Source of the DNA: Candidatus Daviesbacteria bacterium
GTDB taxonomy: Bacteria > Patescibacteriota > Microgenomatia > Daviesbacterales > UBA10151
Reading direction: 5' to 3'
Length of the DNA: 64,000 nt
Assembly (NCBI GenBank): GCA_016186955.1
Contig: JACPKP010000007.1
Span: 1,962 to 65,961 of the forward strand
The notes under the pieces were generated by a model, which ran no database searches, was not told the DNA's origin, and saw only the letters and a program-made list of their open reading frames with translations. The position numbers and the translations under genes are program-made. Shown in pieces: positions 1 through 64,000 of this stretch (position 1 is its first letter; the number at the start of each line of letters is the position of its first letter).

Positions 1-40
1 AAAGAAACGGTTAGGCTTAAGAAAAAATATAAAAAAATTT

Positions 41-688
41 TCACTTAAAATTTGGTTTTCCGGGCACAATATGGTGATTTAAACAACGCGCTCCGTAGGT
101 GACCTTGCTGTTTTTGAGAGGATTTTTGTCTCCCACTGCTACTTTTGGGCTATTGTATGGGGCAGGCTGCCCGTCTATTAACATTTGTGTGCGGGTGGCA
201 CTGTCCAGTCCACACACATCGCAGCCCGAGGCTAATTTTTCTATGCTTGTAGCAACAGCCATCATGGCAGCTGATGTAGGACAAAATTCTTCATTAAAAT
301 ACTGGTCAAGCCCCGCAGCAAATACCCTGATACCGTTTCTCTGGGCTTCAACAGCAAGTAATGCCAGTTTTGTATCAAAAAACTGCATTTCGTCAATTGC
401 TAAAGTTCGGGGTTTGGAGGTTCTATCGAAAATTTTCCTGGCAAGCATCAGATTATAGATTTCATCTGCAGAGGAAGCATTCTCACATGGCAATAACAGT
501 CCGTTCCTTGATTTTAAGGTTTTTACCCCGGCCCTTTTTGCTTCCAAAATATGTGTGACAATCAGAGCAGGATTTTTAAAATGGAGATGTTTTGCAACTT
601 TAATCCCCAGCCAGCCTGTTTTGTCGGCAAACATCGGCCCAACAGCCACTTCAATAGTTCCAAGTTCGTGAGAATTTTCAGCCCCCAT
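41..688 (-). CDS. tdk: thymidine kinase
   Basis: P-loop GPMFADKTG, TK-like core and C-terminal Cys/His zinc-ribbon region (CDVCG...CLNHH). Confidence 0.75.
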   Translation of the reverse strand: MGAENSHELGTIEVAVGPMFADKTGWLGIKVAKHLHFKNPALIVTHILEAKRAGVKTLKSRNGLLLPCENASSADEIYNLMLARKIFDRTSKPRTLAIDEMQFFDTKLALLAVEAQRNGIRVFAAGLDQYFNEEFCPTSAAMMAVATSIEKLASGCDVCGLDSATRTQMLIDGQPAPYNSPKVAVGDKNPLKNSKVTYGARCLNHHIVPGKPNFK

Positions 689-772
689 GCAATTAAATTA
701 TAAGAAGTCCCCAAAAATAGCAAGTACAAAAAAACAAGATTACGATTGAGATTTTAATATCGGTTTGCCTAC

Positions 773-801
773 TTGACGATTTAACGCTGAAGATTTACAT
801 T
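773..801 (+). promoter_or_regulatory. candidate sigma70 promoter (TTGACG-17nt-TACATT) for the cupredoxin gene
   Basis: -35/-10 hexamers with a 17-nt spacer about 25 nt upstream of the ATG at 826. Confidence 0.3.
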
Positions 802-825
802 TTCAATGAATTGAAATTAGAGGCT

Positions 826-1260
826 ATGGAAAGAAGGGAATTTCTAAGGATTTTCGGTAGCACAACAGGATTGTTGGTTTTGAGTAGTTGTATCAACATT
901 CCAGAAAATACGATGGGGCAAGCAACGGCAGAAAGAGCAGGCCCACAAGAAATATCAATCAAAGCAGATGAATTCTCCTTCAAACCAAACAAAATTTTAT
1001 TAAAGCTTCAAAAACCTGTTTCACTCACAATAATCAATAAGGGTAAGATAGCCCATGATTTAAAAACAGGCATGCCTATTAAGGATTTAGAATATCAGCA
1101 GGCTGATAATAAAAATGGTACTTTTGATGTAGATTTTGAAGTAGGTCATACTGCAAAACTGACATTTACACCAATTCAAACCGGAGATTTTCCATTTTTT
1201 TGCGATATTAAAGGACATAAAGAATCAGGAATGGTAGGGACATTTACTGTAAAGGCATAA
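826..1260 (+). CDS. cupredoxin (azurin-like blue copper protein) with Tat-type signal and lipobox
   Basis: MERREFLRIF...LSSC signal. C-terminal FPFFCDIKGHKESGMVGTFTV resembles the azurin Cu ligand loop (C-x4-H-x4-M). An SD-like GAGG precedes the ATG at 826; the ORF-track start at 811 is TTG. Confidence 0.6.
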   Translation: MERREFLRIFGSTTGLLVLSSCINIPENTMGQATAERAGPQEISIKADEFSFKPNKILLKLQKPVSLTIINKGKIAHDLKTGMPIKDLEYQQADNKNGTFDVDFEVGHTAKLTFTPIQTGDFPFFCDIKGHKESGMVGTFTVKA

Positions 1261-1423
1261 TCTAATTTGATTTAGCTAGGCATCTCTCCTTTTTTGCTGC
1301 GGGATTGTACACTTTTAGTCGGCACTCACTGCGTTCTAACCTGGCACATCGGAGGTGGCAGGCTAGAGATTGGAGCTGTTTTTAGCTATTTACATGAAGT
1401 TTAATTTGAGGGATGATTAAAAG

Positions 1424-2179
1424 GTGCAAAAGGGATTTTCCGCTATTTTAGTTTTGGTAATGGTTCTACTTTTGGCTGCAATTGGCGGGGGTGCATATTA
1501 TTTTGGAAAGCAGAGCAATACTTCTGAGACTTTACCCAAACAGAGCAAAAGAGTAGATATCAAGCTGATTTCTCCCTCGCCCTCCCCAGCGCCGGTTGAT
1601 GAAACAGCTAAATGGAAAACTTATATAATAAAAACTCTTAGTTTGGAGTTTAAACTCCCTCCAGAAATTGGGTCATTAGGTGAGTTAACAGAAGTGATAG
1701 AGCCAGGTCAAACAGGTACACAACTTTGTGTTAGTTTTACAAAACCGCTAAGTTTAATTAAAAACGCATATGCTGGTGGTTTTTGTGTTACAGAATATCC
1801 TTTAACTATGAATATTGGAACAACTTCAGTAGATTATTCGCAAGGTCGGGGGGGCACTTTTACTGATTTGCAAGGTTTTAAATATCAGGATGGAAAGTAT
1901 TTAACAAGATTTGTTAATGGTCAGTTTTTAGAAGAGTTCCCTCAAGATTTAATTACTAAAGTGCAAAATAATAATGGAGTCGAAATAATTAAAATTAAGC
2001 CCCACCTTCCTTTAGATGATGGACCCTCACTTAGAAATACATTACCAGAAGGTTGGGTAGGAGTTGTGATGAATACAAAAAACACGACTTATCCAGGTCT
2101 TGCTTTGAAAATACAGCTATCCGATAAAGTCAACGAACAATTAGTGGATAAGATACTTTCGACATTTCAATTCAATTGA
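1424..2179 (+). CDS. membrane-anchored hypothetical protein (possible pilin-like N-terminus MQKGFSAIL)
   Basis: Single N-terminal hydrophobic segment after KGFS. The conserved Glu5 of type IV prepilins is absent, so the pilin call is weak. Confidence 0.35.
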   Translation: MQKGFSAILVLVMVLLLAAIGGGAYYFGKQSNTSETLPKQSKRVDIKLISPSPSPAPVDETAKWKTYIIKTLSLEFKLPPEIGSLGELTEVIEPGQTGTQLCVSFTKPLSLIKNAYAGGFCVTEYPLTMNIGTTSVDYSQGRGGTFTDLQGFKYQDGKYLTRFVNGQFLEEFPQDLITKVQNNNGVEIIKIKPHLPLDDGPSLRNTLPEGWVGVVMNTKNTTYPGLALKIQLSDKVNEQLVDKILSTFQFN

Positions 2180-2217
2180 CTTCTTTTCAAGGCTGAGATA
2201 AGCTAACAGAAATACTT

Positions 2218-3066
2218 ATGCCATATGGTGATGGGATAGAAAGGATTAATTGCTATTCTTTGACGGATTTTCATGATTTTGATTTTTGCCCTTTCAGGTT
2301 TTTTGTCAAACACCACTTAAACAAAAAATATGAAATTGAAGAAGGAAACCCCGCTATGGCTTTGGGGAGCTTGCTGGACCAGTCAATCAAGCTTTTTCAC
2401 AAATCCAAAGCTTATGGGCAGCCATCGGAATATCTGATCAATATTGTCAGGGCTGCATTCAATGAGATCAGAGAAAATGTGGCCAGAACTTCCGGCCCCT
2501 CGTTTTATTCAAGCATCGTGCCGTTTCTGGACCATTCAGTAATTTCAGAGGCCAATAAAATTTTCGTCAGTTACTACGGGGCCAGAAATAAAAAAATTAA
2601 TAGGTCTTTGGGGTATGAAAGATTTTCTGAATGGGTAATGGAAGGGGAAGACGGTAGATTCAAACTCTGGGGCGGAGCGGATGCTTATGAGATAGGTGAT
2701 GACGGTATGCCTGAGGTGGTAGATTACAAATCCAGGCAGAATTTAGAAAAAGGCAAAAACAATCTTGATATGGATTTGATGCCCAAAATCTATGTGCTTT
2801 TGGCTTCAAAATTCCTCAAAAATAAGGGATATGATAAAGCCAGGTTTAAAGTCAGGATCTGGCAAGACCCTTTAAATGAGGATTATTATGAGGAGTTTGA
2901 CCTGCAAAAAATTGGGGATCAGGAAAACCTGTTTAAGCAAAAAATTAATAGGATTTTGGCTGTTTCAGAGATAAAGTTTTGCGGGAGGGAATTTTGTAAA
3001 GCTTGTAAATCAGATAAAAGAGATGAGTTGATAAAAAGTTTAGCTGGGATGGGAATTTATGTTTAA
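2218..3066 (+). CDS. PD-(D/E)xK nuclease of the Cas4/RecB-like type with Cys cluster
   Basis: N-terminal Cys pair (INCYS, DFCPF). Motifs D(AYEIGDD)...EVVDYK (ExK) and a QxxxY-like PKIYVL. C-terminal C-x4-C-x2-C (CGREFCKAC) fits a 4Fe-4S Cas4/DUF83 arrangement. Confidence 0.5.
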   Translation: MPYGDGIERINCYSLTDFHDFDFCPFRFFVKHHLNKKYEIEEGNPAMALGSLLDQSIKLFHKSKAYGQPSEYLINIVRAAFNEIRENVARTSGPSFYSSIVPFLDHSVISEANKIFVSYYGARNKKINRSLGYERFSEWVMEGEDGRFKLWGGADAYEIGDDGMPEVVDYKSRQNLEKGKNNLDMDLMPKIYVLLASKFLKNKGYDKARFKVRIWQDPLNEDYYEEFDLQKIGDQENLFKQKINRILAVSEIKFCGREFCKACKSDKRDELIKSLAGMGIYV

Positions 3067-3568
3067 AAACATCGCTGTTTCAGGGGCTATTGCAACGGGC
3101 AAATCTACACTTGCTAGGAACCTGGCTCAAACCTTAGGCTGGCAGTGGCTCAGCGCTGGGGAGTACTTCAGGAAATGGCATGGTAAGCATAAAATTCCCC
3201 TCCATCATTCTGGGAAAGTGCCGCAGGAGTTAGACAAAAAATTCGATAAACATTTCCAAAACTTAATGAAAAATAAAGAGCATGTGGTATTCGAATCACA
3301 TCTGGCTGGTTTTTTTGCCAAAGATTATCCGCAAACCTTCAAAGTCCTTTGCTGCTCTGAATTGAAAACCAGGATTAAAAGGGCAGCAAAAGAAGCTGCA
3401 AAAAGCATAAAGATGAGGGCAGAGTCACACAGAAGGAAGTTTAAAAAGTTGTACGGGGTGGAAAACAGGCTGGATGAGAGCTATTTTAATCTTGTAGTGG
3501 ACACAACGGCTAAAACCCCGGAAGAAGTTTTACAGTTTGTGTTAAAATCAATCTATAGAAAATCCTGA
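3059..3568 (+). CDS. cmk: cytidylate kinase (short archaeal-type CMP kinase family)
   Basis: Walker A GAIATGKST followed by SAGEYFR; ~170 aa, typical of cytidylate-kinase-like family 2. Confidence 0.55.
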   Translation: MFKNIAVSGAIATGKSTLARNLAQTLGWQWLSAGEYFRKWHGKHKIPLHHSGKVPQELDKKFDKHFQNLMKNKEHVVFESHLAGFFAKDYPQTFKVLCCSELKTRIKRAAKEAAKSIKMRAESHRRKFKKLYGVENRLDESYFNLVVDTTAKTPEEVLQFVLKSIYRKS

Positions 3569-4953
3569 TGAAGGTTGATGAGAGTATCTTCAAAAGCTAC
3601 GATATTAGAGGGGTATACCCTACACAATTAAATGAACAGGTTTTACCCGTAATTATATCTTCAATATATTCATTCTTTCAGTCTAAACTTGGGGAAAAAC
3701 AGTTAAGTATAGCGCTGGGGAGGGATATGCGTTTGTCTTCACCGTCTTTATTTAAAATAGCTAGCAAAACACTGGTCGATTTAGGGGCAGATGTAGTTGA
3801 TATTGGTCTTGTTGCAACCACAACCTTTTATTTTGCAGTGCATAAATATAGATATGACGGGGGAATCCAGATTAGCGCTTCACACAACCCAAAAGAATAC
3901 AATGGCCTCAAAATTGTAATGAAGGCTGAAAAGGGGTTGATTAAGATAGGTAAAAGTACTGGAATGGAGGAAATTAAAAAGTCAGCCCTTGAAGCGAACA
4001 GTGAAAAGAGAAAAGCAAAAAACGGCAAAGTTGTTAAAAAGAAAAATATGGTTAGGGAGGAAGTTAAAAATGCATTTAAAATTGCTGGGGAAGGAAAGGT
4101 AAAAAAATTCAAAATTATAGCTGACACTGCAAATGCAATGGGTGCAACTTATATACAGGAATTATTTAAAAAGATCCCTTGCGAACTGGTAAAGATGAAT
4201 TTTAAACTTGATGGTACTTTTCCGGCCCATCAGCCTGACCCACTTCAGCTTGAAACCTTAAAAGATTTACAACAAAGAGTTGTTGAGGAAAAAGCTGATT
4301 TGGGGCTTGCGCCTGATGGGGATGGGGACAGAATCTTTTTTATTGATGAAAAAGGTGAAATTATACCGCCTTCTGTCATTACTGCAATTGTTGCCAAAGA
4401 GTTGCTCAAAAACAACAAGGGAGAGAAAATCCTATTTGACATAAGATATATATTAACCCCCAAGAGGGTGACAGAAGAACACGGCGGGATACCTGTTGTG
4501 ACCAAAGTTGGGCATGCTTTTATAACTGAGGCGATGCAAAAAGAAGATGGGCTTTTTGCAGGGGAGTCCTCCGGGCATTATTACTTTAGGACTACAGGAG
4601 GGGCTGAATCTTCGGTCTCTGTAATTTTGATCCTATTAAATGTATTAAGCAGAGAGGATATAAAGTTTTCTGAACTGGTTAAAAGATTTACAAGAAGCAG
4701 GGAATCAGGGGAGATCAATTTTAAAGTTAAAAATGCCCCTGAAATTATAGAAGTTTTAAAGGATAAATTTAGCGATGGGATGGTTTCTGAACTTGATGGA
4801 GTGGCAGTGGAGTACCCGGAATGGAGATTTTCTTTGAGAACTTCCAATACTGAACCGCTTTTAAGATTAAATGTGGAAGAAGAATTGATTGCTGCAAAAG
4901 GTAGGCATGCAGAGTTAGTGGATATTATTAAAAAGAATGCAATTTCTGAATAA
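3568..4953 (+). CDS. phosphoglucomutase/phosphomannomutase family protein
   Basis: Active-site SASHNP, metal-binding APDGDGDR, GESSGH sugar-binding loop; contains a Lys-rich insertion. Confidence 0.85.
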   Translation: MKVDESIFKSYDIRGVYPTQLNEQVLPVIISSIYSFFQSKLGEKQLSIALGRDMRLSSPSLFKIASKTLVDLGADVVDIGLVATTTFYFAVHKYRYDGGIQISASHNPKEYNGLKIVMKAEKGLIKIGKSTGMEEIKKSALEANSEKRKAKNGKVVKKKNMVREEVKNAFKIAGEGKVKKFKIIADTANAMGATYIQELFKKIPCELVKMNFKLDGTFPAHQPDPLQLETLKDLQQRVVEEKADLGLAPDGDGDRIFFIDEKGEIIPPSVITAIVAKELLKNNKGEKILFDIRYILTPKRVTEEHGGIPVVTKVGHAFITEAMQKEDGLFAGESSGHYYFRTTGGAESSVSVILILLNVLSREDIKFSELVKRFTRSRESGEINFKVKNAPEIIEVLKDKFSDGMVSELDGVAVEYPEWRFSLRTSNTEPLLRLNVEEELIAAKGRHAELVDIIKKNAISE

Positions 4954-5013
4954 CTTGACCTCCTATATAAATTCCCAATTGTAAGTCAAGAATGGGATTC
5001 TACCGGGCATTAG

Positions 5014-5256
5014 TTATTTTTTGAGTATTTCAATCAGTTTTTCAATTGAAATATCAATGTCGTCTAAAATTGCCTTTAGCGTGCCTTTTCTAATTTCTTG
5101 TTTCGGATGATAAGGGATAGTAGTGCGTCTCCCATCTGGATGCTTCAATTGAATATGGCTACCTACCTGATGATATTTTACAAAGCCTAGTTTTTGTAAA
5201 GTTTTGAGCAGCTTGTCAGCTTTGACAACCGGAAGTTTAGGCATGCAGAGTGACAA
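5014..5256 (-). CDS. hicA: HicA-family toxin (YcfA-like mRNA interferase)
   Basis: VGSHIQLKHPDGRRTTIPYH signature; ~75 aa; overlaps the upstream hicB stop. Confidence 0.8.
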   Translation of the reverse strand: MSLCMPKLPVVKADKLLKTLQKLGFVKYHQVGSHIQLKHPDGRRTTIPYHPKQEIRKGTLKAILDDIDISIEKLIEILKK

Positions 5257-5467
5257 TTTGGATTTCTTCTATTGCGTCTCTTTGTTGCAACGGTTTGACA
5301 CCATCTTTTAGCAAACCTTCTAAGTGGGTTTGAATGGCTTCTGCCAAGTTTTTTTTGGTTTCAGTAACAGTTCCCCCCCAAGTATGGACACCTTTTAAAA
5401 GAGGAACAAATCCATGGTAGCCATCTTCATCAGGTTCAATAATTGTACGGTAAGTATAAGTTTTCAT
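5237..5467 (-). CDS. hicB: HicB-family antitoxin (UPF0150)
   Basis: MKTYTYRTIIEPDEDGYHGFVPLLKGVHTWG matches the HicB N-domain. The ORF-track 5' extension to 5647 is probably not translated; the ATG is at 5465-5467 on the minus strand. Confidence 0.7.
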   Translation of the reverse strand: MKTYTYRTIIEPDEDGYHGFVPLLKGVHTWGGTVTETKKNLAEAIQTHLEGLLKDGVKPLQQRDAIEEIQIVTLHA

Positions 5468-5480
5468 GCTTGTATTATAA

Positions 5481-6902
<1,422 letters not shown>

Positions 6903-6968
6903 TCACACCTCCGAGGTGTGATATTTCTACAACAGTTGATTGACAAAGGGTTTGTTTGGTGTTAATAG
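6903..6968 (+). promoter_or_regulatory. 19-bp perfect palindrome TCACACCTCCGAGGTGTGA followed by candidate sigma70 promoter (TTGACA-17-TAATAG)
   Basis: Palindrome at 6903-6921, TTGACA at 6940-6945. The same palindrome and a TTGACA recur at 29979-30038. Confidence 0.4.
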
Positions 6969-7094
6969 TAAGTTTGGTTTTCAATAATATGACCGAATTA
7001 AATGGTTGAAAGATGCGAAGATGCAGAACATTATTTATGCCCGGGATACCCTTTTTGTGATGGAGGTGTTATAATCCAGATTGGAGGTGATGAT

Positions 7095-7367
7095 ATGACA
7101 CAAGAACAAGAAAATGTTGCAGAGGTACAGCCTGAGGTGCGTAAAAAAATTCTTGTAAAAGTAAATTTTTTTGAGGATGAGTTAGAAGATTTAAAAAGAC
7201 TTGCTGAAGCTAGAGGTACCAATATGACGGAGGCATTGCGAGGTGCGATTGCTACTGAAAAATTTTTGCGTGAGAAAATTGCTGAGGGGAACAGTATATT
7301 AATACAAAATAAAGAGGTTGGTACAATCAGAGAAGTGTTGCTGATTCCAAAAAAAGAGCAAACCTAA
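7095..7367 (+). CDS. ribbon-helix-helix (CopG/Arc/ParD-like) DNA-binding protein
   Basis: Beta-strand KILVKVNFFEDEL followed by two helices (LEDLKRLAEARGTNMTEALRGAIATEKFL). Strong SD GGAGGT before the ATG at 7095. Confidence 0.5.
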   Translation: MTQEQENVAEVQPEVRKKILVKVNFFEDELEDLKRLAEARGTNMTEALRGAIATEKFLREKIAEGNSILIQNKEVGTIREVLLIPKKEQT

Positions 7368-7408
7368 AATAGTTTAGAAACAAAACAAGTAGTAATTAAT
7401 TCTGAAAC

Positions 7409-8590
7409 ATGAAAGAGGTTTATATTGTCAGCGCTGCCAGGACTCCGATTGGTAAATTTTTGGGTTCCCTCTCCCCTTTTGGCGCCCCTGAACTTGGAGG
7501 TTTTGCAATCAGGGCAGCAGTTGGGTGGTCAGGTTTGAGGTCGGAAAATATAGAAGAGGTGATCATGGGGCAGGCGCTTCAGGCAGGAGTTGGCCAGGCG
7601 CCCGCCAGGCAGGCAATGCTTAAAGCCGGTTTACCCGAATCAGCGTCTGCCACCACAATAAACAAAGTTTGCGCTTCAGGTCTTGAAGCAATCCACATTG
7701 GCGCTTTAAAAATCCAAACCGGTGAAGCAAATTGTCTAGTTGCAGGCGGGATGGAAAGTATGAGTAGGGCTCCCCACATCCTGAAAAATTCCAGGAATTT
7801 AAAAATGGGTGATGTAAATTTGGTTGATAGTGCAATAAGTGATGGGTTATGGTGTGCTTTTGAAAACACCCATATGGGGAATTTGGCGGAATTTATTGCG
7901 AGAGAGCGGGGAATCAACCGGATGGAAATGGATAAATTTGCGCTACTTAGCCACCTCAAAGCAGTCAGCGCAATAAATAAGGGTAAATTTTTACAGGAAA
8001 TTATACCAGTACCTCAATTTGGAGGGAAAGGGTTTGTGGGCCGGGATGAAAATCCCCGGGCAGACACCAGTATGGAGAAACTTATGAAATTGGATCCGGT
8101 ATTTGAGAAGGGCAGCGGAATTGTCACTGCAGGCAATGCCCCGGGGTTGGCAGACGGGGCGGCAGCGCTGGTTTTGGCTGAAAAATCCTGGCTTGAAAAA
8201 AGTGGTATTCCTCCCCTGGCAAAAATTACCGGTTATGCTACAGCTGCAACAGAGCCAAAATGGCTTTTTGCAGCGCCTGAGGTTGCCATCAAAAAATTGC
8301 TGGCCAGGACAAAAACCCAGCTTTCAGATTATCACCTTTTAGAAGTAAATGAGGCTTTTGCTGCGCAGATTTTGGCAAACGGGCAGGCGCTCAATTGGGA
8401 TTGGGACAGGGTTAATGTCAACGGCGGGGCAATCGCTTTGGGCCATCCGGTTGGCGCCACAGGGGCCAGAATTGTTGTGACACTCGTCCATGCTTTAAAA
8501 GCCCGTGGTTTAAAAAGCGGTCTTGCCGCGCTTTGCCATGGCGGAGGCGGGGCTGTGGCAATGAGTTTTGAGCTATCCCGCTATTGTTAA
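7409..8590 (+). CDS. acetyl-CoA C-acetyltransferase (thiolase)
   Basis: VSAARTPIGKF N-terminus; catalytic Cys (NKVCASG); C-terminal GHPVGATGAR and CHGGG motifs. Confidence 0.85.
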   Translation: MKEVYIVSAARTPIGKFLGSLSPFGAPELGGFAIRAAVGWSGLRSENIEEVIMGQALQAGVGQAPARQAMLKAGLPESASATTINKVCASGLEAIHIGALKIQTGEANCLVAGGMESMSRAPHILKNSRNLKMGDVNLVDSAISDGLWCAFENTHMGNLAEFIARERGINRMEMDKFALLSHLKAVSAINKGKFLQEIIPVPQFGGKGFVGRDENPRADTSMEKLMKLDPVFEKGSGIVTAGNAPGLADGAAALVLAEKSWLEKSGIPPLAKITGYATAATEPKWLFAAPEVAIKKLLARTKTQLSDYHLLEVNEAFAAQILANGQALNWDWDRVNVNGGAIALGHPVGATGARIVVTLVHALKARGLKSGLAALCHGGGGAVAMSFELSRYC

Positions 8591-8598
8591 ACAATGCA

Positions 8599-8820
8599 TC
8601 AAAATAGATTTAAAAAAGTATCTTTATCCATTTCTGCCTGATGGAGTATAGAATTTAGAGTACCCGGAGCAATTGGTTTGTTATGTATTGCAATAGTGAT
8701 TTTTCTACCATCTGGGTGGACAAGTCTAAGATGAGAACCAGTTTGTCTGCTAATCATAAATCCTTGTTTTTGAAAAAATTTAAGCAGATCTTTTGGTCTG
8801 ATCTGTGGTAACTTGGCCAT
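8599..8820 (-). CDS. hicA: HicA-family toxin
   Basis: TGSHLRLVHPDGRKITIAIH signature; paralog of the 5014..5256 gene. Confidence 0.8.
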   Translation of the reverse strand: MAKLPQIRPKDLLKFFQKQGFMISRQTGSHLRLVHPDGRKITIAIHNKPIAPGTLNSILHQAEMDKDTFLNLF

Positions 8821-9092
8821 TAAAAAGTAAGGTGGGCGTTTTTCGGAATCTCTGTTTCAAAGCTGGTGAGAACAGGATGGTCTATCTCAATAGGTATCTT
8901 TTCTCCCTCCTCTGTTAAAGATTCTAAATGAAATGCAACTAGAGATTTAATCTCTTTTTGGACCTGCTCAAAAGTATCTGCCTCAGTGGCAACCTCCAAA
9001 ATAGGAACATAGGCACTATAGCAACCTTTATTAGTTCCGATCCGCTTCTCTTTTTTGATAACTACTGTATAATTTGCAACTTTCTGTTTCAT
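8820..9092 (-). CDS. hicB: HicB-family antitoxin (short form)
   Basis: YTVVIKKEKRIGTNKGCYSAYVPILEVATEADTFEQ has a UPF0150-like fold; directly upstream of and overlapping hicA. Confidence 0.65.
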   Translation of the reverse strand: MKQKVANYTVVIKKEKRIGTNKGCYSAYVPILEVATEADTFEQVQKEIKSLVAFHLESLTEEGEKIPIEIDHPVLTSFETEIPKNAHLTF

Positions 9093-9170
9093 AATAATAT
9101 TATAACACGTGGCAAAGACTTGTTTTCAGAATCCAGTTAGGATATATTTTATTTACTGAGCAGATTTATA

Positions 9171-12100
9171 ATGTTTGAAAAAAACATTATCCAAAAAGGC
9201 CTGTCTATCCGGCAGGCAGGCATAGCCCATCTGATGCTGCTAATTGCTGTGGTAGGGCTGGTGGCATTCCTGCTCATCTCCAACACTTTTGATTTTAAGA
9301 ATAAGATTTTCAATGCCCTGTTCCCAAAACCTGCTTCAAAAGCAGCTGAAAATTTAGATACGACTAAAATTATTTCAAATGAGCTTTTAGTAAAATTAAA
9401 ACCTGAAATAGCAAATGTTTTAAAAGGTAAAGTGGAAACTGCAGCACTTACAGAAACTGGAATAGCCTCATTTGATGAATCTTTGAAGAAAGCAAAAGTT
9501 AAGAAAATTGAGTTTGTATCTAAAAAGTCTAAAGTTAATAAAGGTAAAAGAGTTCAAAACCCTAATTTCAGCAGTGACCATGTTGATAGATGGTTTAAAT
9601 TAACTCTAGCAAACCCTCAAGAAAAGTTGTCTGTTGATGGAATTATACTGGATTCAGATCCAAAGTTAAATAACAGTCAACTTAATGCTAGTGTTCAAAG
9701 TCCATCAACATCTCGAAGCAATAGATTGTTTAACCTGAAACCTAAACCAACAAGTGAGTCGAGTTTTCAGCTAAAGGATCGTTCTATTCCCGAGCCAACA
9801 TTAGAGGCTAATAAAAATCTTGGATATGGATTATTAGCTGATTCGATGAAAGAGTTAAAGAAAAATTCTCAGATTGAAGTGGTGGAACCGAATTACATCT
9901 ATCATAAGTTCGAAGTGACCACGAATGATTTTTATTTTAATTCACCATTAAATGAACTTTGGGATTTAAAAAGAATTAATATTTCAAAAGCTTGGGATTT
10001 AACAATGGGGAGTAAGTCAACAGTGGTAGCTGTAGTTGATTCGGGTATTGATTATACACATCCTGATCTTTTGGATAATATATGGATTAATCCAGGTGAA
10101 AGTGGTGGTAAAGAGAATAATGGCATAGACGATGATAGCAACGGTTTTATAGATGATTATAGGGGATATGATTTTGTTACAATTGATCCAAGAAAAGAAG
10201 ATGTTTTAGATACTACTGATAATGATCCTATGGATGAGTTAGGGCATGGTACTCATGTTGCTGGGATAATTGGGGCTTTAGGAAATAATGATCCTGATCA
10301 TTCAATAGACACCGGCAAGCGGATGGTAGGAGTAAGCAATATTAGTTTAATGGCGGTGAAAGGATTGAACGCTAATGGTGAAGGATTAATAAGTGATTTG
10401 GGCGCAGCTATAAGGTATGTAACGGATAATGGGGCTGATGTTATAAACATGAGTTGGGGGGGAATGGGGAAAAGCCAATTTTTGGATGATCAACTTCAGT
10501 ACAGCTACAACAGGGGCGTGGTTTTGATTGCAGCTGCAGGTAATAGTGCTATTAATGCAGCTTATTTTAGTCCCGCTAGTTCGTCATATGTTATTACTGT
10601 TGCGTCCTCTAATGACCAGGATTCTTATTCCTGTTTTTCCAACTTTGGTTTCAAAATAGACCTTTCTGCTCCAGGAGGCGATTCTTCAAGTTGTGGTGGG
10701 GGCGGAAAGAACATTCTTTCCACAATTTCTAAGACTCACAGCAGTTCATTTTCCATATATGGTTGTTGTTATGCAGTTGCAGCAGGTACATCTATGGCGA
10801 CACCCCATGTTGCTGGAACTGCAGCCTTGCTTTTGACGCTTCATCCTGACTGGACTCAGGAGATGGTCAGACAAGCTTTGAGAAAAGGTAGTGATGATAT
10901 CGGGCCTCCTGGTTTTGACCTTGATACAGGATATGGCAGGTTGGATGTATTCAAAACCTTAAGTTGGCAAAAACCGTTATCAGTTAAAATAACCTATCCT
11001 ACCGAAAGTACGCTTTTTTCAACAACTAATATTCAAATTTCAGGGATAGTCAGTGGTGAAAATTTAAGCAATTGGAAACTCGAATATGCTTCTTATTATG
11101 ATCAAAATAATTGGCAGCTTTTAAATAGCGCCACCGTACCTGTGAATTACGGGCTTTTAAAAGATTGGGATATAACATCTTTGCTTGATAAGCCTTATAT
11201 TTTGAAACTTACAGCAACAGATCAGTCAGGGATAATTTATGAAGATAGGGTTGCAGTGGTAATAAATCAATTGATTTTGGATGATCCACCGCTTGCATAC
11301 CCAGATAACCGGTTTAGGGATTTTGCAGTTTATAACATAGGGCAGAAAGTAGTTATCAAAGGCACTGCAGCTCAGGCTAACTTGAAAAATTATCAGGTTA
11401 AAATTTATAAAGCCAATACATACGCAGAGATTACAAACGTCAAGATAGCCTTAACAAATGACGGATTGCAAAAGGTAAGAAACGGCATTTTAGGAACATG
11501 GGATACGAGTGGTCTTGCTCAGGATATGTATATTGTTGAACTCAGGGCTAACTTATCCGACGGAAGTTACAGCGCATTAGGTGGGACAGTATTGTTGGAT
11601 AATTTTGTTCATTCAGGTTGGCCAAAAAAGATCTTTGATTATGAAGGTAGTAATTGGTATTTACCCTCGCCATATGGTCATTTAATCACTGAAGATATAG
11701 ACGGAGACGGAAAAAAAGATCTGCTGACCGCTTATGGCGACAAAGTGGTTATTTATAATGGTGATGGAGGGGTTTTATCCGGATGGCCACAAACAGTTGA
11801 TCCATTTAATAAATTTGAATCTATTATTAAAGGGCCTACGGTTGGAGATTTAGATAATGATGGTAAACCCGAAATAGTGGCAGCTGCAAATTCTGTATCC
11901 GTCGAGACGGGCACATTTTTATTAAATGATGCTTTAATCTTGATTTGGCGTTCTGATGGGACTCTTTTTCCTGGTTGGCCAAAAAGGATATCGGGGATTA
12001 AAAATCCTTTCATAGTATTGAGTGATGTCGATGACGATGGTCAACAGGATATAGTATTAGAAAGTAGTTCTGGTGTGAATGCGGATCCTGCAAGGATTAC

Positions 12101-14012
12101 TGTTTTAAGAAAAGATGGGAGTATTCTACCGGGTTGGCCAAGAGATATAGAGCAAAGCCAGCAATTCAAATTGTTAATTGACCCCGCTGTATCGGATTTA
12201 AACGGGGATGGTAAAAAGGAAATTATTATAGCAGATGATCGGGGGCCGAGTAACTTGTATATCCTTGATTATAAAGGAGGTGTTATAAGTGGGTGGCCTA
12301 AGCCTCTAAATCCATCGTTACCTAACAACACTTCCGGAATATTGCTGTCAAACTTTGTCATAGGAGATATTGATAACGACGGCAAACCTGAAATTGTAGC
12401 GGGTAATCACAGCGGAGTTATTACCGCCTATAAAATTGACGGATCAATTGTTCTTGGTTGGCCGGTAACTGTCAATCCGTCAGGGCATATATATCCTGTG
12501 GTAATAGGAGATTTAGATAATGATGGCAAGCCGGAAATTGTTGCAGGAACAAGCAAAAACTATCTTTATGTGTTTAGGGGTGACGGCACTCTTGTTCCAG
12601 GTTGGCCAAAGAACATAAGCGTAACTTATGGAGGTTCAGGTTTTGGTTACCCGGTTTTAGCAGATACAGATGGAGATGACCTACCCGAAATAATTGTTGT
12701 GAGCAGTATGGATTTAAGAAATCCCTTTCCTTTGCATGCTTATAAATTAAACGGACAAGAAGCAAGTGGTTTTCCGAAACCTCTTTTGACAGGAGATGAT
12801 TCTCGCCATAATAATTCTCCTGTTGTGGGTGATTTTGATGGGGACGGGTTTTTAGAATTGGCATTCATTGATGGGACTTTGAGGCTAAATGTTTGGGATC
12901 TAGTTGGACCGGTTAATTCCAACCAGCCTTGGCCAATGTTCATGCATGATCCTCAAAAAACTGGAGTTTCTATCAAGACTGCGGAATCATTGATAACTTC
13001 CTGTGCCCCTGCTAAAAATACAGTAGGCATTAATGAACCCGTAATATGGTCCGCCCAGGCCAGCGGTGGTACTGGTTCCTACCAATTCAGCTGGTCAGGG
13101 GCTGACGGGCTTACCGGCGCCAGCCAATCTGTTACTAAAAGCTATGCTTCTCCAGGCATAAAGAATGCATCAGTTGCAGTTTCTTCAGGGACACAGGCAA
13201 AAACTGCAAATTGTGTGGTAACAGTAGCAGATAACATTCCGCCTGCAGTTTCAATTACATTCCCTGGCAATAACCAGACTGTACTTAGAACCTTCAATCT
13301 TACAGCTAATGCATCTGATAATGTGGCAGTGGCAGGAGTCCAGTTTAAAATGGATGGAGTAAACTTAGGTCCAGAAGATACAACTGCCCCCTATTCAGCT
13401 TCCTGGAATACCAAACTTGCTGCCAATGCAGTGCATACTTTAACTGCAGTTGCCAGGGATAGTTCTGGAAATACCACCACCAGTTCTTCTGTGACAGTCA
13501 CTGTAGATAACTCATATAACAGGGCATTTATCACAAAATCTACCTTCAATGGTAGTTTAGGAGGGTTGTCTGGCGGTGATTCAAAATGTCAGCAGGCTGT
13601 AAACTCCCTTACTTTTGGGGGCACATTTAAAGCCTGGTTGTCTGATTCAGTAACTTCTGTATCTTCGAGACTAAATCAGAGCAGTTTGTCATATAAACTT
13701 CTTAATCCAACTGCAGTAGGTGGTGGTACAATAATTGCCAATAACTGGACAGACTTAGTTGATGGGACACTGCTTGCCCCTATCAACATAGATGAAACAG
13801 GAAATACTGTTGCAGCAGGCAGAGTTGTCTGGACTAATACTAACCCTTCAGGTGGCATTGACTCCACATCCAACAACTGCAGTAACTTTTCTTCCTCCAA
13901 CTTTTCTTACAAATCAGGTATTGGTAAAAATGACCAGATAAAGAGTGGTTGGACAACAGGCGCTAACCAGTCCTGTGACCAGCAAGCCTCCCTTTATTGC
14001 TTTGAGCAATAA
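9171..14012 (+). CDS. giant secreted S8 subtilisin-like serine peptidase fused to FG-GAP beta-propeller and Ig-like domains
   Basis: N-terminal TM/signal. Catalytic triad motifs VVAVVDSGID (Asp), HGTHVAGII (His), GTSMATPHVAG (Ser). Eight DxDxDGxxE FG-GAP-like repeats alternate with (P/S)GWP motifs. The C-terminal part is Ig-like and Cys-containing. Confidence 0.8.
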   Translation: MFEKNIIQKGLSIRQAGIAHLMLLIAVVGLVAFLLISNTFDFKNKIFNALFPKPASKAAENLDTTKIISNELLVKLKPEIANVLKGKVETAALTETGIASFDESLKKAKVKKIEFVSKKSKVNKGKRVQNPNFSSDHVDRWFKLTLANPQEKLSVDGIILDSDPKLNNSQLNASVQSPSTSRSNRLFNLKPKPTSESSFQLKDRSIPEPTLEANKNLGYGLLADSMKELKKNSQIEVVEPNYIYHKFEVTTNDFYFNSPLNELWDLKRINISKAWDLTMGSKSTVVAVVDSGIDYTHPDLLDNIWINPGESGGKENNGIDDDSNGFIDDYRGYDFVTIDPRKEDVLDTTDNDPMDELGHGTHVAGIIGALGNNDPDHSIDTGKRMVGVSNISLMAVKGLNANGEGLISDLGAAIRYVTDNGADVINMSWGGMGKSQFLDDQLQYSYNRGVVLIAAAGNSAINAAYFSPASSSYVITVASSNDQDSYSCFSNFGFKIDLSAPGGDSSSCGGGGKNILSTISKTHSSSFSIYGCCYAVAAGTSMATPHVAGTAALLLTLHPDWTQEMVRQALRKGSDDIGPPGFDLDTGYGRLDVFKTLSWQKPLSVKITYPTESTLFSTTNIQISGIVSGENLSNWKLEYASYYDQNNWQLLNSATVPVNYGLLKDWDITSLLDKPYILKLTATDQSGIIYEDRVAVVINQLILDDPPLAYPDNRFRDFAVYNIGQKVVIKGTAAQANLKNYQVKIYKANTYAEITNVKIALTNDGLQKVRNGILGTWDTSGLAQDMYIVELRANLSDGSYSALGGTVLLDNFVHSGWPKKIFDYEGSNWYLPSPYGHLITEDIDGDGKKDLLTAYGDKVVIYNGDGGVLSGWPQTVDPFNKFESIIKGPTVGDLDNDGKPEIVAAANSVSVETGTFLLNDALILIWRSDGTLFPGWPKRISGIKNPFIVLSDVDDDGQQDIVLESSSGVNADPARITVLRKDGSILPGWPRDIEQSQQFKLLIDPAVSDLNGDGKKEIIIADDRGPSNLYILDYKGGVISGWPKPLNPSLPNNTSGILLSNFVIGDIDNDGKPEIVAGNHSGVITAYKIDGSIVLGWPVTVNPSGHIYPVVIGDLDNDGKPEIVAGTSKNYLYVFRGDGTLVPGWPKNISVTYGGSGFGYPVLADTDGDDLPEIIVVSSMDLRNPFPLHAYKLNGQEASGFPKPLLTGDDSRHNNSPVVGDFDGDGFLELAFIDGTLRLNVWDLVGPVNSNQPWPMFMHDPQKTGVSIKTAESLITSCAPAKNTVGINEPVIWSAQASGGTGSYQFSWSGADGLTGASQSVTKSYASPGIKNASVAVSSGTQAKTANCVVTVADNIPPAVSITFPGNNQTVLRTFNLTANASDNVAVAGVQFKMDGVNLGPEDTTAPYSASWNTKLAANAVHTLTAVARDSSGNTTTSSSVTVTVDNSYNRAFITKSTFNGSLGGLSGGDSKCQQAVNSLTFGGTFKAWLSDSVTSVSSRLNQSSLSYKLLNPTAVGGGTIIANNWTDLVDGTLLAPINIDETGNTVAAGRVVWTNTNPSGGIDSTSNNCSNFSSSNFSYKSGIGKNDQIKSGWTTGANQSCDQQASLYCFEQ

Positions 14013-14036
14013 CCGGAAATTAAATTAAACTAGGGG

Positions 14037-14066
14037 TTGACAGGGCGCTAAGTTTTGTGGTATCTT
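14037..14066 (+). promoter_or_regulatory. candidate promoter (TTGACA-18-TATCTT) upstream of rpoB
   Basis: Hexamers in the 96-nt gap between the protease gene and rpoB. Confidence 0.3.
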
Positions 14067-14150
14067 TACATTAATTCAATCATTTCTAAATAAGTAGGCG
14101 TACCAGAGGTGTATGCTTATTTTTTTGTGTTGCATAGGTATTATTTTTTT

Positions 14151-17100
14151 ATGCAAGCCGCAAAAGCCAGCAATATTAATAATAGGCTGTATTGGGGGAA
14201 AAGAAGCTCTATAGCGGAGCTTAAAAAACTTGATCTTACCAGGCTCCAAAAACAATCCTACGAACTTTTTTTAAACTCCGGCATCGGACAGCTTTTAAAT
14301 GAAATATCACCTGTTGCAGATTTCACCGGAAAAAACTGGAGACTTGAATTCGGCGAATACTTTTTCGGTAAAAGCAGGTTTTCACCTGAGCAGTGCATGA
14401 TTAAAGGGGTTTCTTTTGATGCCCCGCTCCGGGTTAAAGTGGTCCTGACCAACCTCCAGACAAATGAAACATACAAACAGGAGGCTTTTTTGGGTGATAT
14501 CCCCCAGATGACGGAAAAAGGCACCTTTATTATTAATGGTGTTGAAAGGGTGATAGTCAACCAGATTGTCCGTTCCCCAGGGGTTTTTTTCTCAGCCATA
14601 GAAGATCCTATCACAGGCAGGAAGCTGTTTGGCGCTGAGCTGCGCCCTTCCCATGGTTCCTGGCTGGAATTTTCAATCTCCCGCTCTGATGTGTTAACAG
14701 TCAAAATCGACCGGAGAAGAAAATTTGCAGCAACCACTCTGCTTAGGGCGCTTGGGTTTACTGACGGCCAGATCAGGGATAGGTTTTCATCAGCAGACCA
14801 AAACAGCGACCACCGCTACATTGAATCAACCCTGGCCAAAGACATGACTAAAGACGAGAATGAAGCTCTGCTGGAAATCTTCCGCAAGATGAGGCCCGGC
14901 GACCCGGTAGTTTTAGAAACTGCACGGACACTTTTGGAAAATATGTTTTTTAATGCCCGCCGGTATAACCTGACCAGGGTGGGCAGGTTTAAAATCAATA
15001 AAAGGTTAGGTTTAAATATCCCCAATACACCGGAAAACTGGACCCTGACTAAAGAAGATATAGTTGAAACCCTAATATACTTGATCGGGTTAGCAAACGG
15101 TGCGGGGAAAGTTGACGATATTGACCATTTATCCAACAGGAGGGTGAGGATGGTTGGGGAGCTGGTGGCCCAGAATGCTTTTTGGGTCGGCCTGCAAAGG
15201 TTGGAGAGGGTAATCAGGGAAAGGATGAGCCTGCTTTCGGCTGACCAGGAGATTACTGCTTCGGGTCTGGTCAACGCCAGGCCGGTTATTGCCGCCATTA
15301 ATGAATTTTTCCGCTCTTCGCAATTGTCTCAGATACTTGACCAGATCAACCCTTTATCGGAAGTGGACCATTTAAGAAGGCTTTCCGTAACAGGCACAGG
15401 GGGTATCTCCAGGGATAGGGCCAGTTTTTCCATCCGTGATATTAACCATTCCCAATACGGCAGGATTGACCCTGTCCGTTCCCCTGAAGGGCAAAATATC
15501 GGGCTGGTTACTTATCTTGCGCTCTATGCCAGGATTAATGAGTATGGTTTTTTAGAGACACCATACAGGAAGGTGGTTTTACAGGGGAACAAGCCGAAAA
15601 TCACTGATGAAATAGTTTATTTAACAGCAGACGATGAGGAGAACTTGTATATTACCGAAGCAACTATTGAAATCAGCAATGACGGATATATTACCCAAAA
15701 AAGAGTGCCTGTGCGTTTCGGCGGTAACTTTTTTGAAACAGACAACAAAATGGTTAATTTAATTGATGTATCTCCGCAGCAGATAGTCGGGACTTCGGCA
15801 TCGCTGATCCCCTTTTTGGCCCATGATGATGCCAACAGGGCCTTGATGGGTACCCATATGCAGTGCCAGGCAGTGCCCCTGCTTTTACCGCAATCCCCCA
15901 TGGTTGGGACAGGTATGGAGGAGATTATAGCCGATAATATGGCCAGGGTTGTCAGGGCAGGTTTTGATGGGACGATAACTTATGTTGATGGGGAAAAACT
16001 GGTGCTTGAGGGAAAAGGTAAAAAAGAGGAGCTTAAAATTGAGAAGTTTGTCAATTCCCCGGCTATGACCTGTTACTCCCAACGCCCGGCTGTTTTTTTG
16101 GGCCAAAAGGTCAAAACAGGTGACCTGCTTATTGAGGGTGTATCAACTCAGGGAGGAGAGTTGGCTTTGGGACAAAATTTAATGATAGCATATATGAGCT
16201 ATGACGGTTTAGAATACGAAGACGCGATCATCATCTCTGATCGGCTTGTCAAAGAAGACCTTTTAACCAGTATCCATATTGAAGAATATTCCACAGATGT
16301 GGTTGAGACGAAACTCGGGCCGGATGAGGTCACAAGCGATATACCAAATGTTTCGGAAGATAACCTGGCCAACCTTGATGCCGGAGGTGTTGTCAGGATT
16401 GGCGCAGAGGTGGGCCCGGGGGATATATTAGTCGGTAAAGTCCAGCCTAAAGGTGAAACTGAGCTGACTGCAGAGGAGAGGTTGCTGCGGGCAATATTCG
16501 GGGAAAAAGCCAAAGAAGTCAGGGATACATCTTTGAGGATGCCCCATGGTGAAAAAGGCATTGTTATCGGGATACAGATCTTATCCAGGGAGGCAGGGGA
16601 TGATTTGGGGGCAGGGGTGCTGCAGAGGATTAAAGTTAAAGTTGCCCAGTATAGGAAAGTTTCCGCAGGTGACAAATTAGCAGGCAGGCATGGCAATAAA
16701 GGGGTTATTTCTAAAGTAGTGCCTGAGTATGATATGCCGCGTCTTGAAGACGGCACCCCGGTTGATATTATTATCCGCCCGGCAGCTATTTTAAACAGGA
16801 TGAATTTGGGGCAGCTTTTGGAAGCGCATTTTGGTTTTGCTGCCAAAAAACTGGGTTATAAAATCGCTGCGCCGGTATTTGAAAAAATTCCCGAGGAGAT
16901 ACTCACAGAAGAGCTCAAAAAAGCAAAACTTCCTGTTTCAGGCAAAAGCCGCCTGATTGACGGAAGAACAGGGGATTACTTCTACCAAGACGTGACTGTG
17001 GGGTATGCATATTTCCTGAAATTGATACATATGGTTGAGGATAAAACCCACGCACGCTCTACCGGTCCTTATTCCCTGGTTACACAACAGCCTTTAGGCG

Positions 17101-17540
17101 GGAAAGCGCAAATGGGAGGCCAAAGGTTGGGGGAGATGGAGGTTTGGGCGCTTGAAGCATACGGCGCTGCAAATATATTACAGGAAATGTTGACTATCAA
17201 ATCTGATGATGTAGTCGGAAGGGCCAAAGCATTTGAGGCGATAGTCAAAGGGACAGAGATCCCGCAGGCTTTGATACCGGAGTCATTTAAGGTTTTGGGC
17301 AAAGAATTGCAGAGCCTGGCTGTATCGGTAGAGCCTCAGGGTGTGCAGATTGTCAGCGCTCCAGCTGTTGTGGGTTTGGATGATTCAGCTGCCGCAAGTG
17401 ATGATACCAAGCTAAAGGAAAAGAAAGAGTTGGAAGAGTTCAAAGAGGCGCTTGAAGTCACTGATGTTGGGGATGTTGCTGAATTGGAGAGTGAATCAAG
17501 CCCGATGGAGATTGTTGATGTTCCCAAAACATATGAATGA
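14151..17540 (+). CDS. rpoB: DNA-directed RNA polymerase subunit beta
   Basis: Full-length RpoB hallmarks ([25 protein letters not shown] etc.). The likely start is the ATG at 14151 rather than the ORF-track 14109. Confidence 0.95.
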
Positions 17541-20500
17541 CCTACTTGATTTTGAAAGCTTAAAAGTATCAATTGCCAGCCCTGAGGTAATCAGGGGGTG
17601 GTCTTTTGGTGAAGTTACAAAACCTGAGACTATCAATTACCGTACCTTAAAGGCTGAGAAAGATGGGCTTTTCTCGGAAAATATTTTTGGGCCTACCAAA
17701 GATTTTGAATGTTATTGCGGTAAGTACAAGAGGATCCGTTACAGGGGTGTAATCTGTGATAAGTGCGGGGTTGAGGTAACGCAGTCAAAGGTTAGGCGGG
17801 AGAGGATGGGTCATATCTCCCTTGCTACCCCTGTTGCACACATATGGTTTGTCAAAGGTGCTCCTTCCAAAATCTCACTGGTTTTGGACCTGACAATGAA
17901 AAACCTGGAGTCAGTGATATATTTTGCATCATATATGGTGGTGGAAATTGACAGTGAAGGGAAACAGCAAGCTTTAGAACATTTGGCTAGTCAACTCGCG
18001 GACAAGAAAGCGCTGACAGTCCAAAACCTGGACAGGGCTATTGGTGAGGTAGAGAAAAATCTTGAGCAAATCCTGAAGGAATTAAAAAAGAAACTGAAAG
18101 AGCATGAAAAATTTGAATTGGCTGCTTCTGAAGAAGAATTAAAGACCCGCCAGTTTGTTGCAAGCCTAAGGGATGGCAACCAAGTTGAGTTGGGCCAGTT
18201 GGAAGGTATATACAAGGTTGTTACTGATTTGACAAACAGCATTGTACCTCTCAGGCTTCTTTCTGAAGATGAGTATTATAAACTGCAGGAGTATGGCGTA
18301 GCTGATTTTCTCAAAGTGGGTATGGGCGCAGAGGTCCTTTTGGAGGTTTTACAAAGAATTGACCTTGATAAACTGGCTGCTGAATTGAGGATAGAAGTCC
18401 AAAAATCTTCAGGGCAACGCCATATTAAAGCTACAAAAAGGCTGCGTTTAGTTGAAGGGATGCGCAAATCTAAAATCAGCCCTGCATGGATGGTGTTGAC
18501 AGTTTTGCCTGTATTACCGCCTGACCTGCGGCCTATGGTGCAGCTCCCGGGGGGCAGGTTTGCAACAAGTGATTTAAATGACCTGTACAGACGGGTTATC
18601 AACAGGAATAACAGGTTAAAAAGGTTGATTGAGCTGGGCGCTCCCGAAATTATTTTAAGGAATGAAAAACGGATGCTGCAGGAGGCCGTTGATTCTTTGA
18701 TTGACACCAATACCAGGACAACCAGGAGGATTGGAGGCCACCAGTTGCGTTCCCTCTCTGATATGTTGCGCGGTAAACAAGGCAGGTTCAGGCAAAACTT
18801 ATTGGGTAAAAGGGTTGATTACTCCGGCAGGTCAGTTATTATTGTCGGGCCTAAACTTAAACTTCATCAGGTGGGTGTGCCAAAAGAGATGGCGCTTGAG
18901 GTGTTTAAACCGTTTGTTTTAAGGGAGTTGATCTCGCGCGGTCTGGCATCAAATGTGAAAGGTGCAAAAAATATCCTGGAATTTAGGCCGCCGGAAGTTT
19001 GGGATATCCTGGAAGAAGTTATTGAAAACCACCCGGTGCTCATTAACAGGGCCCCTACACTTCACAGGCTTGGGATACAGGCATTTTACCCGGTATTGAC
19101 AGACGGTGATGCAATCCAGATCCACCCGTGTATTTGTGCAGGGTTTAATGCAGATTTTGACGGGGATCAGATGGCCATACATGTGCCGTTATCTGAAAAA
19201 GCCAAAGCTGAAGCCAGGGAGCTGATGATGGCTAAAGAAAATATCTTAAAACCGGGTGACAGCTCGCCTGTCAATATGCCGAACAAAGAGATGGCGCTTG
19301 GTTGTTTCTACATAACTTCGATAGATAAAAAACTGGAGCCATCCGAAAAAATTTACTCCGAGCAGGAAGCGTTGCTGGCCTACCAGACCAATAAATTGCA
19401 GGCAAGAAGGCTGATAAAATGTTATATCCAGGACAAATTGTTAGAGACTACTGTCGGCAGGATTTTATTTAACAAATTTTTGCCCAAAGAGCTGCAATTT
19501 CTTAATGAAAACATATCGCAAGCCTGGATTGTCAAAATTATTATGAAAGCTTTCAAAACTTTTGAGAAATCTGAAATCGCCAAACTGATTGATGACATTA
19601 AAGATTTTGGTTTTTGGGGGGTAACTATTTCAGGACTATCGCTGGCTATTTCAGATAATAAAATTATCCCTGAAAAACCTAAGCTGATCGCTCAGGGGGA
19701 TCAAGAGATTGCGGAGATTGAAAATAACCTGGCAAAAGGACTCATTACAAATGAAGAAAGACGGGCCTTAGCCCAAGAGGTTTGGACTAGGATTGGTGAG
19801 GAGATAGTCAGGGGGACATTTGCCTCGATAGATGCTGATAGCCCGATCCAGATTATTATGCAGTCAGGGGGAGCCAGGGCTACTACTGCCCAAATTGCCC
19901 AGACCTCAGGCATGAGAGGGTTTTCGGTTGACCCAACCGGAAAGATTGTAGAGCTTCCTACGAAATCCAATTACAGGGAAGGGTTAGGTGTATTTGAATA
20001 CTTTACTTCCTGCAGGGGCGCCAGAAAAGGTGTTGCAGATAGGGCTATCAGGACTGCAGATGCAGGGTATTTGACCAGAAGACTGGTTGATGTTTCCCAC
20101 GATGTAATTATCAGGATCGAAGAATGCGGTACAGACCAGGGGATAAGTCTTGAAGTTTCAAAAGAGAATATCCCATCAAACAATTCAAGATTTTTAGGCA
20201 GGAAGACTCTAAACAAGGTAGTCGATCCCAAAACAAAGAAAACAATTATTGGAAGTGATTCCTACATTGAAGAGAATGAGGTTGTTGAGCTTTTTAAAAG
20301 CAATGTGGCAGAGGTGACTATCCGTTCTCCCCTGACATGCAAGGCTAAAATTGGACTTTGTTCAAACTGTTACGGGTTAGATCTATCAAGCAGGAAGCCG
20401 GTCCAGTTGGGGACTCCGGTTGGTGTAGTTGCAGCCCAAGCTATAGGTGAACCGGGCACCCAGTTGACGATGCGGACTTTTCATACCGGTGGAGTTGTCG

Positions 20501-21213
20501 GAGTGGATATAACCCAAGGATTGCCAAGGATAGAAGAGTTATTTGAAGCGAGAAGCCCCAAAGTTGCAAGCCCGGTTTCCGAGATCGCCGGAAAGATAAC
20601 TCTGGTTGATTCAGACCAGGGCAGGATTGTACGGGTGAGAACCACATCCAAGCCTCATGAAGAACGCGAATATAATATTCCCCCTTCAGCAGAGTTATTG
20701 GTTGAAGATGGTAATTTGGTAGCAGCCGGCAGCCCGCTGGCATCAGGGCATCTGGAAATTAATGAGGTTTTAAGAGTGAGGGGTTTGAGGGAGGCGCAAA
20801 GGTATATAGTGGGCCAGGCAAGGGAGGTGTATGAGTCGCAAGGGGTGCACATCCATGAGAAACACTTTGAGGTGATTGTACGCAAGATGTCTGACAAAGT
20901 TAGGATTGAATCCCAGGGTGATGCTGTGCTTTTGCCTGGAGAGATTGTAGATAGGAACAGGTTTGAGGATGAAAATACCAGGGTGCTGGCTGAAGGCGGG
21001 GAACCTGCTACAGCAGGGGTTATAATCTTGGGGATTACCAGGTCCTCGCTTCAGACAGAGAGTTTTCTTTCTGCAGCCTCATTTCAGGAAACCACTACTG
21101 TTTTGGCAGATGCTGCATCATCCGGTAAGGTGGACAAGTTGCTTGGGCTCAAAGAAAATGTTATCATTGGACGATTAATACCAACTAGCCCCGAACGGGC
21201 GAAGATGGAGTAA
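17533..21213 (+). CDS. rpoC: DNA-directed RNA polymerase subunit beta'
   Basis: Zn-finger [35 protein letters not shown] catalytic motif, trigger loop. The ATG at 17533 overlaps the rpoB stop (ATGAATGA). Confidence 0.95.
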
Positions 21214-21215
21214 AT

Positions 21216-21689
21216 ATGCCGACAATTAACCAATTAGTCAGAAAAGGGCGGAAAAGCAAGGCTAAGAAATTTAAAGCAACACTGCTGCGCCGTTCATATA
21301 ATGCTAAAGAGAGGAGATATACTTCCTCGCCAAATCCGCAAAAACGCGGGGTAGTTACTTTAGTGCGTACAATGACACCAAGAAAGCCAAATTCAGCCTT
21401 GCGTAAAGTTGCCAGAGTGAGGCTTTCAAACCGTGGGGAAGTCACAGCTTATATCCAGGGGATAGGGCATGATTTAGCTGAGCATGGGATTGTTTTGGTG
21501 CGGGGAGGCAGGGTTAAAGACCTTCCGGGTGTAAAATACCATTTGATCAGAGGGAAGCTTGACCTGGCAGGGGTTGCAGGCAGAAAAACATCAAGGAGCA
21601 AGTATGGTTCTAAAAAAGGCGGGGGTGGGGTAGCTGCGCCAAGAGCAGCAGCGCCTGCGCCGGCACCTGTAGCTGGAGGAGGAGCATAA
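21216..21689 (+). CDS. rpsL: 30S ribosomal protein S12 with Ala/Pro/Gly-rich C-terminal extension
   Basis: [12 protein letters not shown]...[13 protein letters not shown]; ~30 extra C-terminal residues. Confidence 0.9.
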
Positions 21690-21699
21690 GATTACAATT

Positions 21700-22173
21700 A
21701 TGAGATCAGGAAAAATTACAAAGAGAAAATTAGCGCCAGACCCGGTATATAATTCAAAACTTGTCACCCGTTTTATCAACAGGGTGATGTTTGACGGAAA
21801 AAAAACAGTTGCCCAAAACCTGGTGTACAAAGCTTTAGAACAAATTGAAAAAAGCGGCAAAAACCCGGTGCAGACCTTTGAGACAGCTATTGCTAATATC
21901 TCCCCCAGGATGGAAGTCAGGCCCAGAAGGGTGGGGGGAGCTTCCTACCAGGTGCCAACTGAGGTGCGGGGTGACAGGAGGGAAGCTTTGGCAATACGAT
22001 GGTTGATCACAGCCGCCAAATCCCGTTCCAACAAGGAATTCCACACTTTCTCGGAAAAATTGGCTGCAGAATTTTTGGCAGCTGCTGAAAACCAGGGTGC
22101 AGCCATTAAGAAAAAAGAAGATATTTCCAGGATGGCTGAAGCTAACAAAGCTTTCGCTCATTTCAGATGGTAA
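21700..22173 (+). CDS. rpsG: 30S ribosomal protein S7
   Basis: Typical S7 sequence; directly follows rpsL. Confidence 0.9.
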   Translation: MRSGKITKRKLAPDPVYNSKLVTRFINRVMFDGKKTVAQNLVYKALEQIEKSGKNPVQTFETAIANISPRMEVRPRRVGGASYQVPTEVRGDRREALAIRWLITAAKSRSNKEFHTFSEKLAAEFLAAAENQGAAIKKKEDISRMAEANKAFAHFRW

Positions 22174-22174
22174 T

Positions 22175-22366
22175 ATGAAAGAATTGACAAGAGATTTAAG
22201 CACGAGACAGGAAGCTATCAAAAACAATTTGAGTGATTTCAAATCTGATTATATGAATTTGCCTTTAAAGTGGAGAGTGGTGGGCACTGTTGCCTTTTTT
22301 GGATCAGCAATTGCAGCTGGAACTGGATTAGGGATTGCAGTAAGTATAGCCAAGTTATATTTTTAG
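22175..22366 (+). CDS. small hypothetical membrane protein (C-terminal TM)
   Basis: The ATG at 22175 immediately follows the rpsG stop. C-terminal VVGTVAFFGSAIAAGTGLGIAVSIA is hydrophobic. Confidence 0.3.
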   Translation: MKELTRDLSTRQEAIKNNLSDFKSDYMNLPLKWRVVGTVAFFGSAIAAGTGLGIAVSIAKLYF

Positions 22367-22376
22367 TTTTTTTTCA

Positions 22377-22401
22377 AATCCCGCCCCCGGGTAATCCTAG
22401 G
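22377..22401. repeat. X-repeat copy 0 (AATCCCGCCCCCGGGTAATCCTAGG)
   Basis: Related copies at 23724-23749 and 24431-24456. Confidence 0.5.
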
Positions 22402-22525
22402 CGCAACTTATGAAAGAACACCTACCAGACTTTAATCCTAAAACTGCTGTTTACATTGAAACAGGAGGCGATAGTGAAGTTTATCAAGTTGGGTTGGTGA
22501 TCTGATAATGTGATAAAATCTGGGT

Positions 22526-23383
22526 ATGGGTCCTGATGAAGAGACTGTGGAACCAGGGTTAGAAACAGAGGAATTGGCCCAAAAGATAAACCCCTTTTGG
22601 GAACAGCCCTATCAGTTGGCAAGAGCAGTTGCCAGAAGATGGAGAAAACCCGAGGCGAAAACAGAGATAGAACCTACTATTGCGTCTACTCACCAGGAAG
22701 ATATCCTTTCAACTAGAGATAAAAAAAACAAGCGGGAATTAGGAGCAGATAGCGCTAATGTTGTACTATTTGTTGAGCTTGAAGATGATGGCTCAGCAAT
22801 ATACAAACCCGTAAGTGGAGAGCAGCCTTACTTAAGACATGGTATTGAAGCAGGGACTTATTATCAAAGAGAACGGGCAGCATACCTAGTAGATAGGTTT
22901 TTAGGTCTCGGTTTAGTTCCACCAACCGTAATACGTGAATTAGATGGTGAGATTGGGAGTTTGCAGCAGTTTATTCCAGAAACAACGGGCAGTTGGGGTG
23001 TGGATCTTTCTCAACTACAAGAAGATTTATATCAACTTTGGGTTTTTGATTATATTATTTGGAATACAGATAGACATTCAGGTAATTTACTTTTTCAGGG
23101 TAATAAGCTTTTCGCAATCGATCATGGTCTGTCTTTTGGGAGTGAGTGTCGTATGTTCATGAGGCATTTTTATGACATTGCCGCTCCCAAACAACTGGTT
23201 GGTCTGCTGGAGCAATTTTTAAAAGATGACAAAAGCAAAAAAATTCTACAAGAACTACTTGAGGAGTTGCTCAGTGAAGATGAGGTAAAGGCTTGTGTGA
23301 GAAGGATTGAACATATCGGTTCTAAATTAATCAAAAATGGTATGATCAAACTTAATGAAGATAGCATTTTCAATCCTGAATAA
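22526..23383 (+). CDS. PI3K/PI4K-like atypical kinase-fold protein
   Basis: Catalytic-loop-like IWNTDRHSGNLLF (DRHxxN) and IDHGLSFG (DFG-equivalent). Upstream AIYKP beta-strand lysine and a conserved Glu in QRERAAYLVDRF. Confidence 0.45.
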   Translation: MGPDEETVEPGLETEELAQKINPFWEQPYQLARAVARRWRKPEAKTEIEPTIASTHQEDILSTRDKKNKRELGADSANVVLFVELEDDGSAIYKPVSGEQPYLRHGIEAGTYYQRERAAYLVDRFLGLGLVPPTVIRELDGEIGSLQQFIPETTGSWGVDLSQLQEDLYQLWVFDYIIWNTDRHSGNLLFQGNKLFAIDHGLSFGSECRMFMRHFYDIAAPKQLVGLLEQFLKDDKSKKILQELLEELLSEDEVKACVRRIEHIGSKLIKNGMIKLNEDSIFNPE

Positions 23384-23388
23384 CACAA

Positions 23389-23643
23389 ATGGCTTATGTA
23401 GAGATCTATAAATTAAATAATGATGGTTCGCAAAAGATTTTGGCTGTTTGCAGGCAGCTTGGGGAAGAGGTGGTTTGTGAAGGAGAGGAAAAGTTCATTG
23501 AATATTTAAATAAAGAGGGGATTAATGATTACAATTCCCCATCCCCGAAAAAATTATTCCCAAAAGACGGTAGGTTGTTTCTTGAACAATTAAAGTACAA
23601 TTTCAAATCAGGATACCTAAATGCCACTGATTTAAAAGAATGA
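23389..23643 (+). CDS. hypothetical protein
   Basis: ORF only; 84 aa; no recognisable motif. Confidence 0.3.
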   Translation: MAYVEIYKLNNDGSQKILAVCRQLGEEVVCEGEEKFIEYLNKEGINDYNSPSPKKLFPKDGRLFLEQLKYNFKSGYLNATDLKE

Positions 23644-23652
23644 ACCGCGTTA

Positions 23653-23719
23653 GGCACAAAAGGCGTCCCCTTTTGAGGCTAAATTAATTTATACCCCCTT
23701 GTTTTAACTGTAACTATTT
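23653..23719. repeat. Y-repeat copy 1: 67-nt exact duplicate of the 3' end of the regulator gene (24481..25785)
   Basis: Identical to 24457-24523. Its reverse complement encodes EIVTVKTRGYKLI*. Confidence 0.7.
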
Positions 23720-23723
23720 TTAA

Positions 23724-23749
23724 AATCCCACCCCCTGGGTGGTCCTGAG
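23724..23749. repeat. X-repeat copy 1 (variant, CCCACC-CCCT-GGGTGG hairpin)
   Basis: AAAATCCCACCCCCTGGGTGGTCCTGAG. Confidence 0.5.
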
Positions 23750-24449
23750 TATAGGTTTCCTTTCATCGAAAAGTTGCGGGCACAACAATTATAAGATATC
23801 ATTCTTGTTTATGGAGAGAATCAGTGTGCAGGAAGCAGGGTTAGAAGGTTTACCCAGGATTAGGGGACATCATCTAAATAAACTGAAAGAGCTCTATGTT
23901 TTTATGAATACTAAAAGGGAATCTTTATCCGAATCAGGATATCAAGGTTCTTTGTCAGGAGAAATGGAAGCTTTAATCAAATTTTTTATTCAGGAACATA
24001 GCAGCGATTTGTTGACATTTGTAGATCCTGCAACCCGTACTTTTGGTTTATCTCAAGAGTGGATGATGAGTTATATAAACGATACAATTGGAGGTATTGA
24101 AGCCGAGAAAGTTAAAATATACAATCAAAAAACATATGAAGCGATTGTAAAATATATTTCATATCCGGCAAGCCAACAAGTTCTATTGACAGTTACCCCG
24201 GATTTTATTTGCAGATTATGTTTAGTGGGAACACATTGTTTAAAAAGCTCAAAATTGATGCCACTTGATTATAGAGAAATCAGAGAATTTTCAAAGTTCC
24301 AAATAAACAGGAGAAGGGATATGCAAATTTATACGGAGGAATTTAAATTTAGCGATCGCCTGAAGCCATTAATCACTAAAGTAGTGTTAACCACCTTTGG
24401 AGATATTAGGTTTTACTTATCTTTTGGTGGAATCCCACCCCCGGGTTAG
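23739..24449 (+). CDS. hypothetical protein on a repeat-flanked cassette
   Basis: ORF bracketed by X/Y repeats. The true start may be MERISVQ at 23811. No recognisable domain. Confidence 0.4.
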   Translation: MVLSIGFLSSKSCGHNNYKISFLFMERISVQEAGLEGLPRIRGHHLNKLKELYVFMNTKRESLSESGYQGSLSGEMEALIKFFIQEHSSDLLTFVDPATRTFGLSQEWMMSYINDTIGGIEAEKVKIYNQKTYEAIVKYISYPASQQVLLTVTPDFICRLCLVGTHCLKSSKLMPLDYREIREFSKFQINRRRDMQIYTEEFKFSDRLKPLITKVVLTTFGDIRFYLSFGGIPPPG

Positions 24450-24523
24450 TCCTAGGCACAAAAGGCGTCCCCTTTTGAGGCTAAATTAATTTATACCCCC
24501 TTGTTTTAACTGTAACTATTTCA
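24431..24523. repeat. X-repeat copy 2 plus Y-repeat copy 2 (native 3' end of the regulator gene)
   Basis: AATCCCACCCCCGGGTTAGTCCTAGG followed by the 67-nt Y sequence. Confidence 0.7.
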
Positions 24524-25785
24524 TAAGAGCTGTTTTGTTGCTTCAGCTTACTCCGGACTCTTGCTACCAGCCTGTCTATTGCCCAATCGGAGACTCCCAA
24601 TTCCTCTTCTTCAGGCCAGACTGCTTCAATTATGGCTTCCCGCTCACATATCTGGTTTAAGTTATTTTGTAGACAAGTAAACAACAGATGTTCTTTTTTA
24701 CTGAGTTCCAACGGTGGCATTTCCAGCGGTTTGGCCCCATTTGTCTGTCTTGATTTGATGAAATTTTCAAAGATCGGGCTAAAAATCCGGGTTTTACCTT
24801 TTTCAGTAGCAACCAGGCCGGTATCCCAAAGGTATTTACTTGAAAGTTGCCCATCTTTTGAAATTTTTTCTTTGGAGACAATCTGAATCAGTGTATCTTG
24901 CTCTGTTTCATTTAAACTGTCCCAGAGTTCTTCGGATTGTAAAGCTATCCTTTCATCCTCTATCAAGGCCGGAAAAAGTTCAAAATTTTTGTTTAAAATT
25001 TTGATTTTTTCTGAGAGAGTAATCAAGGCGAGCAGCAGGTATTGGATATATCCGCCGGAAAACGCAAATAACTCTTCCTTAAATTTTTTGGGAAGGTGCA
25101 AGTTATACTTTCTGGTGTTAACTTTATAGATAGTTTCCAGATCTTTGGGCTCTGCTGTTTTAACATACATCTGGTATACGATTAGGGCGGGAGAGGCTTG
25201 GCTGAATGCCTTGGGTGCAAGCTGGTCTAAACTCCTAAAACTTGTCAAAACATAAGTTAACTGGTGGTTGGTTGCATCATACAGGCTTTCAAGGTTGGCA
25301 AAAAGCTCAGGCGTGACAGCATCTTTAATACGGTCAAAATGGATTAAAAACATTGTCGGGATAAAGCCTGCCTGTGTGATTTTTATCAAGCTTAACCTGA
25401 CACAATCAAATAATAAAAACAGGTCTTTTGATTGAATTGAATCCAAAAAAAGGTTCTCGACATATTTTTTAATTTTAGGTTCCAAATTTAAGCGCTCGCA
25501 GTTATCAACAATCCTTTTTAAAGTTAACATCCAAAATGGGAAAACCTCCCTTTCTACCAAATCATTTAGATCCACATGGATAAATAAATGTTTTTTTCTA
25601 TTTGGAATGTGTTTGTCTATCACCTTTTTATGGCTTAAGAAAAACCTTAAGAAATTGCTGATGCCAACCCGGCGCATACCGATCATAATGATTGTCTGGC
25701 GGTTTTTGAGATAATATCCTAAATTTTGGGAGATCTCTTTCCTGAAGGTTTTTGGGTAATACGATTCCAGGACCGTGTTTACCAT
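24481..25785 (-). CDS. transcriptional regulator: degenerate AAA/STAND-like NTPase domain fused to C-terminal OmpR/PhoB-type winged helix
   Basis: N-terminal IIMIGMRRVGISNFL resembles a Walker A with Lys replaced by Ile. Walker B-like LFIHVDLND. The C-terminus EAVWPEEE...IDRLVARVRSKL...IVTVKTRGYKLI is trans_reg_C-like. Confidence 0.6.
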   Translation of the reverse strand: MVNTVLESYYPKTFRKEISQNLGYYLKNRQTIIMIGMRRVGISNFLRFFLSHKKVIDKHIPNRKKHLFIHVDLNDLVEREVFPFWMLTLKRIVDNCERLNLEPKIKKYVENLFLDSIQSKDLFLLFDCVRLSLIKITQAGFIPTMFLIHFDRIKDAVTPELFANLESLYDATNHQLTYVLTSFRSLDQLAPKAFSQASPALIVYQMYVKTAEPKDLETIYKVNTRKYNLHLPKKFKEELFAFSGGYIQYLLLALITLSEKIKILNKNFELFPALIEDERIALQSEELWDSLNETEQDTLIQIVSKEKISKDGQLSSKYLWDTGLVATEKGKTRIFSPIFENFIKSRQTNGAKPLEMPPLELSKKEHLLFTCLQNNLNQICEREAIIEAVWPEEEELGVSDWAIDRLVARVRSKLKQQNSSYEIVTVKTRGYKLI

Positions 25786-25805
25786 GCAGGTTAATTTTAG
25801 AAGGA

Positions 25806-25862
25806 TTTGGTCAAATTAGCAAATAAATCAGGATTTTGTCAGAATGTGGTCAAAATAGCGTC
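25806..25862. promoter_or_regulatory. direct repeats GGTCAAAWTAGC(N) in the regulator gene's upstream region (possible wHTH operator)
   Basis: GGTCAAATTAGC (25808) and GGTCAAAATAGCG (25848), with a TTGTCAGAATG between them. Confidence 0.25.
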
Positions 25863-25898
25863 AAGCATATATTTTATCCTTGGCAATAAAATATATCA

Positions 25899-26177
25899 GT
25901 GACAGAAAAAGAATGGACGGATTACGGTTATGGTATCTCTCCGCTTTATGCTGCAGAAAACCCGGTGACTTATTTGCCTATTGCCCAGTTTTCTGCTCCT
26001 CTTGAATGTCCGCAGGGAATAATTGTAAAAGAAGCCCAACCGGAACAAAAAATTCAACCCAGACAAATTATTGTCGCACAGCCAAAAGTAGAGTACAGCA
26101 GCTATAAACGGCTACCCTTTTGGCGCAATTTAATAATAATTCTGCAAAAATGGGCGCCCCGTATAGGTTCCATTTGA
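25899..26177 (+). CDS. hypothetical protein
   Basis: ORF only; Gln/Pro-rich. Confidence 0.25.
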   Translation: MTEKEWTDYGYGISPLYAAENPVTYLPIAQFSAPLECPQGIIVKEAQPEQKIQPRQIIVAQPKVEYSSYKRLPFWRNLIIILQKWAPRIGSI

Positions 26178-26237
26178 CTTTTAAGTTCCAAGAGGTTAAT
26201 ATGTTATTCTGTCAAACGAAAAACCACGGAAGTTAAT

Positions 26238-26368
26238 CGTGGATGAAGTTTGCTTCGCCGACAGGCGAATCTCGCCGAAGGCGAGCAGGAAGAGAAACTA
26301 CGGGCGAAGCGAAGCGGAGTCCGTAGAGGCTCATTCTAAAGCACCCCTCTTCAGGGGGCTATTTTTTG
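26238..26368 (+). ncRNA. structured leader/possible small RNA: nested GC stems ending in an intrinsic-terminator-like hairpin plus T6
   Basis: GCTTCGCC...GGCGAAGC long-range pairing, CTCGCC-GAA-GGCGAG and CTACGG...CCGTAG stems, then CCCCTCTTCAGGGGG followed by TTTTTT (26343-26368). Confidence 0.3.
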
Positions 26369-26379
26369 AAATCACACCT

Positions 26380-26628
26380 ATGGATCAGTTAAAAAAACAA
26401 AAGCTTGAAATGTGGCAAAAAAAACTTGAAGGGCTTCAAAAAGAGTTCAAGGAGATTATGGTGCGCAAAGGGGAAGCTGCAGCTGACGGTGACCTTTCAG
26501 AAAATGCAGCATACAAACAGGCTGTGGAGGAGGCTGATATTTGCCTGGTCAGGATCAGTGAAATTAAAAAAATTATAGCTAATTTGGAAGGACCCGCCTC
26601 CGCCAAGGCTCCGGCGGGCAAGGGATAA
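26380..26628 (+). CDS. stand-alone GreA/GreB N-terminal coiled-coil domain protein
   Basis: GDLSENAAYKQA signature of the Gre-factor N-terminal domain, with two Asp/Glu near the coiled-coil tip. No FKBP-like C-domain; 82 aa. Confidence 0.55.
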   Translation: MDQLKKQKLEMWQKKLEGLQKEFKEIMVRKGEAAADGDLSENAAYKQAVEEADICLVRISEIKKIIANLEGPASAKAPAGKG

Positions 26629-26632
26629 TAGA

Positions 26633-28801
26633 ATGGCTGTTACAAAGACTAAGAGAGATTACCCCCTTGATAGGATACGTAACATAGGCATCATTGCCCA
26701 TATTGATGCCGGGAAGACCACCACAACAGAGCGGATCTTATTTTATACCGGTAAAACTTATAAAATAGGTAATATTGATGAAGGCACTACCACAACTGAT
26801 TGGATGGAACAGGAAAAGGAACGTGGTATTACAATAGTTTCTGCTGCTATAACCGCTTCCTGGACTGCCAAGTCAGGACCTTTTCAAGACCAGGAGATGA
26901 GGATTAATTTAATTGATACCCCCGGGCATGTGGATTTTACAGTGGAGGTAGAGCGGTCCTTGCGGGTTTTGGACGGAGGGGTGATTGTTTTGGATGCAGC
27001 CTCTGGTGTGCAGTCCCAGACCGAGACTGTCTGGAGGCAGGCCAATAAATACCATGTTCCTCTGATTGCATTTGCCAACAAGATGGATGTGGTTGGGGCT
27101 GATTTTTTGGGCACAATCCAGTCAGCCAGAGATAGATTAGGGGCAAACGCTATCGCCTATAACCTGCCGATTGGTGCGGAAACCAGTTTTAAAGGGGTTG
27201 TGGATTTGTTGGGTAATGATGAGAAGGGTGCTTTCGCGATTGTTTGGGAGCAAAGTGGTTCTGATTTTGATCCCAGTGGTTCAAAATTTAACATAACAGA
27301 TATTCCAGAAGATATGAAAATTGCAGTTGAGGAGCACAGAAATAAATTGATTGAAGAGATTTGTGCTACGGATGAAGTTTTATTGGAACAGTTTCTTAAT
27401 GGTAAGAAGATTGCTGTTAATGATTTGAAGTTAGCTTTGAGAAAAGCAGTAATTGCTGAAAAAATTGTCCCGGTTATGGCAGGTTCTTCACTTCGCAATA
27501 AAGGGGTGCAACCAATGCTTGATAATGTGGTTAATTTTTTGCCTTCCCCCCAGGATTTGCCTGAGATTAAAGGGCTTGACCCTAAAACCCAAGAGGAAAA
27601 GATTTTTCAGAATGTAAAAGATGCCCCTTTGGGCGCTTTGGCTTTTAAAATCCAGGTTGACCCTCATGTTGGGAGGCTCACTTATGTTAGGGTTTATTCT
27701 GGGATTTTAAAATCAGGTTCATATCTTTACAACTCAACAAAAGATGTAAAAGAGCGGGTAGGGAGGGTGCTTTTAATGCACGCCAATGATAGGGAGGAGA
27801 TTGATGAAGCTTTTGCAGGGGAAATTATAGCAGTAGTGGGGTTGAAAGATACTGTGACTGGAGATACGCTTTGTGATGATTCAAACCCGATTGTTTTGGA
27901 ATCCATTACTTTTGCAGAACCTGTGATCTCTCTTGCTATTGAACCCAAAACTAAATCAGACCAGGAAAAACTGGCTTATTCTTTGCAAAGACTGGGGGAA
28001 GAAGACCCAACATTTCGGGTAAAATCTAACCCTGAGACAGGACAGACTATTATCTCCGGTATGGGAGAGCTCCATCTGGAGATTATTGTGGACAGGATGA
28101 AAAGGGAGTTTAAGGTGGAGGCGAATATTGGAGAGCCTCAGGTTGCATACCGGGAAACTATCCAAAAAGAAGCAAGGGGTGAGGGTAAGTACATCAGGCA
28201 GACTGGTGGCAGAGGCCAATACGGACATTGCTTGCTTAGGATTGAACCTCTTCCCAGGGGCCAGGGACGGGAATTTGTCTCAGAAGTTGTGGGTGGGGCA
28301 ATACCAAGGGAGTTTATTCCGGCTATCGAAAAAGGGGTTATTGAAAAAGAAGACACCGGAATGTTGGCCGGTTTTCCGGTAACGGATATCAAAGTTGCGG
28401 TTTATGACGGGTCATATCATGATGTTGATTCATCTGAGATTGCATTTAAAATTGCCGGATCCTTAGGGCTTTCCGAGGCTGCCAAAGAGGCGGATATGAT
28501 ACTTTTGGAGCCTATTATGAAGGTGGAAGTGACAACGCCTGAGGAATTTATGGGAGATCTGATTGGGGATTTATCTTCAAAACGGGCACAGATCCTGGGT
28601 ACTGAGAAAAGGCATAATTCAAGCGTGATTAATGCTTTGGTGCCTCTTGCAGAACTTGGAGGTTATATAACTGCCATAAGGTCAATGTCACAAGGTCGTG
28701 CTTCAGCCTACATTGAGCCCTCCCATTATGAGAGTGTGCCAAGTAACATTACCCAAAAAATTGTTGCATCTTCAGGGTTCACTGGCAGAGTTGAGCATTA
28801 A
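26633..28801 (+). CDS. fusA: elongation factor G
   Basis: AHIDAGKTTTTERIL, DTPGHVDF, NKMD; full length. Confidence 0.95.
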   Translation: MAVTKTKRDYPLDRIRNIGIIAHIDAGKTTTTERILFYTGKTYKIGNIDEGTTTTDWMEQEKERGITIVSAAITASWTAKSGPFQDQEMRINLIDTPGHVDFTVEVERSLRVLDGGVIVLDAASGVQSQTETVWRQANKYHVPLIAFANKMDVVGADFLGTIQSARDRLGANAIAYNLPIGAETSFKGVVDLLGNDEKGAFAIVWEQSGSDFDPSGSKFNITDIPEDMKIAVEEHRNKLIEEICATDEVLLEQFLNGKKIAVNDLKLALRKAVIAEKIVPVMAGSSLRNKGVQPMLDNVVNFLPSPQDLPEIKGLDPKTQEEKIFQNVKDAPLGALAFKIQVDPHVGRLTYVRVYSGILKSGSYLYNSTKDVKERVGRVLLMHANDREEIDEAFAGEIIAVVGLKDTVTGDTLCDDSNPIVLESITFAEPVISLAIEPKTKSDQEKLAYSLQRLGEEDPTFRVKSNPETGQTIISGMGELHLEIIVDRMKREFKVEANIGEPQVAYRETIQKEARGEGKYIRQTGGRGQYGHCLLRIEPLPRGQGREFVSEVVGGAIPREFIPAIEKGVIEKEDTGMLAGFPVTDIKVAVYDGSYHDVDSSEIAFKIAGSLGLSEAAKEADMILLEPIMKVEVTTPEEFMGDLIGDLSSKRAQILGTEKRHNSSVINALVPLAELGGYITAIRSMSQGRASAYIEPSHYESVPSNITQKIVASSGFTGRVEH

Positions 28802-28900
28802 ATTTGCATTTTTTTGTAAGTTGTATTAGTATATATATACTTAAATCTCCCGCAAGGACCAAAAGTCATTTGCGGGATTTTTTGTGCTATACTCATTTGC

Positions 28901-29455
28901 ATGAAACAAGCCCGCTGCGTGATTATTATTGATGGGAGTAACTTCTACTTCAAGTTAAAAGATTTGGATTTACATTATGAACTGCAATTTGATTTCTCTG
29001 GTTTTGCTAAATTGCTGGCTGGTAAGAATAAAATTGCGAGGTGTGTGTACTATGTGGGTGCGGTAAGAACAGATGGTACAAAACATACCCAAAAGTTGTT
29101 TAATAAGCAGCAGAAACTTTTTGCAAATCTCAAGAAACATAATTTTCAATATTCGCTTGGATATTTGTTGAAATCTGGCGGAAAAATGCATGAAAAAGGA
29201 GTAGATGTTAATATGGCTGTTGATATAGTTAAAGGTGCGCTAAAAGATGAGTTTGAACATTTTATTATAGTCAGCTCGGACACGGATTTGTTACCAGCTA
29301 TATTAGTAGTCAAAGAAGCGGGCAAAACTATTGAATATATAGGATTTTCTCATCAAGCAAGTTTGGCGATGGTAGCTAATTGTTCCGAATCCAGGTTATT
29401 GAAAAAAGAGGATTTACTACCTTTTGTAAGTCGCAAAATATCACCCAAAAAATAG
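28901..29455 (+). CDS. NYN-domain (LabA/PIN-like) nuclease-fold protein
   Basis: IIIDGSNF and FIIVSSDTDL motifs typical of the NYN/DUF88 PIN-like fold. Confidence 0.65.
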   Translation: MKQARCVIIIDGSNFYFKLKDLDLHYELQFDFSGFAKLLAGKNKIARCVYYVGAVRTDGTKHTQKLFNKQQKLFANLKKHNFQYSLGYLLKSGGKMHEKGVDVNMAVDIVKGALKDEFEHFIIVSSDTDLLPAILVVKEAGKTIEYIGFSHQASLAMVANCSESRLLKKEDLLPFVSRKISPKK

Positions 29456-29494
29456 TGGCATCCTCCGGGTTTACAGGCAGAGTAGAGCATTAAT
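29444..29494 (+). repeat. 51-nt synonymous-codon duplicate of the fusA 3' terminus (encodes TQKIVASSGFTGRVEH*)
   Basis: 9 of 51 nt differ from 28751-28801, all at synonymous third positions; out of frame with the NYN gene. Confidence 0.8.
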
Positions 29495-29877
29495 TATTTG
29501 AAATATTGCCTTTTACGATAAATTGCCCAGAACCAGAGTGTGCTTACGATGATAAGACTTAACCAAGCAGGTATATAAGAATAGGGCCAATATGCACCTG
29601 AAGAATTTTTGAAAAAAATAACCAAATAATCAAGAAATGATATTATCCAGCTAATTATTGATAAATAAATCCCCCACTTTTGAAATTTCCAAAGTCCGTA
29701 TATTAAGACAATTGCCACTAAGTTTACTAAGATCCTGTAGGGAAAATACCAAATAGGGTTGAAATTTTCAAGGTTTATTTGGTTAAATTTGAAGAAAATT
29801 AAGTAAAGGGAATATAAAACGGATAAAGAAAAAATAAATAGAACAATTGTTAAAAATTTGCCTCGCTCTTTTTTCAT
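29494..29877 (-). CDS. integral membrane protein (4 predicted TM helices)
   Basis: Highly hydrophobic and Trp/Tyr-rich, with TM segments throughout. Confidence 0.5.
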   Translation of the reverse strand: MKKERGKFLTIVLFIFSLSVLYSLYLIFFKFNQINLENFNPIWYFPYRILVNLVAIVLIYGLWKFQKWGIYLSIISWIISFLDYLVIFFKNSSGAYWPYSYIPAWLSLIIVSTLWFWAIYRKRQYFK

Positions 29878-29978
29878 ATAAACTAATTATAATATTAAAT
29901 TACACTTTTTACAAAGATTGTTTAAGAAAACGTTTTTCTTAAACATTACCCCTCTGATGTGGCAGGACAATTTTAATA

Positions 29979-30038
29979 TCACACCTCCGAGGTGTGATAA
30001 AAATAGCTGTTGACAAATTGGATACAAGCTCATAGAAT
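29979..30038 (+). promoter_or_regulatory. 19-bp palindrome TCACACCTCCGAGGTGTGA followed by sigma70 promoter TTGACA-17-TAGAAT
   Basis: Second copy of the palindrome. The -10 lies only ~8 nt before the ATG at 30046, suggesting a near-leaderless transcript. Confidence 0.45.
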
Positions 30039-30045
30039 CACTGGC

Positions 30046-30780
30046 ATGGAGAGCCAAGGTGCAGTGAAGAAAATTTCAAGAGTTAGAAAAACCATCATTG
30101 ATACCAAACCAGAACCTGTATCACAAATAGACTCCATACCCACTATTCAACTTCACTCAAAAAAAGATATTTTCAATAACCTCAATGAAGAAATAAAAAA
30201 ATTAAAAGATCAATTTGATATTTTGGAAAAAGAAATTACTGAAACAAGACAAGAGTGGGTTAAGGAACAAAGAGTTCATCAACAGGAGATGGAGGAAAGA
30301 GAACGTCAAGAGAATCTTGGAAGAAAACATGAGCAAGAGCTGTACCAGTATGAAACAAATTTGAATCATAAAAAAGCGGAAGATGAATTTAGTGACAAAA
30401 AAACTAAGTGGGAAAAGGAGCTTTTAGAGCGTAAAGATGAGCTTGCAAAAGATAAACAGGAATTAGCGGAATTAAGAAGCAAGGTAGCAGGTTTTGAACA
30501 ACAGCTTGTCAAAGCAGCAGATGGGGCATCTGAAGCGGCTAAAAAAGAGCTGGAATCTAGGTTTGAGAATGAAAAAAGATTATATGAGCAGCAAGTCAAG
30601 GCGGAAAAAGATGTACTCAATTTAAGGCTCAGCAATTTGACTGCTGATAATAGTAGGCAAGCTCATGAGATAGAAACTCTCAAAAAAGCTTTGGATGAAG
30701 CTACAAGACAGGTGAAGGAGATAGCGGTAAAAGTGATTGAATCAAACAGCGGTGTAATTAAAACCTCCTCTGCAGAATAG
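30046..30780 (+). CDS. coiled-coil protein (Glu/Lys-rich)
   Basis: Heptad-like EELKKL periodicity throughout. The ORF-track start at 30010 lies inside the promoter; the ATG at 30046 is preferred. Confidence 0.45.
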   Translation: MESQGAVKKISRVRKTIIDTKPEPVSQIDSIPTIQLHSKKDIFNNLNEEIKKLKDQFDILEKEITETRQEWVKEQRVHQQEMEERERQENLGRKHEQELYQYETNLNHKKAEDEFSDKKTKWEKELLERKDELAKDKQELAELRSKVAGFEQQLVKAADGASEAAKKELESRFENEKRLYEQQVKAEKDVLNLRLSNLTADNSRQAHEIETLKKALDEATRQVKEIAVKVIESNSGVIKTSSAE

Positions 30781-30834
30781 TTACTTTTAATGTGATCGTT
30801 TAAATATCCGTAGTATGGTAAAATAAATTTACGT

Positions 30835-31191
30835 ATGAATGAACAAGAGGTTAGTTTAGACCAACTAAAACAGATAATACGGGAAAAAGGCATAAATCCC
30901 GCCCCTGGCGCTAAACCCGGCAGTTTTACAGCATATGGAATCGTTTTAGGAAACCATGGATTAGCAGCTACGGAAGTTTTTTATGAAATTTATAAAAGAC
31001 TTAAACCTATCTTTGGAGAAGCGCTGCTGGATGGTTTTTCAACTTCTGCCGCGCATGCGGAACTGGGGAGATTTGAGCCTAAATTAGCGCCTTACTCCGA
31101 TGGAGAAACAGCCTGGCTTGAGGCTCAGAAATCAGAGCTGACTGTTTATTTAAAAAGCACACTGAAGCGGAGGAAACAGGTAGGATTGTAA
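30835..31191 (+). CDS. hypothetical protein
   Basis: ORF only; 118 aa. Confidence 0.35.
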   Translation: MNEQEVSLDQLKQIIREKGINPAPGAKPGSFTAYGIVLGNHGLAATEVFYEIYKRLKPIFGEALLDGFSTSAAHAELGRFEPKLAPYSDGETAWLEAQKSELTVYLKSTLKRRKQVGL

Positions 31192-31205
31192 GTGGCCGAG
31201 CCAAT

Positions 31206-32291
31206 ATGGTTGAGAATAAACCCCAAAAATTATGGTTGTACGATCAAACTATTGCAGGTGAAGGTTTGAGCCAAATTGTCCAAGATCTTCTGAAAGATGT
31301 CCCAAGTATCGGGCAGCCAAATATCTTTCCATTGGAGTGGCATGGTGATGCCCATGGAAAATTAGCAAAGCTTTATGAAACAGCAAAAGAACGTGCTTGG
31401 AATCCGGCTCAGGCGATTGATTGGAAAAAGTTGGATCCCAAAGACTTTACAAGAGAACAACGGTTGGGGGTAATGTATTGGTATTCAGTTTTGGCGAATT
31501 TCGACGGTTCGGGGCCTCCGGTTTTTGCTAAAGCAATGATAAAATCTTATGAAACACATGAACCTAATGAGCTTAGAAATGCATTTTTTTCAATAGCCCG
31601 GGATGAAGTAAACCATGAAGAGGTTTGTTACCGGACAGTTTCCAGGCTTTGGTCTCAAACCCCGACAGAATGGGACCCTCAAAATGACCTAGAAGCTTTA
31701 GCCTTGAGAAACATCCGTTGGCTTTATTATAACGGCGGTAGATATTGGAAAGGTTATTCCAAGGCTTTGGAAGAAAAATATCCGATGAGCGTACTTTTTT
31801 CTTCATTTATGATGGGAGAGGTTGCGGCCACAACCCTTTTTCACAACATGAGTAAGGCAGCCAAACATCCTGTTTTTGCCCAGGGGCTTAAAAAAGTTGG
31901 GCAGGATGAAGCTAGGCATATGGCAATTTGCCTGGCTGCGTTGGAGCATGAATATATGAAACTGACAGAAGAAGATAAACAGATGATTACTAAGCAGCTT
32001 CGGGCCGGGTTTGTATTTCTTTCCATGATTTTGTATGAACCGCCTGATGAATTTTGGAAGCTGCCCCCGGAATTTTTGGAGGTTCATAGAAAATTAGAAC
32101 AGTTAGCAAGGGAAGCAGGTTTGGGAGTGGCAACCTTAAGCGAAAAGAAACAAGTTTGGCAGGAGGCAATGCTTAAAGTAAAAACAGTAGTAAACTCCTA
32201 TGGAGTGGAATTTCCAGCCATGCCTGAAGTAGGTATCACCGGAAAGGAGGTTGTAAATATCAGCATGGAAGATATAATTCCTGTATTCTAA
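31206..32291 (+). CDS. ferritin-like diiron-carboxylate oxygenase superfamily protein
   Basis: Two E...ExxH pairs (E-THE...DEVNH and GEVAA...DEARH) spaced as in diiron enzymes of the R2/AurF/desaturase type. Confidence 0.5.
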   Translation: MVENKPQKLWLYDQTIAGEGLSQIVQDLLKDVPSIGQPNIFPLEWHGDAHGKLAKLYETAKERAWNPAQAIDWKKLDPKDFTREQRLGVMYWYSVLANFDGSGPPVFAKAMIKSYETHEPNELRNAFFSIARDEVNHEEVCYRTVSRLWSQTPTEWDPQNDLEALALRNIRWLYYNGGRYWKGYSKALEEKYPMSVLFSSFMMGEVAATTLFHNMSKAAKHPVFAQGLKKVGQDEARHMAICLAALEHEYMKLTEEDKQMITKQLRAGFVFLSMILYEPPDEFWKLPPEFLEVHRKLEQLAREAGLGVATLSEKKQVWQEAMLKVKTVVNSYGVEFPAMPEVGITGKEVVNISMEDIIPVF

Positions 32292-32292
32292 T

Positions 32293-32778
32293 ATGGAAAG
32301 AATGGTTGGAAAAGCAGTCAGAACCTTAGATGACAAAACAACTGTTTTGAACTTTGACAGTATAAAGAGAGGCGACAGGTTTGTGATGGAGCAGGAAGTT
32401 ACAAGGGAAAAGGTGATGCTTTTTGCACAGGCTTCCGGTGATTTCAGTCTTTTACACTCTGATCCTCAATATGCATTAAATACCCGTTTTGGCAAGGTTA
32501 TTGCCCATGGAATGCTGACAGGGGGTTTTATTTCTGCAGCGCTTGCGGGTTTAGGTAAAGACGCAATGACTGCAGTCTATCTGGAGCAGTTTTTAAAATT
32601 CCACAGGCCGGTTGTAGAAGGGGATATTTTAAGGGTTTATTTAAAAATCACTTGTAAAAATAACACAGACAAAAGCCTTTGTTTGACGACAGATTGTTAC
32701 AACAGAAGAGATCGATTGGTAGTCAGCGGTAGGGCAAAAATCCGTTTGGATCCATACCCATATCCTCAAGCTGCCTGA
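32293..32778 (+). CDS. MaoC-like (R)-specific enoyl-CoA hydratase/dehydratase (hotdog fold)
   Basis: ASGDFSLLHSDPQYA...GKVIAHGML motif. Its start overlaps the stop of the diiron gene. Confidence 0.7.
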   Translation: MERMVGKAVRTLDDKTTVLNFDSIKRGDRFVMEQEVTREKVMLFAQASGDFSLLHSDPQYALNTRFGKVIAHGMLTGGFISAALAGLGKDAMTAVYLEQFLKFHRPVVEGDILRVYLKITCKNNTDKSLCLTTDCYNRRDRLVVSGRAKIRLDPYPYPQAA

Positions 32779-32821
32779 AAATTCAGGATGATCGGGATCA
32801 CGCAAAATTTCAAACTAACTA

Positions 32822-32850
32822 TTGCATTTTGCGCTAGATTATTATATTAT
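32822..32850 (+). promoter_or_regulatory. candidate tuf promoter TTGCAT-17-TATTAT with long leader
   Basis: Good hexamers, followed by a CCAGCTT-TGGA-AGCTGG hairpin and a ~140-nt leader ending in an AAGGA SD. Confidence 0.4.
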
Positions 32851-32991
32851 TTGGTATAAGCCCAGCTTTGGAAGCTGGATTTTAATGGGTTGGTACCCAT
32901 GTCATTTCGATACGCAAGTGAGAAATCTTATATAGAAATTAGATTGCCACGTCGCTCGTAAACTCACTCCTCGCAATGACAAAGGAAACAT

Positions 32992-34176
32992 ATGGCAGAT
33001 TCTAAAAAGTACGAAAGAACTAAACCGCACGTAAATGTCGGAACCATGGGTCATGTTGACCATGGTAAAACTACCCTGACTGCAGCGATTACCAAAGTTT
33101 TGGCAGGTAAAGGTTTGGCAGAGGTTAGAACTGTAGACCAAATTGATGCAGCCCCGGAGGAAAAAGCCCGCGGAATCACCATCAATATTTCCCATCAGGA
33201 ATATGAGACCGAAAAACGCCACTATGCCCACATCGATATGCCGGGTCATGCTGACTATATCAAAAACATGATTACCGGAGCAGCGCAGACAGACGGAGCT
33301 ATTCTGGTAGTTTCTGCCCCGGATGGCCCAATGCCTCAAACCAGGGAACATCTTTTGCTAGCCCGTCAGGTGGGGGTTCCGGCGATTGTGGTCTACCTTA
33401 ATAAAACAGATATGGTTGATGACCCTGAGCTTTTAGATTTAGTGGAAGAAGAGGTCAAAGACTTGCTTAAAAAATATGAATATGACCCCAATTCACCAAT
33501 AATCAGAGGCAGCGCTAAAAAAGCTTTGGAAGGCGATCCTGAAGCAGTTAAATCTATTGAAGCTTTAATGGAAGCTGTTGATACATGGATCCCAACCCCT
33601 GTTAGGGATAAAGATAAGCCGTTTTTGATGGCTGTTGAAGATGTATTTTCCATTAAAGGGCGTGGTACAGTGGCTACAGGCAGGATTGAAAGAGGGGTTG
33701 TCAAAATTAATGAGGAAATTGAAATTGTGGGTATCAGGCCTACCAAAAAGAGCGTTGTGACAGGCATTGAGATGTTCCATAAAATGCTCGACCAGGGTGA
33801 AGCAGGGGATAATGCCGGGATACTATTGCGGGGTGTTGAGAAAGATGATATTGAAAGAGGGCAGGTTTTGGCAAAACCCGGTTCAATCACCCCTCACAGT
33901 GAATTTGAGGCTGAAATTTATGTTTTGAGTAAGGAAGAGGGTGGAAGGCATACCCCGTTTTTTAAAGGCTACAGGCCGCAATTTTACATCAGGACTACTG
34001 ATGTGACAGGTGAGGTGCAGCTTCCTGAGGGGGTTGAGATGGCTATGCCTGGGGACACAGTTAAAATTGTAGGAAAATTAATCACCCCGGTTGCTATGGA
34101 GGATGGTTTGAGGTTTGCAGTCAGGGAAGGCGGGAAAACAGTAGGGGCAGGGGTCATTACCAAGATAATTGCTTAA
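32992..34176 (+). CDS. tuf: elongation factor Tu
   Basis: [22 protein letters not shown]; full length. Confidence 0.95.
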
Positions 34177-34234
34177 AATTTAGTCTGTCCCAAGGGGCCG
34201 AAAGGCTCCTTTTTATTATTAACAGAGAGGAAAG

Positions 34235-34501
34235 ATGCCTGAAATTGAAATTACCGAAGACAAGAGAAAAGATTTACGCAGTTGGGCTGATGGAGCTGGG
34301 AAGCGTTTAAAGAACATTGATCCAAACGGAGGAAGCTTAATATGGGACATTGCCGGCGAGCCGTTTGTCATGCATACAAGGCTTCTGGCGCTGTATACTA
34401 GCGGCCGCTCTTTTGACTGTTGGGCAGAGAGGTATTTTGTGCTTTGCAGCGATAAACATGCTGAGACCCTTGAGCAAGCAGGTATTATTGAGTTAGAGTA
34501 G
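34235..34501 (+). CDS. hypothetical protein inserted between tuf and rpsJ
   Basis: ORF with an SD-like AGAGAGGAAAG upstream; no known motif. Confidence 0.35.
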   Translation: MPEIEITEDKRKDLRSWADGAGKRLKNIDPNGGSLIWDIAGEPFVMHTRLLALYTSGRSFDCWAERYFVLCSDKHAETLEQAGIIELE

Positions 34502-34562
34502 TTGACCTATAATTGGTTTTTAGGGGGTTTGTGGTACAATAGCACATTGAAAGGGGAATAAT

Positions 34563-34871
34563 ATGGCAAAAGGCAGAATTAGAGTCCGTTTAAAATCTTA
34601 TGACCATCGGGTTTTAGATGCTACTTGTGAGCAGCTGCTGGATACTGCTTTGCGTACCGGCGCCAAAATTGTCGGTCCCATTCCCCTTCCCACAAAACGC
34701 TCCAGGATTACCATTCCCCGTTCTCCTTTTAAACACAAAGATTCCCAGGAAGCTTTTGAAATAAAAACCCACAAAAGAGTAGTAGATATCGTTGAACCCA
34801 CTGATAAAACCATAGATTCACTAATGCATTTGGAACTTCCAGCTGGTGTGGATATAGAAGTAAAGATGTGA
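34563..34871 (+). CDS. rpsJ: 30S ribosomal protein S10
   Basis: [14 protein letters not shown]...IVGPIPLPT. Confidence 0.9.
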
Positions 34872-34883
34872 TATTTTAAACAA

Positions 34884-35189
34884 ATGGTAGAGACAGAATA
34901 TCGCGACCCTATAGATACAGAATATAACAGGTATTTAGACAGTCCTTCTAAGAAGCTTTGGGATGATGTTGATATAGAGGTAAAAAAACTTTTATATTTT
35001 GCCGAAATGACCTCAGGTATGACATCCTTGGAAAGAACGGTTTATCTGTTGAGGTTTGAAGTTAGAAATATTATCAATAAAAGATACTCACGAAGAGAAG
35101 TGGGAGAGTTAATAGAAAAATCCCCCAGGACTGTACAAAGATTGGAAAAGAGTGCCATGGCCAAAATTGCATCCGGATTTGGCGCCTGA
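34884..35189 (+). CDS. stand-alone sigma-70 region-4-like HTH protein
   Basis: LERTVYLLRFEV...YSRREVGELIEKSPRTVQRLEKSAMAKI closely fits the sigma-70 region 4 pattern. Confidence 0.5.
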   Translation: MVETEYRDPIDTEYNRYLDSPSKKLWDDVDIEVKKLLYFAEMTSGMTSLERTVYLLRFEVRNIINKRYSRREVGELIEKSPRTVQRLEKSAMAKIASGFGA

Positions 35190-35526
35190 TTCTTCCATTC
35201 TTTATCCCAAAATAGTATACGATCGTACAACGTTTTGTCAAATGATAGCCCGGTGTTGCTTTTGTGCGCAAGCCTGTGTTAGAATTGTATAAGTGTTTAT
35301 GCCTAGAGTTTGTTAAAAAATAAACTTTAAGTTTTCAGTAGATCGCGCGTCTGAGCAGAAACAGATATGATGCAGCACACATAGATTGTCCGGTGGCGGG
35401 TAAAACCGTTATTTTTGACGTGTATGATGAGCCAATGATCTGTCCGGAGTGCCACAAACTGTTAGAGCCCCGGATTATTACTGAAGGGGAATTTAAATCG
35501 TTTGGAAAAGATAAAGAAAGGATAGT

Positions 35527-36324
35527 ATGATCCAGACATTACTGGGCACTAAAAAATTTATGACTTCAACTTATGATTCCCGCGGCAGGCGGGTGGGTGC
35601 AACAGTGGTTGAAATGAACCCGAATATGGTCACGCAAATTAAAGATAAGGAAGGGAAAGACGGATACGATGCTGTGCAATTGGGTTATGGAACTAAAAAG
35701 AGCGTAAAAAAACCCCAGATTGGTCATGCAAAAAAAGCCGGAGTTGAGGGTAAGATCAGGTGGATGCGTGAAGTTAGGGCTAGCGAGACTGTAAAACCTG
35801 GCGACCAGATCAGTTTGGGCCAGGTTTTTTCTGTTGGTGATGCAGTTAAAATAACAGGGGTAAGCAAGGGTAAAGGGTTTCAGGGTGGAGTCAGAAGGCA
35901 TGGATTCCATGGAGGGCCAAAAACCCATGGCCAATCAGACCGCCACCGGGCGCCAGGTTCCATCGGGGCCGGTACAACTCCGGGCCGGGTTTACAAGGGT
36001 AAAAGAATGGCAGGGCATATGGGAGTGGAGAGGGTGAGTTATAAAGGTTTGGAGGTTGTCAAAGTGGATAAACAAAACAACCTGTTGACTATCAAAGGCG
36101 GTGTGCCTGGTCCGGCAGGAGGATTTGTAATAGTTGAAAAACAAGGACGGATAAAAGGTTATACGCCACCACCTGAGGAAAAACCTGAAGAGGAAGAATT
36201 AGAGTCAAGTGACAACACCTCGGAGGTGAAGTCAGAAGAGCCAAAAGTTGAAGCAACAGAAGAGGTTGAATCTACTGAAAGTTCCGATGAGGTAAAGGAG
36301 GAAACAGGAAATGGCAGTAATTAA
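35527..36324 (+). CDS. rplC: 50S ribosomal protein L3 with acidic C-terminal tail
   Basis: L3 core (GVSKGKGFQGGVRRHGF); about 50 aa of Glu/Ser-rich extension. Confidence 0.9.
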   Translation: MIQTLLGTKKFMTSTYDSRGRRVGATVVEMNPNMVTQIKDKEGKDGYDAVQLGYGTKKSVKKPQIGHAKKAGVEGKIRWMREVRASETVKPGDQISLGQVFSVGDAVKITGVSKGKGFQGGVRRHGFHGGPKTHGQSDRHRAPGSIGAGTTPGRVYKGKRMAGHMGVERVSYKGLEVVKVDKQNNLLTIKGGVPGPAGGFVIVEKQGRIKGYTPPPEEKPEEEELESSDNTSEVKSEEPKVEATEEVESTESSDEVKEETGNGSN

Positions 36325-37180
36325 GTCAAAAGTCAAAAGCCCGTCTGCCGGACGGGCAGGTCAAAAGTCAAAAGTATCAAGAAAAGATTCTGTCGCCCCG
36401 AGTAACTCGGGGATCCAGAATGACAAAAAACCAAAAAAGACTAAAAAAGTTGCAGGAGTAAATAAGATTGCCACGTCCTCCGAAAAGGTTAAAAAACCTA
36501 TAGTTAAAACTAAGACAACATCAAATTTGTCAATTCCTGTTTATTCTCTGGCAGGCAGCAAGACCGCAGCAAGTTTGGCATTGCCTAAAGAAATTTTTGG
36601 CGCCAAAGTAAACAAAGCCTTGCTTGCCCAGGCGATGAGGGTTTACCTTAATAATCAGAAAAGCCATTGGTCAAATACCAAAACCCGTGGTGAAGTAAAA
36701 GGGTCAACCAGGAAAATTTTTAAACAAAAAGGCACCGGCAGGGCAAGACATGGGGCAATCAGGGCCCCAATTTTTGTGGGCGGGGGGATTGCTTTGGGGC
36801 CAAAAAACCGGAAGGTAGTTTTGGATCTGCCCGCAAAAATGAAAAATGCGGCGCTGGTTTCAGCCTTAGCACAAAAAGCAGATGAGAAGCAGGTTTTAGG
36901 GATCAGCGGCTTGGATAAAGCAAGCGGAAAAACCAAAGAGATGATAGGCTTAGTCACAAGAGTCCAGAGTCAAGAGTCCAGTAAAAAAAGTATTTTGATT
37001 GTGGTGGGGGAGAAGATAGAAAATGCTGCTAGGGCTGTGAGAAATATTACAGGGGTAGATTTACTGCAATTTGACCAGATTAATGCTTATGAAGTAATTA
37101 AACACCAAAGCCTGGTTTTAACAAAGGAAGCTGTTGAAAAATTGCAGGGAAGACTATTGGGTAAAAAGGAGGCTAAATAA
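36311..37180 (+). CDS. rplD: 50S ribosomal protein L4 with ~80-aa Lys-rich N-terminal extension
   Basis: L4 core from about IPVYSLAG. The N-terminal extension contains the palindromic element (36324-36374) in-frame. Confidence 0.9.
   Translation: MAVIKSKVKSPSAGRAGQKSKVSRKDSVAPSNSGIQNDKKPKKTKKVAGVNKIATSSEKVKKPIVKTKTTSNLSIPVYSLAGSKTAASLALPKEIFGAKVNKALLAQAMRVYLNNQKSHWSNTKTRGEVKGSTRKIFKQKGTGRARHGAIRAPIFVGGGIALGPKNRKVVLDLPAKMKNAALVSALAQKADEKQVLGISGLDKASGKTKEMIGLVTRVQSQESSKKSILIVVGEKIENAARAVRNITGVDLLQFDQINAYEVIKHQSLVLTKEAVEKLQGRLLGKKEAK
36324..36374. repeat. GTCAAAA(x2)-GCCCGTCTGCCGGACGGGCAGG-GTCAAAA(x2) palindromic element, in-frame in rplD
   Basis: Encodes KSKVKSPSAGRAGQKSKV; family members at 37599, 38199, 47643, 44466 and 49419. 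Confidence 0.75.
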
Positions 37181-37182
37181 AA

Positions 37183-37692
37183 ATGACAGCTGTTATATTA
37201 AAACCGTTGGTTACGGAAAAATCAATGTCGCTTGTCAAATCAGGAATGTTTACATTCCTGGTGGATAAAAACGCCACCAAAAGTCAGATTGGGAAAGCTG
37301 TTTCCGGGAGATTTGCAGTGGATGTTTTAAGTGTCAGTACAGTGAATATGAAGGGTAAAACCAAACTGCAAAAGAGCAGAAAAGGGTATTTTCAGAAACC
37401 ATCGTTTAAAAAAGCAATAGTCCAGCTTAAAAAAGGGCAAAAAATTGCTTTGTTTGAATCAGCAGAGAAAGAAGAAGTAGAAGTGAGGACAGCAGAAGGT
37501 GAAGTAGTTGGCAAAACCACAGAAAAAAAGAGTTTATTGGGGAGGACAAAGATAAAGATCAGCAAGCTGTCTCCTGTGGAGATTGAACAAAATACAGCAG
37601 TCAAAAGCCCGCCTGCCGGACGGGCAGGTCAAAAGGCAAAAGTTAAAAGTACAAGTAAAAAATTAAAAGTAAACAAGAAAGGAGCTAAGTAA
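37183..37692 (+). CDS. rplW: 50S ribosomal protein L23 with C-terminal extension
   Basis: L23 core; the C-terminal 70 aa are Lys-rich and contain the palindromic element. Confidence 0.85.
   Translation: MTAVILKPLVTEKSMSLVKSGMFTFLVDKNATKSQIGKAVSGRFAVDVLSVSTVNMKGKTKLQKSRKGYFQKPSFKKAIVQLKKGQKIALFESAEKEEVEVRTAEGEVVGKTTEKKSLLGRTKIKISKLSPVEIEQNTAVKSPPAGRAGQKAKVKSTSKKLKVNKKGAK
37599..37645. repeat. palindromic element copy in the rplW 3' extension (GCCCGCCTGCCGGACGGGCAGG flanked by GTCAAAAG)
   Basis: Encodes VKSPPAGRAGQKAKVKS. Confidence 0.7.
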
Positions 37693-37695
37693 AAA

Positions 37696-38556
37696 ATGGC
37701 GCTAATTAGTTACAAAGAAAACACACCAACCAGAAGGTTTATGACCAAGCTCGAAAAACCAAAGAAAAACGGTAAACATCATAAATCCCTGGTCAGTATA
37801 CTGCCGAAACAAAGCGGCCGGTCGCATGGCAAAGTTACAGTCCGCCACCAGGGCGGAAGGCACAAGAGATATTACAGGTTAGTTGATTTCAAAAGGAATA
37901 AATTTGGAGTAGAAGCAGTAGTGGAAGCTTTTGAGTATGACCCAAACAGGAATGTCAATATTGCCCTGGTTAAATATGCCGATGGTGAGAGAAGATACAT
38001 CTTAGCGCCTTCAGGTTTAAAGCCGGGGGATAGAGTGATATCAGGAGAAAGGGTTGAAGTAAAGGTTGGCAATGCCATGAAACTTAAAAATATGCCTGTA
38101 GGTACAATAGTCCATAATGTGGAGTTGACACCGGGCAGAGGAGGCCAGTTTGGGCGTAGTGCAGGTACAGGGTTGACTATCCAGGCGAAAGATAGCGGCC
38201 TGCCTGCCGACCTGCCTGACGGCAGTCAGGGCAGGCAGGGGTTTGCGCACTTGAAAATGCCCTCAGGAGAGATTAGAATGGTTCCCCTGGAGGCTATGGG
38301 GACTGTTGGAAGCTTGGGTAACGAAGAATGGAAGAATGTTACTTTTGGTAAGGCTGGAAGAAAAAGGCATATGGGGATCAGGCCGACTGTCAGGGGGACA
38401 GCCCAGGATCCCCACTCACATCCGCATGGTGGAGGAGAGGGCAGGTCAGGAATCGGCAGAAAAAGCCCCATGACGGTATACGGTAAAAAGGCAGTGGGAA
38501 ATACCAGAAAAAAGAATAAATGGACAAGCAAGTATATTTTGAAAAGGAGGAAATAG
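37696..38556 (+). CDS. rplB: 50S ribosomal protein L2 with ~14-aa internal insertion
   Basis: L2 core (HGGGEGR...). The insertion LPADLPDGSQGRQG is encoded by a ~41-nt palindrome. Confidence 0.9.
   Translation: MALISYKENTPTRRFMTKLEKPKKNGKHHKSLVSILPKQSGRSHGKVTVRHQGGRHKRYYRLVDFKRNKFGVEAVVEAFEYDPNRNVNIALVKYADGERRYILAPSGLKPGDRVISGERVEVKVGNAMKLKNMPVGTIVHNVELTPGRGGQFGRSAGTGLTIQAKDSGLPADLPDGSQGRQGFAHLKMPSGEIRMVPLEAMGTVGSLGNEEWKNVTFGKAGRKRHMGIRPTVRGTAQDPHSHPHGGGEGRSGIGRKSPMTVYGKKAVGNTRKKNKWTSKYILKRRK
38199..38239. repeat. GC-rich palindrome CCTGCCTGCCGACCTGCCTGACGGCAGTCAGGGCAGGCAGG in-frame inside rplB
   Basis: Outer arms CCTGCCTGC/GCAGGCAGG; shares the CTGCCGAC core with the intergenic copies. Confidence 0.65.
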
Positions 38557-38650
38557 AGTCTAGTCGCAAGAGTCCAGAGTCAAGTGAACGTCATTGCGAG
38601 GACTCCGATGGACATCGGAGGACGAAGCAATCTAATAAAAATTAAAAATT
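38556..38650. repeat. rplB-rpsS spacer element: GTCAAGA 7-mers, TCCGATG-GA-CATCGGA palindrome, AAAATTAAAAATT before the rpsS ATG
   Basis: A 94-nt spacer where these genes are normally adjacent. Confidence 0.5.
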
Positions 38651-38935
38651 ATGTCAAGATCATCATATAAAGGTCCGTATGTGGACGTCAAATTGTTAAA
38701 AAAAGTTAATGCACAAAAGGCTGATGGTGCAAAAACTCCGATTAAAACCTGGGCCAGAAGGTCACAGATTCCGCCTGAATTCGTGGGCCATACATTTTTG
38801 GTGCATCAAGGTAAGAATTTTGTGTCTGTTTATATTTCTGAATCCATGGTGGGGCACAAACTTGGGGAATTTGCGCCAACCAGAATTTTTAGGTCACATG
38901 GAAAGATGACTGAGAAAAGCGTAGCAAAAACATAA
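38651..38935 (+). CDS. rpsS: 30S ribosomal protein S19
   Basis: S19 signature [33 protein letters not shown]. Confidence 0.9.
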
Positions 38936-38941
38936 AACATA

Positions 38942-39418
38942 ATGGAGTATACAACAATACAAAAAAATATTACTACTTCGCCCAGGAAACTGAGGTTGGT
39001 GGCTGATATGGTGAGAAAAATGAGCCCAGAGCAGGCTGTAGAAATTTTGCAGTTTACCAATAAAGCGGCTGCTCAACCTTTGATCAAAGCCATCAAAACT
39101 GTTTTGGCAAACAGCAAAAAAGCTGATGTGGTTTTTAAAACCATTGAGATCAACGAAGGGCCAAAATTAAAAAGATACAGGGTGGGTACAGCCGGTAGAG
39201 GACGGGGCAGGCCGTACAGGAGAAGATGGAGCCATATAAAAATCGTTTTGATAGACGATTTAAATGTCAAAAGTCAAATGTCAAAAGTCAAAAGTACAGT
39301 TCAAAATGCAAAAGTAGAAGATAAGAAGGCAGCGTTAAAAGAAAAAGGAAGGGAGGGTAAAAAGAGTGTGCGGACTCCCGAAGTAGATCCTTCGACTCGC
39401 TACGCTCGCTCAGGATGA
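38942..39418 (+). CDS. rplV: 50S ribosomal protein L22 with C-terminal extension
   Basis: L22 core; the extension contains GTCAAAA/GTCAAAT 7-mer repeats (39266-39294). Confidence 0.9.
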   Translation: MEYTTIQKNITTSPRKLRLVADMVRKMSPEQAVEILQFTNKAAAQPLIKAIKTVLANSKKADVVFKTIEINEGPKLKRYRVGTAGRGRGRPYRRRWSHIKIVLIDDLNVKSQMSKVKSTVQNAKVEDKKAALKEKGREGKKSVRTPEVDPSTRYARSG

Positions 39419-39451
39419 CAAAGTAAGTTTAAAAATTGTACTTACTTTGTC
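39417..39451. repeat. perfect 12-bp inverted repeat hairpin GACAAAGTAAGT-N11-ACTTACTTTGTC between rplV and rpsC
   Basis: Overlaps the rplV stop; followed by an A-rich tract and then the rpsC ATG. Confidence 0.5.
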
Positions 39452-39462
39452 AAATAAAAACT

Positions 39463-40104
39463 ATGGCGCAAAAGATACATCCGGTTGGTTTTAGGTTGGG
39501 GATCGGTACCACCTGGGAGTCAAGGTGGTTTGCCAACGGCAAAAAATACCAGCAAAACTTACTGGAAGATATAAAAATAAGAAATTTGCTAATCAAAAAA
39601 CTCAGGCCCGCCGGGATTACAAAAATAGAAATAGAACGTTCTATCAATAAAATCAGGATCATTATTTTTGTTACACGCCCTGGTATACTAATTGGCAGGG
39701 GAGGTACAGGTTTAACAGATTTAAAAAAATATTTATTAAATGAGCTGAAAATAAAAGAGGAAAATAATTTAGAAGTTATACCTATGGATATTAAGCAGCC
39801 TGACCTATCAGCTTATTTAGTTGCGCAAAACATTGCAGAGCAATTAGCAAGAAGGATGCCTGCAGCCAGGGTAATGAACCAGGCTATAGACAGGGTGATG
39901 CGCTCAGGTGCAAAAGGGGTGAGGATTGTTTTGTCAGGTAGGATCGGAGGGGCTGAGATTGCCAGACGTGAGTGGAAAGCCTCTGGTTCAATGCCGTTGC
40001 ATACCTTAAGGTCGGATATTGATTTTACAGTTTACCCGGCAATGACCAAGTCTGGTTATGTGGGGGTAAAAGTTTGGATAAACAAGGGGGAAAGTAAAAT
40101 ATAA
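39463..40104 (+). CDS. rpsC: 30S ribosomal protein S3
   Basis: [13 protein letters not shown]...; KH and S3-C domains. Confidence 0.9.
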
Positions 40105-40517
40105 TGGCGCTTTTAGTACCAAAAAGAGTTAAATACCGGAAAGCCTTTAGAGGTAAGAGGGGTGGGGTAGCTACCCGCAATAATACCATTGTTTTTGGCA
40201 ACTTTGGATTAAAAAGCGAAGCTGCCGGTTGGGTATCTTCCCGCCAGCTGGAAGCTTCCAGGCGTGCCATGACCCGCTACACACAGCGGGGTGGACGTAT
40301 TTGGATCAGGGTTTTTCCTGATAAGCCGGTTACCAAACACCCGGCAGAATCAAGGATGGGTTCAGGGAAGGGAGATGTTGAGGGGTATGTGGCTGTGATT
40401 AGGCCGGGGACGATTTTATTTGAGATGGGCGCTGTTTCAGAGGAGATTGCGAAAGAAGCCATGAGGCTGGCAGCCCATAAATTACCGTTAAAAACCAGAT
40501 TTATTATAAAGGAATAA
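40104..40517 (+). CDS. rplP: 50S ribosomal protein L16
   Basis: L16 signature [14 protein letters not shown]. Confidence 0.9.
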
Positions 40518-40523
40518 TATTTT

Positions 40524-40760
40524 ATGCGTAAAAATGATTTTGTACAGATAAAAGGGTTAGACAAACAGGTTATTTCAGGCAAAGTTAAGGAGCTTAGGCA
40601 GGAGATCTCAGCTTTAATTATGGATAAAAATATGAATAAACTGAAGGATTTAAAAAGTATTTATAAAAAAAGGAAAGATTTAGCCCAACTGTTGACTGTA
40701 CGGCGGCAAAAACAGTTGTTGGAACAATTGGAGTCAACAGTGAAAGGAGCAACAGAATGA
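40524..40760 (+). CDS. rpmC: 50S ribosomal protein L29
   Basis: Position and size between L16 and S17; coiled-coil L29-like. Confidence 0.8.
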   Translation: MRKNDFVQIKGLDKQVISGKVKELRQEISALIMDKNMNKLKDLKSIYKKRKDLAQLLTVRRQKQLLEQLESTVKGATE

Positions 40761-41173
40761 TCGGACGGGTTATATCAACAAAAATGCAAAAAAGCGCTGT
40801 TGTTTTGGTAAACAACAAGAAAAAGCATCCATTGTATAAAAAAACCTTTTTAAGGACCAAAAAATATTTGGTTGATGACCCTATTGGGGTAAAAGACGGA
40901 AATATTGTAGAGATTATCAAAATAAAGCCGGTATCAAGGCATAAACATTGGGGCGTTGTGAAGGTGTTGGGTACAGATATAGTTACTTTAGGGACAGAGG
41001 TTTTGAAGGAAGAGGCAAAAGAGGCGATTGAAGAGGTTCTGCCTGTTGAAAAACAAGGAGAAGCTGCAGCTCAGGAGCCGCTGCCAAAAGAAGAAGTGAA
41101 AAAGAAAGTGGGAAAAACTGAAAAAGTAAAAATTGAAAGACCAAAAAGAAAAAGAAAGGGGGAACTTAGTTAG
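40757..41173 (+). CDS. rpsQ: 30S ribosomal protein S17 with Lys/Glu-rich C-terminal extension
   Basis: S17 core GRVISTKMQKSAVV... Confidence 0.85.
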   Translation: MIGRVISTKMQKSAVVLVNNKKKHPLYKKTFLRTKKYLVDDPIGVKDGNIVEIIKIKPVSRHKHWGVVKVLGTDIVTLGTEVLKEEAKEAIEEVLPVEKQGEAAAQEPLPKEEVKKKVGKTEKVKIERPKRKRKGELS

Positions 41174-41255
41174 TCCGCTTGTCAAAAATGCTGCGCATTT
41201 TTGCAAGCGATCTCAAAAACTATAATTGTTTGTAGTTTAGAGGAAGTTTTTTCCG

Positions 41256-41624
41256 ATGGTACAACACAGAAGTATGTTAAATGTAGCAGATAATTCAGGG
41301 GCCAGAAAGGTTCAGGTTATCCAGCTGCTTGGCGGATCGGGTAAACGGTTCGGCAGGTTGGGTGAGACCTTGGTGGCTGTAGTCAAGGGGGCTTTATCCA
41401 ACAGCCAGGTTAAAAACGGGGAGATTGTCAGGGCTGTCTTGGTTAGGGCCCGTAAAGAGAAACGGCGGGATGACGGTTCTTATGTAAAATTTGATGACAA
41501 TGCGGCAGTTGTAGTCGACAAAGACGGAAATTTGCGGGCAACCAGGATTTTTGGTCCTATTGCCAGAGAGGTGAGGGATGCCGGGCACAATAAAATTGCA
41601 TCACTAGCACAGGAGGTATGGTAA
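41256..41624 (+). CDS. rplN: 50S ribosomal protein L14
   Basis: L14 N-terminus MVQHRSMLNVADNSGARKV. Confidence 0.9.
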   Translation: MVQHRSMLNVADNSGARKVQVIQLLGGSGKRFGRLGETLVAVVKGALSNSQVKNGEIVRAVLVRARKEKRRDDGSYVKFDDNAAVVVDKDGNLRATRIFGPIAREVRDAGHNKIASLAQEVW

Positions 41625-41731
41625 TCGGACTGAAGCGAGAAACAATTACACTAATCCCTAATTGTTTCGAGCAAAGGAGATCGCTTGCCACAATTGTGTA
41701 ATCAATTGTGGACAAGGGAAAGGAAAACAAT
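41621..41731. repeat. intergenic element E copy 1 (GGTAATCGGACTGA...CCACAATTG-N6-CAATTGTGG...GGAAAGGAAAACAAT)
   Basis: Starts in the rplN stop codon and ends at the rplX ATG. Paralogous to 43397-43482. Contains a perfect 9-bp inverted repeat at 41689-41712. Confidence 0.65.
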
Positions 41732-42034
41732 ATGTCTAAAATAAGAAAAGGCGATAAAGTTAAAATTTTGTTGGGAAAAGACAGAGGAAAAACCGGCGCT
41801 ATCGAAAAAGTATTGGTTCAAAAAAGCCGGGTTTTAGTTTCAGGTGTCAATTTAGTAAAAAGGCATGTAAAAAAACAAGGGACTATTGAAGGCGGAATTA
41901 TTGATATCGCCAAGCCAGTCAATATTTCCAACGTTATGTTAATTTGTCCCAGTTGCAACTTGCCAACAAGAGTGGGGTTTAAGATAGGGGCAGAAAAAGC
42001 CAGGATATGTAAAAAATGCAAAAAGGAGATTTGA
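41732..42034 (+). CDS. rplX: 50S ribosomal protein L24 (KOW) with C-terminal 4-Cys zinc-ribbon variant
   Basis: L24 start MSKIRKGDKVKIL; C-terminal CPSC...CKKC. Confidence 0.85.
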   Translation: MSKIRKGDKVKILLGKDRGKTGAIEKVLVQKSRVLVSGVNLVKRHVKKQGTIEGGIIDIAKPVNISNVMLICPSCNLPTRVGFKIGAEKARICKKCKKEI

Positions 42035-42040
42035 TGATTT

Positions 42041-42589
42041 ATGAAGACTTTAAAAGAAAAATATTTGGAGGAGGTGCAACCGAAAATGATGGAAGAGTTC
42101 AGTATTAAAAATGTTTTTGCAGCGCCTAAATTAAAAAAGATAGTTATCAATATGGGTCTGGCTGACGCAAAAGAGGATGCCGGTATTTTAGAAAAATCAG
42201 TGGTTAATGTTGCAGCTATTTCAGGCCAGAAGCCGGTTGTGACAAAGGCTAAAAAATCCATCGCAGCTTTTAAACTTACGAAAGGCGCTTCAATAGGGTT
42301 GATGGTAACTTTAAGGGGTGATAAGATGTATGCTTTTTTCAATAAACTTGTAAATATAGTATTGCCAAAAGTGAGGGATTTTAGGGGAGTTGCACAAACC
42401 GGCTTTGACAGCAAGGGAAATTATAATTTAGGTTTTAAGGAACTACTCATATTCCCTGAAATAAACTATAAAAATGTTGATAAACCAAGGGGGTTGCAGG
42501 TTACTATTAATACAACAGCAGAAAACAGGGAGCAGGGGAAAATGTTGCTAGAGCTGATGGGGATGCCTTTTAAGAAAGGGGACAGATAA
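42041..42589 (+). CDS. rplE: 50S ribosomal protein L5
   Basis: Typical L5. Confidence 0.9.
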   Translation: MKTLKEKYLEEVQPKMMEEFSIKNVFAAPKLKKIVINMGLADAKEDAGILEKSVVNVAAISGQKPVVTKAKKSIAAFKLTKGASIGLMVTLRGDKMYAFFNKLVNIVLPKVRDFRGVAQTGFDSKGNYNLGFKELLIFPEINYKNVDKPRGLQVTINTTAENREQGKMLLELMGMPFKKGDR

Positions 42590-42690
42590 AATTTTCAATT
42601 TAAAATTTACAATTTTCAATCAAATCTTAATTTTAAATTAAAACATTGGAAATTCATTGAAAATTAAAAACTGAAAATTAAAAATTAATT
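42588..42690. repeat. AT-rich intergenic repeat R copy 1 (AAATTTTCAATTTAAAATTTACAATTTTCAAT...AAAATTAAAAATTAATTT-ATG)
   Basis: Paralogs at 42887, 44381 and 49333. Confidence 0.7.
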
Positions 42691-42870
42691 TATGGCTAAG
42701 GTTAGTAATATAGTCAAGAAAAAAGTTAAATATGAAGTCCAAAAAGTGAACCGCTGTTTACGGTGTGGCAGGTCACGTGGTTTTATCAGACGCTTTGGTG
42801 TATGCAGAATTTGTTTTAGGGAACTTGTTTACCGCGGTTATTTACCGGGAGTAAAAAAATCATCATGGTA
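42691..42870 (+). CDS. rpsZ: 30S ribosomal protein S14 type Z (zinc-binding, 59 aa)
   Basis: [59 protein letters not shown] with a CxxC...CxxC motif. Below the 60-aa ORF-track cutoff; called by eye. Confidence 0.8.
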
Positions 42871-42886
42871 ATAGAAAGGAAAAAAG

Positions 42887-43004
42887 AGAAATTTTCAATT
42901 TAAAATTTACAATTTTCAATCAATGATTTAATGTTTAAATTTTGAAAATTAATCAAATGAAAATTCATTAAAAATTGAAAAATAAAAATTAAAAATTAAT
43001 TATT
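42887..43004. repeat. AT-rich intergenic repeat R copy 2
   Basis: Same head (GAAATTTTCAATTTAAAATTTACAATTTTCAATCAATGATTTAAT) and tail (AAAATTAAAAATTAATTATT-ATG) as copy 1. Confidence 0.7.
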
Positions 43005-43400
43005 ATGGATACAGTAGCCGATGCATTAACCAGAATAAAGAATGGATATATGGCCCGTAGGACCGAGGCGGTTTTGACATACTCAAAACTGGTTTTAGCA
43101 GTGCTCAAAGTTTTAGAAAAAGAGGGTTATATTGAAAATTTTAAAGAAAAAAAAGATGAGAAAAATAAAAATATTATTCAGATTTTAGTGGGGTTAAAGT
43201 ATGACGGCAAGAAGCCGGTTTTGACAGATCTTAAAAAGATTTCGAAACCCGGTTTGAGGGTATATAAAAGCAGCAAGAAGTTGCCCAGGGTTTTGAATGG
43301 TTTAGGTGTTGCAATAATTTCAACCCCAAAAGGGGTTATGACAGACAGACAAGCCAGAAAAGTTGGGCTCGGAGGAGAAATATTGGCGTATGTCTGGTAA
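43005..43400 (+). CDS. rpsH: 30S ribosomal protein S8
   Basis: S8 N-terminus DTVADALTRIKNG. Confidence 0.9.
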   Translation: MDTVADALTRIKNGYMARRTEAVLTYSKLVLAVLKVLEKEGYIENFKEKKDEKNKNIIQILVGLKYDGKKPVLTDLKKISKPGLRVYKSSKKLPRVLNGLGVAIISTPKGVMTDRQARKVGLGGEILAYVW

Positions 43401-43482
43401 TCGGACTGAGCGTAGCGAAGGAGATCGCTTGCCACAATTGTGTAACCAATTGTGGACAAGGGTAAAGAAAGGATAAAAATTT
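43397..43482. repeat. intergenic element E copy 2 (with CCACAATTG-N6-CAATTGTGG at 43432-43455)
   Basis: Starts in the rpsH stop codon and ends at the rplF ATG. Confidence 0.65.
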
Positions 43483-44037
43483 ATGTCACGGATAGGGAAT
43501 GTGCCAATTACTATACCTGCAGGTGTTGATGTCCGGATAGATGGGCAAAATATTGCTGTGTCCGGTCCAAAAGGGGAACTTGAGATAGTTGTCCGTCCGG
43601 AACTAAAAATAGAAAAAGGGGATACTAAACTGTTAATCAAAACCATAAAACAGAACCGTATCTCCCGTTCTTTGCATGGTTTGACCCGGTCCCTGTTAAA
43701 TAATATGGTTTTGGGTGTCCATACAGGATGGATTAAAAATTTAGAGATGGTGGGAGTTGGGTACCGGGCTCAGGGAGGGGGAGATACATTAACGCTTAGT
43801 ATAGGATTTTCTCATCCTGTGACAGTCAAAGCGCCTGCAGGGATAACTTTTAGTGTTACGGACAATACCAAAATAACCGTTGCAGGCATTGATAAAAATC
43901 TGGTCGGGCAAACTGCGGCAAATATCAGGGCAGTAAAACCTCCGGAAGTATACAAAGGAAAAGGGATCAGGATGAGCGGTGAATATGTCAGGCGGAAACC
44001 AGGCAAGGCAGGTAAAGCCATAGGAGGAGCAAAATAA
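43483..44037 (+). CDS. rplF: 50S ribosomal protein L6
   Basis: MSRIGNVPITIPAGVDV. Confidence 0.9.
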   Translation: MSRIGNVPITIPAGVDVRIDGQNIAVSGPKGELEIVVRPELKIEKGDTKLLIKTIKQNRISRSLHGLTRSLLNNMVLGVHTGWIKNLEMVGVGYRAQGGGDTLTLSIGFSHPVTVKAPAGITFSVTDNTKITVAGIDKNLVGQTAANIRAVKPPEVYKGKGIRMSGEYVRRKPGKAGKAIGGAK

Positions 44038-44038
44038 T

Positions 44039-44374
44039 ATGTATAAGATCAAGCGGATGCAAAAACATAAAAAGATCAGGAAGGATATATCAGGGACTCA
44101 AGATAGGCCTAGGCTAGCTGTGTTTAAATCCAGCCAGCATATTTATGCCCAGATTATTGATGATACACAAAATAAAACCCTGGTGGATGCGTCAGACCTC
44201 AAGATAAAAAATGGTAAAAAATCAGACAAGGCATCAATGGTCGGTGAAGAATTGGCTAAAAAAGCTGTCAAAAGAAACTTAAAAAAAGTTGTTTTTGACA
44301 GAGGTGGTTTTAGATACCATGGCAGGATAATGGCTTTAGCAGAAGCTGCAAGGAAGGGAGGACTAGAGTTCTGA
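44039..44374 (+). CDS. rplR: 50S ribosomal protein L18
   Basis: L18 core ...RPRLAVFKSSQHIYAQIID. Confidence 0.85.
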   Translation: MYKIKRMQKHKKIRKDISGTQDRPRLAVFKSSQHIYAQIIDDTQNKTLVDASDLKIKNGKKSDKASMVGEELAKKAVKRNLKKVVFDRGGFRYHGRIMALAEAARKGGLEF

Positions 44375-44380
44375 GGAACT

Positions 44381-44507
44381 CAAATTTTCAAGTCACAATT
44401 TACAATTTTCAATAAATGATTTAATTTTAAATTTTAAACATTGAAAATTCATTGTAAATTGAAAACCTGTCTGCCGACAGGCAAGACTAAAAATTAAAAA
44501 TTAATTT
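44381..44507. repeat. AT-rich intergenic repeat R copy 3, carrying embedded GC hairpin CCTGTCTGCCGACAGG (44466-44481)
   Basis: Head CAAATTTTCAAGTCACAATTTACAATTTTCAAT, tail AAAATTAAAAATTAATTT-ATG (rpsE). Confidence 0.7.
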
Positions 44508-45020
44508 ATGGATCCAAGAAATAGGTTTAACAATCAAAGAAGGGGTTATAACAGGCCACCGCAAGAGCCCTCTGAATTTTTTGAAAAAGTAGTCCAGGTC
44601 AATAGGGTATCAAAAAAGACAAAGGGAGGAGATAAACGTTCGTTGTCTGTTTTGGTGGTCGTTGGGGATAAGAAAGGCAGGGTGGGTGTGGGCTTGGGCA
44701 AAGCGGCGGATGTCCAGTCAGCTGTCAGGAAAGCTACAGCCTATGCTAAAAAACATCTTTTCGCAGTCCCTTTAAAAAACAATCGGACAATTCCCCACAG
44801 CATATTTGTAAAACTGGGCGCTGCAAAGGTAATGATGAAGCCTGCATCGGAGGGGATAGGGGTGATTGCAGGGGGGGCAGTCAGGGTTGTGATGGAGGCG
44901 GCAGGCATCAAAGATATAATTTCAAAAGTATTGGGCACCAGTAACCAGGCATCTAATGTCTATGCAAGTTTGGAGGCGTTGAAGCAGCTTAAGCCTTTTG
45001 TAAAGAGGGGGGATAAATGA
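44508..45020 (+). CDS. rpsE: 30S ribosomal protein S5
   Basis: S5 dsRBD and C-domain. Followed directly by rplO with no L30 gene between them. Confidence 0.9.
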   Translation: MDPRNRFNNQRRGYNRPPQEPSEFFEKVVQVNRVSKKTKGGDKRSLSVLVVVGDKKGRVGVGLGKAADVQSAVRKATAYAKKHLFAVPLKNNRTIPHSIFVKLGAAKVMMKPASEGIGVIAGGAVRVVMEAAGIKDIISKVLGTSNQASNVYASLEALKQLKPFVKRGDK

Positions 45021-45472
45021 AATTACATAAATTACCAAAACTGAAAGCCAGGCCTAAAAAACGCCTCGGGAGGGGTTTGGGTTCAGGTAAAGGAAAAACC
45101 GGCGGGAGAGGACAAAAAGGCCAGAAAGCACGCGGAAAGATTCCTGCAGCCAATGTCGGCGGAGGCCTGATTTTATATAAAAAACTGCCCTTCCGGAGGG
45201 GGTTAAGCCGGAAAGGCGGTAACCCGCCCCGTTTGCCAAAACCTATATTAATTAGTCTTTCCAGCTTAAATCAGGTTAAAGCAAAAACACATATTAATAT
45301 AGATACTTTGATTGAAAATGGTTTGATTAAGGCAAAAGATGCTAAAATTAGGGGAGTTAAAATATTAGCCAACGGTAAATTACAGATACCGCTTGTAGTT
45401 GAGCTGCCTGTAAGCAAAAAAGCCAAGGAGTTAATTGAAAAGGCCGGAGGTAATATTGGAATTATAGGTTAA
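45017..45472 (+). CDS. rplO: 50S ribosomal protein L15
   Basis: Gly/Arg-rich L15 N-terminal region. Confidence 0.85.
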   Translation: MKLHKLPKLKARPKKRLGRGLGSGKGKTGGRGQKGQKARGKIPAANVGGGLILYKKLPFRRGLSRKGGNPPRLPKPILISLSSLNQVKAKTHINIDTLIENGLIKAKDAKIRGVKILANGKLQIPLVVELPVSKKAKELIEKAGGNIGIIG

Positions 45473-46765
45473 TTGATGAATAAGATATTTGCCCCTCTGC
45501 TCAATGCATTTAAAATACCGGATCTCAGAAAAAAAATTCTGATCTCTATCCTCATTTTAATAATTTTCAGGATAGCTGCCTATATTCCAGTCAGTGGTGT
45601 GGACCTTGTAGGGCTGCGCGATTTATTTACAAATAATGAATTTTTAGGCCTTTTGGATATTTTCTCAGGAGGGACTCTGGCAAACTTTTCAGTGATTGCC
45701 TTAGGGTTAAACCCGTATATTAATGCGTCGATTATTATCCAGCTTTTAACAATGGTTTTTCCAAAACTTGAAGCAATGAGCAAAGAAGGGGAACAGGGCA
45801 GACAAAAAATAACCCAATACACCCGTTATTTGACAGTGCCTTTAGCAGTCGTCCAGGCGATAGGTATGGTTACCCTTTTGAAAAAACAGGATCTTATAAC
45901 CGTTTCTACACCTGTTGATATCCTGGCGATTATTATCGGGATGACAGCAGGCACCCTGTTTTTAATGTGGTTGGGAGAACTTTTAACTGAATACGGGATA
46001 GGTAACGGCATTTCAGTTTTGATTTTTGCAGGCATTGTGGCGAGAGCGCCTGTGGTGCTTTTCCAAACAGCATCAGTGGTGCAGCAGCAACAGGTCATTA
46101 ACCTGTTAATTTTTGCAGGTGTGGCAATTCTAATTATAGCAGGCGTTGTTTTTGTCAACGAAGGCAGAAGACAGATTCTGGTGCAGTATGCCAGAAGATA
46201 TTCCGGCGCCAGACAGGTTGCAGCATCCCACACATACCTGCCGCTTAGAGTAAACCAGGCAGGAGTTATACCGATCATTTTTGCAGTTTCACTGGTTTTA
46301 ATACCTTCTTTCGGAGGGCAGTTTTTAACGCAACTCCCCCAACCTTTTTTCCAGCAGGTAGGATATTTCTTAAACGCAAATTTTCAACCCAGGTCTTTGG
46401 TTTATAACCTTGTTTACTTTATTCTTGTTATAGGGTTTACTTATTTTTACACGGCGGTAGTTTTTAACCCGACAAAAATTGCAGACGAGATTAAAAAATA
46501 TGGTGGATTTATCCCGGGAATCAGGCCGGGGAGTGCCACAGCCAGTTACTTAAATTATATCTTAGTGAGGATTACTTTGGCTGGCGCTGTATTCTTGGGG
46601 ATGATTGCTATTCTGCCTTCAATGATCTCGCAATTGACTGACATTTCAACGTTGGTGGTTGGAGGCACCTCGCTTTTGATCGTAGTTTCAGTAATATTGG
46701 ATACTGCCAAACAGTTTGAAAGCAAGCTGATTGAACGAAATTATGAAGGGTTTTTGAAAAAGTGA
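45473..46765 (+). CDS. secY: preprotein translocase subunit SecY
   Basis: 10-TM SecY topology with conserved motifs. Confidence 0.95.
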
Positions 46766-47313
46766 AAATTTTAATCACCGGTCCGCAGGGTTCTGGTAAA
46801 ACAACCCACGCCAAAATTGTGGCAGAAAAATTTAATTTATGTTTTATCAAAACCGGGGACTTGGTGAGGAATAAAGCTTTAGAAAATAGTGATGAAGGAA
46901 GAAAGTTGAAAGAGGCTTTGGATAAAGGTGAGTTGGCAGATGATAGGATTATTGCAAATTTAGTAGAAAATGCGTTGGTACAACAAAATTGCAAAGATAA
47001 TTTTGTAATGGATGGTTATCCCAGGCGGCTGCCCCAGCTTCAGGTTTTTGACCCTGGTTTTGATAAGGTTTTTTATTTGGACTTATCTGATGAGATGGCA
47101 GTAGAGAGGATGCTGAAAAGAAGCAGGGAGGATGATACTCCTCAATTAATTCAACAAAGGCTAATGTTGTACCATCGGGAAACTGAAAAAGCGCTAAAGT
47201 ACTATCAAACTATGGGAATTTTAATAAAAATTAATGCAGCAAGAAGTATTGGAGAAGTTGCTGGAGATATAGTGGACCATTTAAAAAGACATGGCAATAA
47301 ATACAAGGACTAA
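46762..47313 (+). CDS. adk: adenylate kinase (short form, no zinc lid)
   Basis: [15 protein letters not shown]. Confidence 0.85.
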
Positions 47314-48091
47314 GGGAGAACTGGCGCTAATGAGAAAGAGTGGGGTTATTACTGCCAGGGCGTTGGGAGAAGTCTTGAAGAATGTCCGTGAAGGTATTAG
47401 CCTGATAGAATTGGAAAAAGTTGCGGAAAACCAGGTTGTCAAGTTGGGAGGAGAACCTTCATTTAAAACCGTCCCTGGTTACAGATGGACTTCCTGCTTG
47501 ACTATCAACAATGAGGTTGTACACGGAATCCCAAGGGATATTAAGTTGAAAAATGGTGATATCTTAAGTGTTGATTTAGGCGCAGTTTTTAAAGGCTGGC
47601 ATACGGATGCTGCATGGAGTGTGGTGGTGGGAAGTCAAAAGTCAAAAGCCCGTTTGCCGAACGGGCAGGTCAAAAGTCAAAATGATGAAAAAGAGAAATT
47701 TTTAGCAGTGGGGGAAGAGGCTCTATGGAAGGGGATTGGGCAGGCAGTGGATGGTAATAGAATAGGTGATATCTCCGGGGTTATACAGGAAGTTGTGGAG
47801 AGCGCAGGTTATTCAGTTGTGCGGGCGCTGGTAGGGCATGGGGTGGGCAGGGAGCTGCATGAAGACCCCGAAGTGCCGGGATATGGTAAAAAAAGTACAG
47901 GGCTCAAACTTATTGCAGGCATGACGCTTGCGGTAGAGGTGATTTACACCAGCGGGAAACCTGATGTAGTTTTGGATCCTGATGGTTGGACTATCACTAC
48001 TGCAGATGGAAGCCTGGGTGGACTTTTTGAGATGAGTGTGGTGGTAGGTGTAAAACAAGCTGAAGCGCTGACGGATTGGAGACAAAAGTGA
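47291..48091 (+). CDS. map: methionine aminopeptidase type I with ~25-aa internal insertion
   Basis: Pita-bread fold motifs. The true start may be the internal Met at 47324. The insertion is encoded by the palindromic element (47643-47690). Confidence 0.85.
   Translation: MAINTRTKGELALMRKSGVITARALGEVLKNVREGISLIELEKVAENQVVKLGGEPSFKTVPGYRWTSCLTINNEVVHGIPRDIKLKNGDILSVDLGAVFKGWHTDAAWSVVVGSQKSKARLPNGQVKSQNDEKEKFLAVGEEALWKGIGQAVDGNRIGDISGVIQEVVESAGYSVVRALVGHGVGRELHEDPEVPGYGKKSTGLKLIAGMTLAVEVIYTSGKPDVVLDPDGWTITTADGSLGGLFEMSVVVGVKQAEALTDWRQK
47643..47690. repeat. palindromic element copy in-frame in map (GTCAAAAGTCAAAAG-CCCGTTTGCCGAACGGGCAGG-TCAAAAGTCAAAA)
   Basis: Stem bases differ from the rplD copy in a compensatory manner (GCCCGTT/AACGGGC versus GCCCGTC/GACGGGC). 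Confidence 0.75.
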
Positions 48092-48139
48092 CTATGGGTT
48101 GTTTTTTGAATTTAAAACTGCTACAATTGTAAGGTTAAT

Positions 48140-48391
48140 ATGGATGACCAGATACCGGATTTAATTAAAGTGCAGGGAGTAGTCAGGGAGGTTTTGCCGA
48201 ACACTTTATTCCGGGTTGAAGTCACCGGTTCCGCGGATCTGCCTGAACTGACTAGCCGGGTGATTTTATGTCACATATCTGGTAAAATGCGTAGGCACTA
48301 TATCAGGCTGTTGGCAGGAGATAGGGTTGAGGTAGAGATGAGCCCGAAATATGATCTTGATAAAGGACGAATTACTTTTAGATTAAAGTGA
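48140..48391 (+). CDS. infA: translation initiation factor IF-1
   Basis: S1-like OB fold: [18 protein letters not shown]... Confidence 0.9.
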
Positions 48392-48392
48392 T

Positions 48393-48509
48393 ATGAGAGT
48401 ACAAGCAAGCGTTAAAACCAGATGCAAGTTTTGTAAATTTGTGCGCAGGGAGGGCGTATTGTTTGTAATATGCCCGCGTGACCCAAAACACAAGCAGAGG
48501 CAGGGATAA
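48393..48509 (+). CDS. rpmJ: 50S ribosomal protein L36 (38 aa)
   Basis: [38 protein letters not shown], a zinc-ribbon L36; below the ORF-track cutoff. Confidence 0.8.
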
Positions 48510-48512
48510 ATT

Positions 48513-48908
48513 ATGGCACGTATCGCAGGAGTGGATTTACCAAATGAAAAAAGGGCGGATATCGGGCTTACTTACATCTATGGTGTAGGCAGGTCTAATG
48601 TTGTGCAAATTTTGGAAAAAGCAGGAGTGGATGGCAGCAAAAGGATTAAAGATTTAAGTGAGGAAGAGGTTAATAAATTAGCTAAAGCTTTGGAGGGGAT
48701 TACAGTTGAAGGAGACCTGCAGAGAGAGATTGAACAAAATATCAAAAGGTTGGAGGAGATCGGAAGTTACCGGGGTTTGAGGCACAGAAAAGGGTTGCCG
48801 GTTAGAGGCCAGAGGACCAGGTCAAACGCCAGGACTAAAAAAGGCAAGAGAAAAACAGTAGGCACTGTCAGAAAGGAAGTTACAGCCAAAACGATGCCGA
48901 AGCAATGA
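48513..48908 (+). CDS. rpsM: 30S ribosomal protein S13
   Basis: [14 protein letters not shown]. Confidence 0.9.
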
Positions 48909-48934
48909 GGCATCGTCCTGAACAAGAAGGAAAC

Positions 48935-49330
48935 ATGGCAAAGAAAACAATTATAACAAAGAAAAAGATTACAACCGGAAAGCATATAAGCGCTGGAAGG
49001 ATCTACGTGACCGCCACCTTCAATAATACGCTGGTTACCCTAACTGATATGAATGGTCAGACTTTAGCTTGGAGCTCTTCAGGAAATGCCGGTTTTAAAG
49101 GAGCCAGGAAAGCCACGCCTTTTGCTGCAATCAGCGCTATTGAGAAGGTGGCGAAAAAAGGCAAAGAGGGTGGGTTGGCCACGGTTGAGGTATTTATCAA
49201 AGGCCCGGGGCCAGGAAGGGATGCTGCGATCAGGGCTTTAAGGAATGCCGGTTTAAATATTACTATGATTGCAGATGTAACGCCTGTACCGCATAACGGC
49301 CCAAGGGCTAAGAAAAGGAGAAGAGTATAA
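48935..49330 (+). CDS. rpsK: 30S ribosomal protein S11
   Basis: S11 core; the preferred start is the ATG at 48935, preceded by an AAGGAAACA SD. Confidence 0.9.
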
Positions 49331-49332
49331 AC

Positions 49333-49458
49333 TAAATTTTCAAGTCACAATTTACAATTTTCAATCAATGATTTAATTCTTAAATTTTAAACATTGAAAA
49401 TTCATTAAAAATTGAAAACCTGTCTGCCGACAGGCAAGACTGAAAATTAAAAATTATT
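49333..49458. repeat. AT-rich intergenic repeat R copy 4, carrying GC hairpin CCTGTCTGCCGACAGG (49419-49434)
   Basis: Near-identical to copy 3; tail AAAATTAAAAATTATT-ATG (rpsD). Confidence 0.7.
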
Positions 49459-50061
49459 ATGTCTCGCTATACAGGACCAAAACGAAGATTATCAAAAAGA
49501 GAAGGGGTGGCGCTATTTGCTAAAGATGCTAAAGCGCTGGAAAGAAAAGGTGCAGTCCCTCCCGGGATGAGGGGTACAAAAGTCAGGCCCAGATTTTCAG
49601 AATACAGTTTTCAGCTTAGGGAAAAGCAAAAAACCAAAAGGATTTTTGGTTTAAATGAGAGGCAGTTCAGGAATACTTTTAATGAGGCTTCGAAATCTAA
49701 AGGTGCGACAGGCAACAGGTTGCTTGAACTTTTAGAAAGAAGGTTGGATAATGTAGTTTATAGGTTGGGGTTTGTAAAATCCAGGGCTGAAGCAAGGCAA
49801 ATAGTTACGCATGGGCACATTACTGTTGACGGCAAAAAGGTAAGTATTCCGTCATTTAAGGTGAAAACAAACTCAGTAGTTGCAATTTCACCTAAATTTG
49901 TGGATAATACACAAGTACAAAAAAGCCTAGAGGAAAATACACCGGTTCCTGGATGGCTTTCAAGAAAGGCAACGGTAGGCAAGATTTTACGGGTTCCGGA
50001 ACGGCAAGAGATGGAAAGTATAGTAAATGAGCAGCTGATAGTAGAGTACTATAGTAGGTAA
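49459..50061 (+). CDS. rpsD: 30S ribosomal protein S4
   Basis: MSRYTGPKRRLSKREG. Confidence 0.9.
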   Translation: MSRYTGPKRRLSKREGVALFAKDAKALERKGAVPPGMRGTKVRPRFSEYSFQLREKQKTKRIFGLNERQFRNTFNEASKSKGATGNRLLELLERRLDNVVYRLGFVKSRAEARQIVTHGHITVDGKKVSIPSFKVKTNSVVAISPKFVDNTQVQKSLEENTPVPGWLSRKATVGKILRVPERQEMESIVNEQLIVEYYSR

Positions 50062-50067
50062 CATGAT

Positions 50068-50268
50068 ATGAGTTGTGAAAACTTAGATTTAAAAAGATTA
50101 ACAGGTGAAGAGTTATTTCATTTGATGGATCATCATCAGGATGGAATATGGTTGGCAACTGAAGAAATGCTGCAACACTGTAAGTCAAGTGGTGACATTA
50201 TGCGTGAGCTAGAAGAAAGAAATTTATTTGCAAAATATTTGGATCAAAGAGTTCAAAAGTTAATATGA
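50068..50268 (+). CDS. small hypothetical protein inserted between rpsD and rpoA
   Basis: 66-aa ORF whose stop overlaps the rpoA start (ATGA). Confidence 0.3.
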   Translation: MSCENLDLKRLTGEELFHLMDHHQDGIWLATEEMLQHCKSSGDIMRELEERNLFAKYLDQRVQKLI

Positions 50269-51179
50269 TTAAATTTAAAATAAAAACTGAAAATGAAAAA
50301 GAAAATTATGCCAAAGTGGTAATCGAACCGCTTGAGCAGGGCTACGGGCATACGCTGGGTAATAGTTTAAGGCGCTGTATGCTTAATTCCCTGCCCGGGG
50401 CTGCCATCACTTCTGTCAAAATTGCAGGGGTATCCCACCAGTTTTCTACAATCCCCGGAGTAGTAGAAGATGTAATTGAAATGATCCTAAACCTCAAAAA
50501 AGTCAGGGTTAAAGTGTTTGGTGAAAAATCTATCCGGTTGTCTTTGCAAAAAAGCGGAAAAGGCGAGGTTAGGGCTCGGGATATTGATACTTTAGGCCAA
50601 GGTGAAATTGTCAATGGCGACCAGCATATTGCCACCATAACAGACCCCAAGGTGAAACTTAATATGGAGATGACTTGTGAACTGGGAACGGGATATGTAC
50701 CTGCAGACGAGAGGAAGCTCAATGAAATTGGAGTTATCCCGACTGATGCTATTTATACCCCGGTCTTTTCGGTAAACTATACTGTGGATCAGACACGTGT
50801 CGGCAGGCGCACGGATTTTGACAGCCTGGTTTTAGAGGTGACGACCGATGGTACGATTGAACCGCAAGCAGCGGTTGAAAAAGCTGCGCGGATATTGGCC
50901 GGTTATTTTAAACAGGTTTATGAGCCGGAAGAGGAAGTTATAGCAGAAGTGCAAACCCCAAGTTTTGTATCGGATGATCTGCTCAAATCTTCTGTTGAAG
51001 AGTTGGATCTGCCGGTCAGGATAACCAATGCATTGAAGGCTATTGAGATTGATACAATAGGCAAACTTTTGACCATGCCGGCCCAACAACTTATGAAGGC
51101 AAAAAACCTTGGTGCAAAATCCCTGACACTGATTTCAGAAAAGCTTGCAGAGAGGGGGCTGTCTTTAGGTGAGGCATAA
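50265..51179 (+). CDS. rpoA: DNA-directed RNA polymerase subunit alpha
   Basis: N-terminal domain motifs (GYGHTLGNSLRR) and C-terminal domain. Confidence 0.9.
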   Translation: MIKFKIKTENEKENYAKVVIEPLEQGYGHTLGNSLRRCMLNSLPGAAITSVKIAGVSHQFSTIPGVVEDVIEMILNLKKVRVKVFGEKSIRLSLQKSGKGEVRARDIDTLGQGEIVNGDQHIATITDPKVKLNMEMTCELGTGYVPADERKLNEIGVIPTDAIYTPVFSVNYTVDQTRVGRRTDFDSLVLEVTTDGTIEPQAAVEKAARILAGYFKQVYEPEEEVIAEVQTPSFVSDDLLKSSVEELDLPVRITNALKAIEIDTIGKLLTMPAQQLMKAKNLGAKSLTLISEKLAERGLSLGEA

Positions 51180-51588
51180 GGTATATGGTAAGCGCCTCGG
51201 TAGAGATAAGAATGCAAGGAACGCACTTTTTAAAAACCTAGTGCGTTCTCTGGTTTTGTGGGAAAAAATTGAAACTACAGAAGCTAAAGCAAAAGCTGTA
51301 AAAGGGCTGGTTGATAAACTGATCAATGCTGCTAAAACTCCAAACACCAGGAGGTTAGTTTCCCAGTTTTTGATTGATAAAAAAGCGCAGGAAAAATTAA
51401 TTAAAGACCTATCCCCCAGGCTTGGAAGCAGAAATTGTGGGTATACATCAGTTATTAAACTGGGGAAAAGATTGGGGGATAGGGCGATGATGGTAGAGAT
51501 GAGGTTGTTAACAGAAGAACCAAAGGCGCAGGTTTCTAAAGAGTTAGTGAAGAAACCAACTGCGAGAGGAGTGAAAAAAGAAGTTTGA
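51169..51588 (+). CDS. rplQ: 50S ribosomal protein L17
   Basis: MRHKVYGKRLGRDKNARNALFKNL. Confidence 0.85.
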   Translation: MRHKVYGKRLGRDKNARNALFKNLVRSLVLWEKIETTEAKAKAVKGLVDKLINAAKTPNTRRLVSQFLIDKKAQEKLIKDLSPRLGSRNCGYTSVIKLGKRLGDRAMMVEMRLLTEEPKAQVSKELVKKPTARGVKKEV

Positions 51589-51591
51589 TCT

Positions 51592-52017
51592 ATGTCTACG
51601 AATGTTTTATCAGCAAAAGATATAAAGCGGGATTGGCATTTAATTGATGCAGAAGGGAAAATATTGGGCAGGCTGGCAACGGATGTGGCGGTTAAGCTTT
51701 CGGGAAAACATAAGCCTTCCAGAGTACCATATTTGGATACAGGGGATTTTGTGGTAGTGACTAATGCTGCAAAAGTCCGTGTTACAGGGAAAAAAGCCCA
51801 GCAAAAAAAATATGTCCGTCATTCCGGTTATCCCGGGGGTTTGAGAGAGGAAACTTTTAGCAAGCTTTTAGTCCGCCGGCCGGAGGAGGTAATAAGACAT
51901 GCTGTCAAAGGAATGCTGCCAAAGACAAGTTTGGGAAGAGCGATGATTACTAAATTGCATATTTTTGCCGGGAGTGAACACCCGTTTGAAAAACAATTGG
52001 AGACAAAAGATGCCTGA
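51592..52017 (+). CDS. rplM: 50S ribosomal protein L13
   Basis: L13 signature DAEGKILGRLAT. Confidence 0.9.
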   Translation: MSTNVLSAKDIKRDWHLIDAEGKILGRLATDVAVKLSGKHKPSRVPYLDTGDFVVVTNAAKVRVTGKKAQQKKYVRHSGYPGGLREETFSKLLVRRPEEVIRHAVKGMLPKTSLGRAMITKLHIFAGSEHPFEKQLETKDA

Positions 52018-52411
52018 CCAAAACTACAAACAAGCAGTGGGGAGAAGAAAAGAGGCGGTTGCCAGAGTTAGGGTTTTCCCCGGACAGGGGCAGATGATAA
52101 TAAACGGCAAACAGGTGGCAGAGTACTTTAAAGGCCCGGTCTTCCAGAAAAAATACCAGAAGCCTTTTGAAGTAACAAAAACTTTGGGTAAATATACTGC
52201 GACGGTAAAAGTGTTGGGAGGGGGTGTGGTTTCCCAGCTTGATGCAACAGTCCACGGGATTGCCAGGGCTTTGGATCTTTTTGATAGGGATAATTACAGG
52301 CCAAGTTTGAAAAAGGTAGGGCTTTTAACAAGGGATGCCAGAGTGAAAGAGAGAAGAAAATATGGCCTCGCCCATAAAGCCAGGGCAAAAAAGCAATCCC
52401 CAAAAAGGTAA
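52010..52411 (+). CDS. rpsI: 30S ribosomal protein S9
   Basis: GRRKEAVARV...; C-terminal KKQSPKR. The ATG at 52010 overlaps the rplM stop. Confidence 0.9.
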   Translation: MPDQNYKQAVGRRKEAVARVRVFPGQGQMIINGKQVAEYFKGPVFQKKYQKPFEVTKTLGKYTATVKVLGGGVVSQLDATVHGIARALDLFDRDNYRPSLKKVGLLTRDARVKERRKYGLAHKARAKKQSPKR

Positions 52412-52427
52412 AAATTAAACGGTATAC

Positions 52428-53372
52428 TTACTTGAATACTACTGCGTTTGGTAATGCCCTGCCAGGTCCGGCTTTGTACCCGCCGCTATAAAGAGCAATG
52501 GACCCGCCACCGTCTAAATTAAGCGCGTATTTTGCGCCTAAGGCTTTAAAGACTGCTGCGAAATCGTACATATCAACATTATAAGCAACTACTAAAAAGA
52601 TATTAGAATCGTTAAACCCGATTCCGCCTTTTGTGCCTTTAGAAGATTGTTTCGCTGAAAGCGATCCGCCCTCTACTGTAATATGACCGTTATTTAAAAT
52701 GCCCGGATAATTAACAATTCCTGCACGGATTCCATCGGCCCGGCCGGCATCCTGACGGTAATGGTAAGCGCCTCCGTTATCCTGATAAACCATGCTTCTT
52801 CCGCCCCAACCGAGATTACCCTCATTAATCCACTTATTTAACCTAGAGTTATAAACTGAAAAATCAAAAGAATTCTTTTTAGCAGCGCAATCGGCATAAT
52901 CTGCAGGACATGTATAAGTGCCGTGGATCCCTGCGTAACCCCCGAAATGATTAATATATTCTGCTAAGGGTTTTACAGGACAATCTGCGGCACAGTCTGA
53001 ATCATTGGCGGTATCCGTAATCATTTGTGCGCTAATCGGGAGGGTAACGACTGTTGCCCTGAAACTACCCTGTTCTGTCTGAATATTTCCTCCGGAATTT
53101 ACACCTGAGGAAGTGGTGGCAGAAGGTTTAGGAGTGGGGGAAGATTGAGGAGTTGGCGAAGAAGTTGATATTGGTGTGGGAGTTGGTGTGGGGGTAGAGG
53201 TAGACGATGGGGAAGGGGAGGGGCTTGGAGATAGTAATGGTGATGGACTGGGAGAGGGGGCAAGAAAGGTTTTACTTTTGCCCGCCTGGTTATAAGTGAC
53301 AACCAGAGTTGTTACTACAGCAATAATTAAAATTAAAACAATAGGGGCGATTCCTGAAGAATTCAACTGCAC
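52428..53372 (-). CDS. secreted/membrane-anchored protein with Pro/Ser/Thr linker and phosphodiester-glycosidase-like (DUF2233/NAGPA-like) C-domain
   Basis: N-terminal TM, a PSPSP/TPTP linker, and C-terminal NLDGGGS...GGYKAGPGRALPNAVVFK; paralog of 56225..57406. Confidence 0.45.
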   Translation of the reverse strand: MQLNSSGIAPIVLILIIAVVTTLVVTYNQAGKSKTFLAPSPSPSPLLSPSPSPSPSSTSTPTPTPTPISTSSPTPQSSPTPKPSATTSSGVNSGGNIQTEQGSFRATVVTLPISAQMITDTANDSDCAADCPVKPLAEYINHFGGYAGIHGTYTCPADYADCAAKKNSFDFSVYNSRLNKWINEGNLGWGGRSMVYQDNGGAYHYRQDAGRADGIRAGIVNYPGILNNGHITVEGGSLSAKQSSKGTKGGIGFNDSNIFLVVAYNVDMYDFAAVFKALGAKYALNLDGGGSIALYSGGYKAGPGRALPNAVVFK

Positions 53373-53384
53373 AATCTTAGAATA

Positions 53385-54461
53385 TCACAACTTGATTATC
53401 TGTTCCCATGGGTAATCTGGGTTACCAAAGTGGCCATAGCTAGCTGTTTGAAGATAAATGGGTTTTCTTAAATTGAGTCTTTCTATAATTGCCAAAGGCC
53501 GGAAATCAAAATTTTTTTCAACCAATCTGGAAAGGCTTTTGGCGTCTTGGTCAACTGCTTCAACCATCAAAGGTTCTGCGCGGCCTATTGCGTATGAAAC
53601 AGATACCAGGCAGTTTTTGGCATGTTTGTTGGCTACAATATTTTTGGCAACAAACCTGCACATATAAGCTGCGGAGCGGTCAACTTTTGTCGGGTCTTTG
53701 CCGGAAAAACAACCCCCGCCATGCGGGACCAGTCCGCCATAGGTATCAACAATAATTTTCCTGCCGGTCAACCCCGTATCAGAGGCGAAACCGCCAATTA
53801 CAAAAGAGCCGGTCGGGTTAACCAAAATTTCAATTCCTTTGATATTTCCCACAATAGGTTTGATTAGTTTGTTGGCCAGGTCTTTTCTGATTTGGGACTG
53901 GGTTACTTTTTTATCATGCTGGCAGGAAATAAGGATTGTTTTGACTGTTTTGCCTTCAATGGTAACCTGGGCTTTGCCGTCAGGTTTTAACCATTTGAGA
54001 ATGCCTTCTTCACGCAGTTTCTGCAGACCTTTGGTAAGTTGATGGACTAAGACTACACCTTTGGGTAAAAACTGGGGTGTTTCATCAGTGGCAAACCCGT
54101 ACATAATGCCCTGGTCGCCTGCGCCGCCGCTGTCGACCCCCTGTGCAATGTCAGGGGATTGCCGGACTATGCGGGTGATGATTTTGATTGGTTCTTTATA
54201 TCCCAATTTTTTGTATAAATCAGCTGCTATTTTTTTAAAGTTGACTTCTGCTTGAGTTGTCAGCTCCCCGCCAATAACCAGCATCCCATGGCAGCCGAAA
54301 GATTCAATAGCCACTCGCGATTTGGGGTCTTGCCGTAAACATTCATCTAAAATTGCGTCTGAGATTTGGTCGCAGACTTTATCAGGGTGTCCGCAGGTGA
54401 CAGATTCTACAGTGTAGATTTTTGGGTTGATAATCATAAACCCCCGCATCATCTTTGGCAC
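53385..54461 (-). CDS. metK: S-adenosylmethionine synthetase
   Basis: ESVTCGHPDKVCDQISDAILD, GGGAFSGKD. Confidence 0.9.
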   Translation of the reverse strand: MPKMMRGFMIINPKIYTVESVTCGHPDKVCDQISDAILDECLRQDPKSRVAIESFGCHGMLVIGGELTTQAEVNFKKIAADLYKKLGYKEPIKIITRIVRQSPDIAQGVDSGGAGDQGIMYGFATDETPQFLPKGVVLVHQLTKGLQKLREEGILKWLKPDGKAQVTIEGKTVKTILISCQHDKKVTQSQIRKDLANKLIKPIVGNIKGIEILVNPTGSFVIGGFASDTGLTGRKIIVDTYGGLVPHGGGCFSGKDPTKVDRSAAYMCRFVAKNIVANKHAKNCLVSVSYAIGRAEPLMVEAVDQDAKSLSRLVEKNFDFRPLAIIERLNLRKPIYLQTASYGHFGNPDYPWEQIIKL

Positions 54462-54589
54462 CGCGTCCTGTTTACCAACAAACTCGGTTGCCGGTCCGAT
54501 GTTAGATCGGACTCTCTTGATGTTTACATCTATATTTTTAACTTATTGAAAATTTTTTGTCAAGACATTGTTGTAGATACGAACTAATA

Positions 54590-55567
54590 TTAATAAGTAC
54601 AAATACCACCTGCACCGATAATTGTTAGATCAGATCCTACCTCATAAACTGCATTATCATTCCCGCCATCTGAAACCACTTTGGGTGATTGTTGACTGGA
54701 TTCCAGTGCAGCATCGATCTCCCATTTTGAACCTCCATCCGAACAATAGGTATAGTGATAAATACCACTATTAACCGGATCTACCGGTAAAATTGGTACG
54801 CCCACAGCTTTTTGGGCCTGCAAATTAACTTTTATCCATCCTGTTCCTGCAGCAGACCGGTTATTTGAACTGGTATCTAAACTTCTACCTGTACATCCTT
54901 CTTTTGCAACTCCTCCCATGCACAAAACTGAAGCTGTTGATGTTGCCTCTTGGTATGTAACATTAATAGCTTGTTGCAGGTTCGCAAGATCAGAAAGCCT
55001 GTAAGCGTCTCTTGACCTTTTAGTTAATTCGGACACATCATTCGGGGTGTTTTGCTTTGTTGATTCACCATTAATTGGAGCCGGAGGGACCAAAGCCGAA
55101 TTAGCATTTAATTTAAAACAGTAATTTCCCTTTGGATGCTGCCATTTTTTATCAGTGTATGAATAATCATAAACTTGACCCAAACGCGGCTCATCTGAAA
55201 CTTTTGTATTATCTGTCGAGAAATCTGCGCAAAGCTGGTAATCACTACTGGCCCCGGCTGTATATTGATAATCAGCTTTTGTCTCCGGATCCTTGGTATT
55301 TTTACTAACATAACTGTAAGTACTATCTTCAGTAACTTCTTTCAGGTCTTTGGGTAGCTTGTTGCTTTTTTGGTAGTAGCTTTCTATGGCGTAACTGATA
55401 TTTGATAAATCAGAAATTCTCTGAGCATCAAATTTTTTATTCCTGGTTTCAAAAGGTGAGCCGGATTCAGAAATCCCATAAATTACTGCCCCGAGCATAA
55501 TCAAGCTTAAGATGGTGATAGTTATTATCTGCTTAATCATTGGTTTTGCGGTCTTCCCGGACTTCAT
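54590..55567 (-). CDS. secreted hypothetical protein with N-terminal TM anchor (weakly pilin/pseudopilin-like)
   Basis: A single N-terminal TM followed by RISDLSNISYAIESYYQKSNKLP, reminiscent of pseudopilin N-domains. No prepilin cleavage motif. Confidence 0.3.
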   Translation of the reverse strand: MKSGKTAKPMIKQIITITILSLIMLGAVIYGISESGSPFETRNKKFDAQRISDLSNISYAIESYYQKSNKLPKDLKEVTEDSTYSYVSKNTKDPETKADYQYTAGASSDYQLCADFSTDNTKVSDEPRLGQVYDYSYTDKKWQHPKGNYCFKLNANSALVPPAPINGESTKQNTPNDVSELTKRSRDAYRLSDLANLQQAINVTYQEATSTASVLCMGGVAKEGCTGRSLDTSSNNRSAAGTGWIKVNLQAQKAVGVPILPVDPVNSGIYHYTYCSDGGSKWEIDAALESSQQSPKVVSDGGNDNAVYEVGSDLTIIGAGGICTY

Positions 55568-56177
55568 TTAAAAGATAAACAAATATTGAACCGGCGACCA
55601 GAAAAGTTACCCCCAAGTGGGCAAAAGAACGGGTGCTGGTAGTTCCGCCCAGGAAACCGTATATTGTGGAAATCAGGTGGCTGATCATGATAATAAAAGT
55701 GCCGACCAGGGTTAAATAGATGAGAACTTTTCTCGCCCTTAAGTTTCTGATACCAGGTTTGGTTATGAGTTGGTGTTTCAGCAGCAAAAAAAGCGCTGCA
55801 AATACCGGAAAAGTCACAATGATTCCGGCAATATAGCCCTTCAAAAGCCAATTATCGGCATAGGACAGATAATTCAAAGTTGTCCGGTCAATGCTATCTT
55901 TAATCAGTTGGTCAACCGCGTGGTGAAGGATTCCTCCCAGTGAGGTAAAACTAACATAAAGACAGATAAAAAGCAGGATGTATTGGAAGGAAACCCACAT
56001 TCCAAATTGAGGTACAGGCGGAGGAGGCAGATTAATACCCGGTGTTGACGGAGCCAAGGCTTCATTAACATCATGTTCAGACCAGCCGGATTTTATTAAA
56101 TGGGCTTTAATCTGTTCATCTGTAACTTTTTGGGTTCTTGCTTGGGTGATATATTTTATTAATTCCGAATTTGCCAT
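55533..56177 (-). CDS. integral membrane protein (cytoplasmic N-domain plus 4 TM)
   Basis: Hydropathy only. Confidence 0.4.
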   Translation of the reverse strand: MANSELIKYITQARTQKVTDEQIKAHLIKSGWSEHDVNEALAPSTPGINLPPPPVPQFGMWVSFQYILLFICLYVSFTSLGGILHHAVDQLIKDSIDRTTLNYLSYADNWLLKGYIAGIIVTFPVFAALFLLLKHQLITKPGIRNLRARKVLIYLTLVGTFIIMISHLISTIYGFLGGTTSTRSFAHLGVTFLVAGSIFVYLLNEVREDRKTND

Positions 56178-56224
56178 TTCAATTAATTATTGCTGAATAA
56201 AATCATAAAATCAACAAACATGCA

Positions 56225-57406
56225 CTACTTTTTTACTAAAAGCAGGGCATTGGGGATCTGTCTGCCCGGGCCGGCTTTGTAACCGCCAAACCAGAGGGCG
56301 GTTGAGCCGCCTTGGTCCAAACCTAAAGCATTTTGCATCCCCATTGTTTTTAAGACCTGGGCTGTTTCTCCTGCGGAGGCATTATAAACAAGCCCTATAT
56401 AAACCGTTGAACCGGTAGTTCCTACAAAAGTCCTTGTCCCTTTGCTGTCAATTTTCGGGTCGCCGTTTGCAGAGAATTGTACTTCGCCGTTTAAAACATA
56501 CAATGGGTAATTTGCCAACACGCTGTCTACGGAGGTATCGCGCCCCCATTGCAGGCTTTGGGTGACAAACCTGGCGCTGCCTCCGGAAAAAATCACCGCC
56601 GGGACATTTGAGTAAACGTTATTGTCGGAGTTAAAATAAGTTTTATTTTTATTCATCAGCAGCGTATCAAAAGAGTTAGTTTTGCCGGTGCAGGACGGGT
56701 AAGATGAAGGGCAAAAAAATGAGCCGTTGATCCCGGCAAAAGCGCCTGACCTGGAGACAAAATCAGCCAGCGGTAAAACCGGGCAGTTGTCTCTGCAATC
56801 CCCATCTGACGCTGTATCAACGATAACTTTGGTGGAGTTTAAGTCTGCAGAAACGATGTTGACTAAAAAATCCCTGTTATCAATGTGGACTTTTTGCTGT
56901 GAGAAGCCTGAGCTTGGGGGAGTATTATTTTGGGGGACATTTTCCGGGATTTTAAAAGCTGCAGCTGCTTTTTGATTTTCTTTCTCAATGGAGCTTTTTA
57001 CATCAGCCAAAATCTTGCCGGCTTCGGAATAATTTCTTCCAGACAAAAGCTTTAGGGATTTGGCAAAACTTTTTTCAAATTCCGCTTTTTTTGTTTTATC
57101 GCCGGAGAAGTCCAGCATCTTTTCATAGGTTACGACAGCGCTGTCATAAGTTTTTTGGATATTGTCAACCTCTTTTTTAAGGTCCTGGTTTATTTTATAC
57201 TGGTCCTGGCTTTTTAATTCCAACAACTCTTTTTGTATGGCAAAAAGATCCTTCCTTAACTTTGTATCGTCATTGGAGATTTTTTGATAAATTACTTCCA
57301 GCTGGTTGGTTTTGTATAAAAAACCGCCGGATAACAGAATGAAAAACACAACTAAAATTATCAGGAATTTTGTCCGCAATATTTTAAACGGGGGAAAATG
57401 CTTCAC
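56225..57406 (-). CDS. membrane-anchored coiled-coil protein with phosphodiester-glycosidase-like C-domain (paralog of 52428..53372)
   Basis: C-terminal GLDQGGSTALWFGGYKAGPGRQIPNALLLVKK and shared CP..D/C motifs. Confidence 0.45.
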   Translation of the reverse strand: MKHFPPFKILRTKFLIILVVFFILLSGGFLYKTNQLEVIYQKISNDDTKLRKDLFAIQKELLELKSQDQYKINQDLKKEVDNIQKTYDSAVVTYEKMLDFSGDKTKKAEFEKSFAKSLKLLSGRNYSEAGKILADVKSSIEKENQKAAAAFKIPENVPQNNTPPSSGFSQQKVHIDNRDFLVNIVSADLNSTKVIVDTASDGDCRDNCPVLPLADFVSRSGAFAGINGSFFCPSSYPSCTGKTNSFDTLLMNKNKTYFNSDNNVYSNVPAVIFSGGSARFVTQSLQWGRDTSVDSVLANYPLYVLNGEVQFSANGDPKIDSKGTRTFVGTTGSTVYIGLVYNASAGETAQVLKTMGMQNALGLDQGGSTALWFGGYKAGPGRQIPNALLLVKK

Positions 57407-57437
57407 ATAAATTATAGTAACAAAGAATTAGATGGAA

Positions 57438-57824
57438 TTAAAGCGACTCCGGCAGATATTTCATCAGGAATTGTTCGGTCCCTGTGATAGCTTCGTTTAC
57501 AGAATCAGGTGGGTTTTGTTTGTGTTTAAGCGCATAGACTTCATAAAGCTTTTTTAGGCTGCCATTAGGCGGTATTGGCAATAACTCAATCTCTTCTGCT
57601 GAATGTAAGCTAATGGGTGGAAATTTAATCAATATTGTCAGGATTTTTTTATCACCTAATGCCCGTTCTATAACAGATCCGGCAACAGTGTGCTGTTTAT
57701 CTGCACGATCAATCCTAAACAGGCCGTCATAAATCCTATTCCCTTTGACATGTTTTAATTTCCAGCCTTTCTGCTGCCATAACTCTTTTGGCTGTTCAGG
57801 CGATTTTCTGATCTTTCTTTCCAT
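57438..57824 (-). CDS. hypothetical protein
   Basis: ORF only; probable start MERKIRK. Confidence 0.3.
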   Translation of the reverse strand: MERKIRKSPEQPKELWQQKGWKLKHVKGNRIYDGLFRIDRADKQHTVAGSVIERALGDKKILTILIKFPPISLHSAEEIELLPIPPNGSLKKLYEVYALKHKQNPPDSVNEAITGTEQFLMKYLPESL

Positions 57825-57876
57825 TTTTGTATTATACCCAAAGGATGCATCCTTTTGCAACCATGAAATTTGTGGT

Positions 57877-58164
57877 ATGGTAAAGGTGATGGGCAAAAAA
57901 AGTTTTTTGGTGGTTTTGGGAGGGACTATTATTTGGTTTATTTCTACTATAATTCAACCTTTTGTTGATTTTTTTATATTTAAAAAACACATTGTGTCAA
58001 TTTTTGGGTCTCAATGTAGACCAACAGGTTACCCAATTCCACTTTGCCTAAGCGAAAATTCAGGTACGTTTTTTTACTACATGGTTATTTTAATTAATAT
58101 AATTTTTTGGTTTGCGGTTGTTTGGGTAATCTGGAAGATTCTTTTCAGAAGGAGAAAAAGCTAG
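57877..58164 (+). CDS. small membrane protein (2 TM)
   Basis: Hydrophobic ORF. The alternative longer ORF-track start would overlap the minus-strand gene. Confidence 0.25.
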   Translation: MVKVMGKKSFLVVLGGTIIWFISTIIQPFVDFFIFKKHIVSIFGSQCRPTGYPIPLCLSENSGTFFYYMVILINIIFWFAVVWVIWKILFRRRKS

Positions 58165-61160
58165 TACCCTGTTTCTAAGACCCCCTTGTTGGTAGTTAAA
58201 AAGATTAAGAGTAAACCATCTTTTTCTAAGACCTGTTTTTTATTATCATCAGATTTGATCTCCAGTTTGGTCCGGTTGGTTTTGGGGTCAAAATTGGCTG
58301 TCAGTTTGCCGTCACCGCTTAAAATTATTTTTTGGTCTAAGTTATCTTTGGCTTCCAGGTAGGTTTTATCAAAAGTAATTGGCGGTGATAAATTGTAGGA
58401 TAAACTTTTTAATTCCAGCCAGTCTTTTTTGTTTTGATTTTTTGGTTCAACTGCCAGTTGGGTTTGGTTGCCTGCCTCATCTGTTAAGTTTACCAGCCCG
58501 TTACCTGAATCTGAAACATCAACTGCGGATAGATTATCCGTGCCTAAAATATTGATATTCTGAAGCTGCGGGTTATAGATGATTTTTGCTTCCGGGGGAG
58601 TTTTATCAATTTTAATCCCTGTTTCCTGAGGAAACTCCCCGTTACCGGCATTATCAACAGACCTGAATTTTAATTTACTTAAACCTTCAACAGAGACAGT
58701 AAAAGGCCGGGTATAAGTTTGGACACTCTGGCCATTATCCAATGAGTACTCTGTTTTTAAAACACCGGAGTTGTCGTCTGTTGCGGTAAGTTCAACAGCC
58801 ACATCCGACCTGTACCAGCTGTTGCTGCCTGAGGCGCCGGTTAGTTTAACTGTGGTAATGGGGGGTGTCAGATCCGAGGTTTGGCTGCCGGTTAAAATAC
58901 TGGTTGGGGAAACTTGCAGGTCTTTTGTGCCGTCACCATCCCGGTCAATTTGTAGAATCGGCGGGTCGGCAGATCCGGTCTCAAAAACAGTTTCCGCTTT
59001 GGTATTTGGTGTTAAAGGGATATCTTGATAAAGGGTAGTTTGGGTGTTGATATCTTCGTTGTAGTCCCTGATTTTAAAATCAAAACTGCCCTGGCCAGTG
59101 GCTTCAAATTTAACGGTATAAATTCCATCATCAGGCAGAAAGATAAATTTGGCGTCACCTAAGCTGTCATAGGAACTGCCCGGGATATTTGCCTCAAACC
59201 CGCCATCAGGCAAAGGCCCGGTATGATTTCCCAAAAAGTCATAAAGATGGATGTTGACAGGCGAGTGGACGGAAAATAATTCCCCTTTTAATTTAAAAGC
59301 CTCTGCAGATACCCCTGAGGGTAAAGCAGGGTCGTCTTTTAAAATATTTTTAACTAAATTTAGCGCAGGACCGTTGCCCGGCAGGCTGGCATGGTTTTGT
59401 TTGGTGAAATAAACCCCGCCGGGTTTTTTTAAAGAAGCGCTCAAAAGCGGGACAGTATCATCGCCGTTGATTTTCAGCCCGTCGGTTTGGGGGATTTTTA
59501 TCCCGGCAAAGTCTATTTTATATTTTTCAATGATCTGGCCTAAAGTGTCTATGCCGGAGCCGGCAATAACAGATACCTGGACCCCGTTGGTGTTGTCCAG
59601 GCTATTGTCTAAGTTGTGGAAAGATTCTGCAGGGGTAAAAAGTTGGGTGTTGTGGCCAAGGTTGGTTAGAAGCTCTTTGGTCTGGGTATAGTTTAAACCA
59701 CCGGTGACGTTGTTGTTGTCGATATCCCGCAAATCCTTAAAAGGGACAGGGTGCTGGTTGTCAGACCCTGAATAAAAGTCATAATATTTTTGTGTAGGAG
59801 CAAGTTCAAATGCCCCAGTCAGGTTTTGAAAAACATCTTTTAGTTCTGAAGGAGAAATTCCTATACAAAGAGGACTCGTGTCTTTTGTACTCAAACAATC
59901 CCCGTACAACAATCCTTTTAAAATCTTTACTGATCCTAAATTTGGCGGCGCTAGGGTGATTAATTTCCTGACATTGCCTGCTTTGGTTGGGTCTGCAATA
60001 TAATTTCTGGCAACCAAACCGCCCATGGAGTGGGTGACAATGTCTACTTTATCAGCGCCTGTTTGGGTTTTTATGGCGTTTATTTTTTGGTCAAGCAGGT
60101 CTTTGGTTTGGGATAGATCTTTTCTCCAGTCATAAGGGAAGATAAACAGGTCCTGGTTTAGGATGTAGCCGTTTTGGGTGAAAAAATCTAAAGTCTGCTG
60201 GTAAGCACCAGGAAACAGATTACCGGTTAGTTCTAGATCGGCCTCCGGGGTTATCCCGTCAGCTTTTAACTTTAAAATATCAAAATAATCATCATCCCCG
60301 GGCTTGATTGCTTCCCCCTCATTGACCCAGACTTTTTCTCCTGCAGAGTAGTTATTGGTAAAAGTACCTCCATGGCCATTGGGTTTTGACCAGCTGACAG
60401 CATCTTTAGTTTTCAGCTCCGAACCCCCTATGCCCGGGATAAAAATTAAGGGGGTTTTGGTAGGCGGAGGGGGAGCGCTCAACAGGGAGGTAATTTTAAC
60501 ATTGTCAAACTTTACATAAATTTTTCCCAAGTCGCCGGTCCAGGACTGCAGCCCGATCCCGCCCTTTTTTAGATTCGTCCCGGCATCGGTATAGTTTATA
60601 ACTAAGTTATTATTGATCCAAAGCTTAATATTTTCACCTATAACCTCAATTTTGATGTGGTACCAGACGTTGTTTAAAAGCTGTTGGGAGCGGGTGGACT
60701 TGACCAGGGCGCCATGGCCATTTTCAGACTTCCAAAATTTTACCTCAGGGGTGTTATATGCACCAGTCCCGTGCCTTAAATTAAATGCATAAGCATTTCC
60801 TCCTGCCCTTCTGAACTCTATCCCCTCATCTACCCCGGAATAATTATTTACATCAATCTCAATCCGGTAATTATCCCACTCGCTGCTGCCTGTATTGATC
60901 TCACTGAAAATATTGGTTTTACCTGAAACATTAGATATTAAATTCCCGCCATTGACAGACCAAACCCCTGCAGCAACAGTCCAGCCGTTAAAATTTCCGT
61001 CATTGAAATTATCAGAAAAAAGCAGCGGGCCATCGGTTGTATCAGCAAAAACAAGGTTGGGAGGGACAAGTAAAAAAGAAAAGAGGATTAAAAAAATAAC
61101 TTTAAAAATTTTTGCTGCCATAAAGCCGGGCAGCTTTGAGTTCCGGGCAAAATATACCAT
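58161..61160 (-). CDS. large secreted LamG/concanavalin-like domain protein fused to alpha/beta-hydrolase lipase (GHSMGG) and Ig-like domains
   Basis: Signal/TM. An N-terminal lectin-like region, then DIVTHSMGGLVARNY (a GxSxG nucleophile elbow of PGAP1/LCAT-like lipases), then repeated Ig-like C-terminal modules. Confidence 0.6.
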   Translation of the reverse strand: MVYFARNSKLPGFMAAKIFKVIFLILFSFLLVPPNLVFADTTDGPLLFSDNFNDGNFNGWTVAAGVWSVNGGNLISNVSGKTNIFSEINTGSSEWDNYRIEIDVNNYSGVDEGIEFRRAGGNAYAFNLRHGTGAYNTPEVKFWKSENGHGALVKSTRSQQLLNNVWYHIKIEVIGENIKLWINNNLVINYTDAGTNLKKGGIGLQSWTGDLGKIYVKFDNVKITSLLSAPPPPTKTPLIFIPGIGGSELKTKDAVSWSKPNGHGGTFTNNYSAGEKVWVNEGEAIKPGDDDYFDILKLKADGITPEADLELTGNLFPGAYQQTLDFFTQNGYILNQDLFIFPYDWRKDLSQTKDLLDQKINAIKTQTGADKVDIVTHSMGGLVARNYIADPTKAGNVRKLITLAPPNLGSVKILKGLLYGDCLSTKDTSPLCIGISPSELKDVFQNLTGAFELAPTQKYYDFYSGSDNQHPVPFKDLRDIDNNNVTGGLNYTQTKELLTNLGHNTQLFTPAESFHNLDNSLDNTNGVQVSVIAGSGIDTLGQIIEKYKIDFAGIKIPQTDGLKINGDDTVPLLSASLKKPGGVYFTKQNHASLPGNGPALNLVKNILKDDPALPSGVSAEAFKLKGELFSVHSPVNIHLYDFLGNHTGPLPDGGFEANIPGSSYDSLGDAKFIFLPDDGIYTVKFEATGQGSFDFKIRDYNEDINTQTTLYQDIPLTPNTKAETVFETGSADPPILQIDRDGDGTKDLQVSPTSILTGSQTSDLTPPITTVKLTGASGSNSWYRSDVAVELTATDDNSGVLKTEYSLDNGQSVQTYTRPFTVSVEGLSKLKFRSVDNAGNGEFPQETGIKIDKTPPEAKIIYNPQLQNINILGTDNLSAVDVSDSGNGLVNLTDEAGNQTQLAVEPKNQNKKDWLELKSLSYNLSPPITFDKTYLEAKDNLDQKIILSGDGKLTANFDPKTNRTKLEIKSDDNKKQVLEKDGLLLIFLTTNKGVLETGY

Positions 61161-61182
61161 AACAATGTTATAATTTCAAGCA

Positions 61183-61253
61183 CGGGGAGTAGTATAGTGG
61201 TAACACGCCGCGCTGGGGGTGCGGCATCGGGAGTTCGATTCTCCCCTCCCCGA
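61183..61253 (+). tRNA. tRNA-Pro (anticodon GGG)
   Basis: Hand-folded. Acceptor CGGGGAG/CTCCCCG with C1-G72 and A73 (the bacterial tRNA-Pro identity). D-loop AGTGGTA with G18G19. Anticodon stem CCGCG/UGCGG, loop CUGGGGG. T-arm GGGAG-TTCGATT-CTCCC. No encoded CCA. Confidence 0.7.
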
Positions 61254-61335
61254 CCTTTCGACTCGCTTCGCTCGCTCAAGGTCTTCGACCAGCAAAATTT
61301 AGTAGAGTCGAAAGGCCCTGAGCTTGTCGAAGGGC
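61254..61335. repeat. long imperfect palindrome downstream of tRNA-Pro (CCTTTCGACTC...GAGTCGAAAGG; GTCTTCGAC...GTCGAAG)
   Basis: Also shares the 25-nt motif TTCGACTCGCTWCGCTCGCTCARG with 39391-39415. Confidence 0.5.
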
Positions 61336-61340
61336 TAAAT

Positions 61341-61595
61341 ATGTTCAAAGTATATATTTTGAGAGGTCCATTGAATCATCTTTACATAGGATATACTCAT
61401 GATCTAGACAATCGAATAAAGAGACATCAGTTGGGAGTTGGAGCTGAATTTACCAAACGCAATAAAACACTTGAGGTTGTATATACTGAAACATTTAATA
61501 CTTTGCTAGAAGCTCGTAGACGAGAATCACAAATTAAAGGTTGGAGAAGAGAAAAGAAAGAGAATTTAATCAAGTTTGGCAAACCAGTTTTATAA
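61341..61595 (+). CDS. GIY-YIG nuclease family protein (UPF0213/YhbQ-like)
   Basis: VYILRGPLNHLYIGYTHDLDNRIKRHQ...E...IKGWRREKK matches GIY-YIG motifs. Confidence 0.75.
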   Translation: MFKVYILRGPLNHLYIGYTHDLDNRIKRHQLGVGAEFTKRNKTLEVVYTETFNTLLEARRRESQIKGWRREKKENLIKFGKPVL

Positions 61596-61925
61596 TTATT
61601 AAACTGGATAAAGTAATCCTTTGATCTGTTTAGAACATTGGGCCTTCGGCCGAAGCTCTAAAACTGTCGGCTCGAACGGTCAAGAAAAATTCTTCGACTT
61701 CGCTCAGAACATGCGGAACACGCAAATTTTTAATACACCTCTCGCCTTTGGTGAGGCAAAGAACTTTTTTCCTTCTGCTTTCAACTTAAAAGGCGCAACC
61801 GGTGGAGACAATTTATATTAAAATCTATCTTATACTTTGCTTGAATTCCTTCAGTGCTTTAATTTTTACCTTTCAAAATACCTAAATGCTAATTACCCGC
61901 CTTGGTAAAAAACTAATCTTATAAT

Positions 61926-62333
61926 TTACTTACCTTGTTTTTCAGGTTGTTTAGTGTGTTCCTTATGAGCTTGGTTGTGTTCATCTCCCTCGTGGGTATG
62001 TTCAGGCTGGTTAGGATCTTCACCCTTAGCCCATCTTTTTAATACTTCATAATCAACTGCCCCACAAAGGACTACTTTTGAATCTTCGTTATAATACATT
62101 GGGACTCCTTGGCAGCCAGTTTGGAGACTAAACATCTTATTAGCGTTTTCCTCATTACCCCAAACTTCCAATCTTTCAAGTTTTACCCCAAGCTCTTTTT
62201 CTAACCTTTCATCCAGTGGTTTCATCTGATGACAATAACCACATCCCTGTCCATAAAATTTTATAAACGAAGCTTGAAAACTTCGTTTGAAAGATGAGCT
62301 TTCAAACTTGTTTATTAATGCCATATATTTCAC
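61926..62333 (-). CDS. thioredoxin/glutaredoxin-fold protein with His-rich C-terminal tail
   Basis: FYGQGCGYCHQMKP CxxC active site. Confidence 0.5.
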   Translation of the reverse strand: MKYMALINKFESSSFKRSFQASFIKFYGQGCGYCHQMKPLDERLEKELGVKLERLEVWGNEENANKMFSLQTGCQGVPMYYNEDSKVVLCGAVDYEVLKRWAKGEDPNQPEHTHEGDEHNQAHKEHTKQPEKQGK

Positions 62334-62779
62334 CTTCTTTGCTTAAATCTATTTAATGCTTCAATTTGAACTTTCCTAAGGTGAATTTGAGGTCTTTTAG
62401 ATTTGATCTTTTCAATAGCATCATTTATGTCCATCCCTTTGGAGATAAAATAGGCTGCTAAAAGTGTCGGCGACCTGCCGTGTCCGTTTTTACAATGGAC
62501 ATAAACTTTTTTATTGTTTTTTACTAAACTTTCTATAACGGCAACACCGGTATTGAGTTGTTCTTGGGTCGGGGCTTGTTGGTCTTTAACAGGCAACCAG
62601 AGGTAAGTATCGATATTGGCCGTTTGTTCCTGTCTGTCTTCCTCAAGGTCAATATCTGCTTTAATTCCATGATCCAGCAGAATTTTAATGTGGGGGACGG
62701 CACTGCAACAAAGATTAGTCCCGAGATATATTAAATCTGTAATCTGATTAAGCTCTAAAATTTTGTGGTTGTTATTCAT
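62330..62779 (-). CDS. dual-specificity/protein-tyrosine phosphatase
   Basis: VHCKNGHGRSPT is a CX5R P-loop. Confidence 0.7.
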   Translation of the reverse strand: MNNNHKILELNQITDLIYLGTNLCCSAVPHIKILLDHGIKADIDLEEDRQEQTANIDTYLWLPVKDQQAPTQEQLNTGVAVIESLVKNNKKVYVHCKNGHGRSPTLLAAYFISKGMDINDAIEKIKSKRPQIHLRKVQIEALNRFKQRR

Positions 62780-62783
62780 ATTG

Positions 62784-63173
62784 TTAAAGATTGGCTACCT
62801 TTTCTTTTACCAATGTTTTTAAGTCTTCTAAGCTTTTTAGTTGATTAATTTCATTGGTTGAAATAAACTCAGTGAGCAAATTTTCCTCTTTGACAAATGC
62901 TATAGGAAAGGTAATATTTTGCCTGTCGGGATAAAATTTTAAGAATTCATCTTTGTGTAAGAACCCTACTTTAACAGGTAGCAAGTTGATAAATTCTTTC
63001 CAGTCTTTTTTCATACTAGCCCCTGAGTAAGTTAAGCTACATAAATTGCATGGATAAGTTTTAGGTGAGATTGTCTTGTGAATAAAGTCGCCAACTTGAT
63101 TAAATAAAGACGAATCAGCGTTATAGACAAACAAGACAGGCTTGCCACTGCGTGATAAAAGTTTTTTGTTCAT
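62784..63173 (-). CDS. hypothetical CxxC protein
   Basis: YPCNLCSLTY; no further assignment. Confidence 0.3.
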   Translation of the reverse strand: MNKKLLSRSGKPVLFVYNADSSLFNQVGDFIHKTISPKTYPCNLCSLTYSGASMKKDWKEFINLLPVKVGFLHKDEFLKFYPDRQNITFPIAFVKEENLLTEFISTNEINQLKSLEDLKTLVKEKVANL

Positions 63174-63697
63174 TTAAGCTTCCTTTCTCCGGCTTTAATA
63201 GGAATTGGTAAAACGTTTTCTTTTGGAGTTATAGGGCAATCCCAATTGCCATTGTAAGAGCTATATGGATTGTAGGCATAATTAAAATCAACAATTAAAT
63301 TGTCCCCCTTTTTGGGAATTTGTAACATCCTGCCATTTTCATAAGTTTCTTCTCCAGTTGTTTGGTCGCGAAATAAAAGATAATATTGAAACTGTTCCTG
63401 TTCTGGATCCTCGAAAACTATCGCTTCTATTTCTTTTCCCTCAACTGTAAATGTAATTTTTCCAGCTCTTAAATAAATTTGCTCATCTCCGCCAGTGGTT
63501 TTAATATTTACCTCTTTGCTTACATCGGCAATGTTTTTATCTAGTGTTAACTCGAAACTTAAATTTGGGTTAGCGGGAAAGTAATTAAGCCCTTTAAAAT
63601 CCCTCTTTTGTCCTTCGGTTAAAGGAGATTCTTTATCGTTTTTCCAAGCCTCATCCTTTTGTTTTCTAAATTGTAAAAGCTTCTTTTCGTCGTACAT
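63170..63697 (-). CDS. DUF1684-family protein
   Basis: DFNYAYNPYSSYNGNWDCPITPKENVLPIPIKAGE resembles the conserved DUF1684 C-terminal motif. Confidence 0.5.
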   Translation of the reverse strand: MYDEKKLLQFRKQKDEAWKNDKESPLTEGQKRDFKGLNYFPANPNLSFELTLDKNIADVSKEVNIKTTGGDEQIYLRAGKITFTVEGKEIEAIVFEDPEQEQFQYYLLFRDQTTGEETYENGRMLQIPKKGDNLIVDFNYAYNPYSSYNGNWDCPITPKENVLPIPIKAGERKLK

Positions 63698-63708
63698 AAT
63701 TATTTTTG

Positions 63709-64000
63709 TTATCCAATATCAAAAAATGCTCTTTGTAACCATTCAGGTAAAGCCGGATGGATATAAACAGAATTCGTGATTGCCTCTACTTTACCGTTTG
63801 CCTTCATAGCAACAATGGCCTCATGTATTAAAATGGAAGCATTAGGCCCAATAATATGACAACCTAAAATATTATCCTGCTCCGAAACTAATACTTTAGC
63901 TAAACCATTTTGCTGCAGCGCGCCTCCCATACCTGTATCTTTAAGTTCTGCTTTACCAACTTTGTAAGAAATGCCTTCTTTTTTAAGTTCTTGTTCTGTT
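63709..64000 (-). CDS. FAD-dependent pyridine nucleotide-disulfide oxidoreductase, C-terminal dimerisation domain (partial; N-terminus outside window)
   Basis: GCHIIGPNASILIHEAIVAMKANGKVEAI...HPALPE is characteristic of the dimerisation domain of the lipoamide-dehydrogenase/glutathione-reductase family. The reading frame continues to the window edge. Confidence 0.6.
   Translation of the reverse strand, partial: TEQELKKEGISYKVGKAELKDTGMGGALQQNGLAKVLVSEQDNILGCHIIGPNASILIHEAIVAMKANGKVEAITNSVYIHPALPEWLQRAFFDIG

Follow-up and report, generated by a model that had tools for sequence, protein, structure and literature searches.

The window, that is, the whole stretch of 64 kb of DNA that was analysed, contains a sole tRNA gene, tRNA-Pro(GGG), which is followed on the same strand by a hairpin-rich spacer of 85 nt and by an open reading frame of the GIY-YIG family. 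The features under discussion, including a related hairpin located far upstream at the end of rplV, are as follows.

39387-39416, + strand: solo M hairpin at the rplV 3' end, stem ATCCT/AGGAT, 20-nt loop
61166-61174, + strand: promoter-like extended -10 box TGtTATAAT, read from the sequence, 9 nt upstream of tRNA-Pro
61183-61255, + strand: tRNA-Pro(GGG), found by ARAGORN and Rfam RF00005
61252-61283, + strand: hairpin M (junction hairpin), from RNAalifold, stem GACCTT 61252-61257 / AAGGTC 61278-61283
61254-61315, + strand: pairing P1 (alternative, long-range), arms CCTTTCGACTC 61254-61264 / GAGTCGAAAGG 61305-61315
61315-61335, + strand: hairpin M' (inverted copy of M), from RNAalifold, stem GCCCT/AGGGC, loop GAGCTTGTCGA
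61341-61595, + strand: GIY-YIG nuclease gene, 84 aa, UPF0213/YhbQ-like, by Pfam PF01541 and PDB profile matches
61690-61735, + strand: possible right-end module, an M-like hairpin at 61690-61709 and then a block at 61720-61735

A sound tRNA-Pro(GGG) had been claimed by the sequence-only reading, and it was borne out by ARAGORN over 61183-61255 and by RF00005 over 61183-61253 (54.3 bits, the gathering score being 29), both of which describe the gene as uninterrupted and free of introns. Its discriminator A73 falls at 61253 and is succeeded by CC and then by T, so that the CCA of this tRNA is incompletely encoded. The extended -10 box is likely the only promoter of a transcript comprising both the tRNA and the nuclease; a two-hexamer scan of the + strand between 61183 and 61341, which is uninformative, returned no promoter. 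A candidate frame of 132 aa starting from GTG 61197 was dismissed, as it overlaps tRNA-Pro.

The junction between the tRNA and the spacer is occupied by hairpin M, the 5' arm of which takes in G72, A73, C74, and C75 of the tRNA and the loop of which consists of 20 nt (TCGACTCGCTTCGCTCGCTC). The stem was predicted by RNAalifold on nine leaders of the Pro clade with compensatory changes at two pairs, and a junction stem of 4-8 bp is present in 28 of 29 tRNA/element junctions, where at least ten different stem sequences occur. Hairpin M thereby appears to mark the left end of an insertion. The P1 pairing, which is mutually exclusive with the M stem, has arms complementary at 11 of 11 positions (inverted repeat I7), is present in the minimum-free-energy fold, and spans an inner copy of TTCGAC at 61284-61289. 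In the relatives the P1 partner covaries with the junction triplet (CCT/AGG, CCC/GGG, CCA/TG, CAC/GTG, TGC/GCA), these counts having been read by eye since the automatic partner search sometimes took M', with which the sequence TCGAAGG is shared. Other nested arms lie at 61283-61293/61322-61332 and 61254-61267/61321-61334, and a 96-nt stretch of the spacer folds at -33.3 kcal/mol (z = -3.25), which none of 200 shuffles equalled; the palindrome that had been noticed behind the tRNA is thus upheld by both the arms and the fold.

The last hairpin, M', was likewise found by RNAalifold with two compensatory pairs in the same nine leaders, and its stem varies among the relatives as GCCCT, GTCCT, GAGCT, GCTCT, GCACT, GTGGT, and GCGCT, each accompanied by its complement. 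Inverted repeats, for their part, may covary without folding being the cause. The hexamer GAAGGG at 61329-61334, which forms part of the 3' half of M' and precedes the ATG by 6 nt, is likely the Shine-Dalgarno sequence, and the ATG itself stands 5 nt beyond the hairpin, in keeping with the earlier remark that the start codon comes right after the palindrome. No Rfam 15 family was matched by the spacer, since only the tRNA was returned over 61100-61900 even at E values up to 10, and a search of six related loci likewise returned tRNAs only.

The open reading frame is intact from ATG 61341 to the stop TAA at 61593-61595. Residues 4-75 match positions 4-78 of the 78 positions of PF01541 (score 51.5 bits, cut-off 22.6 bits, E = 1.3e-13), and a second Pfam domain was not found in the 84-aa protein, which consists of the catalytic domain alone and carries no DNA-binding module. 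Among 24 homologues Y5, Y15, G17, R25, H29, E62, and N75 are invariant; the first five align with Y6, Y17, G19, R27, and H31 of I-TevI, while the equivalence of E62 and N75 to the catalytic Glu and Asn is inferred from their spacing. Searches of PDB profiles retrieved the UPF0213 proteins BH0048 (1ZG2, 4e-14) and EF2693 (1YWL, 9e-10), while I-TevI and SLX1 aligned weakly, at the N-terminus. By profile and motif the protein is a member of the GIY-YIG superfamily and a predicted nuclease, the fold being placed by sequence matches to the solved UPF0213 structures, and the frame and the "YhbQ-like" label proposed before agree with the ATG at 61341, PF01541, and 1ZG2/1YWL. There are 320 homologues, the best of which are 70-81% identical; an identical protein occurs in one record only (P0001), and a look-up of the exact sequence matched no contig. 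An identity of 70-81% across lineages of the candidate phyla radiation (CPR) is, alone, no proof of horizontal transfer. Neither an NCBIfam model nor a PHROG match was obtained for the protein, and the viral-contig scan returned no relative.

The linkage with tRNA genes is a general property of this group. In all 15 close relatives with a detectable tRNA (14 from two collection scans, to which L168/L170 were added), a tRNA-Pro with the anticodon GGG, CGG, or TGG precedes the gene by 78-233 nt on the same strand; at locus L088 the element is present and no intact tRNA is found. Among 16 tRNAs of these loci that are not linked to the gene, only two have a trailer that opens with the hairpin motif, both of them relics. 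Sister clades come after tRNA-Gln, Ser, Lys, Tyr, Asn, Glu, and Gly, and the architecture of tRNA, hairpin, and open reading frame with covarying stems recurs in about 30 loci of many lineages. In a neighbour-joining tree of the 84-aa protein, which is weakly resolved, the Pro clade is monophyletic, and GGG, CGG, and TGG are intermixed inside it. The downstream flanks differ in every locus of the Pro clade, those of the window being unique, and one clade is hosted by different tRNA isoacceptors in at least eight unrelated genomic contexts. Two different types of GIY-YIG gene even stand behind two tRNAs within 2.3 kb at L168. L168 and L169 seemed to differ in the second of these genes, which was set aside as an effect of gene calling, their DNA being identical.

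Filled and empty versions of one site were obtained from Levybacteria, where the orthologous order is recA, tRNA-Pro(GGG), and polyprenyl synthase and where the RecA proteins of the compared genomes are 88-97% identical. At L002 a leader of 157 nt and an 84-aa open reading frame separate tRNA-Pro from polyprenyl synthase, whereas at L167 the tRNA is followed by 6 nt and the synthase, with no hairpin; a single hairpin is left at the recA/tRNA-Pro site of L161, and the tRNA-Pro site is empty at L163 and L165. The comparison of L002 with L167 gives an insertion of about 415 nt, and the element overall measures about 0.35-0.5 kb. For the genome of the window itself, an empty site was not found in any close relative. 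Decay was also observed: L006 is a pseudogene from which codons 1-39 have been lost, and L014 holds a unit without an open reading frame behind tRNA-Ser. The mobile-like character that had been ascribed to the GIY-YIG gene is corroborated by this pseudogene and by the filled, empty, and solo sites. The opposite possibility, a synteny with tRNA-Pro that is universal in the lineage, does not hold, as the orthologous tRNA-Pro of close relatives lacks the gene.

The right end is less regular. Direct repeats of the tRNA 3' end, 12-21 nt long and starting in the T-loop, follow the open reading frame in eight of about 38 tRNA-linked loci; in L010, L013, L039, L078, L087 (a Pro locus), L094, and L122 they lie 10-110 nt past the stop codon with scores of 12-18, compared with a shuffle maximum of 11, and the second element of L168 also has such a duplicate. 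Together with the filled and empty sites, these eight cases support the proposal that the 3' flank of the tRNA is the site of insertion. No duplicate was detected in the window, where the best match of 6 nt is below the shuffled controls. Instead, the possible right-end module consists of a hairpin with the stem TTCT/AGAA and the loop TCGACTTCGCTC and of the block ACGCAAATTTTTAATA. The hairpin and ACGCAAAAATTTTA also follow the open reading frame in L006, L082/84, L083, L089, and L168, the flanks of which are unrelated, and the pair is missing in L002 and L087, which leaves the right boundary of the insertion in the window uncertain. These downstream blocks were read by eye, the MAFFT alignment being poor there.

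Judged from these sequence comparisons, the arrangement behind tRNA-Pro is neither a product of chance nor a fixed housekeeping one. A small selfish insertion of the homing type, made up of a hairpin-rich leader and the minimal nuclease gene, is probably present at the 3' end of the resident tRNA-Pro, beginning at 61254-61256 and reaching at least 61595, possibly as far as about 61735. In the best reading, this is a free-standing GIY-YIG mini-element that has tRNA 3' ends as its target and relies on the tRNA promoter for transcription; it behaves like a homing-type element of candidate-phyla bacteria that has not been described before, and the copy in the window looks intact and is possibly active.

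The life cycle of such an element may be pictured as follows. The nuclease gene, having no promoter of its own, would be transcribed from that of the tRNA, and processing of the tRNA 3' end past the discriminator would free an mRNA that begins with the M hairpin. The ribosome-binding site GAAGGG would be hidden by M' or P1, which would keep the expression of the nuclease low. The nuclease would then cut those tRNA genes of the matching type that lack the element, within the T-loop or close to it, the broken end would invade the tRNA copy that bears the element, and the tRNA 3' end would be copied together with the element, after which the far end would be joined with little or no homology. This homing model would account for the exact left junction, the variable right ends, the solo hairpins, and the displaced fragments of tRNA 3' ends.

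By analogy, the nearest precedent is SegB of phage T4, a free-standing homing endonuclease of the GIY-YIG family that is encoded in a tRNA gene cluster and whose 27-bp site has the T-psi-C stem-loop as its conserved core (PMC2330249). Both systems employ a GIY-YIG catalytic domain, both genes are situated among or behind tRNA genes rather than within an intron, the core of the SegB site corresponds to the start of the displaced tRNA fragments in the relatives of the element, and SegB spreads along with adjoining tRNA sequence, as the element would. In contrast, SegB is a multi-domain phage enzyme with a 27-bp site, whereas the present protein has a single domain of 84 aa and is encoded by a cellular genome of the CPR. 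The exact junction at the discriminator of the tRNA, the conserved hairpin leaders that incorporate tRNA nucleotides, and the specificity of each nuclease clade for one tRNA identity are features of the present elements that distinguish them from SegB.

With I-TevI and I-BmoI, the N-terminal catalytic motifs Y, Y-x-G, R, and H are shared in alignment. I-TevI cleaves at a distance upstream of its insertion site, to which the 12-21 nt that separate the insertion point from the place where the tRNA duplicate starts would be a parallel, and hairpins hide the ribosome-binding site of I-TevI as is proposed here for M' and P1. These enzymes differ in being intron-encoded, about 245 aa long, and equipped with a linker and a DNA-binding domain, while there is no intron at the present locus. 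The bare 84-aa catalytic domain, compared with the DNA-binding domain found in every characterised GIY-YIG homing enzyme, speaks against homing and is what sets the element apart most from known free-standing homing genes. The UPF0213/YhbQ proteins (1ZG2, 1YWL) are the best matches in sequence and are likewise small single-domain proteins of about 80-110 aa, for which neither a function nor a tRNA linkage nor an associated hairpin was reported in the literature searched; a full-text literature search gave no description of tRNA-linked UPF0213 elements either. The structure-specific nuclease SLX1 is matched weakly in its GIY-YIG domain and differs by its partner protein and RING domain.

A speculative addition, to which little probability is assigned, is that the 3' arm of M serves as a guide, which would bring the nuclease to the right tRNA gene by RNA or single-stranded DNA pairing. 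This arm is complementary to the last bases of its own tRNA (positions 72-76) and reads AAGGTC behind Pro, ATGGCT behind Gln, and ATGGCGG behind Ser. If this were true, the elements would be nucleic-acid-guided, hairpin-dependent GIY-YIG mobile elements, and a first function would be given to UPF0213/YhbQ.

Copies of the hairpin away from the tRNA bring another explanation into view, in which mobility resides in hairpin M and the GIY-YIG protein acts as its domesticated or trans-acting nuclease, in the manner of REP/RAYT or MITE systems; the copy with the gene beside the tRNA would be a "master" locus and solo hairpins such as that of rplV its dispersed products. The 64 kb contain exactly two copies of the 24-nt motif TTCGACTCGCTWCGCTCGCTCARG, at 61257 and at 39391, even when three mismatches are allowed, with zero matches expected by chance (100 shuffles), and motif-like copies in the window number four only (39389, 61255, 61317 on the minus strand, and 61691). 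The solo M at rplV differs from the tRNA-side copy by one loop base and encodes the last nine codons (PSTRYARSG) and the stop (TGA 39416-39418) of the rplV frame 38942-39418, and its STRYARS tail is seen in none of 119 other RplV homologues, which makes it unique among 120. The recurrence of the motif at 39391 beside the hairpin that comes after it at 39417-39451 had been recognised correctly by the sequence-only reading. The link that it drew to a small-repeat system pervading the ribosomal cluster fails, because at rplV there is just one solo hairpin of this family and the other repeats of the cluster (28-52 kb) are unrelated families of different sequence.

The mobility of M would further be favoured by the in-frame M'-type peptide IPSEVEGS in the tails of two other RplV proteins, by the units without an open reading frame behind tRNA-Ser (L014) and tRNA-Pro (L161), by the leaders of L002, L081, L082, and L089, which are composed of 0.5 to 2 units or of units in tandem, and by M'-like motifs upstream of GIY-YIG genes in other phyla. 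Within the loci the motif is found away from the gene as well, at 0.057 per kb as against 0.37 per kb near it, which is a 6-fold enrichment. REP/RAYT and IS200/IS605 systems resemble this picture in that a small nuclease gene is accompanied by short hairpins, conserved in the loop and variable in the stem, in that further hairpins stand alone elsewhere in the genome, and in that the hairpins take in flanking target bases. They differ in using HUH/Y1 transposases instead of a GIY-YIG nuclease; REP/RAYT systems display many dispersed palindromes per genome rather than one solo copy in 64 kb, and REP and IS200 elements are without the tRNA-end specificity present here. This very low copy number counts against the mobility of M, as does the empty site of L167, which has no hairpin and indicates that hairpin and gene come together, and the solo copies behind tRNAs may equally be deletion remnants or products of aborted copying. 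As an explanation of the locus, the mobility of M is rated as unlikely; it is compatible with the homing-type insertion.

A lower probability still is given to the idea of a host UPF0213 gene for DNA repair or RNA processing that is expressed from tRNA operons, in which case the differences between genomes would reflect gene loss and the hairpins would serve processing or regulation in the ordinary way. The intact frame with its conserved catalytic residues, the high conservation of the family, the widespread occurrence of UPF0213 genes without tRNA linkage in non-CPR bacteria, the stable recA/tRNA-Pro synteny upstream in Levybacteria-like genomes, and the lack of a target duplication at the window copy would all suit a host gene. 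It is opposed by the absence of the gene from the same site in genomes with such similar RecA proteins, the L006 pseudogene, the several copies flanked by tRNA 3'-end duplicates, the spread of one clade over isoacceptors and unrelated contexts, and the two gene types side by side at L168.

That the locus is the edge of an integrase-type island or prophage, with the tRNA-Pro 3' end as attachment site and the GIY-YIG gene as cargo, is very improbable and close to refuted. Such ends are indeed classic attachment sites, and the direct repeats from the T-loop to the 3' end in some relatives resemble attachment-site cores; however, neither an integrase nor a phage gene is present in the flanks at 58-64 kb of the window (which encode a phosphatase, a thioredoxin-like protein, and a lipase-like protein that is secreted), the tRNA end is not repeated in the window, the filled and empty sites differ by about 415 nt in total, and the viral-contig and PHROG searches were negative. 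Of the classic tRNA integration suggested at first, the insertion site is supported, while an integrase-type island is not, the element being 0.35-0.5 kb long and without an integrase. As for a mere tRNA terminator or a chance GC-rich stretch with a coincidental nuclease neighbour, to which a negligible probability is given, hairpins are common after tRNA genes, but no T-run follows these hairpins (a terminator scan there, itself uninformative, was empty), no chance match to the 24-nt motif is expected, and the reading is refuted by the architecture with covarying stems that is conserved across about 30 loci.

If the homing-type insertion is the correct explanation, it would place the widespread UPF0213/YhbQ proteins in a functional context for the first time, that of selfish nucleases bound up with particular tRNA genes, and would define a new class of very small mobile elements of about 0.35-0.5 kb that are common in Patescibacteria and Chloroflexi. 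The element would explain the recurrence of GC-rich hairpin motifs that are mistranslated by gene callers as N-terminal extensions (...FRQAQ...PEFxEG...), and the case of rplV suggests that the 3' ends of essential genes can be rewritten by hairpins. It would also raise the question of targeting, namely from where a homing nuclease composed of a catalytic domain only derives its specificity. As a rule for annotation, GIY-YIG frames adjacent to tRNA genes in metagenome bins would be treated as mobile elements rather than as "excinuclease" fragments.

The tRNA-Pro(GGG) proposed in the sequence-only reading was returned as a single tRNA by both ARAGORN and Rfam, and the YhbQ-like GIY-YIG identity assigned there to the following ORF was likewise borne out.

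61166-61174, extended -10 box TGtTATAAT just upstream of tRNA-Pro, read from the sequence
61183-61255, + strand, tRNA-Pro(GGG), ARAGORN and Rfam concordant
61341-61595, 84-aa ORF with a complete GIY-YIG domain of the UPF0213/YhbQ type

Downstream of the discriminator A of the tRNA (61253) come CC and a T, which means that the CCA is only partly encoded. GC-rich sequence packed with TTCGAC/GTCGAA copies fills the following 85 nt; five of these copies lie inside 75 nt of the spacer, the entire 64-kb window containing only six TTCGAC and three GTCGAA. The palindrome described in the sequence-only reading was recovered as an 11/11 inverted repeat together with nested inverted repeats, and the spacer fold is far stronger than that of shuffles (z = -3.25). 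By its sequence, the ORF is assigned to the GIY-YIG superfamily and the UPF0213 group; Y5, Y15, G17, R25, H29, E62 and N75 are invariant across homologues, and the N-terminal motifs can be aligned with those of I-TevI and SLX1. The neighbours are ordinary and unrelated, namely a divergent gene for a 999-aa secreted lipase-like protein and convergent thioredoxin-like and phosphatase genes.

The 320 homologues of the protein include best matches of 70-81% identity from several CPR lineages, and 160 homologue loci taken from genome and metagenome collections (loci and contigs of relatives carry L numbers) were scanned for tRNAs. All close relatives with a detectable tRNA (L001, L002, L003, L006, L081-L087, L089 and L126, with L168/L170 added later) have a tRNA-Pro, its anticodon being GGG, CGG or TGG, 78-233 nt upstream on the same strand, and more distant clades, mostly from CPR and Chloroflexi, likewise stand behind tRNA-Gln, Ser, Lys, Tyr, Asn, Glu, Gly or Leu. 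The Pro-linked proteins group as a single clade (the Pro clade) in a neighbour-joining tree, with the three anticodons mixed inside it, and the large non-CPR portion of the family is without tRNA linkage. An exception is L088 (about 750-1375), a Pro-clade gene with a normal leader and no detectable intact tRNA upstream, whose ORF is internally duplicated over about 25 codons.

RecA homologues were chosen without regard to the nuclease, and their contigs were then inspected. Six Pro(GGG) loci have recA and recX in front of the tRNA and differ in their downstream genes; the flanks are unique in the window and in the other loci. In the empty L167, the RecA of which is 88% identical to that of L002, the order is recA, tRNA-Pro(GGG)...CATCCCGAC, AAAAAT and the ATG of a polyprenyl synthase, and in the filled L002 the gene order is the same, with a leader of 157 nt, the 84-aa ORF, TAA and TCT separating the tRNA and the synthase gene. 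The flank comparison called for in the sequence-only reading, with the GIY-YIG gene present in L002 and absent from L167 and from L163 and L165/166 (tRNA-Pro(GGG) with neither hairpin nor gene), indicates that the arrangement is an insertion rather than a fixed one. After the tRNA of L161 (RecA 97%) only a solo hairpin, CATTTCGACAAGCTCAATGTCTTCGAC, is retained, and L006 has lost the leader end and codons 1-39. L161 also bears, at 2068-2418 between recA and tRNA-Pro, a 116-aa "23S rRNA intervening sequence protein" (PF05635) gene; its site is empty in relatives, which makes it another small variable insert at this locus.

Other GIY-YIG genes are present in some of the loci. Behind tRNA-Ser(TGA), and beside two other GIY-YIG genes, L014 carries a complete hairpin unit that has no ORF, followed by a terminator-like hairpin; at 1702-2120, the 5' end of this tRNA is overlapped by the end of an 86-aa GIY-YIG ORF that belongs to another subfamily. 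L168 combines a Pro(TGG) element with a different GIY-YIG type (105 aa, MYYVYILQS..., 1388-1806, minus strand) directly behind tRNA-Gly(TCC) 2.3 kb away. The hairpin leader of this second element is 29 nt long, an inverted repeat of 17 nt is shared by the leader and the 3' end of the ORF, and 14 nt of the tRNA 3' end are duplicated past the stop.

The left junction of the elements is exact in all cases, immediately past the discriminator or C74-C76, and the right end is variable; the L002 element ends with its stop codon and the L087 element about 35 nt further on. In eight relatives (L010, L013, L039, L078, L087, L094, L122 and the tRNA-Gly element of L168), a 12-21-nt copy of the tRNA 3' end lies 10-110 nt past the stop codon, starting in or just after the T-loop and stopping at the discriminator or CCA, with local alignment scores of 12-18 versus at most 11 in 1,110 shuffles. 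For L010, the top match, of 26 nt, corresponds to a second tRNA-Ser gene lying farther downstream, and the counted duplicate is the ~17-nt copy right after the stop. No tRNA 3'-end duplicate was found for the window copy. A mirror case is L103 (about 2060-2545), where a GIY-YIG gene lies upstream of tRNA-Trp and 30 nt of the 5' part of the tRNA are duplicated ahead of this gene; the ends are of the CCCTGAGCGGGC / GCCCGCTCAGGG type.

A post-ORF hairpin followed after 3-9 nt by ACGCAAAAATTTTA is common to the window, L006, L082/84, L083, L089 and L168, the flanks of which are unrelated, and this block may be where the element really ends on the right.

Window, 61690-61735
L006, about 4150-4195
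L082, about 715-760
L089, about 1150-1195
L168, 4256-4298

Further downstream, L006 (4195-4270), L082 (about 790-880) and L089 (about 1215-1300) carry a long ATGGCC...GGCCAT hairpin, then an A7 linker and a stretch complementary to the loop of the hairpin, an arrangement that resembles a pseudoknot and matched no Rfam family; only its 5' part is present in the window (GGCGCAACCGGTGGAGAC, 61793-61811).

All leaders are composed of a single motif M (stem, TCGAC...GCTC loop, stem), which resembles the post-ORF hairpin in type, and its inverse M' (stem, GAGC...GTCGA loop, stem). M straddles the tRNA/element junction, GACCTT of the window (61252-61257, including tRNA G72 and A73) pairing with AAGGTC (61278-61283), and a 4-8 bp stem is formed in 28 of 29 junctions by at least ten stem sequences (GACCTT, GACTTT, GACCCT, GACCAT, GACATT, AGCCAT, GCACT, GTGCT, CCGCCAT and ATCCT, for example). 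RNAalifold of nine Pro-clade leaders recovered the M and M' stems with four compensatory pairs altogether. In an alternative pairing, P1, the M 5' arm (61254-61264) can pair with 61305-61315, and this distal segment covaries among relatives as the junction stem does. M' ends 5-15 nt before the ATG; nothing in this stretch resembles a Shine-Dalgarno sequence except the GAAGGR half of M', so that this site is probably hidden in the M' stem. That the loops are constant and the stems free speaks for a folded single strand of RNA or DNA, which would be recognised by sequence and shape. Gene callers read the motifs as spurious N-terminal extensions (FRQAQ...PEFxEG), and the leader spacer matched no Rfam family. 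In the L081 leader (about 2870-3000), a unit of roughly 30 nt, TTGGACAAGCTCAAAGTCTACGACTTTA, is present four times in tandem and the usual pre-ATG hairpin is missing.

The reported recurrence of the motif at rplV was also found, the second 24-nt copy being a solo M hairpin from which the last nine codons and TGA stop of rplV (39387-39418) derive. The tail occurred in none of 119 other RplV homologues, which makes the insertion recent and lineage-specific; in two further RplV tails (P0270 and P0285) there is an in-frame M'-type peptide, IPSEVEGS / VPSKGEGS. The proposed link to the repeats of the ribosomal cluster was not supported, as these are other sequences unrelated to the tRNA-side motif and also include CCTGTCTGCCGACAGGCAAG units and AT-rich 50-60-nt repeats. 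An CCTGCCTGCCGGCAGGCAGG hairpin in the L007 spacer is similar to those of the cluster.

39387-39391 / 39412-39416, solo M hairpin at the rplV 3' end, stem ATCCT/AGGAT, 20-nt loop one base off the tRNA-side copy
36323-36387, 37591-37655 and 47632-47696, GTCAAAAG-flanked GC hairpins such as GCCCGTCTGCCGGACGGGC
41670-41726 and 43414-43470, repeat pair
44420-44503 and 49373-49456, repeat pair
42589, 42889, 44382 and 49334, further repeat positions

The locus is neither an integrase island, nor a REP/RAYT system, nor a known RNA family, and the literature searched contained no description of tRNA-linked UPF0213 elements. It behaves like free-standing homing endonuclease genes but lacks one of the features that define the known ones, a DNA-binding module. 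SegB of phage T4, which is a free-standing GIY-YIG homing endonuclease from a tRNA cluster and whose 27-bp site has the T-psi-C stem-loop as its conserved core, comes closest as a precedent (PMC2330249). That the 84-aa protein is a bare catalytic domain without a DNA-binding module is the key difference from SegB and the main weakness of the following model; a speculative answer to how it would find its target is that the junction hairpin guides the nuclease, as suggested by the match of the 3' arm of the hairpin to the last bases of the tRNA.

In the proposed cut-and-copy mechanism, which carries less confidence than the insertion itself, the tRNA promoter would drive a joint tRNA-leader-nuclease transcript, a cut after the discriminator would release an mRNA capped by the M hairpin, and translation would be throttled by M' or P1. 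The nuclease would then break element-free tRNA genes of matching identity in the T-loop region, repair from a filled copy would copy the tRNA 3' end and the element, and the second end would be joined with little homology, solo hairpins representing aborted copying or deletion. Such a mechanism would explain why the left junction is exact and the right ends vary, and how the solo hairpins and displaced tRNA fragments arose. Resting on the linkage of clades to tRNAs, the filled and empty orthologous sites, decay, the tRNA-end duplicates starting in the T-loop, and the covarying junction and pre-ATG hairpins, the reading that we moderately favour is that this locus is a selfish tRNA-end insertion.
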